36,349 bases of DNA. It comes from a virus. Taxonomy: Duplodnaviria > Heunggongvirae > Uroviricota > Caudoviricetes. The position numbers were made by a program, and so were the translations under genes. How positions within the stretch are numbered: position 1 is the stretch's first letter; each line of letters begins with the position of its first letter. The notes beneath the pieces are model-generated. The model did no database searches, was not told the origin of the DNA, and worked only from the letters and a program-made list of their open reading frames with translations. The stretch covers positions 1 to 36,349 of IMG/VR virus record IMGVR_UViG_2718217867_000002. One strand, given 5' to 3'. This document shows positions 1-36,349 of this stretch, piece after piece.

Positions 1-7741: not shown

Positions 7742-8797
7742 GTGCGGGTATTACTTCGACCTGTTCTGGTACCGGAACTCGGGCTGGTGATCGTTAAGCC
7801 GGGCCGTGAATCCATGCCGGTATTCCACAATACCCGGGTATTGGTGGAGCCGGAACCGAAAAGCATGCGTAATCTGCCGTCCGGGGTCGTTCCTGCCGTT
7901 CGCCAGCCGCTGGTGGAAGACAAAACATTGCTGCCGTTTTTCAGTAACGCACGGGTGATTCGTGCTGCTGGTGGTGCTGGTGCATTGTCTGACTGGCTGT
8001 TGCGCCATATTAAATCCTGCCAGTGGCCACACGGCGATTATCATCACAGCGAAACCGTCATTCACCGTTATGGTACCGGCGCAATGGTGTTGTGCTGGCA
8101 CTGCGACAACCAGCTGCGTGACCAGACATCCGAATCACTCGGGCAACTTGCTCATCAAAACCTGTCAGCATGGATGATTGACGTCATACGTCATGCAATG
8201 AATGGCACGCAGGAGCGGGAGTTATCGCTGGCTGAATTATCCTGGTGGGCGGTCTGCAATCAGGTGGCGGACGCGCTTCCGGAGGCAGTATTACGTCGTT
8301 CTCTGGGGTTACGTGCGGAAAAAATCCGCTCCTTGTACCGCGAAAGCGACATCGTACCGGGAGAGCAGACCGCCACCAGCATACTGAAGCAGCGCACAAA
8401 AAATCTTGCGCCGTTGCCTCATGCCCACCAGCAAAACCCGCCACAGGAAAAGACGGTGGTCAGCATTGCCGTTGATCCGGAGTCACCGGCTCAGTATCTC
8501 CAGCGCCAGAAACCACAACGGGAAGAGATGCCTGTATACACGCGTTGGGTAAAAACGCAGAAATGCATGACGTGCGGTAATCAGGCAGATGATCCGCATC
8601 ACATCATTGGTCATGGACTGGGAGGGATGGGAACAAAGGCTGATGATTTGTTTGTTATTCCGCTGTGCCGTAAATGTCATAACGAACTGCACGCCGGGGT
8701 AAAAGATTTTGAAGAAAAACACGGCAGCCAGCTGTTGTTGCTGATTCGTTTTTTAATGCACGCGAGAAATTCGGGTGTCCTGAAGTGGAAAGCATGA
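7742..8797 (+). CDS. DUF968/YdfU-like nin-region protein with C-terminal HNH-type zinc-finger nuclease motif
   Basis: 351 aa; GTG start after GGAGG; C-terminus CMTCGN...HHIIGHGLGG...IPLCRKCHNELH. Confidence 0.75.
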   Translation: MRVLLRPVLVPELGLVIVKPGRESMPVFHNTRVLVEPEPKSMRNLPSGVVPAVRQPLVEDKTLLPFFSNARVIRAAGGAGALSDWLLRHIKSCQWPHGDYHHSETVIHRYGTGAMVLCWHCDNQLRDQTSESLGQLAHQNLSAWMIDVIRHAMNGTQERELSLAELSWWAVCNQVADALPEAVLRRSLGLRAEKIRSLYRESDIVPGEQTATSILKQRTKNLAPLPHAHQQNPPQEKTVVSIAVDPESPAQYLQRQKPQREEMPVYTRWVKTQKCMTCGNQADDPHHIIGHGLGGMGTKADDLFVIPLCRKCHNELHAGVKDFEEKHGSQLLLLIRFLMHARNSGVLKWKA

Positions 8798-9163
8798 ATG
8801 ACTGAAAGCATAGAATTTGTTTTGCCTTACCCGCCGACGGTGAATACCTACTGGCGACGTCATGGCAATACGTATTTCATCTCGGAAGCCGGAAAGCGTT
8901 ATCGCCGTGATGTGGCGCTAATTGTTCGCCAGCAGCGGCTGAAATTAAGCCTGTCCGGAAGGCTGGCGATAAAGATTATTGCAGAGCCACCGGATAAGCG
9001 CCGCCGCGACCTGGACAATATCCTGAAGGCACCACTGGATGCGCTGACGCATGCCGGACTACTTATAGACGACGAGCAGTTTGATGAAATCAATATTGTG
9101 CGCGGTCAGCTCGTTCCTGGTGGGCGGCTGGGGATAAAAATCACAGAACTGGAGTGCGCATGA
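8798..9163 (+). CDS. rusA: RusA-family Holliday junction resolvase
   Basis: 121 aa; MTESIEFVLPYPPTVNTYWRR... and DLDNILKAPLDALTHAGLLIDDEQ are typical RusA; start overlaps the upstream stop. Confidence 0.9.
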   Translation: MTESIEFVLPYPPTVNTYWRRHGNTYFISEAGKRYRRDVALIVRQQRLKLSLSGRLAIKIIAEPPDKRRRDLDNILKAPLDALTHAGLLIDDEQFDEINIVRGQLVPGGRLGIKITELECA

Positions 9164-9849
9164 ATAACCAGTATTTACAGTTTGTGCGTGAGCAGCTCAT
9201 TATCGCCACCGCTGATTTGAGTGGGGCAACAAAAGGTCAGCTTGAAGCCTGGCAAGAGAATGCCATGTTCGATACAGGGCGTTACAGGCGAAAAAAAATC
9301 CGGTACCGCGATGAAGTGACTGGAAAAATGATAACGCGGGATAATCCACCAATCCCGGGAAAGCAATCGCTGGCGAAGGGGACGTCAATTCCTCTGGTCA
9401 GTCCGGTTGAGTTTTCGACATCATCGTGGCGGCGGGCTGTTCTGTCTCTTGAAGAACATCATAAAGCCTGGTTGTTGTGGTGTTACAGCGGGAGTATTTG
9501 TTGGGAATATCAGATCGCGATAACACAGTGGGCGTGGAATGAATTTAATACTCAATCCGGTACCAGAAAAATTGCAGGGAAAACGCAGGAACGCCTGAAA
9601 AAATTAATCTGGCTGGCGGCGCAGGCAGTAAAAGCAGAACTTTTTGGTGGGGAAGGTTATGAATACCAGGAGCTGGCATTACTGGCGGGAGTGACAACTA
9701 AAAACTGGTCCAAAACATTTACTCGTCACTGGGTTGCAATGAAACACATTTTTCACCGACTTGATAGTGAGGCTTTATTGTTTGTAATGAGAACACGTTC
9801 AAAACAAAAGGCGGCATTTTCAAAGCAAAGTGTTGCAAAAGTAGATTGA
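9160..9849 (+). CDS. Late-gene antitermination protein Q-like
   Basis: About 230 aa between rusA and the lysis cassette; ATG overlaps the rusA stop (ATGA); assignment is mainly positional. Confidence 0.65.
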   Translation: MNNQYLQFVREQLIIATADLSGATKGQLEAWQENAMFDTGRYRRKKIRYRDEVTGKMITRDNPPIPGKQSLAKGTSIPLVSPVEFSTSSWRRAVLSLEEHHKAWLLWCYSGSICWEYQIAITQWAWNEFNTQSGTRKIAGKTQERLKKLIWLAAQAVKAELFGGEGYEYQELALLAGVTTKNWSKTFTRHWVAMKHIFHRLDSEALLFVMRTRSKQKAAFSKQSVAKVD

Positions 9850-9861
9850 AAGGCATATATT
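9833..9861 (+). promoter_or_regulatory. Candidate late promoter pR' (TTGCAA-17 nt-TATATT) spanning the end of Q
   Basis: Sigma70-like hexamers with 17-bp spacing; a -10-like GATATT lies just downstream and could act as a pause element. Confidence 0.4.
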
Positions 9862-9912
9862 TCATGCAAATCTGATATTTTGCTGATTTTGTACGTGATG
9901 GCAAAAGCAAAC

Positions 9913-9940
9913 AAAACCCGCCCACAAGCGGGTTTTTTGT
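9913..9940 (+). terminator. Intrinsic terminator downstream of Q (candidate tR')
   Basis: AAAACCCGC-ccacaa-GCGGG followed by TTTTTTGT. Confidence 0.5.
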
Positions 9941-10005
9941 GCCACTTATCTCGGATAGACATGGTGAATGCGCTGGTGGAGGAGATAAGGGTGATTTTTG
10001 AATGC

Positions 10006-10034
10006 TTGCAACATTGATTTCGTAACGTTATTAT
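10006..10034 (+). promoter_or_regulatory. Candidate promoter immediately upstream of the tRNA cluster (TTGCAA-17 nt-TATTAT)
   Basis: Sigma70-like hexamers; the -10 ends about 9 nt before the first tRNA. Confidence 0.4.
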
Positions 10035-10043
10035 CCTGCGCCC

Positions 10044-10119
10044 GGCCCTTTAGCTCAGTGGTGAGAGCGAGCGACTCATAATCGCCAGGTCGCTGGTTCA
10101 AATCCAGCAAGGGCCACCA
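10044..10119 (+). tRNA. tRNA with CAT anticodon, Ile2-like (ileX/ileZ-type); could be called Met from the anticodon alone
   Basis: 76 nt; acceptor GGCCCTT/AAGGGCC; anticodon loop ACTCATAAT; TTCAAATCC T-arm; CCA encoded; resembles E. coli ileX. Confidence 0.8.
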
Positions 10120-10120
10120 G

Positions 10121-10197
10121 CCGCCACTAGCTCATCAGGAAAGAGCGTCAACCCTTTAAGTTGAGTGTACGAGGTTCGAGTCCCCGGTGGCGGTCCA
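10121..10197 (+). tRNA. tRNA-like gene of uncertain isotype (anticodon loop CCTTTAA, reads as UUU/Lys but with C at position 33 and an A-C mismatch in the T-stem); possible pseudo-tRNA
   Basis: Acceptor CCGCCAC/GTGGCGG with CCA; D-arm TAGCTCATCAGGAAAGAGC; T-loop TTCGAGT. The cloverleaf folds by hand but has non-canonical features. Confidence 0.45.
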
Positions 10198-10199
10198 GT

Positions 10200-10275
<76 letters not shown>

Positions 10276-10278
10276 TAT

Positions 10279-10353
<75 letters not shown>

Positions 10354-10358
10354 GTTAG

Positions 10359-10485
10359 AGTCTTTCAGTCTGCGATGATGGGAAATCCCGGAGTGACTGA
10401 AAGACGTTTAAGTTATGAATGATCGCCTTTTTTTGCAAAATTGCTGTGCAGAAATACTAACCTTCGGGCAGGCGATCATTCATAA
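10359..10485 (+). promoter_or_regulatory. Two long perfect stem-loops downstream of the tRNAs (candidate terminator or RNA-processing structures)
   Basis: Arms GTCTTTCAGTC/GACTGAAAGAC (11 bp, 24-nt loop) and TTATGAATGATCGCC/GGCGATCATTCATAA (15 bp, 43-nt loop). Confidence 0.4.
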
Positions 10486-10645
10486 GCACTCTGCTTTTAT
10501 TCCGATTAACTGTGGGTGGTTTGTTGGATAGAGTGCTTTCCTTTCTGTATATATCGTTTCGCCCGCTTTTGCGGTTTTTTCTTTTCAAATCCCTTTCATT
10601 TCTCAGTGTAAAACTACGCCATCCGTTATTTGCGGAGGTGAGGCT

Positions 10646-10861
10646 ATGAAATCCATGGACAAAATTTCAACGGGCATTGCCTACGGCACCTCCGCAGGCA
10701 GTGCTGGCTACTGGTTTTTACAGTGGCTTGATCAGGTCAGTCCGTCACAGTGGGCTGCGATTGGTGTACTGGGGAGTCTGGTTCTGGGCTTCCTGACTTA
10801 TCTGACAAATCTGTACTTCAAAATCAGAGAAGACAAGCGTAAGGCTGCACGGGGAGAGTAA
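10646..10861 (+). CDS. Class II holin / pinholin (S21/EssQ-like), dual-start motif MKSMDK
   Basis: 71 aa, two TMDs, charged C-terminus; closely resembles phage 21 S; GGAGGTGAGG RBS. Confidence 0.9.
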
Positions 10862-10865
10862 TTCA

Positions 10866-11180
10866 ATGACTCAAAACTATGAACTGATTGTGAAAGGGAT
10901 CCGCAATTTTGAGAATAAAGTTACGGTAACTTTAGCGTTACGGGACAAAAAACGCTTTGACGGTGAAATTTTTGGCTTGGACATCTCGCTGGACCGTGTT
11001 GAAGGTGCCGCGCTGGAGTTTTATGAGGCAGCAGCCAGAAGGAGCATCAGACAGGTCTTCCTGGATGTTGCTGCCGGGTTATGTGAAGGGGACGAGCTGT
11101 TGCCAGAAACGCGCCCCTGTTCAGAGGCGCGGTATACCATAAAAATTAACAGTTCTGATAACTCGATTACAGGTTGTTAG
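10866..11180 (+). CDS. Lysis-cassette protein of unknown function (YdfR/DUF1327-like)
   Basis: 104-aa ORF between holin and endolysin, as ydfR sits between essQ and rrrQ in Qin. Confidence 0.55.
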   Translation: MTQNYELIVKGIRNFENKVTVTLALRDKKRFDGEIFGLDISLDRVEGAALEFYEAAARRSIRQVFLDVAAGLCEGDELLPETRPCSEARYTIKINSSDNSITGC

Positions 11181-11235
11181 CTTTTTGCAGTTGGCTTTCC
11201 AGTATCTTTCATTGGTAGCATCCTGATAAATATCC

Positions 11236-11769
11236 ATGAGCGCAAAAATCAAATACGGCCTGTCAGCTGCTGTTCTGGCGCTGATTGCTGCAGGCGCGTC
11301 TGCTCCTCAAATACTTGACCAGTTTCTGGATGAAAAAGAGGGTAACCACACTACGGCATACCGCGATGGTTCCGGTATATGGACCATCTGTCGTGGTGCC
11401 ACAATGGTGGATGGTAAGCCCGTCATACCGGGAATGAAGCTGTCGAAGGAAAAATGCGACCAGGTTAACGCTATTGAACGTGATAAGGCGCTGGCATGGG
11501 TGGAGCGCAATATTAAAGTACCACTGACCGAACCACAGAAAGCGGGTATAGCGTCATTCTGTCCCTATAACATTGGCCCCGGTAAGTGTTTCCCGTCGAC
11601 GTTTTATAAGCGGCTGAATGCCGGTGATCGTAAGGGCGCATGCGAGGCGATTCGCTGGTGGATAAAAGATGGTGGGCGCGATTGCCGCATACGTTCAAAT
11701 AACTGCTATGGACAGGTTATTCGTCGTGACCAGGAAAGCGCATTAGCCTGTTGGGGGATAGATCAGTGA
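11236..11769 (+). CDS. Endolysin, GH24-type lysozyme with N-terminal signal-anchor-release-like segment (RrrQ-like)
   Basis: 177 aa; Gly/Ala-rich N-terminal segment; E-x8-D-x5-T catalytic spacing ([25 protein letters not shown]). Confidence 0.9.
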
Positions 11770-12233
11770 GCAGAGTCGCAGCGATTATTTATACTCTGGT
11801 TATCTGCACCATCGTCTGCCTGTCGTGGGCGGTCAATCATTACCGTGATAACGCCATCGCCTACAAAGAACAGCGTGATAAAAAAGTCAGTGAGCTGAAG
11901 CAGGCGACTGCCACCATCGCTGACATGCAACAGCGTCAGCGTGATGTTGCTGCGCTCGATGCAAAGTACTCGAGAGAATTAGCCAATGCGAAAGCTGAAA
12001 ATGAAACTCTGCGCGCTGATGTTGCCGCTGGTCGTAAGCGCCTGCGGGTCAATGCCAGTTGCTCCGCAGCCGTGCGTGAAGCCACCGGCCCCACCAGCGT
12101 GGATAATGCAACCAGCCCCCGACTGGCAGACACCGCTGAACGGGATTATTTCACCCTCAGAGAACGGTTGATGACGATGCAGAAGCAACTGGAAGGGGCA
12201 CAGCTATACATTCGTGAGCAATGTCTCAGATAA
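11766..12233 (+). CDS. Rz-like inner-membrane spanin (i-spanin)
   Basis: GTG overlapping the endolysin stop (the ORF track starts at the TTG at 11751); N-terminal TMD, coiled-coil, embedded Rz1. Confidence 0.75.
11986..12171 (+). CDS. Rz1-like outer-membrane lipoprotein spanin, embedded in Rz in the +1 frame
   Basis: 61 aa; lipobox LVVSAC; proline-rich; close to lambda Rz1 ([23 protein letters not shown]). Confidence 0.75.
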
Positions 12234-12411
12234 AAAACGGCCAAGGATAATCCGCTAAAGATTCGCCGGTGGCGAAAGAGAGCCAAGGTGTCAACCTACG
12301 CTATTACTTATGATAATGCAACAGACGAAGCGGGACATTCAGGTGCATAACAAAGCGTGGCAGGTGAACTGCAAACCTGAAAAGGCGCAAAAATCTGCGC
12401 CAGAATGGTAG

Positions 12412-12897
12412 TTATTTTGTGGTTTTGAAAAGTTTCATGTACTGATTGATAGGTTTTCCTGAGTAAGAATCTGTCCCTGGCTCAGGAGTATCAGATAAAA
12501 CTTTTGCAGCTAATTTGTTGGAGGCTTGATTACCAACCCCGACAATAGCCTCTACATAGAATTCATTGAAGGAATTTCTAAATCCGTATTGCATTTCTTC
12601 AATGCTGGCGATGAGAAGTTGAGTACCGATGCCTTGCGCTTTATATTCATCGGCTACTGCATAGCCAACGCCAAAGCATGGTTTACCTTCAACAAACTCT
12701 GCAGGGACATATATAGCAACACCTTTAACATTTTCTCCTTCAAAGAATGCATAAGTAAACCGTGGTGTACCCTCTGCATCATCCAAAAGCACCTTCATAT
12801 TTGGGTGAACTATGCATGGTGAAGGCTTAATCAGACCATTAGAAAAGGCGTATTGAAAACTAATTAATGAGTCTGTTGGATCAACGAGTTCTGGCAT
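12412..12897 (-). CDS. GNAT-family N-acetyltransferase, antisense to the phage late genes (moron)
   Basis: 161 aa; motif AQGIGTQLLIASIEEM fits the GNAT acetyl-CoA-binding motif A; AT-rich flanks; hairpin GGCGCA-aaaatc-TGCGCC near 12376-12395 downstream on the minus strand. Confidence 0.7.
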   Translation of the reverse strand: MPELVDPTDSLISFQYAFSNGLIKPSPCIVHPNMKVLLDDAEGTPRFTYAFFEGENVKGVAIYVPAEFVEGKPCFGVGYAVADEYKAQGIGTQLLIASIEEMQYGFRNSFNEFYVEAIVGVGNQASNKLAAKVLSDTPEPGTDSYSGKPINQYMKLFKTTK

Positions 12898-13141
12898 TTT
12901 GAGTCCTATGTATTTTGATATAAGCGATTCAACATACTACTTTCTTACGTTTAATTCTTTAACATTAACGAGCCAGGATACGAAATTTTGAAAAAGAGTA
13001 AAGTTTTTAATAATTCATTCAAAGCATATCGCATGTGCACATCTAAGAAAGGCTTTCAGCTGTGAGCCTGGGTAAACCGTAAACTTTCGGCGACTCTGCC
13101 GTGCGACAGGTTCACGTCTAACATGTCTAAAAGGAAGAGTT

Positions 13142-13342
13142 ATGAAGTTTCAGGTCGCTAAACTGTATCGTGGTAAACATTTCGCAGGGTATGGGATTGC
13201 AGTTGATGGTGAGTTACTGGAAGGGCAGCTTTCCGCCAGGACAGAGTCACGCGGAGGCGAGCCACCAACAGTCACTGTGACTTTCAGACTGACAGCAGAA
13301 CATATCGAGAATCAGCCCGTCATTCAACTGAACAGGGGGTGA
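13142..13342 (+). CDS. Hypothetical small protein (66 aa)
   Basis: ORF with AAAGGAAGAG RBS; immediately upstream of the HNH gene. Confidence 0.4.
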   Translation: MKFQVAKLYRGKHFAGYGIAVDGELLEGQLSARTESRGGEPPTVTVTFRLTAEHIENQPVIQLNRG

Positions 13343-13349
13343 GGTATTT

Positions 13350-13700
13350 ATGCCATCACGAATCCCACGCGCCTGCCGTAAGCGTGGATGTGCAGGTACA
13401 ACCACAGACAGTTCTGGTTACTGCGATAAACATCGTGGCGAAGGATGGGTACAGCATCAACGCGGACTGAGCCGCCACCAGCGTGGCTATGGCTCGAAAT
13501 GGGATGCCATACGTGCGCGCATACTGAAGCGTGATAATCATCTGTGTCAGAACTGCCTGCGCAATGGGAGAGCCGTTGAAGCCAGAACTGTGGACCACAT
13601 CATTCCGAAAGCTCATGGTGGCACGGATGCAGACAGTAACCTGCAGAGTCTGTGCTGGCCCTGTCATAAAGCAAAAACAGCGCGCGAACGCATCAATTGA
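13350..13700 (+). CDS. HNH endonuclease (terminase-associated)
   Basis: 116 aa; CxxC...HIIPKAHGGTDADSNLQSLCWPCHKAK is a canonical HNH motif; sits just before terS. Confidence 0.85.
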   Translation: MPSRIPRACRKRGCAGTTTDSSGYCDKHRGEGWVQHQRGLSRHQRGYGSKWDAIRARILKRDNHLCQNCLRNGRAVEARTVDHIIPKAHGGTDADSNLQSLCWPCHKAKTARERIN

Positions 13701-13848
13701 TAACAGTTCCCATCTGTAGGGGAGGGGCGGGTCAAATCTCTGCAACCCTGGCTGCTCAGTACCGCCGCCTGACCCTTCCTCACATCGCCGCAGGTTCGAA
13801 AACTTTTTTTTGGAAATGTGAACAAACGATTGATAGGTAAGACCGATT

Positions 13849-14331
13849 ATGTCAGGACCTCCGAAAACCCCGCCACGCCTGCATTTGATTCGAGGCAACC
13901 CCTCAAAACGTCCCGTTAAAGACCACAAAAAAACCGCTAAAAAGGATGAAAAAGGTCTTCCTAAAATTCCGCAGCATTTAGGGGCTCAGGGGAAGTACTG
14001 GTTCAGGCGAATGGCGGAAGAGCTGAATGCGGAAGGGATCATTTCTCAGCTTGATGCGCGTGCGCTCGAGTTGCTGGTGGAAGCCTACACCGAATATCGG
14101 CATCACTGCGAAACACTCGATGTTGAGGGGTATACCTACCGCACGGAAACGCAGAGCGGTGATGTACTGATTAAGGCGCACCCCGCGGCGGCAATGAAAG
14201 CGGATGCCTGGAAGCGGATCCGGGCAATGCTTGCAGAGTTTGGTATGTCACCGGCAAGCCGGGCTAAAGTAAATATCGCCGGACCGGATGATGTTGATCC
14301 GCTGGCGGAGCTTTTAAAAGCGAGAGACTGA
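13849..14331 (+). CDS. Terminase small subunit (P27-family-like)
   Basis: 160 aa; immediately precedes and overlaps the large terminase start (TGATG). Confidence 0.8.
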   Translation: MSGPPKTPPRLHLIRGNPSKRPVKDHKKTAKKDEKGLPKIPQHLGAQGKYWFRRMAEELNAEGIISQLDARALELLVEAYTEYRHHCETLDVEGYTYRTETQSGDVLIKAHPAAAMKADAWKRIRAMLAEFGMSPASRAKVNIAGPDDVDPLAELLKARD

Positions 14332-16088
14332 TGGCAAAAGTGGCTGACGGGATCCGCTACGCCGAACGTGTTGTTGCAGGAGAAATTGTTGCTGGCGAAT
14401 TTGTCCGCCTGGCCTGCCAGCGTTTTCTTGATGATCTGAAGTACGGCGAAGAGCGGGGGATTTATTTCAGTGAACCCCGTGCGCAGCACATCCTGAATTT
14501 CTACAAATTTGTGCCTCATGTAAAAGGGGCGCTGGCAGGCCAGCCCATTGAGTTGATGGACTGGCATGTATTTATCCTCATTAATATTTTTGGTTTTGTC
14601 ATTCCGCTGGTCAATGAAGAGACCGGGGAAGTTGTCATGCGCAGCGATGGCAGCGGACGTCCGGTGATGGTGCGCCGGTTCCGGACGGCGTACAACGAAG
14701 TCGCCCGTAAAAACGCAAAATCAACCCTGTCATCAGGTATCGGTCTGTATATGACGGGGGCAGATGGTGAAGGCGGGGCTGAGGTGTATTCAGCCGCAAC
14801 CACGCGTGACCAGGCCAGAATCGTGTTTGAAGACGCCAAAAATATGGTCAGAAAAGCCCGATCGACACTCGGGCGGTTGTTTGATTTCAACAAGCTGGCG
14901 ATTTACCAGGAGCAGAGCGCATCAAAATTTGAACCGCTTTCCTCGGATGCAAACAACCTGGATGGTCTGAACATCCACTGCGCCATTATTGATGAGCTGC
15001 ATGCACATAAAACCCGCGACGTGTGGGACGTTCTGGAAACGGCAACTGGTGCCCGTCTGCAGTCCCTTTTATTTGGTATCACCACGGCAGGGTTTAACAA
15101 GGAAGGGATTTGTTACGAGCAGCGTGATTACGCCATCAAGGTATTGCGTGGCTATAACAGCGACGTGGAGGGCGCGGTAAAAGACGACTCCTACTTTGCG
15201 ATTATTTACACCCTCGATGAGGGAGATGATCCGTTTGATGAAACGGTCTGGCAGAAAGCGAATCCCGGCCTGGGCATCTGTAAACGCTGGGATGATCTGC
15301 GTCGCCTGGCGAAAAAAGCGAAAGAACAGGTCTCTGCGCGGGTGAATTTTTTTACCAAACACATGAATGTGTGGGTAACAGCAGAGTCTGCCTGGATGGA
15401 CATGATTAAGTGGGAGAAGTGCGAATACATTGCCCCACGACATGAGCTGAAAACGTATCCCATGTGGGTCGGCGTTGACCTTGCTCATAAGATTGATATC
15501 TGTGCGGCGGCAAAACTCTGGCGAACGGATAACGGGCATGTTCATGCCGATTTTAAATTCTGGCTTCCGGAAGGACGGCTGGAACGATGCTCGCGGCAGC
15601 AGGCAGAACTTTACCGGAAGTGGGCGGAGATGGATAAGCTGATTCTGACGGATGGTGATGTTATCGATCATGCTCAGATAAAAAGTGACTTACTGGAATG
15701 GATTGGTGGTGAAAACCTCAGGGAACTGGGATTTGACCCGTGGAGCGCGATGCAGTTCAGCCTGGCACTGGCTGAAGAAGGGATACCGCTGGTGGAGGTT
15801 CCGCAGACGGTTCGCAATCTGTCAGAGGCCATGAAGGAAACGGAATCACTGGTCTATGCCGGGCGTTTCCATCACAGCAATCATCCGGTCATGAACTGGA
15901 TGATGTCTAACGTTACGGTAAAACCGGACAAAAACGACAATATCTTCCCGAATAAATCCACGCTGGAAGCCAAAATCGACGGCCCTGTTGCGATGTTTAC
16001 AGCAATGAGCCGGATGCTGGTCAATGGTGGTGAACCGGAGCTGGATCTGTCTGAACATCTGGTCAGCGTGGGCATCCGCTCGCTTTAA
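14331..16088 (+). CDS. Terminase large subunit
   Basis: 585 aa; ATPase region followed by a nuclease region; conserved position. Confidence 0.95.
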
Positions 16089-16099
16089 CCGAGGTCATT

Positions 16100-16282
16100 A
16101 TGTTTCTGATAATTCTCGCGCCACTGGTGGGCGTGCTGGGTGCGCTTTTGCTGGCGTATGGTGCCTGGCTGATTTATCCCCCGGCGGGTTTTGTTGTTGC
16201 CGGGGTGCTGTGCCTGTTCTGGTCGTGGCTGGTGGCGCGATATCTCGACCGTACACAGCCGTCTGTCGGCGGAGGTAAATAG
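16100..16282 (+). CDS. Small hydrophobic protein (60 aa, 2 predicted TMDs)
   Basis: ORF with GAGG RBS between terminase and portal. Confidence 0.45.
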
Positions 16283-17523
16283 TGTTCTTTTCGGGATTAT
16301 TTCAACGAAAAAGTGACGCGCCGGTGACCACGCCAGCAGAGCTGGCGGATGCCATCGGGTTGTCTTACGACACCTATACCGGAAAGCAGATCAGCAGTCA
16401 GCGGGCCATGCGACTGACGGCGGTTTTTTCCTGCGTCAGAGTGCTGGCAGAGTCGGTCGGGATGTTGCCCTGCAATCTGTATCACCTGAACGGCAGCCTG
16501 AAACAGAGGGCCACCGGCGAACGTCTGCATAAGCTGATCTCCACGCATCCCAATGGCTATATGACGCCGCAGGAGTTCTGGGAGCTGGTGGTCACCTGTC
16601 TGTGCCTGAGGGGAAACTTTTACGCCTACAAAGTGAAAGCATTTGGCGAAGTGGCTGAACTGCTGCCCGTCGATCCCGGTTGTGTGGTACCGAAGCTTAA
16701 CAGTCGCTGGGAGCCGGTCTATCAGGTCACATTCCCGGACGGTTCCACGGATGTACTGAGCCAGGAAGATATCTGGCATGTGCGCACGCTGACGCTGGAC
16801 GGTCTGGTGGGACTGAATCCCATCGCCTATGCCCGCGAGGCAATATCGCTGGCGGCAGCGACCGAAGAGCACGGGGCCAGACTGTTCAGCAATGGCGCGG
16901 TGACGTCGGGTGTGTTGCGTACAGAGCAGACGCTGTCAGATCAGGCTTACGAGCGCCTGAAGAAAGATTTTGAGGAGCGTCACACCGGGCTTGGTAATGC
17001 TCACCGCCCGATGATCCTTGAGATGGGGCTGGACTGGAAGTCGATGGCGCTGAACGCCGAGGACAGCCAGTTCCTGGAAACCCGCAAGTTTCAGCTTGAA
17101 GAAATCTGTCGTCTGTTCCGGGTGCCGTTGCACATGGTGCAGAACACCGATCGCGCCACCTTCAACAATATTGAAGAGCTGGGGCTGGGATTTATCAACT
17201 ATTCACTGGTGCCGTATCTGACCCGCATCGAACAGCGGATCAACACCGGACTGGTACGAAAAAGTAAGCAGGGCGTTTATTACGCCAAATTTAACGCCGG
17301 GGCGTTACTGCGCGGGGATATGAAGTCCCGTTTTGAAGCCTACGCCACCGGGATTAACTGGGGAATTTACTCTCCCAATGACTGCCGCGACCTGGAAGAT
17401 ATGAATCCGCGTCCCGGTGGTGATGTCTATCTCACACCGATGAACATGACCACGAAACCCTCCGATGGCAGTAAAGCCGGTAAGCAGAAGGATAACGCCA
17501 ATGCAGACGAAACAACGTCTTGA
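16282..17523 (+). CDS. Portal protein (HK97 family)
   Basis: 413 aa; GTG start after GGAGG; followed by protease and capsid genes in HK97 order. Confidence 0.9.
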   Translation: MFFSGLFQRKSDAPVTTPAELADAIGLSYDTYTGKQISSQRAMRLTAVFSCVRVLAESVGMLPCNLYHLNGSLKQRATGERLHKLISTHPNGYMTPQEFWELVVTCLCLRGNFYAYKVKAFGEVAELLPVDPGCVVPKLNSRWEPVYQVTFPDGSTDVLSQEDIWHVRTLTLDGLVGLNPIAYAREAISLAAATEEHGARLFSNGAVTSGVLRTEQTLSDQAYERLKKDFEERHTGLGNAHRPMILEMGLDWKSMALNAEDSQFLETRKFQLEEICRLFRVPLHMVQNTDRATFNNIEELGLGFINYSLVPYLTRIEQRINTGLVRKSKQGVYYAKFNAGALLRGDMKSRFEAYATGINWGIYSPNDCRDLEDMNPRPGGDVYLTPMNMTTKPSDGSKAGKQKDNANADETTS

Positions 17524-18151
17524 TGTACCGCTGAGTCTGAAATCTGTCAGTGACTCCGGTGAGTTTGAAGGGTATGGCTCCGTCTTTGGTGTAAAGGACA
17601 GTCACGATGATGTGGTGATGTCCGGGGCATTTGCTGCTTCCCTGCGGGCGTGGAGTGACAGAAAAGCGTTACCTGCGCTGCTCTGGCAGCACCGCATGGA
17701 TGAACCCATCGGTGTTTACACCGAAATGAAGGAAGACGATGTCGGGCTTTACGTCAGGGGACGGTTGCTTATTGATGATGATCCCCTCGCAAAACGCGCA
17801 CATGCACACATGAAGGCCGGTTCGTTAACCGGCCTTTCTATTGGGTACGTCCTGAAAGACTGGGAATACGACCGGAGCAAAGAAGCCTTTCTGCTGAAAG
17901 AAATCGACCTCTGGGAAGTCAGCCTGGTGACGTTCCCGTCTAACGACGAGGCGCGGATCAGCGACGTCAAGAACGCGCTGGCCCGCGGGGAAATCCCCGA
18001 ACAGAAAAAAATCGAAAGAGTCCTGCGTGATGTCGGACTCTCCCGTACCCAGGCCAAAGCATTCATGGCCGGGGGCTATGGCGCACTGTCCCTGCGCGAC
18101 GCTGAGGATGTGGGCTCTGCACTGAATGCACTGAAAAATCTGAACTTCTAA
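17501..18151 (+). CDS. Prohead maturation protease (HK97 family)
   Basis: ATG at 17501 with AAGGA RBS (the ORF track also allows 17465); between portal and major capsid. Confidence 0.85.
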   Translation: MQTKQRLDVPLSLKSVSDSGEFEGYGSVFGVKDSHDDVVMSGAFAASLRAWSDRKALPALLWQHRMDEPIGVYTEMKEDDVGLYVRGRLLIDDDPLAKRAHAHMKAGSLTGLSIGYVLKDWEYDRSKEAFLLKEIDLWEVSLVTFPSNDEARISDVKNALARGEIPEQKKIERVLRDVGLSRTQAKAFMAGGYGALSLRDAEDVGSALNALKNLNF

Positions 18152-18165
18152 TCAGGAGAAATACG

Positions 18166-19371
18166 ATGGCGGTTGATATTAAAGATGTCGAACAGGTCGC
18201 GCAGGAGCTGCAGCAGAAGTTTGACGACTTCAAAGCAAAGAACGACAGGCGCGTGGATGCGATTGAGCAGGAAAAAGGCAAACTTGCCGGGCAGGTGGAA
18301 ACCCTGAACGGAAAACTCAGCGAGCTGGAAAATCTCAAAAGCGATCTTGAAAAAGAGCTGCTTGAGCTGAAACGTCCGGCAGGTGGTGCGCAAAATAAAC
18401 TGGCCACCGAGCATAAAGAAGCGTTTGTGGGCTTCCTGCGTAAAGGCCGTGAAGATGGTCTGCGCGATCTGGAGCGTAAGGCATTACAGGTGGGCACCGA
18501 TGAAGACGGCGGCTATGCCGTGCCGGAAGAACTGGATCGCAACATTCTCAATCTGCTGAAAGATGAAGTGGTGATGCGCCAGGAAGCCACGGTGATCACC
18601 GTTGGCGGTTCCGACTACAAAAAACTGGTGAATCTGGGCGGCACGGCTTCCGGATGGGTTGGCGAGACTGACGCGCGCTCCCAGACTGCCACCTCAAAAC
18701 TGGGACTGATTGAACCTTTCATGGGGGAAATCTACGGTAACCCGCAGGCCACCCAGAAAATGCTGGACGATGCTTTCTTCAACGTGGAGGCCTGGATCAA
18801 CAGCGAGCTGGCAACCGAATTTGCCGAACAGGAAGAAATTGCCTTTACCACCGGCGATGGTACCAAGAAGCCGAAAGGGTTCCTGGCGTATGAGTCCACT
18901 GATGAAACCGACAAGGTCCGGGCGTTCGGCAAACTTCAGCATATTGTATCCGGCGAAGCGACGGCAGTGACCGCAGATGCCATTATCAAACTGATTTACA
19001 CGCTGCGTAAGGCACACCGCACTGGCGCGAAGTTCATGATGAACAACAACAGCCTGTTTGCCATCCGTCTGCTTAAAGACAGCGAGGGTAACTATCTGTG
19101 GCGTCCAGGGCTGGAACTGGGGCAGCCGTCCTCTCTGGCGGGTTACGGTATCGCTGAAAACGAACAGATGCCGGATATCGCCGCTGATGCGAAAGCCATT
19201 GCATTTGGTAACTTCAAACGGGGTTACACCATCGTTGACCGTATCGGCACCCGCATTCTGCGTGACCCGTACACCAATAAACCGTTTGTCGGTTTTTATA
19301 CCACCAAGCGCACCGGCGGGATGCTGGTCGATTCGCAGGCCATCAAACTGCTGAAGATTGCAGCAGCGTAA
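18166..19371 (+). CDS. Major capsid protein (HK97 fold) with N-terminal coiled-coil delta domain
   Basis: 401 aa; AGGAGAAA RBS; coiled-coil N-terminus then capsid domain. Confidence 0.9.
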   Translation: MAVDIKDVEQVAQELQQKFDDFKAKNDRRVDAIEQEKGKLAGQVETLNGKLSELENLKSDLEKELLELKRPAGGAQNKLATEHKEAFVGFLRKGREDGLRDLERKALQVGTDEDGGYAVPEELDRNILNLLKDEVVMRQEATVITVGGSDYKKLVNLGGTASGWVGETDARSQTATSKLGLIEPFMGEIYGNPQATQKMLDDAFFNVEAWINSELATEFAEQEEIAFTTGDGTKKPKGFLAYESTDETDKVRAFGKLQHIVSGEATAVTADAIIKLIYTLRKAHRTGAKFMMNNNSLFAIRLLKDSEGNYLWRPGLELGQPSSLAGYGIAENEQMPDIAADAKAIAFGNFKRGYTIVDRIGTRILRDPYTNKPFVGFYTTKRTGGMLVDSQAIKLLKIAAA

Positions 19372-19377
19372 TCATTC

Positions 19378-19400
19378 AGGGGGCGCAGAAGTGCGCCCCT
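19378..19400 (+). terminator. Hairpin downstream of the capsid gene (possible partial terminator or stabiliser)
   Basis: GGGGCGC-agaa-GTGCGCCCC perfect GC-rich stem; weak U-tract. Confidence 0.35.
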
Positions 19401-19421
19401 GTTCTGACAGGTGAAAGAATC

Positions 19422-19610
19422 ATGATCCTGAAACAAGATCTGAAATGGTCACCGGACGGTATGCGTGTTGAGATTATTCGGGCCGGTGAGTATGAAGATA
19501 AAGAATTACCCGAACGGGTACGCGAAATTGCCACTGCAGCTGGGATTGTCTCTGATAAGAGAACACCTGTTGCGCGGGGGGCTGATAAGTCTAAAAAACA
19601 GCATTCATAG
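19422..19610 (+). CDS. Hypothetical small protein (62 aa)
   Basis: ORF between capsid and connector genes. Confidence 0.4.
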   Translation: MILKQDLKWSPDGMRVEIIRAGEYEDKELPERVREIATAAGIVSDKRTPVARGADKSKKQHS

Positions 19611-19621
19611 AGGTTGCCCAA

Positions 19622-19927
19622 ATGATGCCCACTCTGGAAGAGCTTCGTGTTCAGTGCCGGATTGATGATGACAATGAACAGGAGAATTCTCTTCTTATGA
19701 TGTATCTGGCTGCTGCCAGGGAAGAGGCTGAAAAGTTTTTAAACCGGACGCTTTACGATGAAACTGTTTCTGAGCAGGATACGACCGGGTTTGTAATAAC
19801 ACCTCTGATAAAACTGCGTCTTATGCAACTGGTTGGCTACTGGTACGAGAACAGGGAAATGCAGGATGCAGTGCCTGATTTTTTCTATACCGGACTGCGG
19901 ATGTATCGGTTTCATCCCGGGACATAG
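19622..19927 (+). CDS. Head-tail connector / DNA-packaging protein (gp6-like)
   Basis: 101 aa; position after capsid. Confidence 0.7.
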   Translation: MMPTLEELRVQCRIDDDNEQENSLLMMYLAAAREEAEKFLNRTLYDETVSEQDTTGFVITPLIKLRLMQLVGYWYENREMQDAVPDFFYTGLRMYRFHPGT

Positions 19928-19935
19928 GAGGATTC

Positions 19936-20274
19936 ATGCAGGCAGGAAGATTACGTGATCGTGTGGTTATTCTGAATGCCACCACCGTTCGGTCTCCATC
20001 AGGGCACCCTGTGGAAACAATGACGGAAGGGGCAACCATATGGGCAGAAGTTAAGGGGATCAGTGGCAGGGAGAGAATATCCGGAGGCGCAGAAACTGCT
20101 CAGGCTACAGTGAGGGTCTGGATGAGATTCCGGCGAGATGTGACAGCAACTTCATGTCTGAAAGTGCTGACTGGCGCATTCAAAGGCGCGATTCTGAGTA
20201 TAGACGGTCCGCCGATACCGGATGCCCGTGCCACCCGGCTTGAGATACTCTGTTCTCAGAAGGGGAATGTGTGA
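19936..20274 (+). CDS. Head closure / head-tail adaptor protein
   Basis: 112 aa; GGAGG RBS; position. Confidence 0.7.
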   Translation: MQAGRLRDRVVILNATTVRSPSGHPVETMTEGATIWAEVKGISGRERISGGAETAQATVRVWMRFRRDVTATSCLKVLTGAFKGAILSIDGPPIPDARATRLEILCSQKGNV

Positions 20275-20720
20275 TGGATTTCAGTCTTGATTTTTCAGGT
20301 CTGGCGGATATTGCACGGGATCTGGAGACGCTCAGCAGGGCAGAAAACAATAAGGTGCTGCGCGATGCCACCCGTGCCGGTGCTGAAGTTATGCGGGATG
20401 CAGTTGTTGAACGTGCGCCGGAGCGAACCGGGAAACTGAAGAAAAATGTGGTTGTTCTCACTCAGCGTTCAAAGCGTCGGGGGGAAATTATCTCGGGTGT
20501 CCACATTCGTGGACGGAACCTGCGAACCGGAAACAGTGATAACAGCATGAAAGCCAGCGATCCCCGAAATGCGTTTTACTGGCGCTTTGTGGAGCTGGGA
20601 ACGATAAACATGCCCGCGCATCCGTTCATTCGCCCGGCTTTCGATACGACAGAGGAACTGGCAGCACAGATTGCCATACAGCGAATGAATCAGGCTATTG
20701 ATGAGGTCTTAAGTAAATGA
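20274..20720 (+). CDS. HK97 gp10-like head-tail joining protein
   Basis: ATG overlapping the upstream stop (TGATG). Confidence 0.7.
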   Translation: MDFSLDFSGLADIARDLETLSRAENNKVLRDATRAGAEVMRDAVVERAPERTGKLKKNVVVLTQRSKRRGEIISGVHIRGRNLRTGNSDNSMKASDPRNAFYWRFVELGTINMPAHPFIRPAFDTTEELAAQIAIQRMNQAIDEVLSK

Positions 20721-21061
20721 GAGAGACCACACTGTATTCCCTGCTGTCTCAACTGGCCGGAGGACAGGTTTATCCTTATGTGGTCCCGCTGACGGAGGGA
20801 AAGCCTGCGGTATCTCCGCCATGGCTGGTGTTTTCTGTGGTGTCTGACACGGCATCTGATGTGCTTGATGGTCAGGCTGAATCAAGAATTACCGTGCAGA
20901 TCGATGTCTGGGCGACAGTACCTGATGACGCAGATGATATCCGTGAGCAGGCGCTTGATGCGGTAAGGCAACTGGCACCCTCCGTTATTTCTAAAACGCA
21001 GGGTTATGATCCTGATTCCCGTCTGAGCAGAGCCACGCTTGAATTTCAGGTAATAGCCTGA
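20717..21061 (+). CDS. Tail terminator / tail completion protein (gpU-like position)
   Basis: 114 aa; overlapping start; immediately upstream of the major tail gene. Confidence 0.6.
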   Translation: MRETTLYSLLSQLAGGQVYPYVVPLTEGKPAVSPPWLVFSVVSDTASDVLDGQAESRITVQIDVWATVPDDADDIREQALDAVRQLAPSVISKTQGYDPDSRLSRATLEFQVIA

Positions 21062-21078
21062 GATCGTTAATGATTTTA

Positions 21079-21107
21079 CCCACCCGCCGCTGGCGGTTTT
21101 TTTTATT
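21079..21107 (+). terminator. Intrinsic terminator-like hairpin before the major tail gene
   Basis: CCGCC-gct-GGCGG followed by eight T. Confidence 0.4.
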
Positions 21108-21121
21108 TTCAGGAGACGAGT

Positions 21122-21826
21122 ATGTCCTCTAATTTTGAACGTTCTCAGCAGACCAAAGTCATGATCTCGTCTGCACCGGTAACGGCAGAAACGCTGAGTT
21201 CTGCCAGTTTTCTTGAACTGAGCTGTACGATTAAAGAGGTTCAGTTTACCGCCGGGCAGAAACAGGATATTGATGTCACCACGCTGTGTTCTGTTGAGCA
21301 GGAAAATATTAACGGTCTTGGTGCCGCGTCAGAGATTTCCATGTCAGGCAACTTTTATCTGAATGCTGCCCAGAACGCGTTGCGCAGTGCCTATGACAAT
21401 GACACCACGTATGGCTTTAAAGTTATTTTTCCGTCAGGCAACGGATTTACCTTTATGGCAGAGGTGCGTCAGCATACCTGGTCTGCAGGAACCAATGGAG
21501 TTGTGGCTGCAACGTTTTCCCTGCGCCTGAAAGGTAAACCTGTACTGACGACAGAGCCACTGAAAGTGAAGGTCGATTTAAACAGCACGCTGCAGGTTTC
21601 TGCCGGAGCGAAACTCGAAATGGTGGTTGAGGCTGCCGGTGGTGTGCCGCCTTATTCTTATGTCTGGAAGAAAGGTGGTTCTCCTGTTTCCGGACAGACG
21701 GCGGCAACGTTCAGTAAGGCATCAGCAGCATCCGGTGATGCCGGTGCGTATACCTGCGAGATTTCTGATTCAGCAAGCCCGGTTAGCAAGGTGACCTCCA
21801 CTTCCTGCACTGTTACCGTCAGTTAA
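21122..21826 (+). CDS. Major tail protein with C-terminal Ig-like (Big_2-type) domain
   Basis: 234 aa; CAGGAGACGAG RBS; Ig-like C-terminus (GGVPPYSYVWKKGGSPVSGQTAATF...GAYTCEISD). Confidence 0.85.
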   Translation: MSSNFERSQQTKVMISSAPVTAETLSSASFLELSCTIKEVQFTAGQKQDIDVTTLCSVEQENINGLGAASEISMSGNFYLNAAQNALRSAYDNDTTYGFKVIFPSGNGFTFMAEVRQHTWSAGTNGVVAATFSLRLKGKPVLTTEPLKVKVDLNSTLQVSAGAKLEMVVEAAGGVPPYSYVWKKGGSPVSGQTAATFSKASAASGDAGAYTCEISDSASPVSKVTSTSCTVTVS

Positions 21827-22212
21827 TGAGGATAGATGTGATGACTAAAAATATCCGTAATCTGGCACTGGCAACGATGTCGGGGTTTCGCCATAAAACT
21901 GTTGATGTGCCTGAATGGGAAGGGGCAACGGTTGTATTACGGGAACCTTCTGCAGAAGCCTGGTTGCGCTGGCAGGAGATCGTTAAAGCAAAAGATGATG
22001 AGACACCGTTATCCGTTGCGGAGCGCGCCCGCCGAAATCTGGAGGCAGATGTTGAACTGTTCATTGATGTTCTGTGTGATACCGGACTGCAACCTGTATT
22101 TTCAGAGGATGATCGTGAACAGGTGATTGCCGTGTATGGCCCGGTGCATGCGCGGCTTCTTCGGCAGTCTCTGGAACTGATCAGTGATGCCGGTGAGGTT
22201 AAAAAAAAGTAG
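21826..22212 (+). CDS. Tail assembly chaperone G-like (short product)
   Basis: 128 aa ending ...GEVKKK; stop lies inside an A8 run; followed by a -1 frame ORF as for lambda G/GT. Confidence 0.75.
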   Translation: MRIDVMTKNIRNLALATMSGFRHKTVDVPEWEGATVVLREPSAEAWLRWQEIVKAKDDETPLSVAERARRNLEADVELFIDVLCDTGLQPVFSEDDREQVIAVYGPVHARLLRQSLELISDAGEVKKK

Positions 22213-22514
22213 CGCTTCCGGGGATGCGTTTTCTGATGATGCTGGCGCTCAGGATGGGGCGCACATTGTCAGAGTTACGCCGGGAAATGTCAGCATCAGA
22301 AATCATGATGTGGGCAGAATTTGACAGGTTCAGCCCGCTGGGTGACGAGCGGGCTGATATCCGGGCTGCCCAGATAGTTTCAGCTGTTTACGGTGCGCAG
22401 GGGGTCAAAGTGCCACTGAATGATGCGCTTCTTCAGTGGGAGAAGGAGCAGACAGAAGGCACCTCAGATCCATTTGCTGAGATTGAGAAGGCATTATTTG
22501 TTGCAGCTCGATGA
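22203..22514 (+). CDS. T-like segment of the G-T tail assembly chaperone fusion, reached by -1 programmed frameshift
   Basis: Slippery heptamer A_AAA_AAG at about 22203-22209; the downstream ORF 22224..22514 is in the -1 frame relative to G and has no start codon or RBS of its own. Confidence 0.65.
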   Translation, partial: KKVALPGMRFLMMLALRMGRTLSELRREMSASEIMMWAEFDRFSPLGDERADIRAAQIVSAVYGAQGVKVPLNDALLQWEKEQTEGTSDPFAEIEKALFVAAR

Positions 22515-22571
22515 TCTTTTCACTTGACTGGATTATTATTCCCATTTTATTGAGAAAGTAAGGAAACATTG

Positions 22572-22913
22572 ATGGAATTTTTACTTATTTCAATAGTTTT
22601 GGGACTAATTCCAGCTATTATTGCGAAAAGCAAAGGTCGCTCATTTTTAGGATGGTGGGTATATGGTGCGATGATCTTTATTGTTGCTCTGGTTCATTCG
22701 CTAGTAATCCAAAGAGATGAGAAGGCACATGAACAACAAATGGTAAGCAATGGCATGAAGAAATGCCCTTACTGTGCGGAGTTGATCAAAGAAGAGGCTA
22801 TTAAATGTAAGCATTGCGGTAGTGATTTAATTTGCAATGCAGATAGTTCCGTTTCACAAAAAACGGATGATGAATATCTTCAGGAAGCAAGGCGTAAGGC
22901 CGGACTTCTTTAA
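22572..22913 (+). CDS. Moron-encoded membrane protein with C-terminal zinc ribbon (2 TMDs plus CPYC-x12-CKHC)
   Basis: ATG at 22572 with AAGGA RBS (the ORF track starts at the TTG at 22569); AT-rich; own intrinsic terminator. Confidence 0.6.
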
Positions 22914-22920
22914 AGAATAC

Positions 22921-22949
22921 AAAAACCGCTTCGGCGGTTTTTTTTCGTC
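22921..22949 (+). terminator. Intrinsic terminator after the moron gene
   Basis: AAAACCGC-ttcg-GCGGTTTTTTTT. Confidence 0.55.
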
Positions 22950-22955
22950 CGGAGA

Positions 22956-25900
22956 ATGAGTGTGGCGACATTACGTGAACTGATTATTAAAATCTCGGCA
23001 AACTCCCGGTCATTCCAGTCAGAGATATCCCGGGCTTCGCGTATGGGGCAGGATTACTACCGCACCATGCAGAACGGAGGCCGACAGTCTGCTGCTGTAT
23101 CCCGTGAAATGCGGCGTGCACTGGCAGAAGTGACGGATCAGATAAATACAGCTAAATCTTCGGCACTGAACATGACGGTGGCATTTGCCGGGGCTTTTGC
23201 TACCGGTCATCTTATTTCTCTCGCCGATGAGTGGAATTCAGTAAATGCCCGTCTGAAGCAGGCCTCACAGTCCAGTGATGATTTTCAGGCATCACAGCGT
23301 GAATTAATGGCGATCAGCCAGAGAACGGGGACGGCGTTTTCTGATAACGCCAGCCTTTTTGCCCGTTCTGCAGCTTCCATGCGGGAGTATGGTTACAGTT
23401 CTGAGGAGGTACTGAAAGTCACCGAGGCGATCTCCACGGGCCTGAAATTATCCGGTGCCAGTACAGCAGAAGCCAGTTCGGTGATCACGCAGTTCAGTCA
23501 GGCTCTGGCGCAGGGAGTGCTGCGTGGTGAAGAGTTTAACTCGGTGAATGAGAACGGCGATCGTGTTATTCGTGCGCTGGCTGCGGGAATGGGAGTTGCC
23601 CGTAAGGATCTGAAGGCCATGGCGGATAACGGAAAACTGACCGCCGATAAGGTTGTTCCTGCACTGATTAGTCAGCTTGGGGCATTACGTGATGAATATG
23701 CGGCAATGCCTGATACGGTTTCATCCTCTGCAACCAAAGTTGAAAACGCCTTTATGGCCTGGGTTGGTGGTGCGAACGAGGCAAGTGGAGTGACGAAGAC
23801 GCTCTCCGGTGTGCTGAATGGTATTGCAGGCAATATTGACACCGTGGCAACCGCTGCCGGTGCTCTGGTTGCCGTCAGGGTAGCCCGATATTTTGGCAAT
23901 ATGGCGTCGTCTGCTGGATCTGCAACTGCCGGATTAATTACTGCAGCCAGAAACGAAGTGGCTCTTGCTGAAGCGCAACTTCGGGGGACACAGATAGCAA
24001 CAGCCAGGGCGCGTGCGGCGGTTTATCGTGCGCAACAGGCGGTTGTTGCTGCTCGCGGTACCGAAAGGCAGGCAGCCGCAGAAGCGAAACTGGCTGCTGC
24101 CCAGGCATCACTTACCCGTAATATTGCGGCCAGAACAGCAGCACAGACAACGCTGAATAGTGTCACGTCAGTGGGAAGTCGTCTGTTAAGTGGAGCACTG
24201 GGACTGGTTGGTGGGGTGCCGGGGCTTGTCATGCTGGGGGCCGCGGCCTGGTACACGATGTATCAGAATCAGGAGCAGGCCAGAGAATCTGCACGCCAGT
24301 ATGCCGCAACAATCGACGAAATTCGCCAGAAAACGTCGGCAATGTCGCTTCCTGAAGCGTCAGATAATGAGGAAAAGACGCGACAGGCACTGAAGGAGCA
24401 GAACAGGTTAATTGACGAGCAGAAAAGTAAGATTAAATCCTTACAGGAAAAAATTGCTGGCTATCAGTATGTGCTGGCAAACCCGGGCTGGACAACCGAT
24501 AACGGTTTTATGATTAACCACATGACGTCGGTAAAAACAGTCACAGAAGGGCTTGCAGAAGCAACAAATCAACTGGCAGTTGAACAGTCCCGTCTCACCC
24601 AAATGCAGGGCAAAGCGCAATCCATTCAGGATGTGCTTGCCGGGCTGGAGGAGCGACGAGTGGCGTTGATCCGTCAACAGGCAGCGGAACAAAACAAAGC
24701 GTATCAGTCCCTGTTGATCATGAATGGGCAGCATACCGAGTTTAATCGCCTTCTCGGGCTTGGTAATGAATTACTTCAGCAGCGACAGGGGCTGGTGAAT
24801 GTACCATTACGGCTGCCACAGGCAACCCTGGATGATAAACAGCAGACCGCACTGAATAACAGCAAGCGCGAACTGGCTCTGTCCCGCCTTAAGGGGGAAG
24901 CGCGTGAGCGTGCCCGACTGGGCTATGCTGCGGATGATCTCGGCTTTGTGGGGGAGGCATATCAGACAGCCAGACAGAATTATATCAATAACTCACTGGA
25001 TGCCTGGCGAAATAACCAGGCAAATAAACCCAAAGCGCATAAAAAGACCGAAGCGGAAAAAACAGAAGATATTTATAAACGGCTGATTAAACAGCAAAAA
25101 GAACAGATAGCACTGGCAGGGCAGAATACTGAACTGGCTAAGATGAAATATCAGGTCAGTCAGGGCGAATTATCAACCCTGTCAGAAGCGCAGAAAAAAA
25201 CGCTTTTACAGAATGCAGCACTCATCGACCAGAAAAAGATTCGTGAGCAGCTTGCCGCGTATGAAAGCAGTCTGGCGGACAGTAATGCCAGTGCCCGGGC
25301 ATCTGACGATGCGCAGTTGCTGGGATATGGTGAAGGCTCACGGATGCGTGAACGACTCCAGGAAATGTGGAGTATCCGGCAGGCGTTTGAGCAGAAAAAT
25401 AACGAGCTACTGAGACAGTATCAGGCCGGAGAAATTGAAGAAGCCCTGTGGAAACAGGAAAAATCGCTGAATGAGAAATATCTGGAAGAGCGTCTCAGCG
25501 ATCAGCAGGATTATTATGCAAAGGCTGATGCTTTACGCAGTGACTGGAATGCCGGCCTCCAGGAGGGACTGACGAACTGGGTCGACAGTGCCACCGATTA
25601 TGCTTCGCAGGCGGCAGATGCTGTCGTTTCCACTATGGACGGGCTGGTATCAAATATTTCCGATGCACTGGCCGGAAATGTTGTGGACTGGCGAAACTGG
25701 GGGAGTTCAATTCTCCAGGAAGTTTCAAAAATTCTGATGAACGCTGCCATCGTTAACGGGCTGAAGTCACTTTCCAAAAGCATGTCCGGTGCCGGAGGAT
25801 GGCTTGGTACGGTCGGCGACTGGCTTTCCGGTGCAGTGGCAAACGCAAAAGGTGGTGTTTACACATCGGCAAATCTGAGTGCTTACAGTAACACTATTGT

Positions 25901-26201
25901 GGATACACCGACGTATTTTGCTTTTGCGAAAGGTGCCGGGCTGATGGGCGAGGCCGGGCCTGAAGCTATCATGCCACTGACACGGGCAGCGGACGGCTCT
26001 CTTGGGGTCAGAGCCATTGGCAATGTGAATGGTGGCGGGGGATTTGTTTATTCTCCCGTGTATCACATCAGTATTCAGAATAAAGGGAGCAATGGCGAGA
26101 TAGATACGCAGTCAGCCAGGGGGCTGGTGGATCTGATCGACAGCAGGGTTGTGTCAATTATGCAGTCATCACGTCGGGATGGAGGATTGTACAGTGCCTG
26201 A
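22956..26201 (+). CDS. Tail tape measure protein (H-like)
   Basis: 1081 aa; Ala/Gln-rich coiled-coil; precedes M-L-K-I-J. Confidence 0.9.
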   Translation: MSVATLRELIIKISANSRSFQSEISRASRMGQDYYRTMQNGGRQSAAVSREMRRALAEVTDQINTAKSSALNMTVAFAGAFATGHLISLADEWNSVNARLKQASQSSDDFQASQRELMAISQRTGTAFSDNASLFARSAASMREYGYSSEEVLKVTEAISTGLKLSGASTAEASSVITQFSQALAQGVLRGEEFNSVNENGDRVIRALAAGMGVARKDLKAMADNGKLTADKVVPALISQLGALRDEYAAMPDTVSSSATKVENAFMAWVGGANEASGVTKTLSGVLNGIAGNIDTVATAAGALVAVRVARYFGNMASSAGSATAGLITAARNEVALAEAQLRGTQIATARARAAVYRAQQAVVAARGTERQAAAEAKLAAAQASLTRNIAARTAAQTTLNSVTSVGSRLLSGALGLVGGVPGLVMLGAAAWYTMYQNQEQARESARQYAATIDEIRQKTSAMSLPEASDNEEKTRQALKEQNRLIDEQKSKIKSLQEKIAGYQYVLANPGWTTDNGFMINHMTSVKTVTEGLAEATNQLAVEQSRLTQMQGKAQSIQDVLAGLEERRVALIRQQAAEQNKAYQSLLIMNGQHTEFNRLLGLGNELLQQRQGLVNVPLRLPQATLDDKQQTALNNSKRELALSRLKGEARERARLGYAADDLGFVGEAYQTARQNYINNSLDAWRNNQANKPKAHKKTEAEKTEDIYKRLIKQQKEQIALAGQNTELAKMKYQVSQGELSTLSEAQKKTLLQNAALIDQKKIREQLAAYESSLADSNASARASDDAQLLGYGEGSRMRERLQEMWSIRQAFEQKNNELLRQYQAGEIEEALWKQEKSLNEKYLEERLSDQQDYYAKADALRSDWNAGLQEGLTNWVDSATDYASQAADAVVSTMDGLVSNISDALAGNVVDWRNWGSSILQEVSKILMNAAIVNGLKSLSKSMSGAGGWLGTVGDWLSGAVANAKGGVYTSANLSAYSNTIVDTPTYFAFAKGAGLMGEAGPEAIMPLTRAADGSLGVRAIGNVNGGGGFVYSPVYHISIQNKGSNGEIDTQSARGLVDLIDSRVVSIMQSSRRDGGLYSA

Positions 26202-26535
26202 GCCTGAAGTTTTTAACTGGATCCCCCGTGAGGGGATGGAGACGACACGAAAGCCATCAGTTATTACGGTAAAGTTTGGTGACGGATATGAACAGCGACG
26301 GGCTGGTGGTCTGAATGCGGATCTGAAAACGTTTAAACCGGTATTTCGTGTCACAGATGAATATTCCCGTGCCGCGCTGGACAGTTTTTTATCCCGTCAT
26401 GCCGGGATTCGTGCTTTTTTGTGGCGTCCGCCAAAACACAACAGGACTGTCCGGGTTGTCTGCAGGGAGTGGAGCATTTCGGATAATGCCATGTATACCG
26501 ATTTTAACTGTACCTTTGAAGAGGTCACTCACTGA
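26194..26535 (+). CDS. Minor tail protein M
   Basis: VKFGDGYEQRRAGGLNADLKTFKPVF... resembles lambda M; GTG at 26194 after GGAGGA is preferred (the ORF track starts at 26149). Confidence 0.8.
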   Translation: MPEPEVFNWIPREGMETTRKPSVITVKFGDGYEQRRAGGLNADLKTFKPVFRVTDEYSRAALDSFLSRHAGIRAFLWRPPKHNRTVRVVCREWSISDNAMYTDFNCTFEEVTH

Positions 26536-27233
26536 TGCAGGATATACAGCAGGAAACACTCAATGAGTGCACTAAAACGGAGCAATCCGCGCTGGTCGTG
26601 CTCTGGGAAATTGATCTGACAGAGGTCGGCGGAGATCGTTATTTCTTCTGTAATGAGCAGAACGAAAAAGGTAAACCAGTCACCTGGCAGGGGCGGCAGT
26701 ATCAGGCCTATCCCATTCAGGGAAGTGGATTTGAGATGAACGGCAAAGGAGCCAGTGCAAGGCCAACGCTGACGGTTTCTAACCTGTACGGTATGGTCAC
26801 CGGCATGGTGGAAGATATGCAGAGTCTGGTCGGCGGAACGGTGGTCAGGCGTAAGGTTTACGCCCGTTTTCTGGATGCGGTGAACTTCGTCAACGGAAAC
26901 ATCGAGGCAGACCCGGAGCAGGAGGTGATCAGCCGCTGGCGCATTGAGCAGTGCAGCGAACTGAGCGCGGTGAGTGCCTCTTTTGTACTGTCCACGCCGA
27001 CGGAAACGGACGGCGCTGTTTTTCCGGGACGTATCATGCTGGCCAACACCTGTACCTGGACCTATCGCGGCGATGAGTGCGGTTATCACGGTCCGGCGGT
27101 CGCGGATGAATATGACCAGCCAACGTCCGATATCACGAAGGATAAATGCAGCAAATGCCTGAGTGGTTGCAAGTTCCGCAATAACGTCGGCAATTTTGGC
27201 GGCTACCTTTCCATTAACAAACTTTCGCAGTAA
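26535..27233 (+). CDS. Minor tail protein L
   Basis: 232 aa; near-identical in places to lambda L (MQDIQQETLNECTKTEQSALVVLWEIDLTEVGG...). Confidence 0.9.
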   Translation: MQDIQQETLNECTKTEQSALVVLWEIDLTEVGGDRYFFCNEQNEKGKPVTWQGRQYQAYPIQGSGFEMNGKGASARPTLTVSNLYGMVTGMVEDMQSLVGGTVVRRKVYARFLDAVNFVNGNIEADPEQEVISRWRIEQCSELSAVSASFVLSTPTETDGAVFPGRIMLANTCTWTYRGDECGYHGPAVADEYDQPTSDITKDKCSKCLSGCKFRNNVGNFGGYLSINKLSQ

Positions 27234-27237
27234 ACCC

Positions 27238-27981
27238 ATGACAGAGACAGAATCAGCGATTCTGGCGCACGCCCGGCGATGTGCGCCAGCGGAGTCGTGC
27301 GGCTTCGTGGTGAGAACGCCGGAGGGGGACAGATATTTTCCCTGCGTGAATATCTCCGGTGAGCCGGAGGCGTATTTCCGGATGTCGCCGGAGGACTGGC
27401 TGCGTGCACAAATGCAGGGTGAGATTGTGGCGCTGGTCCACAGCCACCCCGGTGGTCTGCCCTGGCTGAGTGAGGCCGACCGGCGGCTGCAGGTGCAGAG
27501 TGATTTGCCGTGGTGGCTGGTCTGCCGGGGGACGATTCATAAGTTCCGCTGTGTGCCGCATCTCACCGGGCGGCGCTTTGAGCACGGGGTGACGGACTGT
27601 TACACGCTGTTCCGGGATGCTTATCATCTGGCGGGGATTGAGATGCCGGATTTTCATCGCGGGGATGACTGGTGGCGTCACGGTCAGAATCTCTATCTGG
27701 ATAATCTGGAGGCCACAGGGCTGTATCAGGTGCCGTTGTCAGCGGCGCAGCCGGGCGATGTGCTGCTGTGCTGTTTTGGTTCATCGGTGCCGAATCATGC
27801 CGCCATTTACTGTGGTGATGGCGAGCTGCTGCACCATATTCCTGAACAACTGAGCAAACGAGAGAGGTACACCGACAAATGGCAGCGACGCACACACTCC
27901 CTCTGGCGTCACCGGGCATGGCACGCATCTGCCTTTACGGGGATTTACAACGATTTGGCCGCCGCATCGACCTTCGAGTGA
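27238..27981 (+). CDS. Tail assembly protein K (MPN/JAB metalloprotease plus NlpC/P60 domains)
   Basis: HSHPGG (JAMM-like) and Cys/His peptidase region; the ATG at 27238 is chosen over the longer ORF-track start at 27163. Confidence 0.85.
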   Translation: MTETESAILAHARRCAPAESCGFVVRTPEGDRYFPCVNISGEPEAYFRMSPEDWLRAQMQGEIVALVHSHPGGLPWLSEADRRLQVQSDLPWWLVCRGTIHKFRCVPHLTGRRFEHGVTDCYTLFRDAYHLAGIEMPDFHRGDDWWRHGQNLYLDNLEATGLYQVPLSAAQPGDVLLCCFGSSVPNHAAIYCGDGELLHHIPEQLSKRERYTDKWQRRTHSLWRHRAWHASAFTGIYNDLAAASTFE

Positions 27982-28526
27982 AAACGGGGTCCGAAGCCAT
28001 CCGGGCGCTGGCCATGCAGATCCCGGCGTTTCGTCAGAAACTGAGCGACGGCTGGTACCAGGTACGCATTGCCGGGCGTGATGCAGGTGAAACCGAATTG
28101 TCTGCCCGTCTTAATGAGCCGCTGGCAAATGGTGCCGTGATCCACATCGTGCCGCGTCTGGCGGGAGCTAAAAGTGGCGGTGTGTTTCAGGTGGTGCTGG
28201 GGGCGGCGCTGATTGCGGTGGCATGGTGGAACCCTGTGGGCTGGCTGGGTGCCGCGGCTGTATCGGGCATGTATGCGGCAGGGGCCAGTATGATCCTGGG
28301 CGGAGTGGCGCAGATGCTGGCACCGAAAGCCAGGACGCCCACGGCAGCAAGTACAGATAACGGCAAACAGAACACCTATTTCTCCTCACTGGATAACATG
28401 GTTGCCCAGGGCAATGTTCTGCCCGTTCTGTACGGTGAAATGCGCGTGGGGTCGCGGGTGGTCTCTCAGGAGATCAGCACGGCAGACGAAGGGGATAGTG
28501 GTCAGGTTGTGGTGATTGGTCGCTGA
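27879..28526 (+). CDS. Tail assembly protein I
   Basis: 215 aa; closely resembles lambda I (MAATHTLPLASPGMARICLYGDLQRFGRRIDLRVKTG...); overlaps K as in lambda. Confidence 0.85.
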   Translation: MAATHTLPLASPGMARICLYGDLQRFGRRIDLRVKTGSEAIRALAMQIPAFRQKLSDGWYQVRIAGRDAGETELSARLNEPLANGAVIHIVPRLAGAKSGGVFQVVLGAALIAVAWWNPVGWLGAAAVSGMYAAGASMILGGVAQMLAPKARTPTAASTDNGKQNTYFSSLDNMVAQGNVLPVLYGEMRVGSRVVSQEISTADEGDSGQVVVIGR

Positions 28527-28586
28527 TGCAAAATGTTTTATGTGAAACCGCCTGCGGGCGGTTTTGTCGTTTATGGAGCGTGACGA

Positions 28587-31500
28587 ATGGGTAAAGGCAG
28601 CAGTAAGGGGCATACCCCGCGCGAAGCGAAGGACAACCTGAAGTCCACGCAGCTGCTGAGTGTGATCGATGCCATCAGCGAAGGGCCGGTTGAAGGTCCG
28701 GTGGATGGATTAAAAAGCGTGCTGCTGAACAGTACGCCGGTGCTGGACAGTGAGGGGAATACCAATATCTCCGGCGTCACGGTGGTGTTCCGGGCAGGTG
28801 AGCAGGAGCAGACACCGCCGGAGGGATTTGAATCCTCCGGCTCCGAGACGGTGCTGGGTACGGAAGTGAAATATGACACGCCGATCACCCGGACCATCAC
28901 GTCGGCAAACATTGACCGTCTGCGTTTTACTTTCGGCGTGCAGGCACTGGTGGAAACCACCTCAAAGGGTGATCGGAATCCGTCGGAAGTCCGCCTGCTG
29001 GTTCAGATACAGCGTAACGGTGGCTGGGTGACGGAAAAAGACATCACCATTAAGGGCAAAACCACCTCGCAGTATCTGGCCTCGGTGGTGGTGGATAACC
29101 TGCCGCCGCGCCCGTTTAATATCCGGATGCGCAGGATGACGCCGGACAGCACCACAGACCAGCTGCAGAACAAAACGCTCTGGTCGTCATACACCGAAAT
29201 CATCGATGTGAAACAGTGCTACCCGAACACGGCACTGGTCGGTGTGCAGGTGGACTCGGAGCAGTTCGGCAGCCAGCAGGTGAGCCGTAATTATCATCTT
29301 CGCGGGCGCATTCTGCAGGTGCCGTCGAACTATAACCCGCAGACGCGGCAATACAGCGGTATCTGGGACGGAACGTTTAAGCCAGCATACAGCAACAATA
29401 TGGCCTGGTGTCTGTGGGATATGCTGACCCACCCGCGCTACGGCATGGGGAAACGTCTTGGTGCGGCGGATGTGGATAAATGGGCGCTGTATGTCATCGG
29501 CCAGAATTGCGATCAGTCGGTGCCGGACGGCTTTGGCGGCACGGAGCCGCGCATCACCTGTAACGCTTACCTGACCACACAGCGCAAGGCGTGGGATGTG
29601 CTCAGTGATTTCTGCTCGGCGATGCGCTGTATGCCGGTATGGAACGGGCAGACGCTGACGTTCGTGCAGGACCGACAGTCGGATAAGGTGTGGACCTATA
29701 ACCGCAGTAATGTGGTGATGCCGGATGATGGCGCGCCGTTCCGCTACAGCTTCAGCGCCCTGAAGGACCGCCATAATGCCGTTGAGGTGAACTGGATTGA
29801 CCCGAACAACGGCTGGGAGACGGCGACAGAGCTTGTTGAAGATACGCAGGCCATTGCCCGTTACGGTCGTAATGTCACGAAGATGGATGCCTTTGGCTGT
29901 ACCAGCCGGGGGCAGGCACACCGCGCCGGGCTGTGGCTGATTAAAACGGAGCTGCTGGAAACGCAGACCGTGGACTTCAGCGTGGGTGCTGAAGGGCTTC
30001 GCCATGTACCGGGCGATGTCATTGAAATCTGCGATGATGACTATGCCGGTATCAGCACCGGCGGGCGCGTGCTGGCGGTGAACAGCCAGACCCGGACGCT
30101 GACGCTCGACCGTGAAATCACGCTGCCATCCTCCGGTACCACGCTGATAAGCCTGGTTGACGGAAGTGGCAATCCGGTCAGCGTGGAGGTCCAGTCCGTC
30201 ACCGACGGCGTGAAGGTAAAAGTGAGCCGTGTTCCTGACGGCGTTGCAGAATACAGCGTGTGGGGGCTGAAGTTGCCGACGTTGCGCCAGCGCCTGTTCC
30301 GCTGCGTGAGTATCCGTGAGAACGATGACGGCACGTATGCCATCACTGCCGTGCAGCATGCACCGGAAAAAGAGGCCATCGTGGATAACGGGGCGCACTT
30401 TGACGGCGACCAGAGCGGCACGGTGAATGGTGTCACGCCGCCAGCGGTGCAGCACCTGACTGCCGAAGTCACCGCAGACAGCGGGGAGTATCAGGTACTG
30501 GCCCGCTGGGACACGCCGAAGGTGGTGAAGGGTGTGAGCTTTATGCTTCGCCTGACCGTGGCAGCGGACGACGGCAGTGAGCGGCTGGTCAGCACGGCCC
30601 GGACGACGGAAACCACATATCGCTTCAGGCAGCTGGCGCTGGGAAATTACAGGCTGACAGTCCGGGCGGTAAATGCATGGGGACAGCAGGGCGATCCTGC
30701 GTCGGTATCGTTCCGGATTGCCGTACCGGCAGCACCGTCGCGGATTGAGCTGACGCCGGGCTATTTTCAGATAACCGCAACGCCGCATCTTGCCGTTTAT
30801 GATCCGACGGTACAGTTTGAGTTCTGGTTCTCGGAAAAGCGGATTACCGATATCAGGCAGGTTGAAACCACAGCCCGCTATCTTGGCACGGGGCTGTACT
30901 GGATAGCTGCCAGTATCAATATTAAGCCGGGCCATGATTATTATTTTTACGTTCGCAGTGTGAACACCGTCGGCAAATCGGCATTCGTGGAGGCTGTCGG
31001 TCGGGCGAGCGATGATGCGGAAGGTTACCTGGATTTTTTCAAAGGCAAGATAACCGAATCCCATCTCGGCAAGGAGCTGCTGGAAAAAGTCGAGCTGACG
31101 GAGGATAACGCCAGCAGACTGGAGGAGTTTTCGAAAGAGTGGAAGGACGCCAACGATAAGTGGAATGCCATGTGGGCTGTCAAAATTGAGCAGACCAAAG
31201 ACGGCAAACATTATGTCGCGGGTATTGGCCTCAGCATGGAGGACACGGAGGAAGGCAAACTGAGCCAGTTTCTGGTTGCCGCTAACCGTATCGCATTTAT
31301 TGACCCGGCAAACGGGAATGAAACGCCGATGTTTGTGGCGCAGGGCAATCAGATATTCATGAACGACGTGTTCCTGAAACGCCTGACGGCACCCACCATT
31401 ACCAGCGGTGGCAGTCCTCCGGTATTTTCCCTGACATCAGACGGAAAGCTGACCGCTAAAAATGCGGATATCAGTGGCAGTGTGAATGCGAACTCCGGGA

Positions 31501-32000
31501 CGCTCAACAACGTCACGATAAATGAAAACTGTACGATTAAGGGCATGCTGGAGGCGAATCAGGTCAGAGGTGATTTTGTTAAAACAGTATCCAAATCATT
31601 CCCGAAAAAGGCTGGTACGTGGGGTAACACGGAAACACCAGACGGGACGGTTACAGTCACCATCAGCGATGATCATAACTTTGACCGTCAAATCATTATT
31701 CCGCCCATTATCTTTAACGGTATAGCGTATGACGATCCGGGAAGTGGTGATAACCCGGGAGGTACAAGGTACACGGGGTATGGTTTTGAAGTTCGCAAAA
31801 ACGGCGTATTAATCGCATCCAGAGAAACTAAAGGGGCCATTCCCGGTAGTTACAGTGCGGTTATTGATATGCCGAGTGGCAGGGGAAGCGTCACTCTGGA
31901 GTTTAAGATTTTCCAGAAAGGCAATCAGGGGGCAGGCAATATCACCGACTGTACGGTGATTGTGACCAAAAAGGCTGCTTCCGGCATCAGTATTCGTTGA
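28587..32000 (+). CDS. Host specificity protein J (central tail fibre / tip attachment protein)
   Basis: 1137 aa; N-terminus [43 protein letters not shown] as in lambda J. Confidence 0.95.
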
Positions 32001-32022
32001 AATTGTTATAACCCCAATAAAG

Positions 32023-32047
32023 GGCGTCAGGAATGACGCCTTTTTTA
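32023..32047 (+). terminator. Intrinsic terminator after J
   Basis: GGCGTCA-ggaa-TGACGCC followed by TTTTTT. Confidence 0.6.
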
Positions 32048-32070
32048 TTGCAGAAAAGCGAGAGGTAATT

Positions 32071-32670
32071 ATGCGTAAAGTTTGTGCAGCCATTTTGTCC
32101 GCAGCCATCTGTCTGGTCGTATCCGGTGCGCCTGCATGGGCGTCTGAACATCAGTCCACGCTGAGCGCGGGGTATCTTCATGCCCCGACGAACGTTCCCG
32201 GCAGCGATGATCTTAACGGGATTAACGTGAAATACCGTTATGAGTTTACGGGCACGCTGGGGATGGTGACGTCATTCAGCTATGCAGAAGACAAGAATCG
32301 CCAGTTGACCCATTACAGCGATACCCGCTGGCATGAAGATTCCGTGCGTAACCGCTGGTTCAGCGTGATGGCGGGGCCGTCTGTGCGCGTGAATGAATGG
32401 TTCAGCGCGTATGCGATGGCGGGTATGGCTTACAGCCGTGTTTCGACTTTTTCCGGGGATTATCTCCGCGTAACTGACAACAAGGGGAAAACGCACGATG
32501 TGCTGACCGGAAGTGATGACGGTCGCCGCAGCAACACGTCTCTGGCGTGGGGGGCTGGCGTGCAGTTTAACCCGACCGAATCCGTGGCCATTGATATTGC
32601 TTATGAAGGCTCCGGCAGTGGCGACTGGCGCACTGACGGTTTCATCGTGGGTGTCGGTTATAAATTCTGA
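32071..32670 (+). CDS. lom: Lom outer-membrane beta-barrel protein (Ail/Lom family)
   Basis: 199 aa; signal peptide; alternating beta-strand pattern; C-terminal GVGYKF. Confidence 0.9.
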   Translation: MRKVCAAILSAAICLVVSGAPAWASEHQSTLSAGYLHAPTNVPGSDDLNGINVKYRYEFTGTLGMVTSFSYAEDKNRQLTHYSDTRWHEDSVRNRWFSVMAGPSVRVNEWFSAYAMAGMAYSRVSTFSGDYLRVTDNKGKTHDVLTGSDDGRRSNTSLAWGAGVQFNPTESVAIDIAYEGSGSGDWRTDGFIVGVGYKF

Positions 32671-32696
32671 TTAGCCAGGTAACACAGTGTTATGAC

Positions 32697-32723
32697 AGCC
32701 CGCCGGTTCAGGCGGGCTTTTTT
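32697..32723 (+). terminator. Intrinsic terminator after lom
   Basis: AGCCCGCC-ggttca-GGCGGGCT followed by TTTTTTG. Confidence 0.6.
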
Positions 32724-32734
32724 GTGGGGTGAAT

Positions 32735-35700
32735 ATGGCAGTAAAGATTTCAGGTGTACTGAAAGACGGTGCAGGTAAACCGGTACAGAACTGCACAATC
32801 CAGCTGAAAGCAAAACGTAACAGCACCACGGTGGTGGTGAACACGGTGGCATCTGAAAATCCGGATGAAGCCGGGCGTTACAGCATGGACGTTGAGTACG
32901 GTCAGTACAGCGTTATTCTGTTGGTGGAAGGCTTCCCGCCATCGCATGCCGGGACCATCACCGTGTATGAAGACTCACAACCGGGTACGCTGAATGATTT
33001 TCTCGGTGCCATGACGGAGGATGATGCCCGTCCGGAGGCACTGCGCCGCTTTGAACTGATGGTGGAAGAGGTGGCGCGTAACGCGTCCGCAGTGGCACAG
33101 AACACGGCAGCCGCGAAGAAGTCAGCCAGCGATGCCGGCACATCAGCCCGTGAGGCGGCAACCCATGCGACTGATGCTGCAGGCTCAGCACGTGCAGCCA
33201 GCACATCAGCCGGGCAGGCCGCGACGTCGGCTCAGTCAGCGTCTTCCAGCGCAGGAACGGCATCAACAAAGGCTACTGAAGCATCAAAAAGTGCTGCCGC
33301 TGCAGAGTCCTCAAAAAGCACTGCAGCCACCAGTGCCGGTGCCGCGAAAACGTCTGAAACGAATGCTGCAGCGTCACAAAAATCTGCAGCCACTTCTGCA
33401 TCCACCGCGACCACGAAAGCGTCAGAAGCTGCCACCTCAGCCCGGGATGCGGCGGCCTCAAAAGAGGCAGCGAAATCATCAGAAACGAACGCATCATCAA
33501 GTGCCAGTAGTGCAGCTTCCTCGGCAACGGCGGCAGGAAATTCCGCGAAGGCCGCAAAAACGTCTGAGACGAATGCGGATAACAGCGCACAGGCGGCAGC
33601 GGCCTCACAAACTGCATCGGCAAACTCCGCGACAGCAGCCAAAAAATCAGAAACCAACGCGAAAAATAGCGAGGCAGCAGCAAAAAGCAGCGAAACCAAC
33701 GCTAAAGCCAGCGAAACTAATGCTAAATCCAGTGAAACAAACGCGGCGAAATCTGCGGCGGACGCACTTAATTATCGCAACCAGGCACAATCAATTGTTG
33801 GTAACAATATTGGGCTTGGTGAAGTTGCCATGACCTGCACTGATATCTCTGTTGAGCCATCAGGTTATATTGGATTTGTCAGGATTTACATCTCAGCGAA
33901 AGGTTATCCATCAGTAGCGTCTAGTGCCGGGGATAATCTTATTTCTGGTTATATAGTTAGATCAGAAGTGTCAACAAAAAGATATTCCGGTCTATTTGTT
34001 GGTTCAGATACAAAATCATTGTATTCGTACATTTACAGCCAAAGTTCTGGCCCGCAATGGACCCGTCACGCAAGAAAGGATGAAGTAAGCCGCTTTAGTC
34101 AAAATGAATCAACAACTCGCGTATATGGCCCAACTGGTGATCGTTTCCTTGAAATCCATACAAACGGGAATTGGGGGGTTTATAATTCTTCTTCTGGAAA
34201 ATGGTCTCCGTTAGGTTTAGCCCAGGGTGGCACTGGCGCAAATAGCCTTAATGACGCCAAAACTAATTTGCAAATTCCTGAGGGTGGATTAACCAAAGCT
34301 ATAACCTTGCAAGCGCCAGAAGGTGCAGAGGATGGCAAATACTACCCTGTCATAATAGACACATCCGCAATGGAAGGTTACGGCAACCTGGCATGTCCTA
34401 TTGATATAAAAACAGCAGGGCGTTCAGCATCAGACCCGATGAATAGTAATACATTTAGTGGATATTTTCGATGCGGTGGCTGGAGCGACACCAGAGATAT
34501 AGCTTGCGGCTCATTTGTTGCCTATGACAAAAATGAGCTAGGGATACTTTGCCTTAAAGTATCGCAGAAAGATTACCCGCAATATGTAGCGTTCTATATC
34601 CATAAATCCGCTTTCCCGATATTATTGCAAACAGGCTTTAAAGCGCGAGTTACTGTACCAAAAGAAGATTATATACTCGGCACAAACGGCGTTAAATATA
34701 AATTTGGTGTATCAACGTCAACAGAGGGTAACGCCGAGAACTCTGTTAAAAATGCTCTCGATTTCACTGGCGGTGAAAGCGGGTTTTATAGCAACCTGCC
34801 GTTCCGGCAAGGCTACGCCTATAATGTCGCATTAACAAACGGGATTGTTCTTGATAATAATTTTGTCTTAACCGCTCCAGTATTTATGAACAATGGCGAG
34901 GTTAAAGCAACAAAATCTTTCACCGCGTACGGTACGGACGTTTCAAACAGAACATTTGTTTCTCAAAGATTACAATCCGAAGGAGGTCCGGTTGTCGATC
35001 AAACTGAACTAAGGGCTGGTAACGGGCAAGGTGAAATTGTTGTCAGGGACATAAATAATTCAGGGAACAGTAAATTCTTTAATTTTAACCTTGATGGTAC
35101 CTTCAGTTCTTATCAGGGATTGGTTGTTCACACAGGGCAAAACTGGAGCACTCAACATACAGAGAATGTAAATAAGTTTAAGCCAATAGCAGGGAGCGCA
35201 GGCGGTCCTGACGGAACAATGGTTGTTGGCGGGTTCCATGCTCAATTTAGCGGTAATTACGTCACACAATTCGCCGGTCGCAACTCCAAATTTTGGGCAA
35301 GAAGCTTTGAGGCTGGGGTTGATAAGGGATGGAAACGACTATTAACAGTAGACGATCTCAATTCATCTACCGATCTTGCTGTCAGGTCATTAACCACATC
35401 TAACCCGGTAAAATCTGGCGGAGGGCGGATTGATGTCCTTGGAAGCACGTCAGACTATAGCAAAATGGATTGCTTTGTACGTGGGTTTGATAGCACCGGT
35501 AATTCTCTCGCGTGGGCGTTGGGTTCATCAGTCGGCGTAAGTAAGATGCTGTCGCTAAAAAATTTCTTTAGCGGAGCTGAGATACTGTTAAATGGTAATG
35601 ACGGCGCGGTTCAACTCAAAACAGGTGCTGTTAACGGGGCTAAAGCGCAGGCGCTCACTATCAACAAGGATGAGGTTAACTCAACTGTTGATTTAACTCT

Positions 35701-36349: not shown

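Follow-up and report, generated by a model that had tools for sequence, protein, structure and literature searches.

The second tRNA gene of a lambdoid prophage cluster: a U33-less, lysine-type gene descended from a phage tRNA-Arg

The closest described relatives of the gene considered here belong to the ileZ-argN-argO clusters of Stx phages and to the clusters of other lambdoid phages, in which argN, a tRNA-Arg(UCG), or a tRNA-Arg(UCU) is the second gene, coming after an ileZ-type tRNA and downstream of the antitermination gene Q. The anticodon loops of these tRNAs are CUUCGAA or CUUCUAA, with C35 as the main identity base for ArgRS. Also relevant are the phage tRNAs that are insensitive to the tRNA nucleases of bacterial defence systems. 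Phage tRNA-Lys(UUU) variants neutralise PARIS and PrrC, rescue having been shown experimentally for T5 tRNA-Lys against PARIS AriB and for SP15 tRNA-Lys against PrrC, while the tRNA-Thr(UGU) of phage 21 and of others has been shown to neutralise P2-Old (PMC12409363, PMC11555353, PMC12445682). The main targets of PARIS AriB and P2 Old are tRNA-Lys(UUU) and tRNA-Thr(UGU), and the insensitive phage tRNAs keep a canonical anticodon loop.

Here we analyse a gene that occupies the second position of a lambdoid cluster (slot 2) and combines a lysine anticodon with the loss of U33. It lies in a stretch of phage DNA of 36,349 nt, analysed as a whole and referred to below as the window. Our search of a literature library returned nothing relevant for ileZ, argN or argO, and no description of the slot-2 gene or of U33-less phage tRNAs.

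The cluster and its second gene

The tRNA cluster begins 195 nt 3' of the Q gene and ends about 290 nt 5' of the holin gene, which is followed in the window by those for lysozyme and Rz. The features of this region are as follows.

9154..9849, + strand: antitermination protein Q gene (Pfam PF06323, 307 bits)
10006..10034, + strand: sigma-70-like promoter match, TTGCAA-17-TATTAT (consensus match only)
10044..10119, + strand: slot 1, prophage-specific tRNA of the Ile2 type, anticodon CAU, ileZ type (ARAGORN, Rfam)
10121..10197, + strand: slot 2, tRNA-like gene of 77 nt with encoded CCA, 'tRNA-Lys(UUU)' by its anticodon, with an Arg-type body (ARAGORN, Rfam RF00005, PGAP)
10200..10275, + strand: slot 3, tRNA-Thr(UGU), 100% identical to E. 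coli K-12 thrU
10279..10353, + strand: slot 4, tRNA-Gly(UCC), 100% identical to E. coli K-12 glyT
10646..10861, + strand: phage-21-type class II holin gene (Pfam PF04971 'Bacteriophage P21 holin S', 121 bits)

ARAGORN labels the slot-1 gene Met/Ile2-type (CAU). Of 5426 complete E. coli genomes, 3056 have this ileZ-type gene, and in 2775 the identity is 99% or more. The promoter match ends 9 nt before this first tRNA, where a Q-dependent late promoter would be expected, and from that position we infer that it drives transcription of the cluster. The tRNAs thus occupy the leader of a lambdoid prophage's late operon. Q also stands upstream of the tRNA cluster in L001. The slot-2 gene thus has the synteny of the Arg family, directly after an ileZ-type tRNA and between Q and the lysis or stx genes, and only 1 and 2 nt separate it from its Ile and Thr neighbours.

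Read from the sequence, the 5' part of the gene is CCGCCAC-TA-GCTC-ATCAGGAAA-GAGC-G-TCAAC-CCTTTAA-GTTGA and the 3' part, after the anticodon stem GTTGA, is GTGTA-CGAGG-TTCGAGT-CCCCG-GTGGCGG-T-CCA. Three places in it call for comment.

10153..10159, + strand: anticodon loop CCUUUAA (C32, C33 replacing U33, U34-U36, A37, A38)
10169, + strand: private G48A in the variable loop (A in 1 sequence, G in 49)
10172..10184, + strand: T-stem pair 51-63, with A51 (10172) opposite C63 (10184), an A·C

The first-pass annotation had described a cloverleaf with encoded CCA, an anticodon loop CCTTTAA with C in place of U33 and anticodon UUU, and an A-C mismatch in the T stem. All three are borne out: C33 is at 10154, the UUU anticodon at 10155-10157, A37 at 10158 and the CCA at 10195-10197. 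The stems are of 7, 4, 5 and 5 bp with an anticodon loop of 7 nt, the sole exception to canonical pairing being the A·C at 51-63, where relatives have A-U, G·U or G-C. U8, A14, G18, G19, A21, T54, T55, C56, A58 and the pair G53-C61, all invariant residues, are kept in the window copy. Of the loop features expected in a canonical elongator the purine at 37 is present, as A37, and U33 is not.

It had also been suggested that the gene might be mis-segmented. ARAGORN, one of the programs proposed as a check, calls a tRNA-Lys(ttt) at exactly 10121-10197(+) with the same loop. Rfam RF00005 matches 10121-10194 at 46.0 bits (E=7e-7, gathering score 29), the lowest score of the four tRNAs in the cluster, the other three having 65-74 bits. 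RefSeq/PGAP labels the same 77 nt tRNA-Lys in copies one base away from that of the window. Since these three independent callers agree on the boundaries, mis-segmentation is excluded. The private G48A explains why no complete E. coli genome holds an exact match (best identity 98.7%, none at 100%); this change is absent from all complete E. coli genomes and from the fetched IMG/VR copies with full-length flanks. The minimum-free-energy fold of the gene (z-score -1.57) is not the cloverleaf, which is 1.4 kcal/mol less stable than the competing fold, and the minimum fold of two canonical Arg(UCU) alleles is essentially the cloverleaf. However, the minimum of argN is not a cloverleaf either, so thermodynamic folding alone is uninformative. 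A non-cloverleaf minimum and such a z-score are common in genuine tRNAs too and lend no real support to a chance cloverleaf or a mis-segmented neighbour; with three concordant callers and hundreds of homologues showing compensatory changes, the proposal that the gene is not real is practically out of the question.

Descent from a phage tRNA-Arg

The comparison with argN and the host lysine tRNAs that had been proposed gives a clear answer. The slot-2 gene aligns over its full length with argN, which holds the same slot, and alignment shows its body to be unrelated to host lysT. It is 80-83% identical to argN, rising to about 90% for the Arg(UCU) allele nearest to it, and the scaffold CCGCCAY-TAGCTCATC...GGTTCGAGTCC...RTGGCGG-T-CCA, with C1-G72, U73 and A20, is common to the slot-2 gene and to the argN/Arg(UCU) tRNAs.

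Ancestry was examined among IMG/VR prophages anchored on the Lys/Thr junction, so that the slot-2 gene need not be intact; this anchor was preferred since sampling on an intact D arm hides damaged alleles. A scan of genome contigs was dominated by an unrelated Spirochaete tRNA with the same D arm and anticodon stem and gave three usable Escherichia/Shigella matches. In the junction-anchored sample, a canonical tRNA-Arg(UCU) fills slot 2 in six Ile-X-Thr-Gly clusters. These relatives agree with the window gene in anticodon stem, D loop and variable loop; they have U33, a paired A51-U63 or G51-C63, and loops UUUCUAA or CUUCUAA, and they score 53.5-53.7 bits in Rfam, so that the window gene lies 7.5 bits lower. 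The closest of them, L342, has the anticodon stem (UCAAC/GUUGA), D loop and variable loop of the window gene; its own anticodon loop is UUUCUAA and its pair 51-63 is A51-U63. It differs from the window gene at 8 positions and from the common Lys-type allele at 7. Both peculiarities of the window gene amount to three transitions with respect to L342: the loop has U33C and C35U, the T stem U63C. They represent the loss of features conserved in the canonical tRNA-Arg(UCU) of the same slot. The single-step intermediates, U33 with UUU or C33 with UCU, were absent from 2.9 million viral contigs.

Among 18 distinct members of the family, 98.7% of the cloverleaf cells are paired and five pairs have changed on both sides. 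Unpaired cells, five in number, are confined to 51-63, and two of them belong to L038 and L282, otherwise canonical Arg members. The A·C mismatch is therefore evidently tolerated in the family, and we do not take it, alone, as a sign of decay. The slot-2 gene shares the scaffold with its compensatory stem changes and retains A20, and has U35 where an Arg anticodon has C35. U35 despite A20 means that the gene descends from the Arg family and is no longer an Arg tRNA; with C35, ArgRS identity has gone.

Scans for the wider family, anchored on the T arm and 3' acceptor only or on the first 15 nt only, showed that further phage tRNA clusters have genes built on this scaffold whose anticodon arms are very different. 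The loops of these sister genes include CAUUUAA (A33, UUU), CAUAUAA (A33, UAU), CAUUGCC/CAUUGCU/CAUUGAU and CAUUAUU, as well as variants of 5, 6 and 8 nt. Canonical U33 is limited to the Arg members, every non-Arg member found being without it: A33 occurs with the anticodons UUU, UAU and UUG in the sister clade, and C33 with UUU in E. coli prophages. The A33 groups have one extra nucleotide between the D and anticodon stems, and the copy in Yersinia phage YeP1 is annotated as a pseudo-tRNA.

Rfam detects no tRNA in the A33 groups at E<=1, and outside the shared tRNA genes their loci have no match in any GenBank phage. Among themselves the A33 genes show 95-99% identity, against about 75-80% in their flanks, and variation within groups is confined to positions that are normally variable in tRNAs. 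They look selected, unlike the C33 gene of E. coli.

Polymorphism, decay and possible functions

Of the 5426 complete E. coli genomes, 766 have the Lys-type allele and 20-28 the canonical Arg(UCU) one. Lysogens with an intact Lys-type copy include E. coli SMS-3-5, APEC IMT5155 and ECOR13 (PhiR47_1). When 40 matches spaced evenly down the ranking in these genomes were examined, PGAP had annotated 18 as tRNA-Lys and left 22 unannotated. The unannotated alleles have a deleted U12 together with C70U (in the PPompW prophage of STEC), or C4U/U8C/C11U, some of them with G52A or C2U in addition; Rfam finds no tRNA in these copies at E<=1.

The raw flanks of the cluster are mosaic, with nearly 100% of their columns variable, and polymorphism was therefore counted in the 75 IMG/VR loci that have the window's downstream flank module. 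In this set 20 of 71 sites (28%) vary in the slot-2 gene, as against 4/76 (5%) in the Ile gene and 20/168 (12%) in the non-coding flank (Fisher p = 2e-4 vs Ile, 0.004 vs flank). The corresponding counts are 6/57 for Thr and 8/75 for Gly, genes that are identical to host thrU and glyT and could thus be kept uniform with the help of gene conversion; this may leave Ile as the only clean control. Some changes in the slot-2 gene travel as patches or are shared by descent, so there are fewer independent events than variable sites, and once patches are collapsed the rate falls to roughly the flank's, not above it. Whether patches are collapsed or not, the slot-2 gene shows no sign of the purifying selection seen on the adjoining Ile gene.

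Automated scoring found a lesion at an invariant or paired position in 32 of 113 Lys-type copies (about 28%). U8C is the commonest (23 copies), followed by G18A (4), G52A (3), deleted U12 (2) and changes of G24 to A or U (2); a 7-nt deletion of the 3' anticodon stem occurs in one copy, and C31G and G66A are also seen. A count by hand gave 29/107 for the Lys-type gene and 4/113 for Ile (p = 7e-7). In 28 of the 32 copies with lesions the damage lies in the D arm and tertiary core. Of the domains the T arm varies least (3 of 17 positions), and almost every change in the acceptor is a C->U that yields a G·U pair; the sample behind this pattern is small, and the anchor by which it was collected fixed the gene's last 6 nt. 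No variation is seen at loop positions 33-38 in the 113 copies, where about 2.3 variable sites would be expected at the gene average (P ~0.06).

These results bear on the suggestion of the first-pass annotation that this might be a decaying pseudo-tRNA, which emerges as the best supported of its readings: the ancestor is a tRNA-Arg(UCU), polymorphism exceeds that of both Ile and flank, substitution is at or above the neutral rate, and further disabling lesions at invariant positions are present in the population. The Rfam score below that of the canonical Arg relatives, the less stable cloverleaf and the copies left without annotation point the same way. We consider, with a probability of roughly 0.55, that the slot-2 gene is a relic of a phage tRNA-Arg(UCU) that read AGA, still transcribed and excised and no longer selected. 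On this account an argN-type Arg tRNA, with AGA or CGA as its codon, would have been the original occupant of slot 2, between the Q late promoter and the lysis genes. Two loop transitions, U33->C and C35->U, would have turned CUUCUAA or UUUCUAA into CCUUUAA, and U63->C would have opened the pair 51-63. The RNA would still be co-transcribed with its three neighbours, and it is probably still excised, the half recognised by RNase P (acceptor and T arm) being the best preserved; the sparing of the T arm and acceptor by lesions would fit such continued recognition. Processing by RNase P would also trim Ile and Thr, 1 and 2 nt away. With purifying selection gone, the gene would then be lost piecemeal across prophage lineages.

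The presumed loss of an AGA-reading role can be set beside codon usage. AGA and AGG each occur at about 5 per 1000 codons in the ORFs of the window, which exceeds the E. coli average. Readers of Ile(AUA), Arg(AGA), Thr(ACA) and Gly(GGA) together make a coherent supplement for rare A-ending codons, into which AAA does not fit; as the major Lys codon it is already served by six host tRNA-Lys(UUU) genes, so that another Lys(AAA) reader adds little. The product of the present gene also seems ill suited to decoding. It has the full U34-U35-U36 anticodon read by LysRS, so charging with lysine is plausible; however, LysRS prefers A73 as discriminator, and the gene has U73 on a body that lacks lysT homology. 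Of all tRNAs, tRNA-Lys(UUU) is the one that most needs t6A37 and mnm5s2U34 to bind the ribosome. TsaBCDE, the t6A enzymes of E. coli, left a U33C tRNA unmodified (PMC8887486), and t6A37 is therefore probably absent here. With no U-turn uridine, probably no t6A37, U73 and a weakened T arm, the product would be at best a very poor decoder.

Several observations count against a relic. The founder allele is intact save for its three changes and is about 30 times as common as the canonical Arg(UCU) one; the loop is invariant at 33-38 at the borderline probability given above; the viral contigs hold no single-step intermediate; and many of the lesions are shared by descent or were imported in patches, the collapsed rate being close to that of the flank. 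The loss of U33, moreover, is not automatically fatal on this scaffold, since the A33 sister clade is conserved relative to its flanks. Such conservation would be accounted for if U33 loss were a recurrent selected trait, escaping or trapping an enzyme that acts at the 33/34 junction or depends on U33, for which a PrrC-type anticodon nuclease or the t6A37 machinery are candidates. The window gene would then be the E. coli representative of the trait, working only under attack and decaying where the attacker is missing, a proposal that we think quite unlikely.

A rather unlikely, minority alternative is that the gene is a working tRNA-Lys(UUU) of low efficiency on an Arg-type body, which would supply Lys decoding when defence nucleases destroy the host tRNA-Lys. 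As far as sequence can tell, the anticodon is that of a targeted host tRNA and the recognition and cleavage sites are changed. AriB requires U36-A-A-U-C|A41, and U39A abolishes cleavage; positions 36-41 of the slot-2 gene are UAAGUU, not UAAUCA, and C16-A17 stand where AriB is modelled to contact U16-U17. Old requires paired CNG motifs at 28-30 and 40-42, which are present in the argN stem UCAGC/GCUGG (CAG/CUG) and missing from UCAAC/GUUGA. PrrC cuts tRNA-Lys 3' of U33, and C33 falls exactly at this junction. The invariance of the loop in the 113 copies, the independent and conserved same-scaffold clade that likewise combines UUU with a non-U33 base (A33), and the phage-21-type late region of the window point in the same direction. 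However, selective maintenance is not seen: the gene varies at least as much as the non-coding flank (20/71 against 20/168, and 4/76 in Ile) and 28% of its copies have disabling lesions. The stem features that would confer resistance were inherited from the Arg ancestor and not newly gained. Thr and Gly are host thrU and glyT, thrU being the main Old target, and the cluster is therefore not a set of resistant variants. Neither PADLOC nor Pfam searches of neighbouring ORFs detected a tRNA-targeting system in the window. A block of t6A37 formation by C33 should cripple decoding, and U73 is not the discriminator that LysRS prefers.

It is somewhat less likely still, in our estimate, that the gene is kept as a non-decoding tRNA-like RNA for the sake of its top half, either as a processing module, in which RNase P and 3'-end cleavages of slot 2 release the Ile and Thr tRNAs, or as a decoy that binds a nuclease or modification enzyme and is not consumed. 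RNase P needs only an acceptor/T-arm minihelix, and the concentration of lesions in the D arm and core, the sparing of the T arm and the G·U-forming acceptor changes would suit such a role, as would the very short spacers and the conservation of acceptor, D and T arms across a wider family with radically different anticodon arms. The AriB paper itself suggests possible non-productive competition by phage tRNAs. Yet the asymmetry of lesions comes from the small, 3'-anchored sample already mentioned and could stem from recombination patches in the 5' half, decoy activity is without direct evidence, and clusters with a badly damaged slot 2 (the 7-nt deletion or the deleted U12) still persist. Altered decoding, which the first-pass annotation had also raised, finds no support in the sequences analysed and is very improbable. 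It would involve a turn at U34 with U35-U36-A37 as anticodon (UUA, an ochre suppressor), or frameshifting; what speaks for it is the loop sequence CCUUUAA itself and the reading by ARAGORN of one relative's loop, CAUUAUU, as anticodon UUA. The gene has a standard 7-nt loop on a 5-bp stem, the signs of relaxed selection weigh against this function as well, and we know of no precedent for a shifted reading frame inside a 7-nt anticodon loop.

Comparison with described systems

If the slot-2 gene is a relic, hundreds of RefSeq E. coli genomes list as prophage "tRNA-Lys" what is a remoulded and probably non-functional descendant of tRNA-Arg(UCU), and for that reason it should be credited neither with Lys decoding nor with an anti-defence role unless tested. 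It would then offer a clear natural case in which apparent identity was switched by two loop transitions and decay followed within a conserved cluster. Should the U33-less state prove functional instead, C33 and A33 would be the hallmark of phage tRNAs altered beside the wobble base, with a bearing on work on the PrrC, PARIS and Old defences.

With host E. coli tRNA-Lys(UUU) (the lysT family) the slot-2 gene has in common the UUU anticodon and A37 and A38 in a loop of 7 nt. The host loop is CUUUUAA, with U33, and is accompanied by A73 and G1-C72, whereas the slot-2 gene has C33, U73 and C1-G72 on its unrelated body. Like the nuclease-insensitive phage tRNAs it is borne by a phage, has the anticodon of a targeted host tRNA, and differs from the host at every published recognition site; unlike them it has neither U33 nor a trace of purifying selection, is known from sequence alone, and has a Thr partner of the host, and thus sensitive, sequence. 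The best-known natural tRNA with C33 is the initiator tRNA-Met of multicellular eukaryotes, which resembles the slot-2 gene in having C32-C33 before an ANN-reading anticodon followed by A37-A38 (PMC8887486). That tRNA is, however, a P-site initiator, and its host's t6A machinery tolerates C33, as the E. coli enzymes do not (PMC8887486).

The argN and Arg(UCU) tRNAs remain the nearest relatives, sharing position and scaffold with the slot-2 gene and differing from it in loop and T stem: the CCUUUAA loop is without U33 and the pair 51-63 is A·C, and the canonical Arg alleles stand against a Lys-type gene that is polymorphic and often damaged. The course of change matches that of tRNA pseudogenes and remoulded tRNAs, in which an anticodon is altered on the body of another isotype, a near-universal residue is lost and lesions follow. 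It is set apart from these by its continued annotation as a normal tRNA-Lys and by its place inside an otherwise conserved, co-transcribed phage cluster. On the preferred reading the slot-2 gene belongs to known kinds, a remoulded tRNA and tRNA pseudogene in a known type of phage tRNA cluster.

Relatives and variant occupants of the second tRNA position

The second tRNA position of the window's Ile-X-Thr-Gly cluster is occupied by a Lys-type gene with C33 on an Arg-type body (10121-10197, forward strand). A sister clade is built on the same scaffold; in it A33 replaces U33 and one nucleotide is added between the D and anticodon stems. Its members (L-numbers are compared loci) are:

Loop CAUUUAA: L244, L245, L247, L277, L289, L290, L306
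Loop CAUAUAA: L257, L263, L293, L294, L301-L303, L307, L308
Further members: L252, L261, L281, L268
Yersinia phage YeP1: L003:1501-1578, annotated as a pseudo-tRNA

The anticodons of this clade are UUU, UAU, UUG and UUA, and none of its genes is detected by Rfam at E<=1. The genes are conserved at 95-99% identity, as against ~75-80% for their flanks, and look to be under selection. The T-stem mismatch A51·C63 of the window gene also occurs in two IMG/VR loci, L038 and L282, whose Arg(UCG) and Arg(UCU) genes belong to the family and are canonical in other respects. L038 appears to be recombinant, with its 5' half from argN and its 3' half of the type found in the STEC prophage PPompW.

PPompW itself carries a damaged copy of the gene (L002:1592-1667; E. 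coli search matches H149-H160). The copy in O157, O111 and O145 has lost U12 of the D-stem, carries C70U as well, and is without PGAP annotation. The second change creates a G3·U70 pair, the classic identity pair of AlaRS, though here the resemblance is probably a coincidence. Another gene, of 82 nt, holds the second position of an Ile-X-Thr-Gly cluster in the IMG/VR locus L249, with an anticodon stem of 6 bp and the loop ACCAGAT (C33, "CAG"); it is matched by positions 17241-17321 of phage phiP27 (H189-H191), a stretch that carries no annotation.

Other elements of the window

175-226, reverse strand: DicF antisense sRNA (Rfam, full-length, 76.7 bits)
5755-6420, forward strand: ORF with a 111-bit match to PF13531, a family of bacterial periplasmic solute-binding proteins
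6612-6761, forward strand: sok RNA (Rfam, 103.9 bits), the antitoxin of a toxin-antitoxin locus of hok/sok type
12412-12897, reverse strand: GNAT acetyltransferase ORF, 161 aa (Pfam, weak, 27 bits)

The DicF match marks a Qin/Kim-type lambdoid early region, and the PF13531 ORF lies within the prophage early/nin region, where it is odd cargo. The GNAT ORF lies between the lysis genes and the packaging genes; no antitoxin ORF was seen adjoining it, and it has no PADLOC match. Aminoacyl-tRNAs are the acetylation substrates of some GNAT toxins.

The Thr and Gly genes of the cluster

10200-10275: Thr(UGU), 100% identical to host thrU
10279-10353: Gly(UCC), 100% identical to host glyT
10267-10294, forward strand: promoter-like match across the Thr/Gly junction (10/12 positions, best in the region), probably due to chance

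Such identity implies that the prophage genes were captured from the host thrU-tyrU-glyT-thrT operon or are subject to ongoing gene conversion with it. In rare alleles of the Thr gene from IMG/VR the anticodon stem is shortened (3' strand TCACC or TCATC), and this fits the published description of the tRNA-Thr of phage 21 that is resistant to the tRNA-targeting defence nuclease Old.

Follow-up and report, generated by a model that had tools for sequence, protein, structure and literature searches.

What is a sequence rich in long inverted repeats doing between the tRNA genes and the holin gene of a temperate phage? The 292 bp that raise this question (positions 10354-10645) belong to a lambdoid, P27-like prophage of E. 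coli, which we analyzed over a stretch of 36,349 nucleotides, hereafter the window. The first-pass annotation, made from the letters alone, had described the segment as a highly structured non-coding region where Q-dependent read-through terminators would be expected, and it had offered a protein-binding site as an alternative. Our analyses lead to another answer: we hold with considerable confidence that the segment encodes a conserved + strand RNA, built of three hairpin domains (HP1, HP2, and HP3), that forms the trailer of a phage tRNA operon. The features on which the argument turns are collected in Table 1.

Table 1. Features in and around the structured region, with positions in the window and the basis of each assignment
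Feature	Position	Strand	Basis and remarks
Q antiterminator gene	9154-9849	+	ORF
pR'-like late promoter, TTGCAA-17-TATATT	9833-9861	+	Promoter scan; overlaps the Q 3' end; context, outside the element
tR'-like intrinsic terminator, predicted to close a short pR' leader RNA	9907-9942	+	Inverted repeat, terminator scan, dG -16.8
Predicted sigma-70-type promoter of the tRNA operon, TTGCAA-17-TATTAT	10006-10034	+	Promoter scan; -10 hexamer ends 9 nt 5' of the first tRNA
Four tRNAs: CAU, Lys UUU, Thr UGU, Gly UCC	10044-10353	+	tRNA calls, RefSeq annotation
GUUAGA, A/U-rich single-stranded linker after the tRNA-Gly CCA end	10354-10359	+	Sequence; candidate site of RNase E cleavage
HP1	10360-10405	+	Inverted repeat, fold, RNAalifold helices 1-2, 2 compensatory pairs
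HP2	10413-10485	+	Inverted repeat, fold, RNAalifold helices 3-5, 5 compensatory pairs
HP3	10486-10536	+	RNAalifold helices 6-7, 3 compensatory pairs, at least 3 stem variants
U/A-rich single-stranded spacer from HP3 to the terminator; possible Hfq-type site	10537-10562	+	Sequence, fold
Weak putative intrinsic terminator of the tRNA operon: CCGC-UUUU-GCGG, then U6 + CUUUU	10563-10585	+	dG -6.6; same position occupied in most copies
5' UTR of the S21-type holin, Shine-Dalgarno GGAGG at 10634-10638	10586-10645	+	Divergence points of relatives
S21-type class II holin, dual start (MKSM)	10646-10861	+	ORF; identical RefSeq locus annotated alike

The repeats are real and far beyond chance expectation. 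The perfect 11-bp arms reported earlier were recovered at 10360-10370 and 10395-10405, with a spacer of 24 nt, and the second repeat is equally perfect, though its arms (10413-10428 and 10470-10485) measure 16 bp and its spacer 41 nt instead of the 15 bp and 43 nt given by the first-pass annotation; a third repeat, with arms of 9 bp (10484-10492 and 10530-10538), did not figure there at all. In shuffled versions of the region, the longest perfect inverted repeat never exceeded 11 bp, a length reached in 2 of 500 shuffles. The + strand folds at -95.2 kcal/mol (z = -4.7), a stability matched by none of 200 shuffles and one that disposes of the worry that folding would reveal no stable structures, while the - strand is less exceptional (z = -3.7). 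The earlier remark that the region is without any ORF is literally false, as mechanical ORFs of 31-45 aa are present. The longest on the + strand within the hairpins (38 aa, 10415-10531) is not conserved among copies, however: in phage HK639, it stops after nine codons. The region is therefore non-coding, and the reading of it as a small-protein gene is ruled out.

Some 190 nt (10354-10541) fold on the + strand as the three domains. HP1 is built from a 13-bp lower stem and, above it, an asymmetric internal loop, topped by a short UGGG/CCCG stem whose tip loop is variable. In the internal loop, a GAU bulge (10374-10376) is followed by GA (10377-10378) facing GA (10391-10392), giving the order regular helix, 3-nt bulge, tandem G-A/A-G, U-G, and three G-C pairs; at the U-G position (3b-3n), the variants have U-G, U-U (with CUGA as the 3' strand), or A-G. 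The core is invariant in 26 of the 26 aligned copies, with little or no variation at positions 10374-10382 and 10389-10397. Measured against the established kink-turn consensus, HP1 has the full sequence pattern of helix, 3-nt bulge, tandem G-A/A-G, and non-canonical helix, and we infer that the internal loop is kink-turn-like. The pattern resembles the box C/D type of kink-turn (RUGAUGA / CUGA), where HP1 reads AUGAUGG / C(G/U)GA; the likeness is one of sequence pattern, and the element is no guide RNA of the snoRNA type. We know of no L7Ae homologue, or other kink-turn-binding protein of the L7Ae type, in E. coli.

HP2, the domain found in every copy, has a 15-bp closing stem, made by the arms of the second repeat, around a three-way junction. 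Its first arm is an 8-bp helix (10430-10437 / 10447-10454) capped by the invariant loop AAAUUGCUG, and its second arm is the mini-hairpin CC-UUCG-GG at 10461-10468. We also considered an internal promoter at the TTGCAA of the HP2 loop and rejected it, as it has no acceptable -10 hexamer and was left uncalled by the promoter scan. HP3 adjoins HP2 with a spacer of 0 nt and probably stacks on it; its outer helix is of 8 bp (10486-10493 / 10529-10536) and its G-U-rich inner helix of 10 bp (10501-10511 / 10518-10528). Either HP1 or HP3 is absent from some copies, so that no single fold is obligatory for the element.

The alignment on which the structure was evaluated comprises 26 copies, all less than 97.5% identical to each other. 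RNAalifold found 60 pairs in seven helices, 10 of the pairs with double compensatory changes. Standard pairs fill 97.5% of the paired cells, compared with 39-48% when the partners are slid by one to three columns, and the covariation score of 0.220 (0.147 in shuffled alignments) was reached by 0 of 500 shuffles. Changes on both sides of a pair were seen in 76 cells compared with 26.5 in shuffles, but the 26 sequences represent two main clades, those of the window and of HK639, with a few intermediates, and there are thus fewer independent compensatory events than the cell counts suggest. HP3 exists in at least three stem variants, and additional variants of HP1 contribute further compensations. 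G-U pairs make up 13.7% of the paired cells, and read as the complement of the + strand, the alignment pairs in 84.5% of cells instead of 97.5%, which argues for selection acting on the + strand RNA and not on a DNA palindrome; the protein-binding DNA site once suggested for the 15-bp arms finds no support in these figures. The motifs UCUGCGAUGAUGGG, CCGGAGUGAC, UUUGCAAAAUUGCUGUG, and GGUGGUUUGUUGG are invariant or nearly so across copies, and while the stems diverge by ~25% between the clades, the loops barely change. Drifting stems combined with near-constant loops point to sequence-specific recognition of the unpaired parts rather than mere thermodynamic stability. The structure is selected as RNA and its loops are constrained in sequence; fold, covariation, and the lack of ORF conservation all bear out the description of the region as structured and non-coding, and it is presumably transcribed as well. 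When the window was searched for targets of the conserved loops, the duplex energies were no better than those of shuffled loops, and a full-text literature search for the loop sequences returned nothing relevant.

The surroundings of the element tell to what it belongs. In 76 of 98 distinct contexts, a tRNA-Gly(UCC) ends 61-62 nt 5' of HP2 (4-6 nt where HP1 is absent), and most of the remaining contexts hold decayed remnants of tRNA-Gly or truncated loci; in the window copy, HP1 begins 6 nt after the tRNA-Gly 3' end. The tRNA cluster has the order CAU (Met according to ARAGORN, Ile according to PGAP), a variable slot occupied by Lys, Arg, Phe, Leu, or a pseudo-tRNA, Thr UGU, and Gly UCC. Upstream of it, the promoter motif TTGCAN-17-TATNAT-9 nt-tRNA is kept in otherwise unrelated sequences, whether behind tR', behind a DNA methylase gene, or in several spacer variants. 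Downstream, most copies have an intrinsic terminator 20-40 nt after HP3, often two or three in tandem, with a 6-bp stem of -13.7 kcal/mol in close relatives or with stems of 8-10 bp. The holins that follow the terminators are of at least six different types, several of them unrelated, and with the tRNA-Gly so regularly upstream, the element evidently travels with the tRNAs and not with the holin. Promoter motif, tRNA junction, and terminator together argue that promoter, tRNAs, structured RNA, and terminator form a unit that stands on its own. From its placement, this unit appears to be a moron lodged between pR'-tR' and the lysis cassette, and 10354-10585 would be the 3' trailer of a phage tRNA operon complete in itself: the element lies between the last tRNA, which ends at 10353, and the operon terminator on the same strand, the position that characterizes an RNA derived from a tRNA 3' external transcribed spacer (3'ETS).

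The remaining positions, 10586-10645, are best assigned to the holin module, outside the RNA element. Where another holin follows, the copies diverge directly 3' of HP3 or of the terminator, and the last 34 nt of the region are found alone 5' of the same holin in other genomes. Past the holin gene, the window has a YdfR-like gene, then a SAR endolysin, and then Rz. At a few loci, HP2-HP3 follows a coding gene, and at one locus, a degenerate HP1-HP2 copy precedes a coding gene, suggesting that the gene was inserted into the element. The idea that HP2-HP3 is a general 3' UTR module of moron genes is only partly supported, the degenerate copy standing in front of its gene.

Of 5426 complete E. 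coli genomes, 539 (~10%) carry the 292-bp region, always on the chromosome and with a median of one copy; the carriers include IHE3034, ST131, and APEC strains. A dispersed repeat of the REP, ERIC, or MITE kind can be rejected on the single median copy per carrier and the absence from ~90% of genomes. The covariance model of the element likewise scores a single copy in the window, at 204 bits. Four phage records, one of them the Stx2f phage phi467, contain the element at 98-99% identity, and in phi467, the order is stx2f A/B, tRNA-Thr, tRNA-Gly, element, and holin. The copy of phage HK639 is 76% identical and intact although the tRNAs of that phage have decayed to fragments. Two exact-motif scans of IMG/VR gave more than 119 loci each, and when a single genome of each species was scanned, the element turned up in Enterobacteriaceae only: in E. 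coli, Shigella flexneri, Enterobacter hormaechei, Citrobacter sedlakii, Yokenella regensburgei, and Phytobacter ursingii. All loci that we inspected are prophage-like. No annotated feature lies under the match among the 60 matches listed, and apart from a "hypothetical protein" call over the element in two phage records, it is unannotated. A further concern, raised in the first-pass annotation, was that the region might be a known tRNA-operon spacer copied along with host tRNAs. With a query consisting of the tRNA-Gly 3' half and the element, 5420 of the 5426 genomes match only query bases 1-52, the tRNA part; as the host glyT matches that part alone, the element is not a copied host spacer.

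How might such a trailer work? In a lysogen, the promoter of the operon itself would drive its transcription. In E. coli tRNA operons, RNase E cuts in A/U-rich linkers after CCA, and a cut in the linker that follows the CCA of tRNA-Gly would give the trailer RNA its 5' end. The product, most likely a stable non-coding RNA freed by tRNA 3' processing, would be ~225 nt long, end at the terminator, and owe its stability to the hairpins; through its invariant loops, it could act in trans on a protein or RNA partner. The terminator would bar prophage transcription from the holin gene, and a 10-bp pairing that sequesters the holin Shine-Dalgarno possibly also keeps the holin silent. After induction, Q-modified polymerase coming from pR' would read through, and the hairpins would then make up the 5' end of the processed late mRNA. 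Taken as a whole, the account of a processed, trans-acting trailer RNA of a self-contained phage tRNA operon is the one that we favor on balance; on its more specific component, a discrete RNA with a function in trans, we would place an even bet.

Many of the same observations could be accommodated by a module that works only in cis, protecting the tRNA precursor from 3' exonucleases, serving, once the tRNAs have been cut out, as a protective stem-loop at the 5' end of the late mRNA, and insulating the holin, with no functional separate RNA. The placement of HP1 right behind the tRNA 3' end, the great stability of the stems, and the terminators that follow in most copies, often in tandem, agree with such a role, as do the HP2-HP3 modules that trail a moron coding gene in some loci and the loss of modules one at a time. 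Hairpins that merely protect, however, need no invariant loops, no kink-turn-like loop, and no conserved three-way junction, and the HK639 element has stayed intact next to decayed tRNAs. We therefore take a purely cis-acting module for a serious but rather unlikely explanation.

The expectation of Q-dependent terminators depends on where the Q-controlled terminator lies. A hairpin with a U-tract at 9907-9942 (dG -16.8), ~45 nt after the pR'-like promoter, is by all appearances the Q-dependent terminator (tR'), and it is placed upstream of the tRNAs. The RNA ending at it has sub-threshold isrJ/isrK matches at 9859-9938, and at the same position, isrJ scores 93.5 bits in a Citrobacter prophage, above threshold, and 34.6 bits in HK639; the short RNA ending at 9942 is the counterpart of the lambda 6S RNA and StxS (PMC7547250; bioRxiv 10.1101/2024.10.31.621285). 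Whereas tR' is by definition the first terminator after pR', the element lies ~400 nt further, past a second promoter and four tRNAs. Neither HP1, HP2, nor HP3 is followed by the U-tract of an intrinsic terminator, and the terminator scan calls nothing within 10354-10645. The hairpin that the first-pass annotation placed at about 10557-10585 does exist, but it amounts to a weak 4-bp stem at 10563-10574 with U6 at 10575-10580 (-6.6 kcal/mol), below the scan threshold. In view of the stronger terminators of its relatives, 10563-10585 is probably a second, operon-specific terminator, weakened in this prophage. The earlier expectation thus survives for this last hairpin, which is terminator-like and stands in the path of Q-modified polymerase; it fails for the two long repeats, which lack U-tracts and are not terminators.

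One could still see in the hairpins a whole set of Q-dependent, tR'-type terminators guarding the late genes, given that 10563-10585 is terminator-like and strong in relatives and that transcripts from pR' must pass it. HP1, HP2, and HP3, with their long loops or junctions, conserved loops, and missing U-tracts, speak against this, as do the blank terminator scan and the pR'-proximal terminator at 9907-9942, and we find the proposal quite improbable. Still less do we believe in a riboswitch-like attenuator that responds to a ligand or factor and decides between stopping and running into the lysis genes. Several riboswitches contain kink-turn motifs, and the complex architecture, the invariant unpaired nucleotides, the kink-turn-like motif, and the terminator 20-40 nt downstream would suit such a device; yet terminators and spacers are unrelated between the clades, no conserved alternative pairing of HP3 with the terminator was found, HP1 or HP3 is dispensable, no Rfam riboswitch matches, and read-through into the holin in a lysogen would be lethal. 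That the palindromes serve at the DNA level, as a protein binding site, cruciform, or recombination signal, is scarcely credible: the perfect 11- and 16-bp dyads and the module boundaries of relatives at hairpin edges would fit, but the relatives keep the dyads by means of G-U pairs, mismatches at the DNA level, the + strand pairs better than its complement, and arms set 41 nt apart are unusual for an operator.

The reading that we prefer, a trailer RNA of a phage tRNA operon, can be set against RNAs already described. An Rfam 15 scan of 10354-10645, also suggested by the first-pass annotation, gave no match at E <= 1. Nor did any family cover the element in five divergent copies, where the only hits were sub-threshold istR matches (E 0.26-0.39) over HP3 and the terminator; membership was taken as a covariance score at or above the gathering threshold, and the families include STnc100, isrJ, isrK, AsxR, AgvB, Esr41, riboswitches, and ribozymes. 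The stretch of leader from Q to the lysis genes is known to house sRNA genes of prophages (PMC4104026; bioRxiv 10.64898/2026.05.13.724894), among them lambda 6S, LPR2, StxS, IsrJ/IsrK, STnc100/PasD, PasA/PasC, and AsxR (PMC4104026; PMC7547250; bioRxiv 10.1101/2024.10.31.621285; 10.64898/2026.05.13.724894). The element shares with these RNAs of pR' and moron sites the Q-to-lysis neighborhood and the short transcription unit with its own terminator; it differs in having no Rfam match, in being fused to a tRNA cluster, and in being far more structured than typical Hfq sRNAs. It also lies in sense orientation, unlike PasA and several EcOnc RNAs, which are convergent. In HK639, the element has an isrJ-like RNA on one side and, just downstream, an unannotated copy of STnc100.

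The Pas sRNAs of EPEC (PasA, B, C, and D1/D2) were rejected as relatives: with up to 6 mismatches allowed, the probes of table S6 in PMC8550237 match nowhere in or around the element, and the sole loose match, of PasB with 5 mismatches, is at 19641, ~9 kb from the element. The PasA, PasB, and PP6 loci of E2348/69 have no similarity to 10354-10645. As a separate observation, PP6 of that strain has a homologous pR'-tRNA part, interrupted by an IS. The put antiterminator RNA of HK022/HK639 is not a relative either: the putL-like RNA of HK639 is at pL, has a different fold, and shows no link by nhmmer or covariance model. The element is absent from EDL933, and the published O157 Hfq-CLIP data, from a different O157 strain, are probably uninformative on it.

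The closest analogies are of kind and not of descent. In phage T4, rnaD (species 2, 119 nt) and rnaC (species 1, 139 nt) are structured non-coding RNAs directly after the last tRNA on the same strand, and rnaD has a short local resemblance to the HP1 core, without the flanking stem. Homology was rejected in the T4 region, where nhmmer with the element profile gave nothing at E <= 100 and the covariance model nothing at E <= 1; T4 is, besides, a virulent phage, and its tRNA-rnaC/rnaD unit is not a moron upstream of lysis genes. In E. coli itself, the 3'ETS-leuZ of the glyW-cysT-leuZ tRNA operon is reportedly an sRNA sponge, as described by Lalaouna and coworkers in 2015. Like the element, it lies between the last tRNA and the intrinsic terminator of its operon, and the element would likewise be a by-product of tRNA 3' processing, with a U-rich stretch and then a terminator hairpin at its 3' end. 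On the other hand, 3'ETS-leuZ is of roughly 50 nt, whereas the element has ~190-225 nt and three structured domains and is carried by phages. The kind of RNA, tRNA-operon trailers and prophage leader sRNAs, is known, and the family appears to be new.

Overall, covarying stems, invariant loops, and a kink-turn-like core give this unannotated sequence, outside the families of Rfam, the signature of a functional RNA. Going further, we tentatively suggest, as an attractive possibility more than as an expectation, a new family of phage non-coding RNA containing a kink-turn, made constitutively in lysogens as a by-product of the tRNA operon and acting in trans by way of its invariant loops, for instance by titrating an sRNA or an RNA-binding protein of the host as a sponge or decoy. 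If true, this would be the temperate-phage counterpart of T4 rnaC and rnaD, residing in about one-tenth of E. coli strains, ExPEC and APEC among them, as well as in Shigella and in Stx2f phages. The expected map of the late leader is also corrected, with the Q-controlled terminator placed upstream of the tRNAs and the tRNAs forming a separate prophage unit with their own promoter and terminator, and this bears on how the lysis genes are insulated in lysogens and, in phi467, on the insulation of stx2f. The role of stable RNAs co-transcribed with phage tRNAs is a question that dates from species 1 and 2 of T4, and the element offers a tractable genetic system in which to address it.

The short pR' leader RNA of the window, together with its terminator, matches Rfam isrJ/isrK, albeit below threshold, and isrJ is found at the equivalent position of a Citrobacter sedlakii prophage with 93.5 bits and of phage HK639 with 34.6 bits. 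It thus appears that isrJ, a family of Salmonella "island" sRNAs, is the pR'-tR' RNA of lambdoid phages. Downstream of the leader RNA in the window, the tRNA cluster has a promoter motif of its own, TTGCAN-17-TATNAT, which ends 9 nt 5' of the first tRNA and is kept across many unrelated upstream backgrounds among the loci compared. Three slots of the cluster, those of CAU, Thr UGU and Gly UCC, are constant across the prophages compared, and the second slot is variable, holding Lys UUU, Arg UCU, Phe, Leu or pseudo-tRNAs.

In prophage PP6 of EPEC E2348/69, ISEc13 has inserted behind the second tRNA and truncates the pR'-tR'-tRNA segment (91% identity to window 9850-10265); the structured element that trails the tRNAs in the window is absent from this prophage. 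At locus L089, a degenerate copy of domains HP1-HP2, a gene for a 132-aa secreted protein and an intact HP2-HP3 follow in succession, and this order suggests a moron inserted into the element; at locus L125, 113 nt separate the end of a CPBP/Abi-like membrane protease gene from HP2. An STnc100 (RF02076) match in HK639, scoring 52.6 and thus above the gathering score of 47, lies just 3' of the element, flanked by the second and the third of the annotated terminators, and has no annotation in the phage record. A stretch within T4 rnaD, CUGAUGGUUCCCUGAGU, locally resembles the kink-turn core of HP1 in some copies, GAUGAUGGGUUACCCUGAGU, but the resemblance is probably due to chance, as the flanking stem and any profile or covariance-model match are all absent.

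Coordinates of the features discussed
Feature	Locus	Position	Strand
pR' leader RNA and terminator	window	9859-9942	
isrJ match	C. sedlakii prophage (L176)	5638-5712	
tRNA-cluster promoter motif	window	10006-10034	
Second tRNA slot	window	10121-10197	
Operon terminator	window	10563-10585	
Holin Shine-Dalgarno region, UGCGGAGGUG	window	10631-10640	
Holin codons 14-17, CACCUCCGCA	window	10687-10696	
STnc100 match	HK639 (L001)	3254-3459	
stx2f-tRNA region	phi467 (L003)	1098-3508	
pR'-tR'-tRNA segment	PP6 (L177)	36-463	
Element copies around the secreted-protein gene	L089	2857-3014 and 2260-2410	
rnaD	T4 (L178)	2054-2172	-

In the Stx2f phage phi467, tRNA-Thr and tRNA-Gly lie downstream of the stx2f genes, which places the element and the terminator between toxin genes and lysis genes. 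In the window, two pairs are gone from the stem of the operon terminator, with GCGGUU in place of GCGGGC, and its dG is -6.6 in comparison with -13.7 kcal/mol in relatives; given this weakening, polymerase may read through toward the holin more often in the window's prophage. The Shine-Dalgarno region of the holin is, further, a perfect complement of codons 14-17 of the same gene, and this pairing, together with the dual start MKSM, has the look of a structure that controls translation of this S21-type holin.

Follow-up and report, generated by a model that had tools for sequence, protein, structure and literature searches.

An antisense GNAT acetyltransferase gene carried as cargo between the lysis and packaging modules of a lambdoid Escherichia coli prophage

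The DNA analysed here, a single stretch of 36,349 nt that we call the window, belongs to a lambdoid prophage of E. coli. Between its lysis genes and its packaging genes (table 1) lies one gene that runs the other way. The surrounding genes, from the holin through DUF1327, lysozyme, Rz/Rz1, orf66, the HNH endonuclease and the two terminase subunits to the portal, are all on the + strand; the GNAT gene is the sole exception, just as the first-pass annotation of this DNA had noticed. The same annotation placed the gene in an AT-rich block, which agrees with its composition: its GC content is 39.7% (GC3 30.2%) against 51–54% (GC3 48–57%) in the neighbouring genes and 51.0% in the window, and it sits in a trough of 38–42% GC. 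The RefSeq protein to which the product is near-identical carries the label ‘GNAT family N-acetyltransferase’.

Table 1. Features of the lysis–packaging interval and of the GNAT cassette; coordinates are those of the window.
Feature	Coordinates	Strand	Basis or remark
Four tRNAs	10044–10353	+	
Holin	10646–10861	+	
DUF1327	10866–11180	+	
Lysozyme	11236–11769	+	
Rz	11751–12233	+	
Rz1	11986–12171	+	embedded in Rz
33-codon remnant, C-terminus of a small lysis-module lipoprotein	12310–12411	+	convergent with the GNAT gene, overlaps its hairpin
Transferable GNAT cassette, 800 bp: gene, 3′ hairpin, AT-rich 5′ region, adjoining conserved leader	12322–13121	−	contiguous blastn match across genera
Intrinsic-terminator-like hairpin and U-run, 11 nt past the stop codon	12380–12401	−	fold energy
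GNAT N-acetyltransferase gene, 161 aa	12412–12897	−	near-identical to RefSeq WP_001114684.1
Shine-Dalgarno AGGA, 6 nt before the ATG	12904–12907	−	read from sequence
Candidate −10 element TATGTT, weak, without recognisable −35	12931–12936	−	positional conservation
Late-sense leader, ~94 nt, right cassette edge, not GNAT-specific	13028–13121	+	conservation
orf66, 66 codons	13142–13342	+	
HNH endonuclease	13350–13700	+	
P27-type small terminase (TerS)	13849–14331	+	
Large terminase (TerL)	14331–16088	+	
Portal		+	follows TerL

Does this antisense gene encode a genuine acetyltransferase? The Pfam model Acetyltransf_1 (PF00583) matches the product at 27.4 bits (GA 20.7, E = 4.4e-6). An AlphaFold model, with 37 homologues in the input, reaches a pLDDT of 91.9 and a pTM of 0.87 and shows the GNAT fold, a mixed β-sheet with a β4–α3–β5–α4 core. 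The assignment to the GNAT family, originally made from the sequence alone, is thus upheld by a profile match above threshold and by a high-confidence model of the fold. The N-terminal lobe of the model is unusual, with one helix, then four consecutive strands, then α3, and because of this layout the TM-scores are merely about 0.5.

The cofactor site is intact. The pyrophosphate-binding motif A (Q/R-x-x-G-x-G/A, after β4) is present as K86-A-Q-G89-I-G91. Across 167 family members position 86 is R in 87%, K in 11 members and Q in 10, and G89 is 99% conserved. Alignments of 150–167 members, 27–99% identical to the query, show R46 and N123 to be invariant and D39, G89, S126, A80, A117 and E116 to be 95–99% conserved; motif A, E116, N123 and S126 are each kept in at least 95%. 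The α4 tyrosine of the usual ...Y..GF motif is missing. With a pI of 4.8 the protein is acidic (family median 5.9). Compared with the orthologues of Dryocola and of two Enterobacter species, dN/dS is 0.09–0.13 at dS values of 0.37–1.25. By this codon-level measure the gene is real and under purifying selection, and the low ratio rules out an antisense artefact, the possibility named at the outset as one that would refute it.

What expression signals accompany the gene? Its orthologues have AGGA, GAGG or GAGA at the place equivalent to the Shine-Dalgarno sequence. The terminator-like hairpin that had been claimed for the gene is indeed there. The − strand at 12384–12401 reads GGCGCAG-AUUU-UUGCGCC, a GC-rich stem of 7 bp, and is followed by UUUU (12380–12383). 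The 40-nt stretch 12372–12411 folds at −13 kcal/mol (z = −4.1), none of 200 shuffles being equally stable. Orthologous genes in five other prophage types, Yersinia among them, have equivalent hairpins with different loops and 4–6 U. A strict, rule-based terminator scanner leaves the hairpin uncalled because it demands five U and the run here has four. Upstream, the candidate −10 element follows the pattern TAT-N-N-T about 33 nt before the ATG. The pattern is positionally conserved in an alignment of four orthologous cassettes, which read TATGTT, TATTCT, TATTTT and TATTTT. A scan of the − strand for sigma-70 promoters gave no match of 9/12 or better; a relaxed scan gave 8/12 matches only, all elsewhere and none convincing or conserved. 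From the layout of the locus we infer that the gene would be expressed in the lysogen.

The gene is mobile as part of a cassette. A single blastn block spanning 12322–13121 is shared with prophages of three species or genera, Dryocola (86%), Enterobacter mori (75%) and E. hormaechei (77%). Outside the block these prophages have unrelated flanks. The block had been drawn in the first-pass annotation from 12234 to 13141. An AT-rich region does exist within those bounds, but the transferable unit is the narrower one, and its right-hand ~95 nt (13028–13121) constitute a separate conserved leader on the + strand, found also in phages that lack the GNAT gene. The sub-range 12374–13141 occurs, at 99.5% identity or better, in 62 of 5,426 complete E. 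coli genomes, always on the chromosome, in single copy, and intact in all 62. Clinical (ST131), avian and porcine E. coli are among the carriers.

What occupies the same position in related phages, where the annotation had suggested looking for bor-like genes? The induced phage vB_EcoM-606R7 shares 97% identity with the prophage backbone and has the HNH gene 42 nt after Rz. The slot is likewise empty in the 97%-identical induced phage Evi, the HNH gene following Rz almost directly. In vB_EcoS-640R1 it is occupied by bor, in antisense, and in vB_EcoS-611R1 by two other ORFs. Homology to these related induced phages ends on the left at 12203–12373 and restarts on the right at 13333–13350. The short remnant at the left edge, MIMQQTKRDIQVHNKAWQVNCKPEKAQKSAPEW, matches the end (...KDILAHNKAWQANCNLKKAQ) of a 74-aa lipoprotein adjoining the GNAT gene in Enterobacter prophages, and this match places the left recombination joint inside the remnant. 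In the Enterobacter phages that lipoprotein is convergent with the GNAT gene. Given the position of the joint, the cassette was probably imported from a phage of this lipoprotein–GNAT type.

The position between lysis and packaging modules, claimed for this prophage, turns out to be a general one. Among 29 IMG/VR loci, the gene lies in antisense between lysis genes and HNH/terminase genes in 27–28, and these loci cover two lysis-cassette types and two large-terminase types, the latter only 35% identical. Prophages of Enterobacter and Leclercia have it in antisense, flanked by a GH19 endolysin/spanin cassette and by HNH–TerS–TerL; those of Yersinia have it, again in antisense, between the genes for the two terminase subunits. 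A search of 50,697 deposited phage genomes found no homologue encoded in any of them, so the gene is known from prophages only. Presence/absence polymorphism, distinct composition and a terminator-like hairpin, three marks of a moron, are seen. They support the reading of the GNAT cassette as cargo, an ordinary moron in the bor slot, and the cargo status first proposed is borne out by its occurrence in no more than those 62 of the E. coli genomes and its absence from 606R7 and Evi.

Might the gene nevertheless be a non-functional antisense ORF, or a decaying remnant, with no role at all? The lack of a recognisable promoter, the absence from isolated phages and the gene remnants in the flanks would be expected of such an ORF. 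Its dN/dS would not, nor would full-length conservation over about 590 clusters with invariant cofactor-site residues, a conserved Shine-Dalgarno sequence and terminator hairpin, or the intactness and near-identity of every one of the E. coli copies. We find the proposal scarcely credible, and as far as sequence can show it is already refuted.

The leader at the right edge of the cassette deserves a description of its own. Copies 85–91% identical to it are found in phi80, HK639, mEp213/043/237/390, Salmonella FSL SP-016 and Aeromonas AsXd-1, and 213 E. coli genomes contain it as well. In every case a + strand ORF, not always the same one, begins about 13 nt beyond its end. RNAalifold, applied to the + strand of 16 distinct copies, predicts a small hairpin (GCGC) and a long helix with interruptions. 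At the base of this helix UCUUU-AG is paired with CU-AAA-GG, which is the Shine-Dalgarno region of the gene downstream. In this alignment, whose copies are low in diversity, 95.4% of cells are paired, five pairs are changed on both sides, and none of 500 shuffles reaches these values. Many pairs are G·U and would be A·C mismatches on the opposite strand. Folding of single sequences gives z-scores of −0.3 and +0.9, the pairing being visible only by comparative analysis, and Rfam gives no match at E ≤ 1 over positions 12100–13900. A coding role for the leader was rejected, its 22-codon − strand ORF being interrupted in the Enterobacter copy. The pairing with the Shine-Dalgarno region is suggestive only. 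The block has the look of a translational leader that travels with late-sense cargo genes, and may also serve as a recombination joint for cassette exchange.

If the GNAT protein were a toxin, where would its antitoxin be? Upstream of the gene there is no ORF of antitoxin size: on the − strand, 12898–13141 holds only unconserved ORFs of 22–29 codons, and none of 30 codons or more lies between the gene and orf66. Nor is any neighbour protein common across 31 homologous loci in an all-against-all BLASTP comparison of ORFs of at least 60 aa within 4 kb; the matches obtained are shadow ORFs inside the GNAT gene itself. The earlier statement that no partner accompanies the gene therefore stands. 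We considered orf66 as a divergent partner and rejected it, as it is a backbone gene present in 35 E. coli genomes without the GNAT gene and absent from other cassette variants. Its derivation from an N15 gp59-like gene, which follows the leader in phi80, was also rejected, there being no similarity.

To which characterised enzymes is the protein related? A profile of the family matches SsArd1 (E = 2e-4), Naa10 (4e-3), RimL (5e-3), Naa30 (5e-3) and RimI (0.02), and more weakly MccE (0.15), EctA (0.33) and a metagenomic AAC (0.99). E116 is aligned to Glu127 of SsArd1. On this marginal similarity the nearest relatives would be the protein N-terminal acetyltransferases. It lies mostly in the cofactor-binding core (residues 77–130) and therefore says little about the acceptor. 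A search of the PDB with one family member, made for the RimL alignment, returned spurious Rad52 matches only.

The comparison with GNAT toxins that the first-pass annotation had proposed points away from them. AtaT (6gts, 6ajn) is matched at E = 0.86–0.98, some 4,000-fold worse than the N-terminal acetyltransferases, and no stretch passes alone. A toxin of the AtaT/TacT/ItaT/KacT kind, acting as an orphan, would acetylate aminoacyl-tRNA and arrest translation, for example in abortive infection. RHH/DUF1778 proteins and other conserved neighbours are absent both upstream and downstream in the 31 loci, and the usual α4 tyrosine is missing. tRNA-binding toxins are basic proteins; the pI of 4.8 would argue against a tRNA substrate. 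Finally, this is a solitary gene, stably kept under strong purifying selection. We consider an orphan toxin very improbable. The view that this is no classical GNAT–RHH pair agrees with the missing partner, the AtaT and N-terminal acetyltransferase E-values and the acidic pI, and judged by these comparisons the protein is not a GNAT–RHH toxin.

Could the enzyme instead detoxify a small molecule, N-acetylating a toxic amine and so making the lysogen resistant? The toxin could be an aminoglycoside, an aminoacyl-nucleotide such as processed microcin C, or an amino-acid antimetabolite, with phosphinothricin and methionine sulfoximine as examples. A cationic or zwitterionic ligand would fit the N-x-x-S motif (N123, S126), the conserved acidic residues D39, E101, E116 and D143 and the invariant R46, and soil Pseudomonas, Agrobacterium and Acidobacteria commonly have homologues. 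Among 37 family members, NCBIfam returns matches far below threshold to EctA (15/37), RimL (10/37) and AAC(6′) group E (5/37), also to RimI and RimJ. The best AAC E-values among these 37 are 0.013–0.17, and the best E-value for RimL (PRK10151, 10/37 members) is 6e-4; rimI, PRK10151 and PRK10809 all lie far below their cut-offs. Acetyltransf_3 (PF13302), the RimL/RimJ/MccE family, is among the precomputed Pfam matches of several members.

Against detoxification, no curated NCBIfam model comes near its cut-off, the AAC resistance families included, and the window protein has no AAC match at E ≤ 1. Acetyltransf_3 scores 17.8 bits with the window protein, below its GA of 25.4, and the profile E-values of the N-terminal acetyltransferases are better than those of MccE, EctA and the metagenomic AAC. 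In addition, phages are reported rarely to carry functional antibiotic-resistance genes (bioRxiv 10.1101/2021.05.20.444921). We regard detoxification as unlikely. The first-pass annotation had warned that the substrate cannot be told from sequence; with no curated model near cut-off, its caution was justified.

How widespread is the family? A profile search of 1.84 billion representative proteins found 593 at E ≤ 1e-3, of which 452 were at E ≤ 1e-10; nearly all are about 160 aa long and align from end to end. The resulting figure of about 590 counts clusters, that is, representatives at 50% identity. By sequence the family is a compact, discrete, stand-alone and uncharacterised subfamily within the very large GNAT superfamily, and a literature search found no paper that mentions WP_001114684 or an equivalent prophage GNAT.

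Members are found on 34 plasmids, 17 of them conjugative, in Pseudomonas, Agrobacterium, Aeromonas and other hosts, where they are often embedded in long arrays of small hypothetical genes, with Pycsar, TIR or TA genes nearby. On Pseudomonas plasmids these arrays run in one direction and adjoin Pycsar; on Agrobacterium pAt2 the neighbours of the gene encode a TIR protein, an AAA ATPase and an S8 peptidase; and a plasmid/island copy in P. syringae is accompanied by integrase, ParA, SRAP and CsrA. Chromosomal copies in Acidobacteria and in alpha- and beta-proteobacteria have heterogeneous neighbours.

Such settings raise the question of whether the enzyme takes part in conflicts. By acetylating a protein of an infecting phage it might bring about superinfection exclusion or defend the cell with a single gene; by acetylating a host immune protein it might act in counter-defence. 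The GNAT anti-CRISPR AcrVA5, for one, acetylates Cas12a. This would be a specific version of the moron reading that we favour, not its opposite. The near confinement of the family to mobile elements (prophage moron slots, the plasmids, and islands with integrase, ParA, SRAP and TA genes) is consistent with it, as are the Pycsar and pAt2 neighbourhoods. Reverse transcriptases make up 3 of 135 neighbours of distant homologues and include Drt3a (E = 2.8e-120). One metagenomic protein of 1,098 aa has an Mrr–nSTAND1 NTPase fused to the GNAT domain and adjoins a SIR2 gene. A solitary GNAT integron cassette, Brc113, found by screening for phage resistance, is reported to protect against phage (bioRxiv 10.1101/2024.07.02.601719).

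Other results speak against it. For the GNAT protein, PADLOC-DB v2 returns no defence-protein family at E ≤ 1. The STAND fusion, which had seemed to tie the family to defence, was rejected as a singleton: over 900 homologues of the NTPase, about 910 aa long, lack the domain, and the closest of them has no GNAT alongside. Brc113, considered as a family member, was rejected too, being a conventional GNAT with the ...LY..GF motif. The defence neighbours are anecdotal cases, lack a background rate and are confounded by the mobile-element location, and many distant homologues sit amid ordinary metabolic and regulatory genes. Mobile-element carriage and the occasional, anecdotal neighbours (Pycsar, TIR, Drt3a, SIR2/STAND) thus hint at a role in conflict, which we hold to be possible but rather improbable. 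It is doubtful that the family as a whole, about 590 clusters, is a hitherto unrecognised conflict enzyme that mobile elements encode in one gene: kept on by prophages in the moron slot, borne by plasmids amid small accessory genes, and conferring exclusion or counter-defence through a single covalent modification of a specific rival-phage or host-immune protein.

We favour, with moderate confidence, the reading of the cassette as a foreign, self-contained moron that encodes a competent N-acetyltransferase with an amine acceptor and acts on some property of the host cell to the benefit of the lysogen. A foreign, AT-rich transcription unit would have been inserted in the variable slot that separates Rz/Rz1 from the HNH–terminase genes. 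Its orientation against the late operon would allow expression from the repressed prophage, and oncoming late transcription would oppose it. As the cofactor site is intact, we assume that the product is an active, acetyl-CoA-dependent enzyme. The β4–α3 loop (K/R86-x-x-G89-x-G/A91) would hold acetyl-CoA together with N123 and S126 at the start of α4, E116 on β5 is the likely general base, and the family-specific residues D39, R46, Y49, Y79, D143, S146 and Y153 are predicted to line the acceptor pocket.

What might the acceptor be? The acidic charge, the conserved D39, E101, E116 and D143 and the invariant R46 favour a free amine, not a nucleic acid. The amine would most likely sit at the N-terminus of a protein or peptide, or belong to a small amino-acid-like or cationic metabolite, two options that these residues leave inseparable. 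Acetylation would then alter the host-cell property from which the lysogen gains. The original observation of an antisense GNAT cargo gene is thus confirmed, and its interpretation supported.

Lambdoid prophages use the slot between Rz and terminase for genes that alter the host phenotype, bor being the textbook case. The GNAT subfamily is nearly restricted to prophages, plasmids and islands, and extends from Enterobacteriaceae to Pseudomonas, Agrobacterium and Acidobacteria. A portable cassette of only 800 bp lends itself readily to a phenotype screen, and a single phenotype would give a function to several hundred protein clusters together. To phage biologists a gene that RefSeq already labels as a GNAT, sitting in a known moron slot, will come as no surprise, and its interest is modest unless a phenotype is found.

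How does the gene compare with known systems? The N-terminal acetyltransferases (Ard1/SsNat, Naa10, Naa30, RimL, RimJ and RimI) share 10–20% identity with the protein over an alignment of at most about residues 45–144, that is, over the cofactor core; their N-terminal lobe is laid out differently, and no curated model is reached. The toxins AtaT, TacT, ItaT and KacT are likewise small GNATs on mobile elements. Unlike them, the protein described here is acidic, has neither an antitoxin nor the α4 tyrosine, and bears them no specific similarity. For the C-terminal domain of MccE, the AACs and the phosphinothricin/methionine sulfoximine acetyltransferases no model reaches threshold, and the family-specific acceptor residues D39, R46, Y49, D143 and S146 have no counterpart identified in these small-molecule detoxifying enzymes. 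AcrVA5, likened here by description only, and Brc113 are, like the present gene, one-gene GNATs of mobile elements that act without a partner; Brc113 differs from the family in being a conventional GNAT.

The closest parallel is bor. The promoter of bor and its expression in the lysogen are documented, whereas the GNAT gene has a weak candidate −10 element only; Bor is an outer-membrane lipoprotein, whereas the GNAT product is predicted to be a soluble cytoplasmic enzyme. Nevertheless, bor morons lie just downstream of Rz, in the same slot and the same antisense orientation as the GNAT gene, and the bor of vB_EcoS-640R1 stands exactly there. Each is a single gene, compositionally foreign, polymorphic between close relatives and equipped with its own terminator.

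What marks the edges of the cassette that carries the GNAT gene between the lysis and packaging genes? On the left, the recombination joint is marked by a 33-codon ORF, the C-terminal remnant of a 74-aa lysis-module lipoprotein that is convergent to GNAT in Enterobacter prophages (L009 6503–6727). The stop codons of remnant and GNAT abut, and the terminator hairpin of GNAT lies inside the remnant ORF. This remnant points to an Enterobacter-type phage as the donor of the cassette.

On the right lies a conserved non-coding block of about 94 nt, whose end is always some 13 nt 5′ of an ORF in the late sense, that is, in the direction of the lysis and packaging genes. The identity of that ORF varies: it is orf66 in the window, an N15 gp59-like gene in phi80 and FSL SP-016, a 485-aa glycosyltransferase-like protein in others, and proteins of 210–310 aa elsewhere. 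The block is also found in GNAT-free phages and occurs in 213 of 5,426 E. coli genomes. In a comparative fold of the + strand 95.4% of cells are paired, the Shine–Dalgarno region among them, with changes on both sides at five pairs and numerous G.U pairs; Rfam holds no family for it. The block could serve as a transferable leader for translation, mark a boundary of recombination, or do both.

Features of the window and of the comparison loci
Feature	Location	Strand	Position or basis
~94-nt conserved non-coding block	window 13028–13121	+	sequence conservation across phages
copy of block	L037 (phi80) 2501–2594		
copy of block	L038 (HK639) 2501–2594		
copy of block	L039 (FSL SP-016) 2501–2594		
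copy of block	L009 (Enterobacter prophage) ~5775–5870	-	
four-tRNA cluster	window 10044–10353	+	between Q antiterminator region and holin
orf66, 66 codons	window 13142–13342	+	directly 5′ of HNH
Mrr–nSTAND1–GNAT fusion, 1,098 aa	L044 (metagenome contig SRR30787003_439299) 1444–4740		
33-codon ORF, lipoprotein C-terminal remnant	window 12310–12411	+	match to 74-aa protein of Enterobacter prophages

Might orf66 be a partner of GNAT? We reject this: 35 of its 97 E. coli carriers lack GNAT, and it is a backbone gene. A family search with orf66 gave no match. In the closely related induced phages vB_EcoM-606R7 and Evi it is reduced to a 28-nt scar.

Many related prophages carry, alongside GNAT, additional late-sense cargo in the same slot, which is therefore a multi-cargo hotspot. 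In five IMG/VR loci (L059, L062, L065, L066 and L068) such cargo stands behind the 94-nt leader, between GNAT and HNH. One cargo is the 485-aa protein (MQVTIDGV...), matching a gene annotated as a glycosyltransferase in FSL SP-016; another has about 195–217 aa.

The tRNA cluster comprises Lys-TTT, Thr-TGT, Gly-TCC and a CAT-anticodon tRNA, called Met by ARAGORN but Ile in the RefSeq annotation. The best-matching genome, that of strain G12, is colinear with the window only over 7441–28821 (95–97% identity), so its annotation is not transferable to the left 7 kb; the early and regulatory part (1–7440) is mosaic relative to it.

The family of the window's GNAT also supplies the C-terminal domain of a protein that combines an Mrr nuclease with an nSTAND1 NTPase. 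A SIR2_2 gene adjoins the fusion gene, which is possibly a read-through of two neighbouring genes. Its more than 900 NTPase homologues, of about 910 aa, have no GNAT domain, and the fusion is thus a singleton.

Follow-up and report, generated by a model that had tools for sequence, protein, structure and literature searches.

An optional zinc-ribbon membrane protein gene in the chaperone–tape measure slot of HK97-like prophages as a candidate superinfection-exclusion gene

What is a small membrane protein gene doing between the tail chaperone and tape measure protein (TMP) genes of a prophage? The window analyzed here, the entire 36,349-nucleotide stretch of IMG/VR record IMGVR_UViG_2718217867_000002, is an HK97-like lambdoid prophage of Escherichia coli, and a prophage located next to yodB/zinT in strain Ecol_545 is 95–98% identical to it over most of its length. 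The features of the locus are compiled in Table 1. The T frame of the G–T fusion is entered via a −1 shift at the slippery heptamer A AAA AAG, and the GTG start codon of the TMP gene is preceded by GGAG (22951–22954), with an alternative ATG start at 22956. According to the annotation of the near-identical prophage, a lysis cassette encoding a class II holin, a lysozyme, and a lysis protein is located approximately 10 kb upstream. The gene in question, denoted here as the zinc-ribbon gene, occupies the interval between T and TMP. Its 113-residue open reading frame, its ribosome-binding site, and its AT-rich leader (29.8% GC) all agree with the original prediction, which had been made from the sequence of the locus.

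Table 1. Positions of the features at the chaperone–tape measure junction of the window.
Feature	Position	Strand	Basis
Major tail protein gene	21122–21826	+	
Tail assembly chaperone gene G	21826–22212	+	Pfam Phage_TAC_1 (2.8e-58)
−1 slippery heptamer A AAA AAG in G	22203–22209	+	Read off the sequence
T frame of the G–T fusion	22209–22514 (ORF 22224–22514)	+	Pfam Phage_tail_T (1.6e-20)
Mosaic segment that differs from empty-slot phages (Evi and others)	22479–22924	+	Alignment with Evi
−35-like hexamer ATGATC, overlapping the T stop codon	22511–22516	+	Phylogenetic footprint
T stop codon TGA	22512–22514	+	
−10-like hexamer TATTAT, 17 nt past the −35-like hexamer	22534–22539	+	Phylogenetic footprint
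Shine–Dalgarno sequence AAGGA, 7 nt upstream of the ATG	22560–22564	+	Read off the sequence
Zinc-ribbon membrane protein gene, 113 aa	22572–22913 (ATG to stop)	+	PHROG 8436
Two-helix membrane hairpin, aa 2–47	22575–22712	+	Hydropathy, conserved columns, AlphaFold model
Cys4 zinc ribbon, aa 62–86	22755–22829	+	Pfam Zn_ribbon_3, invariant columns, beta hairpin in the model
C-terminal helix, aa 99–109	22866–22898	+	Sequence comparison, model
Intrinsic terminator, hairpin AAAAACCGC-TTCG-GCGGTTTTT followed by a T-run	22921–22945	+	Folding, conservation
Tape measure gene (TMP)	22962–26201	+	Pfam families of the Cronobacter orthologue

The encoded protein, which corresponds to RefSeq WP_000394908.1 in the near-identical prophage, is of the membrane type. 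The two membrane helices foreseen in the original prediction are backed by both hydropathy (aa 2–18 and 25–47) and the AlphaFold model (aa 2–21 and 25–45; mean pLDDT of 76). They are connected by an invariant basic loop, SKGRS, and followed by a short helix at aa 50–59. The subsequent ribbon matches Pfam Zn_ribbon_3 (PF13248) with 34.7 bits against a cut-off of 27 bits (E = 1.1e-8). Its motif reads C65-P-Y-C68-x10-C79-K-H-C82; the four cysteines had been recognized correctly, while their spacing had been given as x12. In the model, the ribbon folds as a beta-hairpin knuckle whose best fold matches are zinc knuckles, and the Cys4 site presumably binds zinc. The C-terminal helix is retained in the compared members from the T–TMP slot, and relatives from other slots carry other tails instead.

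A search at E ≤ 1e-3 yielded approximately 1600 homologues, nearly all named just "zinc ribbon domain-containing protein". Residues 1–111 match the profile of PHROG 8436, a family of unknown function, over essentially its full length (positions 1–108 of 110, E = 2e-50). Alignment of 111 members revealed 17 invariant columns, including 11 in the membrane hairpin (G11, P14, A18, K21, G22, F25, W28, W29, Y31, A39, and H42) and the four cysteines of the ribbon. Comparison of the E. coli, Salmonella, and Cronobacter copies gave dN/dS values of 0.08–0.12 with saturated synonymous sites; thus, the gene is under strong purifying selection, with dN/dS of about 0.1. These homologues, invariant columns, and substitution rates demonstrate that the gene is real and not a chance open reading frame. 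A non-functional frame or decaying remnant would be consistent with its absence from most close relatives and with its atypical base composition. Against this, dN/dS is low at saturated synonymous sites, the homologues preserve the Cys4 and hairpin residues, and each of the 80 viral loci inspected carries an intact copy, which reduces the probability of a remnant to practically nil. The invariant columns and dN/dS effectively refute it. The 11 invariant hairpin residues suggest that the hairpin does more than anchor the protein and forms a specific intramembrane interface.

The gene is nevertheless optional in the tail operon, as the original prediction had supposed. The junction is matched by 901 of 5426 complete E. 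coli genomes, and 43 of these 901 carry the gene, while most of the others exhibit a gap of exactly 401 bp. The same 401 bp are missing from 11 sequenced E. coli phages (Evi, phi467, and several vB_EcoS isolates among them) whose flanks are 97–98% identical. Alignment with Evi delimits the variable segment, which extends from around 22479, in the last dozen codons of T, to around 22924, just before the terminator hairpin, and comprises the 3′ end of T, the leader, and the zinc-ribbon gene at approximately 38% GC. Since the T protein of Evi is full length (96 aa), with a C-terminus that is different yet typical of its lineage, the gene-bearing and empty states resemble alternative cassettes swapped through recombination within the conserved flanks rather than the outcome of a clean insertion or deletion, and the exchange may have run in either direction. 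For the same reason, we did not adopt the view that the empty-slot phages are deletion derivatives.

Where present, the gene lies between T and TMP in 80 of the 80 closest IMG/VR loci (62–100% protein identity), and its identity tracks those of G, T, and TMP (r = 0.86, 0.97, and 0.86, respectively). This pattern points to an old resident that has co-diverged with its tail neighbors, and a recent insertion was rejected on this ground. The earlier notion of an insert at this junction holds in the sense of optional cargo, for which the 401-bp gap in relatives speaks, but not in the sense of a recent, self-contained arrival. The zinc-ribbon frame has 38.6% GC (GC3 of 0.32), compared with 50–53% for G, T, and TMP. 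The gene remains at 39–42% GC even where its flanks reach 57–61%, and the low value holds in four diverged lineages. The low GC therefore represents a maintained composition and not a sign of recent transfer, which is a useful result in itself. Two hallmarks of a moron in the Juhala/Hendrix sense are found here, namely presence or absence at the same site in close relatives and a base composition unlike that of the neighbors (38% versus 50–53% GC). The gene is syntenic wherever it occurs, but it is missing from most close relatives and from viable phages; hence, its product is not a structural tail component.

A promoter-like footprint precedes the gene, and a terminator follows it. A consensus scan of 22515–22571 called no sigma-70 promoter. 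Alignment of 41 distinct upstream sequences revealed two conserved islands, (G/A/T)TGA(C/T)N over the T stop codon and, 17 nt later, TA(G/T/A)(G/T)AT, outside which the spacer is variable. The counterparts of ATGATC in relatives are GTGACA, GTGACT, and TTGATA, and those of TATTAT are TAGGAT, TATGAT, and TAAGAT. The consensus scan calls GTGACA-17-TAGGAT in the orthologous loci of Salmonella and Cronobacter, while the version in the window, ATGATC-17-TATTAT, with 8 of 12 consensus matches and a weak −35 (3/6), is not called. The arrangement is thus supported as the phylogenetic footprint of a putative promoter, not as proof of one. It sustains the promoter-like character earlier ascribed to the leader, in which TTGACT (22524–22529) was rejected as a promoter element; this hexamer lacks an acceptable −10, and relatives do not conserve it. 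The −35-like hexamer begins at the T stop codon, just outside the interval covered by the original prediction.

The strong intrinsic terminator predicted after the gene is present (dG of −12.2 kcal/mol, z = −3.1 versus shuffles). Since phage Evi, whose slot is empty, retains the identical hairpin directly 3′ of T, the terminator is a backbone feature rather than part of the variable insert to which it had been assigned. Its exact 21-mer core was detected in 59 fetched loci, including loci whose zinc-ribbon proteins are just 67–70% identical, and the Cronobacter terminator carries the compensatory variant CCCCGC/GCGGGG. Base-exact retention of a terminator inside a late operon, across lineages with saturated synonymous sites, is a useful result in its own right. 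Rfam searches of both strands returned sub-threshold matches alone, driven by this terminator. The conserved footprint and the conserved terminator fit an independent transcription unit.

The slot itself had been considered normally gene-free, a description that falls short. In HK97, the same slot holds gene 15, the element for which the term "moron" was coined. Its product is a prophage-expressed inner-membrane protein that prevents the HK97 and HK75 genomes from entering the cell, and the specificity of this exclusion maps to the tail region of the incoming phage (PMC3594210). Genomes sharing this T family, surveyed at species level, provided 24 assessable loci. Nine slots were empty, 4 contained the zinc-ribbon gene (in Leclercia, Superficieibacter, Enterobacter, and one further Enterobacteriaceae genome), and 11 contained other cargo, mostly lipoproteins and signal-peptide or membrane proteins of unknown function. 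The slot held cargo, mostly of the envelope type, in 15 of the 24 loci and thus acts as a hot-spot for cargo directed to the envelope; the zinc-ribbon gene is the commonest single occupant in this sample.

Both HK97 gp15 and the zinc-ribbon gene are positioned between the T frame and TMP of an HK97-like tail operon, and each is followed by a terminator just before the TMP start, although the two terminators have different sequences. Both encode small inner-membrane proteins, as predicted in the case of the zinc-ribbon protein, and both are optional among relatives. In these respects, a small membrane protein encoded by a moron in the gp15 slot is of a well-known kind. The two proteins show no sequence relationship. 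Gp15 consists of 62 aa with one hydrophobic helix and no cysteines and belongs to Pfam YebO (PF13974; 1.2e-8), which has no match in the zinc-ribbon protein at E ≤ 1, whereas the zinc-ribbon protein possesses two helices and a Cys4 ribbon.

Database searches identified no characterized relative. Pfam beyond Zn_ribbon_3 and NCBIfam had no match, and the PADLOC-DB v2 defence models gave two spurious weak matches alone, both above E = 1e-3. A sequence search of the PDB returned bL32-type knuckles alone (E of at least 0.14). Foldseek, one of the checks suggested with the original prediction, matched RanBP2/NZF zinc knuckles alone in the PDB (E of at least 0.1) and two uncharacterized phage "zinc-ribbon" proteins in BFVD. 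A functional study of the protein, of PHROG 8436, or of phage FSL SP-016 was not found in the searchable literature. The earlier remark that the protein could not be assigned to a named family is accurate with respect to characterized relatives; the family itself is already catalogued, uncharacterized, as PHROG 8436. Its fold and domain content differ from those of every characterized exclusion protein. Ltp, a lipoprotein of the Gram-positive phage TP-J34, reportedly targets the tape measure protein (a finding attributed to Bebeacua et al., 2013). Like P22 SieA, it is a prophage-expressed envelope protein that stops incoming DNA (for SieA, PMC3594210), but the folds and sizes of both are unrelated to those of the zinc-ribbon protein, and neither contains a zinc ribbon. 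The tail-assembly blockers Tab and Tai were also considered; Tab is unrelated and encoded between terminase genes. Class II holins of the S21 type are likewise small, with two membrane helices and a charged C-terminus. This identity was rejected: the lysis cassette lies elsewhere and has its own class II holin, the zinc-ribbon gene encodes a Cys4 ribbon, and viable phages exist without it.

The conserved module of the family comprises the hairpin and ribbon (aa 1–86), and the C-terminal tails range from none to approximately 110 further residues. Distant members occupy other junctions, namely L–K in Edwardsiella and K–I in Atlantibacter; another follows the tailspike at an Enterobacter prophage end, and one lies near Rha/KilA in Klebsiella phage KP12. 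Ribbon-only relatives are found upstream of I in Vibrio phages and between M and L in a Providencia phage, and a homologue resides in a non-prophage chromosomal islet in Pantoea. In the Pseudomonas phages YMC11/02/R656 and vB_PaeS-D14C, relatives are again located between the chaperone and TMP. The YMC11/02/R656 protein encoded in this slot, gp065, contains an Imm_superinfect domain (PF14373; 1.6e-18) fused to the same type of ribbon, and BLASTP aligns it with the zinc-ribbon protein at 5e-15 over aa 3–86, a stretch that covers the [IL]PAIIA motif and the basic loop. This PF14373 plus Zn_ribbon_3 architecture is widespread. It shares with the zinc-ribbon protein the two-helix hairpin, the [IL]PAIIA motif, the basic loop, the linker, and a ribbon with the common consensus CPYCAExIKxxAIKC+xCG (+, K or R). 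T4 Imm is itself a PF14373 member (7e-16) and differs from the zinc-ribbon protein in having no ribbon.

The hairpin of the zinc-ribbon protein has no PF14373 match in Pfam at E ≤ 1. With the ribbon removed, hhalign of the hairpin against PF14373 gave P = 0.0025 and a probability of 12% over 40 columns, compared with P of approximately 0.3–0.4 for reversed controls. HMM cross-searches against Imm_superinfect scored 5–6 bits above reversed decoys, and the hairpin profile against T4 Imm alone yielded P = 0.008. Remote homology of the hairpin to Imm_superinfect is thus only suggestive. Because of these profile comparisons and the missing Pfam match, the protein is not placed in PF14373, and the Imm-plus-ribbon proteins are treated as its closest architectural relatives. 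For T4 Imm, a 2026 preprint reports binding to the T4 tape measure protein and a block of genome translocation, and it proposes the same action for gp15 (bioRxiv 10.64898/2026.03.06.709160). In other bacteria, PF14373-plus-ribbon genes neighbor a CI-like repressor or an integrase or lie at prophage ends, and the idea that such genes always adjoin TMP was rejected. These repressor-side, integrase-side, and prophage-end sites are typical positions of lysogen-expressed genes.

The orientation of the protein in the membrane was assessed from its charges and relatives. K+R amounts to 2.3 in the hairpin loop, which is free of acidic residues, and to 3.0 in the 15 residues past helix 2, which also contain 4.0 D+E; the protein lacks an N-terminal tail. 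Net charge favors an N-out/C-out topology, while K+R counts slightly favor the reverse; K+R is equally balanced in the Imm-plus-ribbon set. In a Vibrio phage protein, an 83%-identical ribbon is situated at the extreme N-terminus ahead of a single helix, and in the Providencia phage protein, the ribbon is preceded by KKHQETRR; both ribbons are predicted to be cytoplasmic. A periplasmic ribbon, derived from net charge, was withdrawn in view of the balanced K+R and the relatives with an N-terminal ribbon, and we lean slightly toward a cytoplasmic one. If so, the hairpin with its 6-residue loop would be the sole part exposed to an incoming tail. A Cys4 zinc site fits the cytoplasm better, and the N-terminus of T4 Imm is reported to be periplasmic.

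Among the readings weighed here, we tentatively favor superinfection exclusion, although at somewhat less than even odds: the protein would act in the inner membrane and block the entry of phage genomes. The gene is an accessory gene that only some prophages carry in the chaperone–TMP slot of HK97-like tail modules, and it may be counted as a moron in Hendrix's usage. In the lysogen, it would be transcribed from its own weak promoter (22511–22539) up to the terminator at 22921–22945, and during lytic growth, together with the late operon. The protein, residing in the inner membrane as a hairpin with a Cys4 ribbon and a short C-terminal helix, would bind the incoming TMP or a host inner-membrane component used by the phage, with the conserved hairpin as the interface. 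As a result, infecting siphophages, among them close relatives of the resident phage, would be unable to pass their DNA through the inner membrane. In this scheme, lysogen expression, membrane topology, zinc binding, the exclusion phenotype, and the target are inferred.

Exclusion is supported by the optional presence of the gene at an otherwise near-identical junction, by dN/dS of 0.08–0.12 together with the 11 invariant hairpin residues, and by the slot, which is shared with the inner-membrane exclusion protein gp15 and repeatedly houses genes for lipoproteins, signal-peptide proteins, or membrane proteins. The conserved footprint in 41 distinct upstream sequences and the conserved terminator, as would fit an independent transcription unit, are also in its favor. 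The match in ribbon and architecture to the Imm_superinfect plus Zn_ribbon_3 proteins, with gp065 in the same slot, points in the same direction, as do the reported binding of TMP by the PF14373 member T4 Imm (bioRxiv 10.64898/2026.03.06.709160) and the occurrence of relatives at other tail-operon junctions and at prophage ends, which are typical moron positions. Several observations argue against it: no PADLOC defence model matches, the hairpin falls below the Pfam Imm_superinfect threshold, and the profile comparisons are just suggestive. In addition, Imm-plus-ribbon genes elsewhere are not specifically beside TMP, K+R is nearly balanced (2.3 in the loop versus 3.0), the ribbons of the Vibrio and Providencia homologues are predicted to be cytoplasmic, and the −35 in the window is weak (3/6).

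Other functions were weighed against the same evidence. CBASS, retron, and Pycsar systems have two-helix membrane effectors, and the two N-terminal helices and small C-terminal soluble domain of the zinc-ribbon protein resemble these. It is unlikely that the protein acts as such an abortive-infection effector, in which a cytoplasmic ribbon would sense a phage product and a latent membrane-disrupting hairpin would oligomerize, depolarize the membrane, and kill the cell before progeny are formed. The predicted cytoplasmic ribbons of the Vibrio and Providencia phage proteins would suit this mechanism, and the variable C-terminal domains following a constant hairpin and ribbon could reflect sensor swapping. 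However, a single 113-residue protein with no partner gene and no PADLOC match is poorly compatible with it, the conservation of aromatic, His, and Pro residues in the hairpin is too strong for a generic pore former, and being co-transcribed with the phage's own late operon would be hazardous for a suicide effector.

Regulation of transporters is a frequent role of small inner-membrane proteins. A lysogenic-conversion factor outside defence, altering host physiology such as transport, envelope stress, or metal handling to the benefit of the lysogen, is unlikely, although such regulators offer a model for it, the homologue in the Pantoea islet lies apart from any prophage, the slot holds diverse other cargo, and many morons act on host physiology (PMC3594210). 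The family is strongly tied to phage tail modules and prophage ends, and its architecture is common to Imm-type proteins, both of which argue against this role. We regard as quite unlikely a function in the phage's own lytic cycle, in which the protein would block secondary infection or abortive injection in the infected or lysing cell, or tune lysis or tail maturation. Its co-orientation inside the late tail operon implies late transcription, it has long resided in the slot and co-diverged with G, T, and TMP (r up to 0.97), and T4 Imm acts during lytic growth (bioRxiv 10.64898/2026.03.06.709160). Nevertheless, the gene is dispensable, as isolated phages such as Evi and phi467 with 97–98% identical flanks exist without it; a complete lysis cassette is located elsewhere in the element; and the gene's private, conserved promoter footprint, together with the terminator, suggests that its expression does not depend on the late operon.

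A broader form of the exclusion proposal is possible but doubtful: the zinc-ribbon family may represent a distant, ribbon-bearing branch of the T4 Imm superfamily that, like Imm, neutralizes the incoming TMP in the inner membrane, with a matched blocker in each tail module against its nearest competitors and the slot as a general home for entry blockers. The matched blocker is proposed because the zinc-ribbon gene is inherited together and co-diverges with its own TMP gene. Such a home would cover gp15, the zinc-ribbon family, the Pseudomonas Imm-plus-ribbon proteins, and perhaps the slot lipoproteins. If the family excludes phages, it would constitute a common, uncharacterized entry blocker of enterobacterial prophages. 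T4 Imm, HK97 gp15, and many hypothetical "zinc ribbon domain-containing" proteins would then be linked through interference with tape-measure-mediated membrane passage, and the family would help to predict phage host range in lysogens, which is relevant to phage therapy. Phages Evi and phi467, with near-identical tails and an empty slot, provide a ready-made natural experiment. Among the 5426 complete E. coli genomes, the textbook gp15 junction was found in 6 and the zinc-ribbon gene in 43, making the latter approximately seven times commoner.

The slot between the T frame of the tail chaperone G/GT and the tape measure gene (TMP) is a hot-spot for cargo. Among 24 species-level loci carrying the same T family (drawn from loci L111–L137), nine slots are empty, four hold the zinc-ribbon gene, and 11 contain different cargo, consisting for the most part of lipoproteins, signal-peptide proteins or membrane proteins. 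The only Pfam matches among this other cargo are one TPR protein and one weak VasI-like match.

The base composition of the zinc-ribbon gene bears on its history. Its GC content is 39–42%, with a GC3 of 0.32–0.38, in four lineages (the window and comparison loci L002, L006 and L024), and remains low even between flanks of 57–61% GC. The gene co-diverges with its flanks, yet retains this low GC, which is a maintained property. Therefore, the customary inference from low GC to recent horizontal arrival fails here.

Homologues and related ribbon proteins occur in other phages. Pseudomonas phage vB_PaeS-D14C encodes a 103-aa homologue with two helices and the ribbon, which is unannotated in its record (BK061477.1); what the record annotates there is an opposite-strand ORF of 58 aa. 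Immediately upstream is a second unannotated ORF, whose 138-aa product begins like a lipoprotein. Two membrane-anchored proteins that combine the same ribbon with different anchors, from Providencia phage PSTCR8lys and Vibrio phage P2, are inserted at other junctions of the tail operon. The ribbon-plus-anchor design is recurrent among the tail operons of siphophages, and its membrane parts are interchangeable.

Features of the window and of comparison loci (L numbers)
Feature	Source	Coordinates	Location
Cargo slot	window	22515–22961	chaperone–TMP junction
Zinc-ribbon gene	window	22572–22913	slot
Terminator core	window	22925–22945	before TMP
Terminator core	L001	2198–2218	
103-aa homologue	vB_PaeS-D14C (L023)	3465–3776	between chaperone and TMP
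138-aa ORF	vB_PaeS-D14C (L023)	3012–3428	
Ribbon protein, different anchor	Providencia phage PSTCR8lys (L139)	991–1548	junction M/L
Ribbon protein, different anchor	Vibrio phage P2 (L138)	1189–1518	upstream of I
Lipoprotein cargo (examples)	Kosakonia (L112), Pectobacterium (L122), Brenneria (L115)		slot
Signal-peptide protein cargo	Symbiopectobacterium (L119–121)		slot
Terminator-like hairpin no. 2	window	21084–21106	between tail completion and major tail protein genes
Major tail protein	window	21122–21826	
Four-tRNA-gene cluster	window	10044–10353	downstream of Q antiterminator region
674-aa frame	window	29187–31211 (−)	antisense within tail tip J gene, 28587–32000 (+)

The 21-nt terminator core AACCGCTTCGGCGGTTTTTTT is base-identical in the window, in L001 and at 57 further loci. 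It is unchanged across lineages with saturated synonymous divergence in the adjoining coding sequences and is kept in empty-slot phages as well. The conservation of this core exceeds the needs of a hairpin alone; transcript-level control ahead of TMP and a recombination boundary are candidate causes.

The second terminator-like hairpin (CCGCC-GCT-GGCGG followed by a T8 run) precedes the major tail protein gene, whereas in HK97 such an element is annotated after the major tail gene. At the C-terminus of the major tail protein is an immunoglobulin-like domain (aa 154–233; Pfam Ig_2/Ig_3), and the PHROG relatives sharing this domain are annotated as Hoc-like decoration proteins.

The near-identical Ecol_545 prophage gives no or weak match to window segments 4769–6577, 12374–13349, 31046–31982 and 33085–36349, with 95–98% identity elsewhere; these segments would represent further mosaic cargo or tail-fibre differences. 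The 674-aa antisense frame is probably a shadow ORF. The first tRNA of the cluster is assigned by ARAGORN as Met (CAT), and the corresponding gene of the near-identical prophage is tRNA-Ile in RefSeq.
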